Shown here piece by piece: positions 1 through 26,344 of a stretch of 26,344 nt of DNA. Both the position numbers and the translations under genes were made by a program. Positions within the stretch are counted from its first letter, which is position 1; each line of letters opens with the position of its first letter. Where the stretch lies: contig JAYSQK010000396.1 in the NCBI GenBank assembly GCA_043721555.1, forward strand, positions 1-26,344, in the 5' to 3' direction. The notes under the pieces are model-generated. The model was not told the DNA's origin, did no database searches, and worked only from the letters and a program-made list of their open reading frames with translations. The DNA is from Frankiales bacterium (GTDB lineage: Bacteria; Actinomycetota; Actinomycetes; Mycobacteriales; SCTD01).

Positions 1-746
1 AGCGCGACGAGGGCGAAGCCGGCCACCCAGCCCAGGTCGCAGACGTCCCCGCTGGAGTACGAACCGGTCGAGGTGAGATACACGAAGGTGCTGTCGGCAG
101 CGGCCAGGGCAACCAACCCGGCTGCGAGCAGGCCAAGGACGACGCGCCGGCCACCGGTGGCCCGGCCGATGACCAACAGGACCAGTGTGATGACCACCAG
201 GTCACCCAGCGGATAGGCCAGGGACAGCGCGGTGGCCAGTTCAGTTGCCCCACCTGCGTCCAGGGCCGCGCCGAGGCTGGTCGCCCAGGTCAGCACCAGC
301 AGGGAGCCGGCGATGAGCAGACCGTCCAACAGGTCCAGCAATCGCGAAGCGCCATCCTTGCCCGCTGGGAGCAGCAGCAGCGCCGCGGCGGCCAGCACCG
401 GAAAGAGCAGGAACCCGGCGTCGGCGAGGGACGGGAACGGAACCGCCCGGCCGGTCAGCAGCTCGTCATAGCTCCAGCTCGCCTCACCTGCGGCCCAGGC
501 GCCGGTTGCGGCGGCCAGCAGCCACCACGCCCAGCGGACCCGCGGCGTCCTGGTGTTCCGGCCGGCGACCCAGCAGCACAGCGCGGCGGCGGCCGCGGCG
601 ACCAACTGCCCGAGGTCGTCGACGGCGACGGTCGCGTCCGCCGGGAGCGGGTGGGCGAGCAGGACAATGGCGTACGCGAGCACGGTCGACACGACGACCC
701 CGGCCGCGACCTGCACCCGCCGCGCGCCCCATCGGCGACCGCTCAT
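1..746 (-). CDS. Multi-pass membrane sensor protein, N-terminal part only (runs off the window); typical of actinobacterial GGDEF/EAL or histidine-kinase sensors
   Basis: Manual translation from ATG at 746: MSGRRWGARRVQVAAGVVVSTVLAYAIVLL...DDLGQLVAA...WWLLAAATGAWAAGEASWSYDELL...PFPSLADAGFLLFP...LDGLLIAGSLLVLTW...LAYPLGDLVVITLVLL. About 7 hydrophobic segments; the PFPSLAD and AYPxGD motifs are characteristic. No stop inside the window, so the track missed it. The output domain is not visible. Confidence 0.8.
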   Translation of the reverse strand, partial: MSGRRWGARRVQVAAGVVVSTVLAYAIVLLAHPLPADATVAVDDLGQLVAAAAAALCCWVAGRNTRTPRVRWAWWLLAAATGAWAAGEASWSYDELLTGRAVPFPSLADAGFLLFPVLAAAALLLLPAGKDGASRLLDLLDGLLIAGSLLVLTWATSLGAALDAGGATELATALSLAYPLGDLVVITLVLLVIGRATGGRRVVLGLLAAGLVALAAADSTFVYLTSTGSYSSGDVCDLGWVAGFALVA

Positions 747-790
747 GAAAGCACTCTCGGCACCGTTGAGCCGGACCTGTACCGCATCGC

Positions 791-2260
791 TTACGGCATC
801 GGCTTGCGGGTGGCACGGGTGACCTTCGGCGCTGCCGGGTTGGTCGCCTGCCGATGCAGACGCGGCGTCTTCGACGGGTGGGGGTGGTTGGCCTTCCAGG
901 ACTTGCGTACGCCGCGTCGTACCCGCTTGACGGGCTCGGTCGGCCGCTCGGCCGCCGGCGCTGCGCTGGGGACGTCGAGCGGCCGCGGCCGGCCGGTGGG
1001 CGCCGTGGTCCCATCCGAGCTGTGGCGCCGGGTGACATCGGCGCTCTGGGGCTTCGGCGGGATCTGGGTCTTCGGCAGAATCGGGGCGGCGGGCGCGGTG
1101 GTCCCGCCCGGCCCGAGCTGCTGGGTGACGACGGCGCTGGGGGTCGACGGCCGGCTCGGACTCGCGGACGGCGCGGGGCCAAGCGTCGCTGCACCGACGA
1201 GTGCGGCGCTCGCCGCCACGGTCGTGAACTGGCCGGTGGTCGTGGTGATCAGGGTGGTCGTGCCGTGTCCGAGCAGGGGGAGCTCGGCCAACCAGGCGGC
1301 CGGGCCGGCCGCCCACAGCAGCTTGCGTCTCGGGATGGCGACCATCGACCGGACGACCTGGGGGTCGAACTGCGTGCCGGCGCAGCGGACCAGCTCGCGC
1401 AATGCCGCGTCCTTGCGAACGGACCGCTTGTAGGACCGCGCGGCCGTCATGACCTCGAAGGAGTCGGCCACCTGGACGATCCTGGCGCCGAGGCTGAGCT
1501 CGCGCCCGGCCGTGCCGGCCGGGTAGCCGGTCCCGTCCCAGCGTTCGTGGTGCTCCTCGATGACCAGGTGCATCGGCGCCAGCCAGGCGAGCAGTGGGGC
1601 CGCAATCTCCGCTCCGGCGCGCGGGTGCTCCCGCAGGATCGTCCATTCCCGCGAGGTGGGCGCACCTGACTTGTTGAGCAGCGCCGCAGGCACCTGCAGC
1701 TTGCCGATGTCGTGGAGCAGGGCCGCCCACCGGAGCCGGTCACGGTCGTGTGGGGACATGCCCATCGACTCGGCGATCAGGTCGGCATAGGCCCTGACCC
1801 GTTCGGCGTGGCCGCGGGTGTGCCGATCATGTCTGGCGAGTGCCGTGACGAGGGTGAGCATCCGTTCGGCGGCGCGCTGCGCCGTCTCGTTCGGCGGCGC
1901 GGCAGTGAGCGCGGCCAGCTCCGAGGCGCTGCTGATGCGCCGCACGAGCCGTAGACGCGAGGGGGCGCCCTCGGGGAAGCACAGCGACAGCTCGAGCAGG
2001 GCCGCGAGCGGCAGCAGCCGCACCAGCGCGTGGTGGGCGAGGAGCGACACGACCCAGCTGGCGGCGAGGAGTCCGGCCAGCCAGCCGAGCTGGCCCGGAC
2101 CCGTCGCCGGACGCGGGAGCGCGGCGGCGCCGCCGAGGGTGACCGCAGCGGCCAGGGCGACCGGGACCAGGAACGTCAGGGCTCGCATCGTGCGCGCGAT
2201 CGCCGGGTGGGCCGACCAGCCAGCAGCCGGCGCAGCGGTCACGCGCGAGTCCGAGGCCAT
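791..2260 (-). CDS. Membrane-anchored HD-GYP domain protein (putative c-di-GMP phosphodiesterase) with Pro/Thr-rich C-terminal tail
   Basis: Motifs [42 protein letters not shown]. Two N-terminal hydrophobic segments. Start moved from the track's 2680 (which overlaps the divergent synthetase) to ATG 2260 (MASDSRV); exact start uncertain. Confidence 0.85.
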
Positions 2261-2350
2261 GCGCACAACGTCGGCGGGTTCCGCGCCGATCTGAGTAGCC
2301 CGATCGGCTCTTCCGAGGCCATGTCCCTGGCGTGTCCGTGGCCGACTCGG

Positions 2351-2356
2351 CATGCT
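2351..2356 (+). promoter_or_regulatory. Putative -10 box (CATGCT) of a leaderless transcript
   Basis: CANNNT hexamer 6 nt before ATG 2363; no Shine-Dalgarno. Confidence 0.45.
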
Positions 2357-2362
2357 GCGCCC

Positions 2363-3964
2363 ATGACGCTCTCGCAGGATGCCGGCCCGACGTCCCCACC
2401 GTTGCCGGGGCACACCATCGGCGCGGCGCTCCGGTTGGCGGCCGAGCGGCACGGCGACCGGGAGGCGCTTGTGTCGGTACAGCAGGGTCAGCGGTTCACC
2501 TACCGCGAGCTCGACGACGCTGTCGACGATGTCGCCCGCGGATTCGTCGCCGCCGGTGTCGGCAAGGGCGACCGGGTAGGCATCTGGTCGCCCAACTGCA
2601 CTGAGTGGCTGCTGGTGCAGTACGCCACCGCCCGGATCGGCGCGATCCTCGTCACCATCAACCCGGCCTACCGATCGCACGAGCTGGCCTACGTCCTGCA
2701 GCAGTCCGGCGCCTCGCTACTGGTCAGCGCGGAGGCGTTCAAGGGCTCCAGCTACCGCAAGATGGTGGCCGAGGTGGCACCGGACCTGCGCACCGTCTAC
2801 CTCGGTACGCCGGACTGGGACGCCTTGCTCGTGCCCACCGGCGAGGTCCCCGACCGGGGCCTCCTCGCTGATGACCCGATCAACATCCAGTACACCAGCG
2901 GCACGACCGGTTTCCCGAAGGGGGCGACCCTGTCGCATCGCAACATCCTCGGCAACGGGTTCCTCGTCGGCGCGCTCTGCGGCTACACCGAGCTCGACCG
3001 GGTCTGCGTCCCGGTGCCGTTCTACCACTGCTTCGGCATGGTGATGGGCAATCTCGGCGCGCTGACGCACGGGGCCTGCGTGGTCATCCCGGCGCCATCG
3101 TTCGACCCGGCGGCAACCCTTTCGGCCGTCGCGCTCGAGCGCTGCACCTCGCTGTACGGCGTCCCGACGATGTTCATCGCCGAGCTGGCCGAGCCCACCT
3201 TCTCGTCGTACGACCTGACGTCACTGCGGACGGGGATCATGGCCGGCTCGCCGTGTCCGGTCGAGGTGATGAAGCAGGTGCAGTTGTTCATGCCGGAGGT
3301 CACCATCTGCTACGGCATGACCGAGACCTCGCCGGTGTCGACGCAGACAACCGCCGACGACAGCCTCGACCGGCGGGTGTCCACGGTCGGCCGCGTGCAT
3401 CCGCACGTCGAGGTCAAGGTGGTCGACCCGGCGACCGGGGACGTGGTCGAACGCGGTACGACGGGGGAGTTCTGCACCCGCGGCTACAGCGTGATGCTCG
3501 GCTACTGGGACGATCCGGCCCGGACCGCGGAGGCGATCGACGCCGACGGCTTCATGCACACCGGTGACCTGGCCGTCATGGATGCGGCCGGCTACCTCTC
3601 GATCGTCGGCAGGATCAAGGATCTCGTCATTCGCGGTGGCGAGAACGTCTACCCGCGCGAGGTCGAGGAGTTCCTCTACACCCACCCCGACGTGCTGGAC
3701 GCCCAGGTTGTCGGCGTGCCCGACCAACGCTATGGCGAGGAGCTCTGCGCCTGGGTGCGCGTGCGACCAGGAGCCGCTGTCACGCCGGACGAGCTGCGCG
3801 AGTGGTGCCGCGGCAAACTCGCCCACTTCAAGGTGCCGCGCTATATCCGGTTCACCGACGAATTCCCGATGACGATCACCGGCAAGGTGCAGAAGTTCAA
3901 GATGCGGGAGACCTCGGTGGCCGAGCTCGGCCTGCAGGCAGCCGCCGCGATCGTGACCGCTTGA
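2363..3964 (+). CDS. AMP-binding fatty acyl-CoA synthetase (ACSF2/YngI-like)
   Basis: Adenylate-forming motifs [44 protein letters not shown]. Start taken at ATG 2363 (MTLSQDAG), 533 aa. Confidence 0.93.
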
Positions 3965-4557
3965 GCGACGAGGGGGTCCGGCACGAGGACTGGGACGGTC
4001 GTGACCTTTCCCGGCAGATCTGGCGCGACGTCCACTTCGTCGACGTAGACCTGACCGAGACCGTCGACGTGGGAGCGGTCTTCGACCGGTGCACCTTCCG
4101 GGACTGCCGCTTCAACGCCTCGCAGCACACCGACGCCGCGTTCACCGGCTGCACCTTCACCGGCTGCACCTTCTTCGACGCGCGCTTCGACGGCTGCAAG
4201 CTGGTGGGCAGCACGTTCGCCCGGTGCACGTTCGACCTGCTGCGGGCTGACGGCGGCGACTGGTCGTTCGTGGGCCTGACCGGTGCGGACCTGCGCCGGG
4301 CCCGGTTCAGCGGGGTGCGGATGCGCGAGGCCGACCTGACCCGGGCCTGCTGCCAGGGCGGCGCGTTGCTGGCTGTCGACCTGTCCGGCGCGGCCTGGGG
4401 CGGCGCCGACCTGACCGGCTGCGACCTGCGCGGTTCGGATCTGTCCTCGCTGGACCCGTCCTCGGTGCGGCTGCTGGGCGCGGTCGTCGACCTGCAGCAG
4501 GCGGTCGGGATCGCGGTGTCGCTCGGTCTGGAGGTGCGATCCGACGAGCCTGGTTGA
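3961..4557 (+). CDS. Pentapeptide-repeat protein, MfpA/Qnr-like
   Basis: Continuous five-residue repeats ([15 protein letters not shown] ... [10 protein letters not shown] ... [10 protein letters not shown] ... [15 protein letters not shown]). The C-terminus [17 protein letters not shown] resembles the MfpA dimerisation helix. TTG 3961 overlaps the upstream TGA (TTGA coupling). Confidence 0.85.
4141..4173 (+). repeat. Perfect 15-bp tandem duplication inside the pentapeptide gene
   Basis: TTCACCGGCTGCACC twice, then TTC; encodes [10 protein letters not shown], one pentapeptide unit. Confidence 0.85.
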
Positions 4558-4591
4558 GTGGCTCCCCCGACCCGTAGCAGGAGGCACGCAC

Positions 4592-5623
4592 ATGGAATAC
4601 CGGACACTCGGCCGCAGCGGCTGCGCCGTCTCGACCCTCGCCCTCGGCACGATGACCTTCGGGAACGAGACCGACGAGGCCGGTTCGCACGCCCAACTCG
4701 ACGCTTTCGTCGAGGCCGGCGGCACCCTCGTCGACACCGCCGACGTCTACACCGCCGGTGCGAGCGAGCAGATCATCGGCCGTTGGCTCGCGCTGCGGCC
4801 GGAGCTGGGCGAGCAGGTCGTGCTCGCCACGAAGGGGCGCTTCCCGATGGGCGACGGTCCGAACGACGCCGGCCTGTCCCGCCGCCACCTCGCGGCCGCG
4901 CTCGACGCATCCCTGCGCCGCCTCGGGGTCGAGCGGGTCGACCTCTACCAGGTGCACGCCTACGACCCGTTCACCCCGATCGAGGAGACCCTCGGCTTCC
5001 TCGACAACGCGGTCAGCGCCGGCAAGGTGCACTACGTCGGACTGTCGAACTTCACCGGCTGGCAGCTCCAGCGCGCGGTCGATGTCGCCGAGCACCGGCA
5101 CCTGTCGGTGCCCGTCACCTTGCAGCCGCAGTACAACCTGCTGGCCCGCGAGATCGAGTGGGAGATCGTGCCGGCGGCCCGCGCCAACGGACTCGGGTTA
5201 CTGCCGTGGTCACCGCTCGGCGGCGGCTGGCTGACCGGCAAGTACACCCGCGAGCAGCGCCCGACCGGCGCCACCCGCCTCGGCGAGGACCCCGACCGCG
5301 GGGTGGAGGCCTACGACAAGCGCGGCTCGCGGGAGCGCACCTGGGACGTCGTCGACGCCGTCCGCTCGGTGGCCGACGGTCGCGGGGCGACGATGGCCCA
5401 GGTCGCCCTCGCCTGGCTGGTGGACCGCCCGGCGGTGACCTCGGTGATCCTGGGCGCCCGGACCGTCGCCCAGCTCACGGACAATCTCGGCGCCGCCGAG
5501 CTGCACCTCTCGCCGGCGGAGACCGCGACGCTCGATGCGGCCAGCGACCCCGGCGCCGCCGACTACCCGTACGGCGGGGCCGGCCAGGAGCAGCGCAGCC
5601 GGACGATCAGCGGCGGCTGGTAA
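4592..5623 (+). CDS. Aldo/keto reductase (Tas/YajO-like)
   Basis: LALGTMTFG, DTADVY (catalytic Asp/Tyr), VLATK, DLYQVH, GLSN, QPQYNLL, PWSPLGGGWLTGKY. SD AGGAGG at 4579-4584. Confidence 0.95.
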   Translation: MEYRTLGRSGCAVSTLALGTMTFGNETDEAGSHAQLDAFVEAGGTLVDTADVYTAGASEQIIGRWLALRPELGEQVVLATKGRFPMGDGPNDAGLSRRHLAAALDASLRRLGVERVDLYQVHAYDPFTPIEETLGFLDNAVSAGKVHYVGLSNFTGWQLQRAVDVAEHRHLSVPVTLQPQYNLLAREIEWEIVPAARANGLGLLPWSPLGGGWLTGKYTREQRPTGATRLGEDPDRGVEAYDKRGSRERTWDVVDAVRSVADGRGATMAQVALAWLVDRPAVTSVILGARTVAQLTDNLGAAELHLSPAETATLDAASDPGAADYPYGGAGQEQRSRTISGGW

Positions 5624-5628
5624 CGGGT

Positions 5629-5964
5629 TCACGGGCGCAGCGACCCGACGGCCGCCACCGGCAGCCCCGTCGGGTGGCAGACCCAGAACGGGTCGGTGCC
5701 GAGGTCCGGCTCGACGTACAGCGGGTGCGCGCCGACCTCGGGGCAGGTCGCTTCGGAGCAGACCGGCCACAGCGGGTCGCGCAGGTGGACGGCCTCCTGC
5801 ACGTCCTGCGCGAGCAGGCACAGCACGAACGGCCCTCCTTCTGGCCACTGCGACAGCCACCAGCGGCGGTGCTCGACCGCCGGCTCGACCACCCCGCCGT
5901 ACGCCGGGCCGAGGTCGCGCTCGACGGCGGCCCGGGCCTGCTCGAGCGCGTCGAGGTTGGGCAT
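5629..5964 (-). CDS. Conserved actinobacterial hypothetical protein with Cys/His cluster
   Basis: Strong SD AAGGAGG (5971-5977 on -) before ATG 5964. WPEG...LAQDVQEA...WPVC...H.L.VEP.LG.DP.WVC resembles small Streptomyces hypotheticals (from memory). Confidence 0.75.
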   Translation of the reverse strand: MPNLDALEQARAAVERDLGPAYGGVVEPAVEHRRWWLSQWPEGGPFVLCLLAQDVQEAVHLRDPLWPVCSEATCPEVGAHPLYVEPDLGTDPFWVCHPTGLPVAAVGSLRP

Positions 5965-5975
5965 TGGCACCCTCC

Positions 5976-6004
5976 TTGTCACTGCGGTATCACAACGGTA
6001 TCGT
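5976..6004 (+). promoter_or_regulatory. SigA/HrdB-type promoter of the TA operon, with direct-repeat operator
   Basis: TTGTCA (5976-5981), 17-nt spacer, TATCGT (5999-6004), 7 nt, ATG 6012. CGGTATC repeats at 5985-5991 and 5996-6002. Confidence 0.75.
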
Positions 6005-6011
6005 GCTGGCC

Positions 6012-6218
6012 ATGGCGCTCACCTTGCGAACCGACCAAGAGCTTGATGCCGCGCTGACAGCGCTGGCCGACGCCGAGGGCGCTTCAAAGCAGGAAGTCAT
6101 CCGCCGGGCAGTGCTGGAGCGGTATCAGCAGACCGGTCACCGGGCCCGAGTCGCGGAGAGCTCCGGTCGGCTCGCCGCACGCTGGGGTGACGTGCTGGAG
6201 CGGCTCGGCACCGTGTGA
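6012..6218 (+). CDS. Ribbon-helix-helix (CopG-like) antitoxin
   Basis: MALTLRTDQELDAALTALADAEGASKQEVIRRAV fits the RHH pattern. 68 aa; its stop overlaps the toxin start (GTGA). Confidence 0.85.
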   Translation: MALTLRTDQELDAALTALADAEGASKQEVIRRAVLERYQQTGHRARVAESSGRLAARWGDVLERLGTV

Positions 6219-6604
6219 TCCAGCTCGCATATCTCGAGCTGGAAGACCTGCTCGGGCTCGTGCGCCTGTTGGGCGCCGGTCCGGTCCGGGACGTGGGGCT
6301 GCTCGACAGCGCTGTTGCCCGCCCCCGGTCGAGTGCCTTCGGCGAGGACGCCTATCCGACCCTTGCCTTGAAGGCGGCCGCGCTATTGCATTCGGTGGCC
6401 AGCAATCATGCCTTGGTCGACGGCAACAAGCGCCTGGCGTGGCTGGCGACAGTGGTCTTCTTGGACCTCAACGGCTCGCGGCCCGACGTCACGGACGACC
6501 AGGCGTTCAGCCTGGTGATGGACGTTGCGTCGAGCGACCTCGCCTTGGAGAACAGCGCGGAACGCCTGCGACTCCGGCCGGGGAGCGGCACCGAGAAGGT
6601 CTAG
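6215..6604 (+). CDS. doc: Type II TA toxin, death-on-curing (Doc/Fic) family
   Basis: VRD.GLLDSAVARP...AYP....KAAALLHS...NHALVDGNKR is a Doc-type Fic motif. Translationally coupled to the antitoxin. Confidence 0.92.
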   Translation: MIQLAYLELEDLLGLVRLLGAGPVRDVGLLDSAVARPRSSAFGEDAYPTLALKAAALLHSVASNHALVDGNKRLAWLATVVFLDLNGSRPDVTDDQAFSLVMDVASSDLALENSAERLRLRPGSGTEKV

Positions 6605-6624
6605 CTGCGCTGCATCTTGGTCCG

Positions 6625-6708
6625 CTAGCCCGTTGACGGAGTCGGCCCGAGCCGGTCCCGCAGGACCCGCAGCAGGGGAAGCGCCGCCCGGTCCTTCGGC
6701 CGCCCGGC
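6625..6708 (-). pseudogene. Probable 3' remnant of a nucleotidyltransferase-like gene
   Basis: The minus frame reads AGRPKDRAALPLLRVLRDRLGPTPSTG*. This resembles the xxAGRxKDxxxLPxLR C-terminal signature I recall from small actinobacterial putative nucleotidyltransferases. No start or upstream body is present. Confidence 0.5.
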
Positions 6709-6720
6709 GCTCAACCCGGG

Positions 6721-6782
6721 GCCGATCTTGACGATCTGGTCGCCGACACGCCGTACCGGCCGACCACATCGTCAAGATCGGC
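6721..6782. repeat. Long inverted repeat (22-bp arms, 1 mismatch, 18-nt loop); REP-like element and/or bidirectional terminator
   Basis: GCCGATCTTGACGATCTGGTCG (6721-6742) pairs with CGACCACATCGTCAAGATCGGC (6761-6782). Lies between convergent doc and xpb. Confidence 0.85.
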
Positions 6783-6862
6783 TGGGAGGGGCCCGGGGGA
6801 AACTCGGCCCCGGGATCGGCCCGAGGGAGCCGGCCGGGATGAAGTCTCGGGGTGGGGCGAGG

Positions 6863-8509
6863 TCAGCCGTCGGCGAGCACGTCGTCGGCGTCGACGATCG
6901 TGTAGGGGTAGCCCTGCTCGGCCAGGAAGCGCTGCCGGTGCGCGGCGTACTCCTGGTCGACGGTGTCGCGACTGATCACCGTGTAGAAGTGCGCGCTGCG
7001 GCCGTCGGCCTTGGGGCGAAGGACCCGGCCGAGGCGCTGGGCCTCCTCCTGCCGCGAGCCGAAGGTGCCGGACACCTGGATGGCGATCGCCGCCTCGGGC
7101 AGGTCGATCGAGAAGTTCGCGACCTTGCTGACGACCAGCCCGGGGATCTCGCGCCGGCGGAACAGGTCGTAGAGCCGCTCCCGCTCGGCGTTCTTGGTGG
7201 ACCCCTGGATGATCGGCATGTCGAGTGCGACGCCGAGCTCCTCGAGTTGGTCGAGGTAGGCGCCGATGACGAGCACCTGGTCGCCGTCGTGCCGCTCGAC
7301 CAGCTTTTTGATGACGGCAATCTTGGTGTGCGCCGTCGCGCCGATCCGGTAGCGCTCCTCGGGCTCGGCGGAGGCGTAGGTCAGCCGCTCGGCGTCGGTC
7401 ATCGTGACCCGCACCTCGGTGCAGTCGGCCGGCGCGATGTAGCCCTGTGCCTCGATGTCCTTCCACGGCGCGTCGTAGCGCTTGGGCCCGATCAGGCTGA
7501 AGACGTCGTCCTCGCGGCCGTCCTCGCGGACCAGCGTCGCGGTGAGCCCGAGCCGCCGGCGGGACTGCAGGTCGGCGGTCATCCGGAAGACCGGCGCGGG
7601 CAGCAGGTGCACCTCGTCGTAGACGACCAGCCCCCAGTCGCGGGCGCCGAACAACTCGAGGTGGACGTATTCGCCTTTACGACGCGTCGTCATGATCTGG
7701 TACGTCGCGATGGTGACCGGCTTGATCTCCTTCTTCTCACCGGAGTACTCGCCGATCTCGTCCTCGGTCAGCGAGGTGCGCTTCAGCAATTCGCTCTTCC
7801 ACTGCCGGCCGCTGACGGTGTTGGTGACCAGGATCAGCGTGGTCGCACCGGCCCGCGCCATCGCCGCCGCGCCGACGATCGTCTTACCGGCGCCGCACGG
7901 CAGGACGACGACGCCCGAGCCGCCGTGCCAGAAGCCGTCAACCGCCATCTGCTGGTAGTCGCGCAGGTCCCAGCCGTCGAGCTTCATCGAGATCGGGTGC
8001 GCCTCGCCGTCGACGTAGCCGGCGAGATCCTCGGCCGGCCAACCGACCTTGAGCAGCGCCTGCTTGAGCCGGCCCCGCTCGGACGGGTGCACGAGCACCG
8101 TCTCGGGGTCCAGCCGCAGGCCGAGCATCGGGCTGACCTTCTTGCTGCGGACGACTTCTTCGAGCACGGCTCGGTCGGTGGTGCGCAGGACCAGTCCGTG
8201 GATCGGGTCCAGCTCGAGCCGGAGCCGGCCGTAACGATCCATCGTGTCCGCGACGTCGACCAGGAGGGCATGCGGTACGGCGTACCGGCTGTAGCGCACC
8301 AGGGCGTCGACGACCTGTTCGGCGTCGTGCCCCGCGGCGCGGGCGTTCCACAGCCCGAGCGGGGTGAGCCGGTAGGTGTGCACGTGCTCCGGTGAGCGCT
8401 CGAGCTCGGCGAACGGCGCGATCGCCTGCCGGCACTCACTGGACAGCGGATGGTCGATCTCCAGCAACAGGGTCTTGTCGCTCTGCACGATCAGGGGTCC
8501 GTCGGTCAT
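6863..8509 (-). CDS. xpb: Bacterial XPB/ERCC3-type DNA repair helicase
   Basis: MTDGPLIVQSDKTLLLE N-terminus, FAELERSPEHVHTYR, Walker A LPCGAGKT, DEVH, LGLTAT, QEEAQRLGRVLRP. SD AAGGAG at 8514-8519. Confidence 0.95.
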   Translation of the reverse strand: MTDGPLIVQSDKTLLLEIDHPLSSECRQAIAPFAELERSPEHVHTYRLTPLGLWNARAAGHDAEQVVDALVRYSRYAVPHALLVDVADTMDRYGRLRLELDPIHGLVLRTTDRAVLEEVVRSKKVSPMLGLRLDPETVLVHPSERGRLKQALLKVGWPAEDLAGYVDGEAHPISMKLDGWDLRDYQQMAVDGFWHGGSGVVVLPCGAGKTIVGAAAMARAGATTLILVTNTVSGRQWKSELLKRTSLTEDEIGEYSGEKKEIKPVTIATYQIMTTRRKGEYVHLELFGARDWGLVVYDEVHLLPAPVFRMTADLQSRRRLGLTATLVREDGREDDVFSLIGPKRYDAPWKDIEAQGYIAPADCTEVRVTMTDAERLTYASAEPEERYRIGATAHTKIAVIKKLVERHDGDQVLVIGAYLDQLEELGVALDMPIIQGSTKNAERERLYDLFRRREIPGLVVSKVANFSIDLPEAAIAIQVSGTFGSRQEEAQRLGRVLRPKADGRSAHFYTVISRDTVDQEYAAHRQRFLAEQGYPYTIVDADDVLADG

Positions 8510-8533
8510 CGTGCTCCTTCAACGCTCATCGGC

Positions 8534-10879
8534 TCAGTCAGCTTCCACGTCGGCGACGCCGGTGATCCGGTGGATCGAGAAGGTGCGGTCCTCTTGGCGC
8601 AGATGGTCGTACGCCGCGACGTAGCCACCCTCGACCGACCGTGGTTCGACCACCCGGCTGGTCGAGCGGCCCTGCGCGTCGACGTAGCCGAGCCAGACTT
8701 GTTGGCCGCTTCTGGCCGCCTGCTGCAGGAAGGCCAGGGTGTCGACGGTCGTCGACCGGGTGGTGGTCACCGGCGCTCTGCGGGCCGCGCGGGCAGCCAG
8801 ATCACCTGCCCGCAGGGCGATCACGCCGAGGCGCGCGGACTCGTCGCTGATCGACGGCGGCTCGCCGTGCCGACTGGGTCGTTGCCGGACCGGGGTACGC
8901 CGGGCCTCGGGCCGGGCGAGCAGTAGCGCGCCGTCCGGGGCCTCGGCGGCCGGGGCGTGGCCGAGGGCCCGCAGCACCTCCAGCACCTGGTTGACCGGGG
9001 CCTGGCTGGCCAGGACGGTCGGGGCGAGCCGGCGCAGCCGCAGCCCCTCGGCCTTCTTGGTGGCGAGCACCTCGGTGAGCAGGGCCTCGTCGTCGCACCG
9101 CAGGTAGGACGTGGCCACGCCGACCCGCAGCCGGCCGTGCCGCCGGGCGACGTCGTCGATGAGATAGGTCAGCCCCTGCGGCACCGGGGTCCGCGACCGG
9201 GTCCGGAACAACTCCTGCAGGTCGCTGGCGCTGCGGCCGAGGTCGAGGGCCCGGCGGACCGTCTGCTCGGTGACCCGGTAGACGGTGGCCCCGCCCGTCG
9301 ATTCGACGTCGGCGACGGCCGCCATTTCGCGGGCGAGGTCGCGTTCGAGCGGGCCGGGCGCGATCACGGTGAGATCGGGTTGCACCAGGACGTGGTCGAG
9401 CGGCGCGGGGAGCAGGGCGGCGAGCTGCCGGGCCGCCAGCCGGTCCTCACCCGCCAGCAGCGAGCGGGTGAACGAGGACGGGCCACCGCGGCCGGTCACC
9501 CCCAGCTGCTCGGCCTCCTCCAGGGTCCAGCCGGTCAACACATCGCGGAGCCGGCCACCGCGGCGCGGGGCCCGCCAGGTCAGCAGGCCGGCGACCGAAT
9601 CGGGGGTCGGGGCCTTGCCGGGGGGCGCCTCGATGAGCAGGTCGAGGACCCGACGTCGGTCGGTCGGGGCGGACGGCCGCTCGAGCTCCGGACCGAGGGC
9701 AGGCAGCGCCTTGTCCCGGTCGTCGCGCTCGCCGATCAGCGCGGGCAGTCGGGTCAGCTGCAACCAGGTCCGGGCCAGTACGACCCAGCGATCCTCGGCC
9801 GGGCGCGCGAGCCAGCTGTCGAAGCCTGGGGTTGGGACCCATGCCGGATCCACGCTGGGGGTCTGGTCGAGCAGCCCGGCCGCGTGGGCCAGCTCGACGA
9901 GCAAGCCCGCCGTCCGCTCGGTGACGTCGAGGTCCTTGGCGGTCCGGCGCAGGTCACGGACGCCGAGGCCACCCGAGCGCAGGACCGGCGGTGGCAGCTC
10001 GGCCCACGACTCGAGCAGCGCCTCGACCTTGCTGACCACGTCGGCGGCGGTGAGCCCGGCCGCCCGGTCGACGGCCCCCGCCCCGGGCGCCGCAGCGTCC
10101 AGTGTCGGGGCGGTCGGCCTGAGCTCGCCCAGCGGTGAGGCGCCGCGCATGGCGATGCCGACCTCGCGGGGCAGCTCGACGGTGCCGTTGTCGATGGCGA
10201 CGAGCAGGCTGTGCCCTAGCAGCCAGCGGACCGGGTTGTCGAGCTCGTCGTCGGTCACCGGGCGCATCGCGTCCCGGACCTCACCGAACGGCGGACCGGC
10301 CGACAGCGAGGTCAGGACAGCTCGCGCTGCGGGACTCGCTGTGTCGAGCAGCTGCTGCAGGCGGGCCGGGTCGGTCAGGACGTCGAGCACCTGCGCCAAC
10401 CCGCCTGGCGAGCCGAGCCGAGCCGCGACCGGCGCCAGCTGGGCGTCCCGGTGCCGCCCGAGGCAGACCGCGAGCGGTCGTCCCAGCCCGGCGGCGCTGC
10501 CCGACACGACGTCGCGGACCGGCCCGACCACGTGCAGCGCGTCGTCGTCCCCCCAGACGAGGGCGAGCTCGACGAGCTGGTCGAGGGCCTGGCGGACCTG
10601 GGTGGGCTCGGCCGACGGACCGACAAGTGTCTGGAGCCCGGCGTACGACGTGGGGCCGTCGGTGAGGCAGAGGGCGTCGAGAACCGACAGCACGAAGGCG
10701 TCGAGTTGCTCGAGCGCGCGGAGCACCGACAGCCGGACGGCGGCGCGGGCCGCGAGCACGCCGAGGTCGGGCGGGACGGGCACGGCGAGGTCCGGCCGGG
10801 CCTGCAGCAGGCGGGCCAACTGGGCGTCCGGCCAGGCGCGCAGGGCGTCCGCGAGGCTGCGGGGCACGGCGCGGTCCAT
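8534..10879 (-). CDS. XPB-associated protein with Helicase_C_3-like domain and C-terminal WYL domain (Rv0862c-like)
   Basis: N-terminus [27 protein letters not shown]; [14 protein letters not shown]...[14 protein letters not shown]; C-terminal [17 protein letters not shown]...AYDHL...RTFSIHRI (WYL-like). Start moved from 11569 to ATG 10879. Confidence 0.9.
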
Positions 10880-10886
10880 CCGGACG

Positions 10887-10892
10887 AGGCTA
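10887..10892 (-). promoter_or_regulatory. -10 box (TAGCCT) of a leaderless transcript for the Rv0862c-like/xpb operon
   Basis: TANNNT hexamer 7 nt before ATG 10879; no SD. Confidence 0.6.
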
Positions 10893-10973
10893 GTCGCCGG
10901 TGCGCGCGGCCGCGGTCCGGGAACGTCGGGGCGATGACCGCCGACGAGGGCCGGCGACGCAGCCAACGGTGCT

Positions 10974-10998
10974 GGCTGAGATCCGCGCGAACTCAGCC
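10974..10998 (-). terminator. Possible hairpin terminator after the lipoprotein gene
   Basis: GGCTGAG (10974-10980) pairs with CTCAGCC (10992-10998) and overlaps the stop codon. No U-tract. Confidence 0.3.
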
Positions 10999-12108
10999 GT
11001 TGAGTGATACCGCCGCACCGACCCCGCTGAACTGGCTGACGAACTGGTCGATCAGGGCGCCGACGTCGAACGACGAGATGTTGGTGGGGGCGCTCACCGG
11101 CGCCGCCGAGTCGTCGAGCTGGAGCACGATGGCACTGCTGCCGAACGGCGGAACCGACGTCGACGGATGGGCGTCGAGGGCGGCGAGGCCGGCGAACGGC
11201 ACCGAGAGCTTCGTGTAGTGACCCCGGGTGATGGTCAGCGTCGCGGACAGCGTCTTGGCGCTGACGTCCTTCAGCGCGTCGCCCTTGGGGATGAGGCCGG
11301 CGGGCAGTCCGAGCGTCGCCGCGTCGCTGGAAAGGACGCCCAGGACCGCGGTGAGGGCCTGCTTGACCTTGATGTCGATCGAGACGTTGCGGCTTCCACC
11401 CGTCGCGCCGAGGTCGGTCAGCCCGATGTTGGGCTTGATCGCCGCCTGCAGGTCCCTGCCGAGCTTGGCGTAGCCGCGGGCCTTGGCCGGGTCGGGTGCC
11501 GCCCCACCGCCTGCCTTGGCGAGCTTCTGCAACTGCTCGACGTAGCTGGCGATCGGGACCTTGAGCCACTTCCCGGCTTTGAGGTCGTCGGCGCCCTGCT
11601 TGAGCTGCGGCGGCACGCTGGTGAGGAAGGTGTCGACCTGCGCGCCAGCTCCCGGACCGCCGAGGTCGGCGGCTTTCTTGACCGCCGTGATGTCGGAGGT
11701 GGCGTAGAGGATCCCGTCGACGAGCCGGATCTCGGCGAGCTTGCCGCCCAGACCGCTGACGTTCAGGTCGAAGTTGCTCTGCTTGACCTGCTGGCTGAGC
11801 GGCTCGTTGGGGTCACCCTTGGCGAACAACGTCCGGCCGCCATTGGCGCTCACCGTGAAGCTGATCGTCGCGCCGATCACCGCCGCGGCCTGGGCCGCGG
11901 TGGTGCTGCTGTCGCCCGACCGGATCGCCTTGGCCAGCTTGCCGTCGGGGTCGCTGAAGCCCAGCGTCACCGACAGCGACTTCGCGGCTTGCAGCGAGGA
12001 TTTGGCGTGCGCGTTGTCGGCTCGCAGACTGCCGGCGGCACCGCACCCGGCCACGGCGATCGCGCCCGTGACCGCGAGGGCGAGCAGGCTCGTGGTCGTG
12101 CGCTTCAC
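10993..12108 (-). CDS. Putative lipoprotein of unknown function
   Basis: GTG 12108 with SD GGGAG. Signal peptide [22 protein letters not shown] with lipobox VAGC; 371 aa; beta-rich mature part. Confidence 0.8.
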
Positions 12109-12238
12109 GGTGTTCTCCCGGGGGGCTGAGGTGATCCCGGTGGATCCCGAGGCCGTCAGCGTAGGACCAGCGACCGGCCGGCCGGGACGTTTTCCACAAG
12201 CTGATCCGGCTTCCGGTGACCTCCGGCCGCGGCGAACC

Positions 12239-12260
12239 TGTCGGACGTGCTGGCTAGCGT
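12239..12260 (+). promoter_or_regulatory. PafBC-type (RecA-NDp-like) DNA-damage promoter
   Basis: TGTCGG-ACGTGCTGGC-TA-GCG-T matches TGTCGG-N10-TA-N3-T exactly, about 50 nt upstream of ATG 12309. Confidence 0.65.
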
Positions 12261-12308
12261 CAGCGCGGCAGGAGGCAGCCGCCTCGTGACCGACCCCGGG
12301 AGCTCGCC

Positions 12309-12908
12309 ATGACACCGACCGCCACCTTCGTCCTCGCCGACCGCGCCCTCGACCGCGTGGTGCAGCAGGTGCGTGACGACCAGTGGGACACCGTCCTGCC
12401 GGCCTCCTTCGCGCGGCAGGGCGCGCCCGACCAGCCGGTGACCCTGCGGCAGGTGCTCGGCTACCACGCCTACGACGAGGCGTGGATGCCCGACATGCTC
12501 GCGGGCCGCACGATGGACCAGGTCGGCGCCACGGCTTATGACGGCGACCTGCTCGGCGACGACCCGCGGGCCGCCTTCCACGCGCTCGTCGAGCGGGGCG
12601 TGGCGGCGGCGCAGGAGCTGACCGACCTCGACCGCGTCCTGCACTTTTCCTACGGCGACTTCCCGGCGCGCGAGGCGCTCTGGCACGTCATCTCGTTCCG
12701 GGGCCTGCGTGCCGTCGACCTGGCGCGGGTGATCGAGGTCGACGAGACGCTCGACCCCGACCTCGTGCTGGCCATGTGGGAGGAGTTCCTCCCCCAGGCC
12801 GAGGCGTGGCGGGCCATGGGGGTGTTCGGCCCCGCTGTCCAGGTCGCGCCCGACGCCCCGCTGCAGGAGCGGCTGCTGGGGCTGACCGGGCGCGAGCCGC
12901 GGGCCTGA
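12309..12908 (+). CDS. TIGR03086-like DinB/YfiT-superfamily (MDMPI-like) protein
   Basis: VRDDQWD...TLRQVLGYHAYDEAW.PD.LAG...GDLLGDDP...FSYG...DLA...GVFGP.V.V.PDAPLQERLLGLTGR. SD GGGAG. Confidence 0.85.
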   Translation: MTPTATFVLADRALDRVVQQVRDDQWDTVLPASFARQGAPDQPVTLRQVLGYHAYDEAWMPDMLAGRTMDQVGATAYDGDLLGDDPRAAFHALVERGVAAAQELTDLDRVLHFSYGDFPAREALWHVISFRGLRAVDLARVIEVDETLDPDLVLAMWEEFLPQAEAWRAMGVFGPAVQVAPDAPLQERLLGLTGREPRA

Positions 12909-12947
12909 CCTCGACCGGGTCAGCCCACCGACGTGAGGCGGTGCTGT

Positions 12948-14192
12948 TCACACCGCCGCGTGGACGGGCGGGTCCGCCGGGTCGGGCAGGTCGTCGAGGC
13001 GGGCGAGCGCGCGGGTGGAGCGCGGCAGCAGCGCCAGGGCCATCGCCGCGGCGCCGACCAGGCCGCCGCTCAGCAGCAGCCGACGCTCGCCGACCAGGGC
13101 GCCGAGCGGGCCGGCCAGCAGGTAGCCCAGCGGGAGCAGCGCCAGCGAGCCCATCCAGTCCCAGGCTGACACCCGGGACAGCAGGTGCGGCGGGATGCGC
13201 TGCGCGAGCGCGGTCTCCCACCACACGATGAACAGCCCGATGCCGAGCCCGGCGGCCGACATCACCGGGAACAGGACCGGCAGCGGAGCGCCGACGGCGT
13301 ACACGGACAGGCTCAGCGGCCACGGCACCGCGGCGAGCAGGGCGGCGCGCATCGGCCGCTCCGGGCGCCAGCGGGAGCCGACGAGCGCGCCGGACACGGT
13401 CCCGACCCCCCAGGCCGCGTTGGCAAGTCCGTAGACCGCGGACGTGCCGTAGGCGTCCTGCGCGAGCGCGGCGCCGAGCACGAAGAACGGCGCCAGCGCA
13501 ACCAGCAGCGCCACCGAGAAGGCCAGCACGGTCGCCCAGACCCAGGCCCGCTCGCGGACGGCGACCCAGCCCGCGCGCAGGTCCTGCAGGACGCTGGCCG
13601 GCGGGGCCGGCTCGCCCCGCTCACGCGGCCGCAGCCGCAGCAGCAGCAGCGCCGAGACCACGAAGCTCAGCGCGTCGAGGGCGAAGGCCGCCGAGGCCCC
13701 GACGCCGAGCACCAGCGCCGTCGCCAGGGCCGGGCTCGCCACCTCGGAGATCTCCGCCGACACGCCGGACACGGCCTGGGCGTCCTGGATGCGGTCCTCG
13801 CCGACGGTCTGCGGGACCAGCCCGGTGTAGGCCGGCCGGAAGAAGGCCTCGGCCGTGCCGAACACCATGCCGATGATGACCATCTGCCAGATCCGCACCG
13901 TGCCCGTGAGGATCAGCGCCGCCAGCACGGCGTGCAGCACGGCCCGGACCGCGTCGCTGACCACCATCACCCGCTGGCGCGGCAGCCGATCGGCGACCAC
14001 CCCGCCGAGGAGCACGAACGCAACGAGCGGCACGGCGTAGGCGGCGAGCACCAGGCCGACGTCGGCCGGATTGCCCGTCAACCGGGTGATGAACAACCCG
14101 ATCGCGACCACGACCAGACCGTCGCCGAGCAGGCTGATGCTCTGCCCGAGCCACAGCAGTCGGAACTCGCGCAGACGCAGGACGGAGAACAC
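12948..14192 (-). CDS. MFS transporter
   Basis: REFRLLWLGQSISLLGDGL, MFS motif A GGVVADRLPRQRVM, about 12 hydrophobic segments. Start moved to GTG 14192. Confidence 0.9.
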   Translation of the reverse strand: MFSVLRLREFRLLWLGQSISLLGDGLVVVAIGLFITRLTGNPADVGLVLAAYAVPLVAFVLLGGVVADRLPRQRVMVVSDAVRAVLHAVLAALILTGTVRIWQMVIIGMVFGTAEAFFRPAYTGLVPQTVGEDRIQDAQAVSGVSAEISEVASPALATALVLGVGASAAFALDALSFVVSALLLLRLRPRERGEPAPPASVLQDLRAGWVAVRERAWVWATVLAFSVALLVALAPFFVLGAALAQDAYGTSAVYGLANAAWGVGTVSGALVGSRWRPERPMRAALLAAVPWPLSLSVYAVGAPLPVLFPVMSAAGLGIGLFIVWWETALAQRIPPHLLSRVSAWDWMGSLALLPLGYLLAGPLGALVGERRLLLSGGLVGAAAMALALLPRSTRALARLDDLPDPADPPVHAAV

Positions 14193-14199
14193 GACACCC

Positions 14200-14205
14200 A
14201 GTCTG
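14200..14205 (-). promoter_or_regulatory. Putative -10 box (CAGACT) of a leaderless MFS transcript
   Basis: CANNNT hexamer 7 nt before GTG 14192. Confidence 0.5.
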
Positions 14206-14393
14206 ACAACCGGGTACGACGGGTTTTCCCGTGCCCAGTTCACCTCCCGGCCGGCCAGTGGCGGTTGCCGGCTCGAGGCCGGCGCCGCCGGCCGGGTCTT
14301 GCTCCACGAGGCCACCCCGCCGCGCCAGCCGCCCAGGTGTTCCCGCCGCGCCAACGCTGCTCGCCGAAACTGGCTCCCTGCCCCCCGTCCTGA

Positions 14394-14456
14394 TGATCCA
14401 CGGAAGGTCGGGCACGTGATTTGGCTCCCTACAGGTGCCCAACCGTCCGTGGATCA
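14394..14456. repeat. Long inverted repeat (22-bp arms, 2 mismatches)
   Basis: TGATCCACGGAAGGTCGGGCAC (14394-14415) pairs with GTGCCCAACCGTCCGTGGATCA (14435-14456). Confidence 0.85.
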
Positions 14457-14508
14457 CCTGCCTGGGCAGCCACGCCGGTGCCGCCCCGGGCGGCGGCTAC
14501 TCGGGACT

Positions 14509-14611
14509 GCGACCACAACAGCAGGGAAGCGGAGTCAAGCGACGCCCGGGCCACGCTCGGCGGGCGGTAGAGCCAAGCGGATCGGTGCGCCTTCCCTGCT
14601 GTTCTGGTCGC
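14509..14611. repeat. Long-range inverted repeat (21-bp arms, 1 mismatch) enclosing 61 nt with an inner hairpin
   Basis: GCGACCACAACAGCAGGGAAG (14509-14529) pairs with CTTCCCTGCTGTTCTGGTCGC (14591-14611). Inner CGCCCG/CGGGCG pair. Confidence 0.85.
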
Positions 14612-14659
14612 GCCGCCCCGCTACCCGCGTCCCGGCAGCGGTCGATCGCGGGCTCGACC

Positions 14660-14665
14660 TACGCT
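14660..14665 (+). promoter_or_regulatory. -10 box (TACGCT) of a leaderless HAD-LarE transcript
   Basis: TANNNT hexamer 6 nt before GTG 14672. Confidence 0.6.
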
Positions 14666-14671
14666 GCGGGG

Positions 14672-16105
14672 GTGGATCTCGCCGTCGGCTTCGACCTCGA
14701 CATGACGCTGGTCGACCCCCGGCCAGGCGTCATCGCTGTCGCGGCGGTCCTCGCCGAAGAAGAGGGCGTGGCCATCGACGGGGCCCTTTGGGCCAGTCGG
14801 CTCGGGCCGCCGCTCGAGCACGAGCTGGCGCACTGGGTGGCGCCCGACCGCGTCGAGCCGGTCGCTCACCGCTACCGCGAGCTGATGGCGCAATTCGGCG
14901 TCCAGCGGACCGTGGCCCGCAAGGGTGCCCGTGAAGCTGTCGACGCTGTACGCGCGACCGGCACCCGGGTCGCCGTGGTCACCGCCGAGCAGGAGGCGCT
15001 GGCTCGGCAGACGCTGGCCCAGGTCGGGATCGAGGTCGACGCCGTCGTCGGCGGGGTCTGGGGCGCGGGCAAAGACGCCGTCCTCCGCGAGCTCGGCGCG
15101 GTCGTCTACGTCGGCGACCATCCGTACGACGTCCTTGCTGCCCGGGCGGCCGGTGCGCTCAGCGTCGGGGTGGGCACCGGTGGCGCCGAGCCGGTTGGCG
15201 CCGACGTCGTGATCGACGACCTGACCGGCTTCCCGGCCTGGTGGTCAGACCAGCTGCTGACGCTGCGGCTCGGCGTACTCGAGGTCCGGCTGCGCGAGCT
15301 CGGGAGCGTGCTGGTGGCGTTCTCCGGTGGCGCTGACAGCGCGTTCCTGCTGGCCGCGGCGGTCCGGGCCCTCGGCGCTGGGCAGGTCGTGGCCGCGACT
15401 GCTGTCAGTCCCTCGCTGGCCGCCACCGAGCTGCCACCGGCGGCTGCGTTTGCTGCCTCCCTCGGCGTCCGGCATCTCACGCCCGGCACCGACGAGCTCT
15501 CCCGGGAGGGCTATGTCGCCAACGGCGCCGACCGGTGCTTCCACTGCAAGGCCACCCTGCTCGACACGCTCCGGCCGCTCGCCCACGGCCTCGGCCTCGC
15601 GGCCGTGGCGACCGGTACCAACGCCGACGACGCCGTCGCGGGCTTCCGGCCAGGTATCCGTGCGGCCGCCGAACGGGCGGCAGTCACCCCACTGCTGGAC
15701 GCCGGGCTCACCAAAGCCCAGGTGCGCGAGGCGTCCCGCCAGTGGGGATTGGTCACCGCCGACAAGCCGGCGCTCGCCTGCCTCGCCAGTCGCATTGCGT
15801 ACGGCGTGCAGGTCACTCCCACCCGGCTGGCCAGGGTGGACCGGGCCGAGACACGCTTACGGGAGTTGCTGGCGCCGACTGACGTCCGGGTGCGTGACCT
15901 GGGCGACGCCCGGGCGAGGGTCGAGCTCGACCCCGAGGCGCTCGGCCGGTGGGATGCGGCGGCCCGGGACGCCGTACGCGCCGAAGGGTTCGAGCAGGTC
16001 GAGGCGGGGGTGTTCCGCAGCGGGTCGCTGAACGATCTACTCGTGCGAGCGGGCGCTGCGGAACAGCCCGAGCAGGGCCAACCCGAAGCCGATCGGCAGC
16101 AGTAG
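14672..16105 (+). CDS. larE: Fusion protein: N-terminal HAD-superfamily phosphatase plus C-terminal LarE-family PP-loop sulfur insertase
   Basis: HAD motifs: FDLDMTLVD (I), VVT (II), GK (III), YVGDHPYD (IV). LarE motifs: [10 protein letters not shown]-loop, [52 protein letters not shown]. Single uninterrupted frame, 477 aa. Confidence 0.88.
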
Positions 16106-16270
16106 GGCCAAGAGGTCGAGCCCGGCAGGGGCGTCTCGCCGGGTGCCCGCCAGAAACGGCACGAGGATTGCCAGGATGCCGATGACACCCACGGCGAAGA
16201 TGCCCGCACCGAGGCGCACGAGCAGGTCGCCGGAGCGCCGCTCACGGGGAGCGGCGTGTCGGGCGGTCAC
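16037..16270 (-). CDS. Small two-TM membrane protein (positional equivalent of Rv0870c)
   Basis: [26 protein letters not shown]...[21 protein letters not shown]; divergent from the cold-shock gene. GTG 16270 lies 7 nt after TAATCT. Confidence 0.75.
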
Positions 16271-16276
16271 ACGGCC

Positions 16277-16283
16277 TAGATTA
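16277..16283. promoter_or_regulatory. Overlapping divergent -10 boxes
   Basis: TAGATT on + (16277-16282) for the cold-shock gene; TAATCT on - (16278-16283) for the membrane protein. Confidence 0.6.
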
Positions 16284-16310
16284 GTGGTCCCACGAGCGAG
16301 AGAAGGCCCC

Positions 16311-16694
16311 GTGCCCACCGGCAAGGTCAAGTTCTACGACAAAGACAAGGGCTTCGGCTTCGTCGCGCGCGACGACGGCGGTGACGTCTTCGTCCCGAAG
16401 GCTGCGCTGCCCGAAGGTGTCGAAGAGCTCAAAGCCGGAACCCGTCTGGAGTTCGGCGTCGCGGCCGGCAAACGCGGCGAGCAGGCGCTGTCGGTGCGGG
16501 TCCTCGACGCCCCGCCGACGCTGGCTGCGGCCCGCCGCCCGGCCGAGGACCTGCAGCTGATGGTCGAGGACATGATCAAACTGCTGGAGGCCAAGGTGCA
16601 GCCGTCGCTGCGCCGGGGCAAGCACCCCGATCGCGACACCGGCAAGCGGGTCGCGCAGATCCTGCGCGCGATCGCCGACGAGCTCGAAGGCTGA
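16311..16694 (+). CDS. cspB: Cold-shock domain protein with helical C-terminal extension (CspB/Rv0871 type)
   Basis: [18 protein letters not shown] (RNP1)...GGDVFV (RNP2)...LEFGV..GKRGEQA, then ...[11 protein letters not shown]-like GAGAAGG before GTG 16311. Confidence 0.9.
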
Positions 16695-16714
16695 GTCCTC
16701 GTCCTTTGCCGGCT

Positions 16715-16870
16715 GGGGGTCATCGTCCGGTTGTGGGAGCGGCTGAGCCAGCGTTGTTGGTGGTGGTAGAGCAGGACGAGGTTGTCGAGGTTTGGCGGGG
16801 GCTGTTGGCCCACGCTGATGGCCGTCGGTGCTCCGCCCGGGGTCCGGCAGGCGCTCGCCGCGGCGTACGC
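16715..16870 (-). pseudogene. Degenerate HNH endonuclease fragment (DUF222/13E12-type C-terminus)
   Basis: The minus frame reads SACRTPGG...PPNLDNLVLLYHHQQRWLSRSHNRTMTP, against the family pattern GCxFPGC...GGPTxLxNLVLLCxxHHxxxH. The Zn/catalytic Cys and His are substituted. Confidence 0.55.
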
Positions 16871-16872
16871 AG

Positions 16873-17061
16873 CCGTGGGGTATCTCGGTCTCGTTTCCAC
16901 TGACGCGGTCTGCGACGACCGTCACGGGACAGCCCTCGTCGTTTCTCGACATCCCCTGGCTGCTGGTGCTGTACGTCGTGCTGGGCGTCCCGTTGCTCGC
17001 GGCGCTCGGCGCTGCCTGCCTGACCCGGTCCCGCCTGCCGCTGACGGTCCGCACCGAGTAA
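16873..17061 (+). pseudogene. 3' remnant of an FtsX-like ABC permease
   Basis: GISVSFPLT...FLDIPWLLVLYVVLGVPLLAALGAACLTRSRLPLTVRTE* matches the last-TM/xRSRLP terminus I recall from actinobacterial FtsX-family permeases. The rest of the gene is absent. Confidence 0.65.
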
Positions 17062-17071
17062 GGCGTCGCGA

Positions 17072-17524
17072 TTAGCGCTGGACCAGTTGGAAATTCCACA
17101 CGCCCGTCACCGTCGCATTTTCCGCGACCCGATTCAGGGATCGCACCTCGAGGTCGATGACGCCAGGGGTCGGCCGGTTGGCGAAGTTGGCGTTGAAGGT
17201 GAAGTAGTGCTTGTCCTGCACGGCCGAGCGCTGCTTGGCATCGGCGTCGACGAGCTCCCAGCCGTTGTCCGACAGCACCTTGTCGACGTCGATGCCGACG
17301 AGATCGCCGTTGCGGACGCGGAGCACCTCGCGCCGGCCGCCGTGGGTGACGCAGTCTCGCTTGGCCACCGTCTGGCCGTCCCGGCAGTAGACCGCGGACT
17401 CGGTGCGCACCCGGTGTCCGCCGCTGACGAGGGTGACGGCCGGCGTCGGCTGCTGGCAGCCGGCGACCGCGGCGAGGGCGGCGAGCGCCGCCAGCGACGT
17501 GACGACGGGGCGGCGGGCGGTCAT
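17072..17524 (-). CDS. DUF2771-like lipoprotein
   Basis: ATG 17524 with SD GGAG; lipobox VAGC followed by QQPTPAVTLVSG...ESAVYC; syntenic position. Confidence 0.75.
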   Translation of the reverse strand: MTARRPVVTSLAALAALAAVAGCQQPTPAVTLVSGGHRVRTESAVYCRDGQTVAKRDCVTHGGRREVLRVRNGDLVGIDVDKVLSDNGWELVDADAKQRSAVQDKHYFTFNANFANRPTPGVIDLEVRSLNRVAENATVTGVWNFQLVQR

Positions 17525-17726
17525 GTCGGGGCTCCGGTCTGGGCTGGGTCGACCGCGCGGCCGGCGGCCGGCGTGATGGACTTGGGTCATGGCAGGAGTT
17601 GGGCGCAGGCTGCGCGAGATCACCACGAGAGTATCCGGCGCGATGGCAGGTGCCCGTGCCGATGGGGTCCCCGCACCGGCAATCGACAACACTGGTCCCG
17701 CACCCACCCAGCCGCAGGAGCCCCCC

Positions 17727-18518
17727 GTGACCCCAACCCCCGCGCTCGACATCGACGCGCTGCTCGCCGGCGCCGTCGAGCTGGCCCGCTCCGTCGCGAT
17801 CGAGGCCGGTGGCAGCTCCGTCGGTGAGCACCTCGTGGCCGAGTCCGACGGCGAGCTGGTCGTCACGCACAGCTTCGCCAGCACCGATCCGGCCTACGTC
17901 GGTTGGCGCTGGGCCGTCACGGTCGCCCGCACCGAGGGCAGCGACGAGGTCACCGTCGACGAGGTGGTCCTGCTGCCCGGCGGCGGCGCCCTCGTCGCTC
18001 CCGCCTGGGTGCCGTGGAGCGAGCGGGTACAGCCGGGCGACCTGGCGCCCGGCGATCTGCTGCCGCCTCCGGTCGATGACCGGCGCATCGTCCCGGCGTA
18101 CGCCGATCCGGAGGCCGACCTTGCTGCTGCGGCCTTCTGGGAGCTGGGCCTCGGCCGGGCCAGGGTGCTCTCCTTCGAGGGCATGGTCACGACGGCCGAC
18201 CGCTGGTACGACGGGGACCGTGGCCCCACCGCGCCGATGGCCCGCCAGGCCCCAGGCCGGTGCCAGGACTGCGCCTTCCTCGTGCCGCTGAGCGGCGCGC
18301 TGCGGGCGGTGTTCGGCGTCTGCGCCAACGCCCAGTCGCCCGACGACAGCCGGGCGGTGTCGCTCGACCACGGTTGCGGCGCCCACAGCGAGACCCCCGT
18401 CGAGCTCGCGCATGTGAGTGGGCCGGGCATGGTGGTCGAGGACGACGCGTTCGAGCTGGTCGCCATGGCGCAGCCGGAGGGCCCCGAGGCCGAGACGCCG
18501 GACGGGCACGCCAGCTGA
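17727..18518 (+). CDS. DUF3027 family protein
   Basis: GYxGWxW-like AYVGWRWAVTVAR, VTVDEVVLLPG, PAWVPWSER.QPGDL.PGD, RARVLS.EG, CQDCAF...FGVCAN...DHGCGAHSE. SD AGGAG 6 nt before GTG 17727. Confidence 0.9.
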   Translation: MTPTPALDIDALLAGAVELARSVAIEAGGSSVGEHLVAESDGELVVTHSFASTDPAYVGWRWAVTVARTEGSDEVTVDEVVLLPGGGALVAPAWVPWSERVQPGDLAPGDLLPPPVDDRRIVPAYADPEADLAAAAFWELGLGRARVLSFEGMVTTADRWYDGDRGPTAPMARQAPGRCQDCAFLVPLSGALRAVFGVCANAQSPDDSRAVSLDHGCGAHSETPVELAHVSGPGMVVEDDAFELVAMAQPEGPEAETPDGHAS

Positions 18519-21292
18519 CCGACGCCGGGACCGACATCGGCCACGACGCCGGGGCGGACCCGCACGGCACGGCCGCGCTGCGCGCCGCGGTCCTCGCCTC
18601 GTGGGCGGCTGCACCGGCCCGGTTCCGCGAGGACGCCAACGCCGAGGACGACCTCGCGCTCGGTGGCTACCGAGACCGGCTCATCGTTGAGCTGGCGCAG
18701 AATGCCTCTGACGCAGGCGAGGTACTCCGACTCCACCTGGCCGACGGAGTGCTGTCGGCGGCAAACACTGGCCAACCGTTGACCGCCGACGGGGTCGTCG
18801 GGCTCTCGACGCTCCGCGCTTCGGCCAAGCGGGGTGGCCGGACCGTCGGCCGGTTCGGCGTCGGGTTCGCGGCCGTGGCCGCCGTCTCGGACGAGGTCGA
18901 GGTCAGGTCCACCAGCGGGTCGGTTCGCTTCTCCCGCGCACTGACCGCCGAGGCGGTGGCGGCCCTGCCGTCGCTCGCCGGCGAGCTGGCGGCCCGCGAC
19001 GGACGAGTCCCCCTGCTGCGGCTGCCGTTTGCGAGTGTCGGGCGACCCCCGGCAGGCTTCGACACCGAGGTCAGCGTGGTCGTCCGTGCAGCGGCGGTGC
19101 CTGCTGTCGCAGCGGCGCTCGCCGGCGTCGACCCCACCCTGCTGCTGGTCCTGCCGGGGCTCAGCCGGCTCGAGGTCGACGACCGCGTGCTGACCGTCGA
19201 GCCCGACGGGCCGGACGTCGTCGTCGCCGCGGTGCGCTGGCGGGTCGTCCGTCGCGAGGGCGAGCTGGACCCCGCGTTGCTGGCCGGCCGGCCGGTCGAG
19301 GAGCGTGCACAGACCCGGTGGTCGGTCCTGTGCGCGGTGCAGGTGACGCCCGCCGGGGTCCCCCTCCCCCTCCCGGACGGGATCCAGGCGGTCGTGCGCG
19401 CGCCGACACCCACCGATGACCCGCTGTCCCTGCCGGCCTTGATCGCGGCGTCGCTGCCCCTCGGCCCGGACCGCCGCCGGGTCGCCCCGGGACCGCTCCG
19501 GGACGCCGTACTGCGGCACGTTGCCGAAGCTCTAGTGGAGCTCGTCGAAGGGCTCGCCGACGACCCAGCGCGGCTGCGGTTCGTGCCCGGTCCGCTCGGG
19601 GCGGGCGAGGTCGACGCGGCGCTGGGATCGGCTGTGCTGCAGGCGTTCCGGGTCGCGCCGGTCCTTGCGGGGGATCGGCAGCCGCGCGACGCCGTGGTGC
19701 TCGACGGCGCCACCCCCGACCTCGTGGACCTGCTCGGGGACCTGCTGCCCGGTGTCCTCCCGCACGAGTGGTCGAGGTCCCGCTGGGCCCAGCCCCTGGG
19801 CGCCCTCGGGGTCAGGCGGATCGACCTGGCCGAGCTCACCGAGATCCTTGCCGGGATCGACCGCCCGGCCGCCTGGTGGGGCCGGCTCTACGCCGCGCTG
19901 CCGCCGGACGCCGACCAGCTCGGCGCGCTGCCGGTGCCGCTCGTCGGCGGTCGACTGGCGCCCGGGCCCAGGGGGTTGCTGCTCGCCGACGCGGTGGTCG
20001 ACCTGTCCGCGCTCGGCCTGCGGGTGGTCGACCCCGCCGCCGCGCATCCGCTGCTGCTACGGCTCGGCGCGGTCGAGGCCGAGCCCCGCGGGCTGCTCGA
20101 GGATCCGCGTCTGCGGGCGGCGGTGGAGCAGGCCCTGGACGAGGAGGACCCCGGTCCGCTGGTCGAGGCCGTGCTCGGGCTCGTCGGCGCCGCCGGGGTG
20201 CGACCGGGCGAGCTCCCCTGGCTGGCCGAGCTGCCGCTGCCCGACACCGAAGGCCAGTGGCGTCCGGCCGGCGAGTTGCTGTTGCCGGACGGCCCGTTGG
20301 CCGCGGTCGTCGACACCTCAGCGGGGTTCGGCGTGGTGGCCGCCGGGACGGCCCACGACGACGTGCTCGCCGCCGTCGGCGTGCTGCGCGGCTTCGCCGT
20401 CGTCCCCGTCGAGGCGGCGGACGACGTCGACGGTCTTGACGACTGGCTCGACTCCCTGCCGCCCGGCGCCGAGCCGGGTCTGGTCGTCCGCGACCTCGAC
20501 CTCGTCCGTGAAAATGCCTGGCCACAGGCGTTGTCGATGCTCGAGCCAGCACTCACGCCCTACGCGGTCTGGTGGCTGGGTCGGCATCGGGTCCTCGACG
20601 GGCAGTGCCCCCTCGATCTGCGCCTGCCGGGCTCGGATCCGTTGCTGGCAGGGCTGTACGACGAGACGCAGCACCCCCTGGCCGCCCGGCTGGGGGCCCG
20701 CACGACGATCGCGGAGCTCGACCCGGACGACCTGGTCGACCGGCTCGCCGACCCTGAGCGGCAGGTCGGGCGCGATCAGTTGCGGGCGCTGTACGCCGCG
20801 CTGGCGACCGCCGCGCTCGACCCGCCCGACCGGGTGCGGGCGGTCCTCGACGGCGAGCTGGCCGTCGTGCCGGCCGAGGACGCCGTCGTGGTCGACCGGC
20901 CGGATCTGCTGGCCCGCGTCTCGCCGTACGCCGTGCTGCCGGTGCCCTTGGCGCTGGCCGTCGACCTCGCGCAGGCCCTCGATGTCGCCCTCGCCTCGGA
21001 GGTCGTGCCGGCTGTCGACCCGGGCGGGACGCCAGGGCCGTGGCGATCGGTCTGCGACGTCGACGCACCGGGTCGGGTGGTGGTCCACGACGGGCTGATG
21101 GCGTCGACGGCCGGCGGCGAGCAGGTGCCCGTCAGCTGGCTGGTGGCCGGCGGGGTCGACCACGTCGTCGGCGCCGACGGGATGGCCCGTGCGCTCGCCT
21201 GGCGTCTCGGCGACTGGGACGCGAGGCACGCCCTCGCGGCCCGGCTACGCGGTGACAACGATCCGGCAGAGAGTGATCTCGACCGGGTGTGA
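18515..21292 (+). CDS. Sacsin-N-terminal-like GHKL (Hsp90-like) ATPase domain protein; start codon probably CTG
   Basis: DP.GTAALR..VL.SW...PARFREDANAE.DL..GGYRDRL.VELAQNASDA (GHKL motif I), ANTGQPL, GRFGVGFAAV. No in-frame ATG/GTG/TTG between 18260 and the conserved N-terminus; CTG 18515 overlaps the DUF3027 stop. Confidence 0.85.
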   Translation: MTDAGTDIGHDAGADPHGTAALRAAVLASWAAAPARFREDANAEDDLALGGYRDRLIVELAQNASDAGEVLRLHLADGVLSAANTGQPLTADGVVGLSTLRASAKRGGRTVGRFGVGFAAVAAVSDEVEVRSTSGSVRFSRALTAEAVAALPSLAGELAARDGRVPLLRLPFASVGRPPAGFDTEVSVVVRAAAVPAVAAALAGVDPTLLLVLPGLSRLEVDDRVLTVEPDGPDVVVAAVRWRVVRREGELDPALLAGRPVEERAQTRWSVLCAVQVTPAGVPLPLPDGIQAVVRAPTPTDDPLSLPALIAASLPLGPDRRRVAPGPLRDAVLRHVAEALVELVEGLADDPARLRFVPGPLGAGEVDAALGSAVLQAFRVAPVLAGDRQPRDAVVLDGATPDLVDLLGDLLPGVLPHEWSRSRWAQPLGALGVRRIDLAELTEILAGIDRPAAWWGRLYAALPPDADQLGALPVPLVGGRLAPGPRGLLLADAVVDLSALGLRVVDPAAAHPLLLRLGAVEAEPRGLLEDPRLRAAVEQALDEEDPGPLVEAVLGLVGAAGVRPGELPWLAELPLPDTEGQWRPAGELLLPDGPLAAVVDTSAGFGVVAAGTAHDDVLAAVGVLRGFAVVPVEAADDVDGLDDWLDSLPPGAEPGLVVRDLDLVRENAWPQALSMLEPALTPYAVWWLGRHRVLDGQCPLDLRLPGSDPLLAGLYDETQHPLAARLGARTTIAELDPDDLVDRLADPERQVGRDQLRALYAALATAALDPPDRVRAVLDGELAVVPAEDAVVVDRPDLLARVSPYAVLPVPLALAVDLAQALDVALASEVVPAVDPGGTPGPWRSVCDVDAPGRVVVHDGLMASTAGGEQVPVSWLVAGGVDHVVGADGMARALAWRLGDWDARHALAARLRGDNDPAESDLDRV

Positions 21293-21300
21293 CGCCACCC

Positions 21301-21376
21301 CCGCCCCGCCGTACCGTCTGGTGTCGTGATTTCGGGCCGTTTTTTGGCCTCCAGATCACGACCCGAGACGGGAGGG
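21301..21376. repeat. Palindromic repeat element, copy 1
   Basis: 70/76 nt identical to 22847-22922, same orientation. Arms 21314-21330 and 21355-21371 with 2 mismatches; inner GGCC/GGCC stem. Confidence 0.95.
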
Positions 21377-21392
21377 CCCGGGAATCGGGCCC
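21374..21392. terminator. GC-rich hairpin between convergent genes
   Basis: GGGCCCG-GGAAT-CGGGCCC, a 7-bp stem; no U-tract. Confidence 0.4.
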
Positions 21393-21395
21393 CTG

Positions 21396-22070
21396 TCAGC
21401 GCAGCCGGCGCAGGAGCCGGAGGCCGAGCACGACGGCTGACCACAGCACGATCTGCGCGAGCAATGCCGGCGCCTCGGTGGCGAGGTGTCCGGCGTACGC
21501 AGCCCGCACCGTTGCGTCGAGCCGTGGCACCAGCGCCGTGACGGCGGGGTTGCCGGACAGGCCGACGACCGCGATCAGCACCGGCGCGGCCACCAACACG
21601 ACGACCGAGGCGCCGCCCGTCCCGGCAACGGCGCGTGCCGCGAGTCCGCCGACGGCCACCGCCACGAGTGCGGTCGCCAGTGCGAGGGCGAATCCGGCGG
21701 CCGCGTCACGAACCGGTACACCTGCGTGGTCGGCACGCAGCAGGGACGCGCCCGCGCAGCTGACGGCCAGGGTCGCGGCGACCGCGTACGCCGCGAGCAG
21801 GCCAGCAACGACCTCGCGAACTGGACCCCCGACAGCGAGTGTCGACAGGTGCACCTGATCGTCCGGTTCGGCGTCGAGCACCTGTCGGACCGACCAGGCA
21901 AGCACCGGCAGTGCGAACGAGATGGCGCTCGCCAGCGAGATTGCAGCAGGGGCTCGTGGGCCGGCCAGTCCCAGGAGCTGCACCAGCACGAGCGCAGTGA
22001 CCGGGGCGACCAGGCTTCGGCCGGCGACCGCGCCGCGCAGGCGGAAGCGGGCCAATGCGCGCACCCTCAC
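21396..22070 (-). CDS. ABC transporter permease (ABC-2-like, about 6 TM)
   Basis: Hydrophobic 224-aa ORF whose GTG overlaps the ATPase stop (GTGA). Confidence 0.8.
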   Translation of the reverse strand: MRVRALARFRLRGAVAGRSLVAPVTALVLVQLLGLAGPRAPAAISLASAISFALPVLAWSVRQVLDAEPDDQVHLSTLAVGGPVREVVAGLLAAYAVAATLAVSCAGASLLRADHAGVPVRDAAAGFALALATALVAVAVGGLAARAVAGTGGASVVVLVAAPVLIAVVGLSGNPAVTALVPRLDATVRAAYAGHLATEAPALLAQIVLWSAVVLGLRLLRRLR

Positions 22071-22795
22071 CGCACGCGCGGGGCCAAACCGCGGGCGCGC
22101 AGAGCCGCCAGCAGCGCCGGTGCGTCCTGGTCGGCGACCTCGACCTCGACGACGACGCTGCGGACGCCTTGTTGCGGGGTGGGATGCCGTACGTCGACGG
22201 TGCCGGCCTCGACGTGCCAGCGCTCGTCCGGCGACAGCGCGGCGGTTTGCTGCTGATGGTCGGTGACGACGACCCGTCCGCCCTCGTCGAGCACCTCACG
22301 GATGAGCCCGGGGACGGCTCGGCGAGCATCGGCGTCCAGGCCCGACCAGGGCTCGTCCAGGACCAACAGGCCGGGTCGTACGAGCAGCGACTGGGCCAGC
22401 CCGACTTTCTGCGCACTGCCTTTGGACAGCTCTGGTAGTGGCGTGTCGAGCAGCCCCTCGAGGTGCAGGCGATGCGACTCGCGCTCGACGGCGTGTGCGG
22501 CGGCGCGGTCGCCGAGTCCGCGGATGCGGGCCTGGGCGCGCAGATAGACCCCGGCCGTAAACGGTTGCCCCGACGGGAAGCGCTCGGGCGCCCAGCCCAC
22601 GACGTCCGGCCGCCCGCGGACGCTCCCGGTCGCGGGACGCAGCACGCCGGCCAACGTCCGCAGCAGAGAAGACTTCCCACTGCCATTGCGGCCGGTGACC
22701 TCCACCAGGGTGCCGGCCGGCAGGGTGAGGGAGACCTGCTGGAGTACCCACGGGGCCGTCCTGCCGTAGCGCACCCCGACCCCGAGGACCTCCAC
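22067..22795 (-). CDS. ABC transporter ATP-binding protein
   Basis: Walker A GRNGSGKS, signature variant LSKGSAQK, Walker B LLVLDEP, H-loop VTDH. Start moved to GTG 22795 (VEVLGVGVRYGRTAPWVL). Confidence 0.9.
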   Translation of the reverse strand: MEVLGVGVRYGRTAPWVLQQVSLTLPAGTLVEVTGRNGSGKSSLLRTLAGVLRPATGSVRGRPDVVGWAPERFPSGQPFTAGVYLRAQARIRGLGDRAAAHAVERESHRLHLEGLLDTPLPELSKGSAQKVGLAQSLLVRPGLLVLDEPWSGLDADARRAVPGLIREVLDEGGRVVVTDHQQQTAALSPDERWHVEAGTVDVRHPTPQQGVRSVVVEVEVADQDAPALLAALRARGLAPRVR

Positions 22796-22802
22796 CGGGC
22801 CG

Positions 22803-22808
22803 AGTCTG
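22803..22808 (-). promoter_or_regulatory. Putative -10 box (CAGACT) of a leaderless ABC operon
   Basis: CANNNT hexamer 7 nt before GTG 22795; same hexamer and spacing as the MFS promoter at 14200. Confidence 0.55.
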
Positions 22809-22846
22809 CACCACCCGGCCCGCCGTAGGCCCGACCCGTCGTACCT

Positions 22847-22922
22847 CCGCCCCGCCGTACCGTCTGGTGTCGTGATTTCAGGCCCATGTTTGGCCTCCAG
22901 ATCACGACACCAGACGGGAGGG
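22847..22922. repeat. Palindromic repeat element, copy 2
   Basis: Perfect 17-bp arms CCGTCTGGTGTCGTGAT (22860-22876) and ATCACGACACCAGACGG (22901-22917); inner AGGCC/GGCCT stem. Direct repeat of 21301-21376 at 1546 nt offset. Confidence 0.95.
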
Positions 22923-22929
22923 ACTCTGG

Positions 22930-23154
22930 CTAGGGCGCACTGCGCCGCCGTTGGCAGTAGCGCACCCCGACGAGGCCGAGCAGCACCCCGCACAGGCACA
23001 TCACCAGCCACCAGCCGTGCACCTGTGCGCCGAGGAGCGAGGCGATGCCAAGCACGACCAGGGCGACGCCCCAGAGAGCGACGCCGATCGCGACGATCCG
23101 CACGTCGTCGGTCTCGAGCGGCGCCGGGTCAGGCTTGCGCGCAACGGGGCCCAT
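22930..23154 (-). CDS. DUF2530 family small membrane protein
   Basis: P.PLE.DDV..VAIG.ALW...WW...CL.G..LGL.G..YC.RRR. TAACCT -10 box (23161-23166) lies 6 nt before the ATG. Confidence 0.9.
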   Translation of the reverse strand: MGPVARKPDPAPLETDDVRIVAIGVALWGVALVVLGIASLLGAQVHGWWLVMCLCGVLLGLVGVRYCQRRRSAP

Positions 23155-23224
23155 CGCACGAGGTTACCGGCGCGACACGTCGTGGAGACGGCTGCGCATC
23201 GCGGGCTCTGGCACCCTCTCGCGC

Positions 23225-24658
23225 ATGACGACCGTCGACACGACCCAGCGCCCAATGCCCGACCGCGCACCGACCGGCGGTCTCGACCGCTTCTTCCGGA
23301 TCAGCGAGCGCGGTTCCAGCGTGCAGCGGGAGGTCCGAGGTGGCTTCGCGACATTCTTCACGATGGCCTACATCGTGGTCCTGAACCCGATCATCCTCGG
23401 GAGCGCCAAGGACAGCCTCGGTCACTCGCTGTCGGTGGCCCAACTCACGACGTCGACCGCGCTGGTTGCCGCCGTGATGACCGCGATCATGGGCCTGGTC
23501 GGCAATCTGCCGCTGGCGATCGCGACCGGGCTCGGCCTGAACAGTCTGGTGGCCTTCACCATCGCGCCGACGATGTCGTGGCCCGATGCGATGGGCCTGG
23601 TCGTCATCGAGGGCCTCGGCATCGTGCTGCTCGTCGCGACCGGCCTGCGGCAGACGATCCTGGAGGCCATCCCGCTCGCCCTCAAGCAGGCGATCAGTGT
23701 CGGCATCGGTCTGTTCATCGCGTTTATTGGGCTGGTCGACGCGGGGTTCGTGACGACGCCGAAGGGCGCCTCGGTCCCGGTGCAGCTCGGTGCGACCGGG
23801 CGGCTGAACGGTTGGCCCGTACTCGTCTTCGCGGTCGGGCTGCTGCTGACGATCGTGCTCCTGGTCCGTCAGGTGCGCGGCGCGATCCTCATCTCGATCA
23901 TCGTGTCGACCGTCCTAGCGGTCGTGATCAACGCACTCGCCACCGTCACGACCTGGGGGCTGATCACGCCGAAGGTCCCGTCGAGCATCGTCGGCAAGCC
24001 CGACTTCGGCTTGCTGGGGCACTTTTCGCTCGGTGGTGGCTTCGCCAAGGCCGGCATCGTGACCGCCGTGATCTTTGTCTTCACCCTGATCCTCAGCGAC
24101 TTCTTCGACGCCATGGGCACGATCATCGGGATCAGCAACGAGGCCGGCTTGCTCGACGAGCAGGGGCGCCTGCCGGGGATCGGCAAGGTGCTGTTCGTCG
24201 ACGGCATTGCCGCGGTCGCCGGCGGCGCCGCCTCGGCGTCGTCCAACACCTGCTTCATCGAATCGGCGTCCGGCGTCGGGGAGGGCGCCCGCACCGGCCT
24301 CGCCAATCTCGTCACGGGCGCGCTGTTCGTCGTTGCGTTGTTCCTCACCCCGCTCACGACGATCGTGCCCGCCCAGGCGGCCACGCCCGCCCTGGTCGTC
24401 GTGGGCTTCCTGCTGCTGACGCAGGTGAAGGACATCCCCTGGGACGACTGGGAAATCGCCATCCCGGCGTTCCTCACGATCATCCTCATGCCTTTCACCT
24501 ACTCGATCACCAACGGCATCGGGGCGGGCTTCATCAGCTACGTCGTCATCAAAGCGGCCAAGGGGCGCGTCGGGACGCCCGGGCTGCTGCTGTGGGTCAT
24601 CGCGCTGCTGTTCGCCGTCTACTTCGCGATTGACCCGATCCAGCGAGCACTCGCCTGA
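23225..24658 (+). CDS. NCS2/AzgA-family purine (xanthine/uracil/guanine) permease
   Basis: LDRFFRISERGS...EVRGG.ATF.TMAYI.VLNP.IL, P.ALKQAISVGIGLFI, DFFDAMGT, IESASGV.EGARTGLAN, IPAFLTI..MPFTYSITNGIGAGF. Start ATG 23225. Confidence 0.95.
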   Translation: MTTVDTTQRPMPDRAPTGGLDRFFRISERGSSVQREVRGGFATFFTMAYIVVLNPIILGSAKDSLGHSLSVAQLTTSTALVAAVMTAIMGLVGNLPLAIATGLGLNSLVAFTIAPTMSWPDAMGLVVIEGLGIVLLVATGLRQTILEAIPLALKQAISVGIGLFIAFIGLVDAGFVTTPKGASVPVQLGATGRLNGWPVLVFAVGLLLTIVLLVRQVRGAILISIIVSTVLAVVINALATVTTWGLITPKVPSSIVGKPDFGLLGHFSLGGGFAKAGIVTAVIFVFTLILSDFFDAMGTIIGISNEAGLLDEQGRLPGIGKVLFVDGIAAVAGGAASASSNTCFIESASGVGEGARTGLANLVTGALFVVALFLTPLTTIVPAQAATPALVVVGFLLLTQVKDIPWDDWEIAIPAFLTIILMPFTYSITNGIGAGFISYVVIKAAKGRVGTPGLLLWVIALLFAVYFAIDPIQRALA

Positions 24659-24693
24659 GGTGCCCCCGAAAGTCGTGAGCAAGGGCAATGACC

Positions 24694-24699
24694 TAAGCT
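24694..24699 (+). promoter_or_regulatory. -10 box (TAAGCT) of a probably leaderless marR transcript
   Basis: TANNNT hexamer 6 nt before ATG 24706. Confidence 0.55.
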
Positions 24700-24705
24700 A
24701 AGGAC

Positions 24706-25134
24706 ATGCCTACCGTAGCCGACACCGCACTGGCTAGCGAGCTGCGCATGTCGGTGATGCGGCTGGCCCGTCGTTTGCGAGCCGAGCGGGTCGATACCTC
24801 GGTCTCGATCACCCAGCTCGCCGCCCTGGCCACGCTCGACCTGCACGGCCCGCTCACCCCGGGGGAGTTGGCCACGCACGAGCGGGTTCAGCCGCCGTCG
24901 ATGACCAGGATCGTCGCGGCCCTCGAGGCGGCCGGTCTGGTGACCCGCGCCGATCACCCCACCGACGGTCGTCAGGTGCTGCTTGCACCGAGTGTTCACG
25001 GCAAAAGCCTGCTGCGGGCCGAGCGGCGTCGCCGCGATGCCTGGCTCGCCCGCCGGCTACGGGAGCTCGATCCCGAGGACGTCGCGGTCCTGCGACGCGC
25101 CGCCGTGGTGCTCGAACGGTTGGCCGGCGCATGA
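24706..25134 (+). CDS. MarR family transcriptional regulator (Rv0880-like)
   Basis: LASELRMSVMRLARRLR...SITQLAALATL...GPLTPGELA.HERVQPPSMTR...GLVTR..HPTDGRQ. Confidence 0.95.
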   Translation: MPTVADTALASELRMSVMRLARRLRAERVDTSVSITQLAALATLDLHGPLTPGELATHERVQPPSMTRIVAALEAAGLVTRADHPTDGRQVLLAPSVHGKSLLRAERRRRDAWLARRLRELDPEDVAVLRRAAVVLERLAGA

Positions 25135-26344
25135 GCTCGAGCACCTTCCGATCCCTGCGCGTCCGCAACTACCGGCTGTTCGCCGGCGGCCAAGTCGTCT
25201 CGCTGTCGGGCACCTGGGCGCAGCGCATCGCGCAGGACTGGCTCGTCCTGTCGATCGCGCCCAACCCCGGCCTCGCACTCGGGCTCACCACCGGGCTGCA
25301 ATTCCTGCCGGTGCTGCTCTTCGGCTTGTACGGCGGGGTGCTGGCCGACCGCTACGACAAGCGCCGGATGTTGATCGGCGCCCAGGTGGCAATGGGGTTG
25401 TTAGCCGTGCTGCTTGGCGTTCTCGACCTCACTGGTGTGGTGCAGCTCTGGCACGTTTATGCCCTCGCCTTCGCGCTCGGGATGGCCAGCGTCGTCGACA
25501 CTCCCGTCCGGCAGGCCTTCGTCTCCGAGATCGTTGGGGCCGACGACATGCCCAATGCCGTCAGCCTCAACAGCGCCACCTTCAACTCCGCGCGCATCGT
25601 CGGACCGGCTATCGCCGGGCTGGCGATCAACGCCGTCGGCACCGGCTGGGTCTTTCTCGGCAATGCTGTCAGCTACCTCGCCGTCATCGGGGGCCTGCTG
25701 GCGATGCGCACCGGCGAGCTCAACCCCAGCCGCCGGGTCGCCCGCAGCAAGGGTCAATTGCGCGAGGGGCTTGGCTACGTTCGGCAGCGACCCCACCTGC
25801 TCGTCCCGATCGCCTTGGTGTTCATGGTCGGCACATTCGGGCTGAACTTCCAGATCACCCTCGCGCTGGTCGCCAAGCAGGTGTTCCACAAGGGCGCCGG
25901 CTCGTTCGCGCTGCTGACGTCGGCCCTCGCGGTCGGCTCGCTGCTCGGCGCGCTGGTCAGTGCCCGGCGGGAGGGCACGCCGCGCACCCGCCTGCTGTTC
26001 GGGGCCGCACTCGCGTTCGGCCTGCTGGAGGTCGCGGTCGCCTATGCCCCGTCGTACGCCGTGACGGTGGTGCTGCTCGTCCCGACCGGCGTGGCGGTTC
26101 TGTTGTTCACGACGACCGCGAACTCGCTGGTGCAGCTTGGCTCGAGCCCTGAGGTCCGCGGCCGGGTGATGGCGCTCTACGTGCTGGTGTTTCTCGGTGG
26201 GAACCCGATCGGTGCGCCGCTGATCGGTGCGCTCGCACAGGCCCGCGGACCCCGGTCCGGTCTGGTTGCAGGCGGTCTCGTGTGTGCCATGTCGGCCGTG
26301 GTGGCGGCGATCTACCTGGCGCGCGCGAAGGGGCTGACCGTGCA
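25131..26344 (+). CDS. MFS transporter (MFS_3/DUF894 type), truncated by the window end
   Basis: ATG 25131 overlaps the marR stop (ATGA). TFRSLRVRNYRLF..GQ..SL.GTW.QRIAQDWLVL, GVLADRYDKRR, NAVSLNSATFN.ARIVGPA, RGRVMALY. No stop in the window, so absent from the track. Confidence 0.93.
   Translation, partial: MSSSTFRSLRVRNYRLFAGGQVVSLSGTWAQRIAQDWLVLSIAPNPGLALGLTTGLQFLPVLLFGLYGGVLADRYDKRRMLIGAQVAMGLLAVLLGVLDLTGVVQLWHVYALAFALGMASVVDTPVRQAFVSEIVGADDMPNAVSLNSATFNSARIVGPAIAGLAINAVGTGWVFLGNAVSYLAVIGGLLAMRTGELNPSRRVARSKGQLREGLGYVRQRPHLLVPIALVFMVGTFGLNFQITLALVAKQVFHKGAGSFALLTSALAVGSLLGALVSARREGTPRTRLLFGAALAFGLLEVAVAYAPSYAVTVVLLVPTGVAVLLFTTTANSLVQLGSSPEVRGRVMALYVLVFLGGNPIGAPLIGALAQARGPRSGLVAGGLVCAMSAVVAAIYLARAKGLTV

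Follow-up and report, generated by a model that had tools for sequence, protein, structure and literature searches.

A HAD phosphatase-LarE fusion gene of uncultured Mycobacteriales, most likely formed by larE landing beside an unrelated resident gene

Introduction

LarE inserts sulfur into P2CMN in the synthesis of the nickel-pincer nucleotide (NPN). In the stretch of DNA analysed here (26,344 nucleotides of contig JAYSQK010000396.1 of a Frankiales bacterium, assembly GCA_043721555.1, called the window below) one gene encodes a HAD-type phosphatase joined to LarE. Gene fusions are often taken as evidence that two enzymes share a pathway. The question raised by this locus is whether the phosphatase has a role in nickel-pincer synthesis or whether the fusion records the neighbourhood of two genes. 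An earlier note on this DNA, made from the sequence alone, knew of no characterised HAD-LarE fusion, and a full-text literature search likewise found no description of one. The architecture is a new combination of two known families. In the present study the integrity of the gene, its two halves and their junction, its chromosomal slot, its distribution and the presence of its pathway partners are described, and on this basis the possible meanings of the fusion are weighed.

Results

The fused gene is intact

In the ORF reading of the window, the fusion gene (Table 1) is a single 477-codon frame with no stop and no frameshift, in agreement with the earlier note. Its codon-position GC (GC1/2/3 = 0.82/0.52/0.87) is even over the HAD and LarE halves; the 237 bases 5' of the ORF have a non-coding look (0.73/0.73/0.76). 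The source genome is a 2.56-Mb metagenome bin of 606 contigs, 73% complete, and the named genomes nearest to it are MAGs called "Frankiales bacterium" and "Mycobacteriales bacterium". The first protein search yielded more than 120 full-length protein clusters with an identity of 69-89%, all from uncultured Mycobacteriales/Frankiales bins, and overall the full-length fusion homologs show an identity of 69-93%. Of 20 related loci, 19 can be read without interruption through both domains, from the beginning of the HAD to the end of LarE; the other one has a frameshift inside LarE. A soil-metagenome unitig from a different study spans 14926-15292 and crosses the HAD-LarE junction with 0 differences; the metagenome unitig comparison reported neither insertion nor deletion within the fusion ORF. 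In seven further metagenome runs (two studies; sediment and soil) 78-87% of the sampled words of the fusion stretch are present. The worry voiced earlier, that the fusion might be unique to one assembly, is dispelled by the open frame in 36 genomes of the family and by the unitig identical at the junction.

An apparent joint in metagenome contigs that skipped 700 bases was treated as spurious, having sides of only 22 letters and 25 foreign letters. In two cases, L045/L127 (genome G064) and the contig of P0127, the fused gene is broken within the LarE half; the former shows a frameshift at about LarE residue 71-76, the latter a split into 262 + 191 residues. These interrupted genes could be sequencing errors or early pseudogenes. 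P0127 had appeared to be a 262-residue stand-alone HAD and is most likely a frame-broken fusion, as two consecutive genes, of 262 and 191 residues, precede the cold-shock gene there.

The AlphaFold2 model of the whole fusion has a mean pLDDT of 82.9 and a pTM of 0.75. At the end of the protein residues 450-477 have a pLDDT below 50, and the final 22 residues are predicted to be disordered. Mean column conservation in the tail (residues 456-477) is 0.55, and in the relatives the stop codon comes earlier or at another position.

Table 1. Position of the fusion gene, its domains and motifs, and the neighbouring features in the window
Feature	Position	Strand	Remarks
Helicase_C_3 + WYL protein, left anchor of slot	8534..11569	-	syntenic
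MFS transporter, divergent to fusion	12948..14354	-	
Divergent intergenic region upstream of fusion	14355..14671	.	two long inverted repeats
HAD::LarE fusion gene	14672..16105	+	477 codons plus stop, GTG start
HAD phosphatase domain, residues 1-190	14672..15241	+	subfamily IA/COG0546-like, helical cap
HAD motif I, D8/D10/T12	14693-14707	+	
HAD motif II, T104	14981-14983	+	
HAD motif III, K134	15071-15073	+	
HAD motif IV, G148-D149/D153	15113-15130	+	
Junction, residues 187-210	15230..15301	+	HAD C-terminal tail merged with first LarE helix
LarE domain, residues 196-455	15257..16036	+	
PP-loop, S218-GGADS223	15323-15340	+	
Cys289-x-x-Cys292	15536-15547	+	
Cys370	15779-15781	+	
Predicted phosphate binders S373; R406, R408	15788-15790; 15887-15895	+	from alignment to L. 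plantarum LarE
C-terminal tail, residues 456-477, and stop codon	16037..16105	+	non-conserved
Cold-shock-domain gene, right anchor of slot	16143..16694	+	syntenic
DUF2771	17072-17884	-	3' of cold-shock gene
DUF3027	17589-18518	+	3' of cold-shock gene

The HAD half retains its catalytic residues

Pfam HAD_2 matches residues 7-167 (E 3e-13, 50.7 bits against a gathering threshold of 23.8), and together with the matches to HAD (43.9 bits, cut-off 27) and Hydrolase (40.9 bits, cut-off 26.4) a span of 4-167 is covered. The four HAD motifs, D8-x-D10-x-T12, T104, K134 and G148-D149...D153, had been noted as intact; they are, moreover, invariant over 121 fused homolog clusters and also kept in the stand-alone orthologs. 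In the AlphaFold2 model the domain has a pLDDT of 84-97, and the cap helices (17-31, 37-42, 48-52, 58-79 and 86-95), placed between motifs I and II, lie between strands 4-7 and 99-103. Values of dN/dS, 0.18-0.28 for HAD vs 0.11-0.23 for LarE, indicate purifying selection on both halves. Because the catalytic residues are invariant in those 121 clusters and dN/dS stays at 0.18-0.28, the HAD domain can be taken as functional where it is kept. Fused and stand-alone HADs have 77 conserved positions in common, the cap signature included, and differ at 5; by this comparison the fused HAD gives no sign of changed specificity. Scores against the models for phosphoglycolate phosphatase (TIGR01449, 45.3 bits vs a cut-off of 180) and pyrophosphatase PpaX (NF009804, 23.5 bits vs 218) are low. 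It should be noted that the "phosphoglycolate phosphatase" names carried by HAD homologs are automatic labels.

The LarE half is of the three-cysteine type

NCBIfam TIGR00268 covers residues 203-454 (model positions 6-259 of 259) with 258.6 bits vs a cut-off of 150, and the best 50 Foldseek PDB matches are all LarE, with a target TM of 0.70-0.84. Model confidence is lower in some blocks of this half (pLDDT 53-70). The PP-loop SGGxDS is invariant in 39 aligned homologs. Also invariant are S373, R406 and R408, which align with Ser180, Arg212 and Arg214 of L. plantarum LarE, the residues that bind the substrate phosphate in that enzyme (PMC9283937). The cysteines C289, C292 and C370 are invariant as well, and their sequence contexts match those of Cys92/Cys95/Cys172 of T. 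maritima LarE, the three-Cys pattern known from that protein (PMC9283937). In the alignment to 5UDQ the mark of the sacrificial subclass, a lone Cys at the Cys176 position with no CxxC, is absent. Since an Ala stands at the Cys176 position and a CxxC pair is present, the three-Cys LarE seen here is probably mislabelled by NCBIfam as "sacrificial". As far as can be judged from its residues, the LarE half is of the catalytic three-Cys [4Fe-4S] type, which would adenylate P2CMN and insert sulfur.

One junction is common to all fusions

Stand-alone HADs stop 5-13 residues past a conserved DLT-x-FP-x-W, with the tail pattern ...FPAW-x-DGHLL. The tail of the closest stand-alone HAD reads W-Y-DGHLL; in the fusions W-L-DGHLL passes straight into the first LarE helix, with no separate linker, and residues 187-210 are modelled by AlphaFold2 as a single continuous helix with a pLDDT of about 95. 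The joining without a linker that was described from the window is thus confirmed as a stand-alone HAD tail continuing into a LarE helix. All 17 non-redundant fusions, the most divergent (L019 and L032) included, have the same junction. One junction common to all fusions indicates that the fusion arose once, and the junction itself appears to be the mark of a one-time stop-loss fusion of neighbouring genes. A complex prediction with the HAD and LarE halves as separate chains gave a score of 0.00, which speaks neither for nor against an interface.

It had also been claimed that LarE has no start codon of its own. Between codons 181 and 212 there is indeed no in-frame ATG, GTG or TTG, so that in this genome LarE is not separately translatable from a normal start; the nearest in-frame starts are GTG180, in the last HAD strand, and GTG213/215, directly 5' of the PP-loop. 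The earlier description of the fusion as "obligate" therefore holds for translation in this genome and fails in evolution, where relatives with LarE alone exist.

The fusion occupies a conserved slot outside any lar operon

The fusion gene lies outside any lar operon. Its place is a conserved slot of actinomycetes, with the order Helicase_C_3/WYL, small HAD, cold-shock, DUF2771 and DUF3027. HAD alone fills the slot in four other Mycobacteriales families (G037, G040, G028 and G038), in a metagenome contig (P0125/L110) and in Streptomyces bacillaris (P0161/L112), which bears out the statement in the earlier note that the HAD at this locus is usually stand-alone in actinomycetes. These stand-alone HADs have about 205-230 residues and are 47-64% identical to the HAD half studied here. 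HAD::LarE fills the slot in the fusion clade. Many close relatives have LarE alone, with the helicase gene within a few hundred bases, and in three genomes (G006, G008 and G019) the slot is empty and LarB, LarC and LarE were not found.

In the window an ORF at 12309-12908, with no Pfam match, and the MFS transporter separate the helicase gene from the fusion gene. This arrangement was seen only in L022 and L023, the closest two loci long enough to show it; at other fusion loci the helicase gene is at most about 1.5 kb from the HAD start and in some directly adjoins it. The ORF and the transporter gene look like a recent insertion into the slot. The divergent intergenic region contains an inverted repeat at 14394-14456 (25-nt arms, 88% complementarity) and another at 14509-14611 (21-nt arms, 95%, 61-nt loop), and for the fold of 14500-14680 a value of z = -2.1 was obtained. 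A scan of the whole window gave no Rfam family, and no sigma-70 or intrinsic-terminator consensus was found around the fusion gene. Further 3', beyond DUF3027, window positions 18260-21292 hold a conserved ORF of about 890-1010 residues with no Pfam match, which is syntenic across the family and other Mycobacteriales at an identity of 41-93%.

The fusion is confined to three families of the sampled order, and its halves have probably been lost again

Among 78 species-level genomes of the family, 36 have the intact fusion, 25 have LarE alone, 11 have no match, 3 have a broken or contig-cut fusion and 3 are undecidable. In a sample of 401 genomes of the order the fusion occurs in 3 of 19 families (f1, f8 and f14), and no independent HAD-LarE fusion was found outside the fusion clade. 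Fused and LarE-only states coexist inside single genera (g2, g9 and g12). In the LarE tree they interleave, and well-supported branches demand at least 6 state changes; in the HAD tree the HAD-only proteins P0125 and P0123 are nested among fused HADs. The order of events is read here from single-gene trees. In LarE-only genomes no HAD ortholog was found elsewhere, only paralogs of at most 37% identity. No HAD remnants were found 5' of LarE-only genes by tblastn at E up to 10, nor any FPxW relic in the in-frame translation upstream of them, and no LarE remnants were found by tblastn in the HAD-only locus L110. With no HAD relics found, the support for an order of fusion first and loss later comes from the trees, from the HAD-only outgroups and from the junction that all fusions have in common. 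We infer that the HAD part has been repeatedly lost by close relatives, including within single genera. Allelic recombination at the syntenic locus could mimic such repeated loss.

Two apparent HAD matches were discarded. In L070 (Pirellulales) a match that seemed to begin at HAD residue 140 comes from a LarE that has no HAD, its N-terminus being extended by an unrelated stretch, and the match "92-467" in G009 was not upheld as a remnant by inspection of the locus and tblastn. Two bins, G017 (contigs C84 and C94) and G057 (C661 and C415), each contain, besides a second LarE locus, a contig with the fusion whose identity to the window is 90-93%. For the second locus the full syntenic slot was confirmed in G017. 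These bins probably mix two populations. LarE copies close to the clade are also present, without the helicase/cold-shock synteny, in the genome of Nocardioides marinquilinus and a related MAG (L046 and L048), which suggests that larE has been horizontally transferred out of the clade. Two unpublished genomes (G005 and G030) serve as extra rows in the co-occurrence tallies only, and no conclusion depends on them.

LarE is accompanied by LarB and LarC, mostly with no LarA homolog found

On contig C256 of the source genome LarB is the direct neighbour of LarC, LarC continuing on C448, and such an adjacent pair co-occurs with LarE in the relatives also. Among 41 relatives examined, all genomes that gave a LarE match, whether to a fusion or to LarE alone, also contain LarC, and LarB is above the cut-off in all LarE-bearing genomes except G036, where the match is in two pieces. 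In G037, G038 and G040, which have the HAD alone, neither LarB nor LarC reached the cut-off, and LarE and LarA gave no match. The presence of a stand-alone HAD in genomes where the Lar pathway was not found indicates that the ancestral job of the HAD is independent of it.

LarA homologs (PF09861, NF033504) were not found in most of the fusion-bearing genomes. There is no match in the source genome, nor in G004 (97% complete), G018 (98%), G011 (92%) and G031 (95%). In the source genome and three relatives no candidate user of the cofactor was found beside larB-larC; the neighbours there (serS, DUF4446, pheA, PAS, SDR and a nitroreductase-like gene) are housekeeping or unrelated. In these aerobic actinomycetes of soil and sediment the nickel-pincer cofactor may serve a non-LarA enzyme.

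Discussion

The present data are best described by an adjacency fusion, in which two enzymes became joined while each still works on its own; it arose once and has been tolerated and often reversed, and we consider this account probable. The origin of the fusion is most likely larE landing beside an unrelated resident HAD gene. In an organism ancestral to a few uncultured Mycobacteriales/Frankiales families, larE would have been placed directly 3' of the resident gene, and loss of the HAD stop and a short spacer would then have welded the HAD tail onto the first LarE helix. The LarE half most likely pairs with the larB-larC products encoded elsewhere to make the nickel-pincer nucleotide. The HAD half presumably continues the COG0546-type phosphatase reaction of its stand-alone ortholog, independently of the nickel-pincer pathway. 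Being tolerated rather than required, the fusion could be undone by deletion of either half in different lineages. Certain observations stand against this account. The catalytic residues of the HAD are invariant in every fused copy examined, a rigid and conserved helix joins it to LarE, and in most fusion-bearing genomes no LarA homolog was found. Invariant catalysis and a rigid junction leave room for a specialised role of the HAD inside the fusion, and the scarcity of LarA makes an unusual use of the cofactor conceivable.

These same observations are the substance of the proposal that the nickel-pincer pathway has taken the fused HAD into its service. There the domain could hydrolyse the PPi or AMP set free in the two adenylation cycles of LarE, clear wrongly made or surplus NaMN, P2CMN or P2TMN, or supply a non-LarA enzyme with a dephospho cofactor. 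A role of this kind had been put forward in the earlier note. The conservation of the catalytic residues with a dN/dS of about 0.2, across 60-93% identity, and of the junction helix agrees with it, and so does the kinship of the domain with HAD_2-type enzymes, which include PpaX (a weak NCBIfam match) and AlnB (a profile match, 4EX6). However, the ortholog stands alone at the same locus in G037, G038 and G040, where LarB, LarC and LarE were not found, and the HAD was repeatedly lost while LarE, LarB and LarC remained, close relatives having LarE alone in the slot and no HAD ortholog genome-wide. The conserved signature is common to fused and stand-alone HADs, cap included, with no specificity-changing substitutions between them. 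LarC cytidinylylates the phosphate of P2TMN (PMC11796402), so that dephosphorylation at an earlier step would block the synthesis of the cofactor. On balance recruitment of the HAD to the pathway is weakly supported and unlikely, with a chance large enough to be taken seriously. A narrower form of the idea is that in LarA-less actinomycetes the fused HAD was co-opted to act on pyridinium mononucleotide, making a dephospho cofactor or proofreading P2CMN/P2TMN, with an unknown non-LarA enzyme as the user. This we regard as a long shot. If true, the fusion would act as a Rosetta stone that reveals a new branch of NPN metabolism.

A further proposal moves the novelty into the other half, which would be a PP-loop sulfurtransferase/ATP-pyrophosphatase paralog acting on another nucleotide, its product being trimmed by the HAD. 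It can draw on the position of the gene outside any lar operon and on the result that no LarA homolog was found in the source genome (73% complete) and in several relatives that are 92-98% complete. However, larB, larC and larE occur without larA in about 15% of surveyed genomes (PMC11796402), the score lies far over the LarE equivalog cut-off, and the half combines the P2CMN phosphate binders of L. plantarum with the Cys triad of T. maritima LarE. A different substrate, as suggested in the earlier note, is made unlikely by the retained phosphate binders and by LarE tracking LarB-LarC in the 41 relatives, and the paralog proposal as a whole is very improbable. That a mis-assembly or sequencing error erased the stop between two genes is a natural suspicion for a fragmented metagenome-assembled genome of 606 contigs. 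It is refuted by the more than 120 full-length clusters, by the open-frame relatives, 36 in the family survey together with members of two other families, and by the unitigs identical across the junction in another study's metagenome, and its probability is practically nil.

The adjacency fusion is of interest because its history is readable almost stepwise: a gene was resident, a neighbour arrived, the loss of a stop fused the two, and either half was then lost repeatedly. Such a stepwise evolutionary record suggests that little about function can be read from the fusion. The value of the locus is that of a cautionary and well-resolved case of fusion by neighbourhood, and it warns against wrongly transferring an "NPN phosphatase" label to a HAD family that is widespread in actinomycetes. 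Some single genera naturally hold LarE alleles both with and without the HAD, which are material for testing how much the extra domain matters. The frequent occurrence of LarB, LarC and LarE without a LarA homolog adds to the question of other enzymes that use the cofactor.

Comparison with known systems

AlnB acts on a ribose-5-phosphate adduct. It is among the solved proteins that match the whole HAD domain in profile searches (M. tuberculosis PtkA 6F2X, AlnB 4EX6, 2AH5, 3MC1 and 3SD7; E 1e-12 to 1e-15), and PtkA, AlnB and phosphatases from structural genomics are the nearest proteins of known structure. The domain here scores far under the phosphoglycolate phosphatase and PpaX equivalog cut-offs, and thus no substrate can be transferred to it from the solved COG0546 relatives. 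Its closest counterpart is the stand-alone actinomycete HAD, as in S. bacillaris (P0161), with which it is 52-59% identical and has in common the four motifs, the cap signature, the slot, the orientation and the FPxW tail; the difference is that here no stop follows the tail and LarE continues in frame. The LarE half resembles the enzymes of T. maritima and M. maripaludis (8CNZ) in the PP-loop SGGxDS, in the phosphate-binding Ser/Arg/Arg and in the CxxC with a distal Cys, in the contexts DRC-x-x-C and KPA-x-AC-L-x-SR, and in fold it is like the [4Fe-4S] LarE of M. maripaludis (8CNZ, TM 0.81). Unlike both, it carries a 190-residue N-terminal HAD, its gene lies outside any lar operon and no LarA homolog was found in the genome. 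With L. plantarum LarE (5UDQ), which is described as a hexamer (PMC7118094), it has about 30% identity, a TM of 0.77-0.84 and the residues that bind ATP and P2CMN in common, but the sacrificial Cys176 is replaced by Ala, a Cys follows one position later and a CxxC pair is added.
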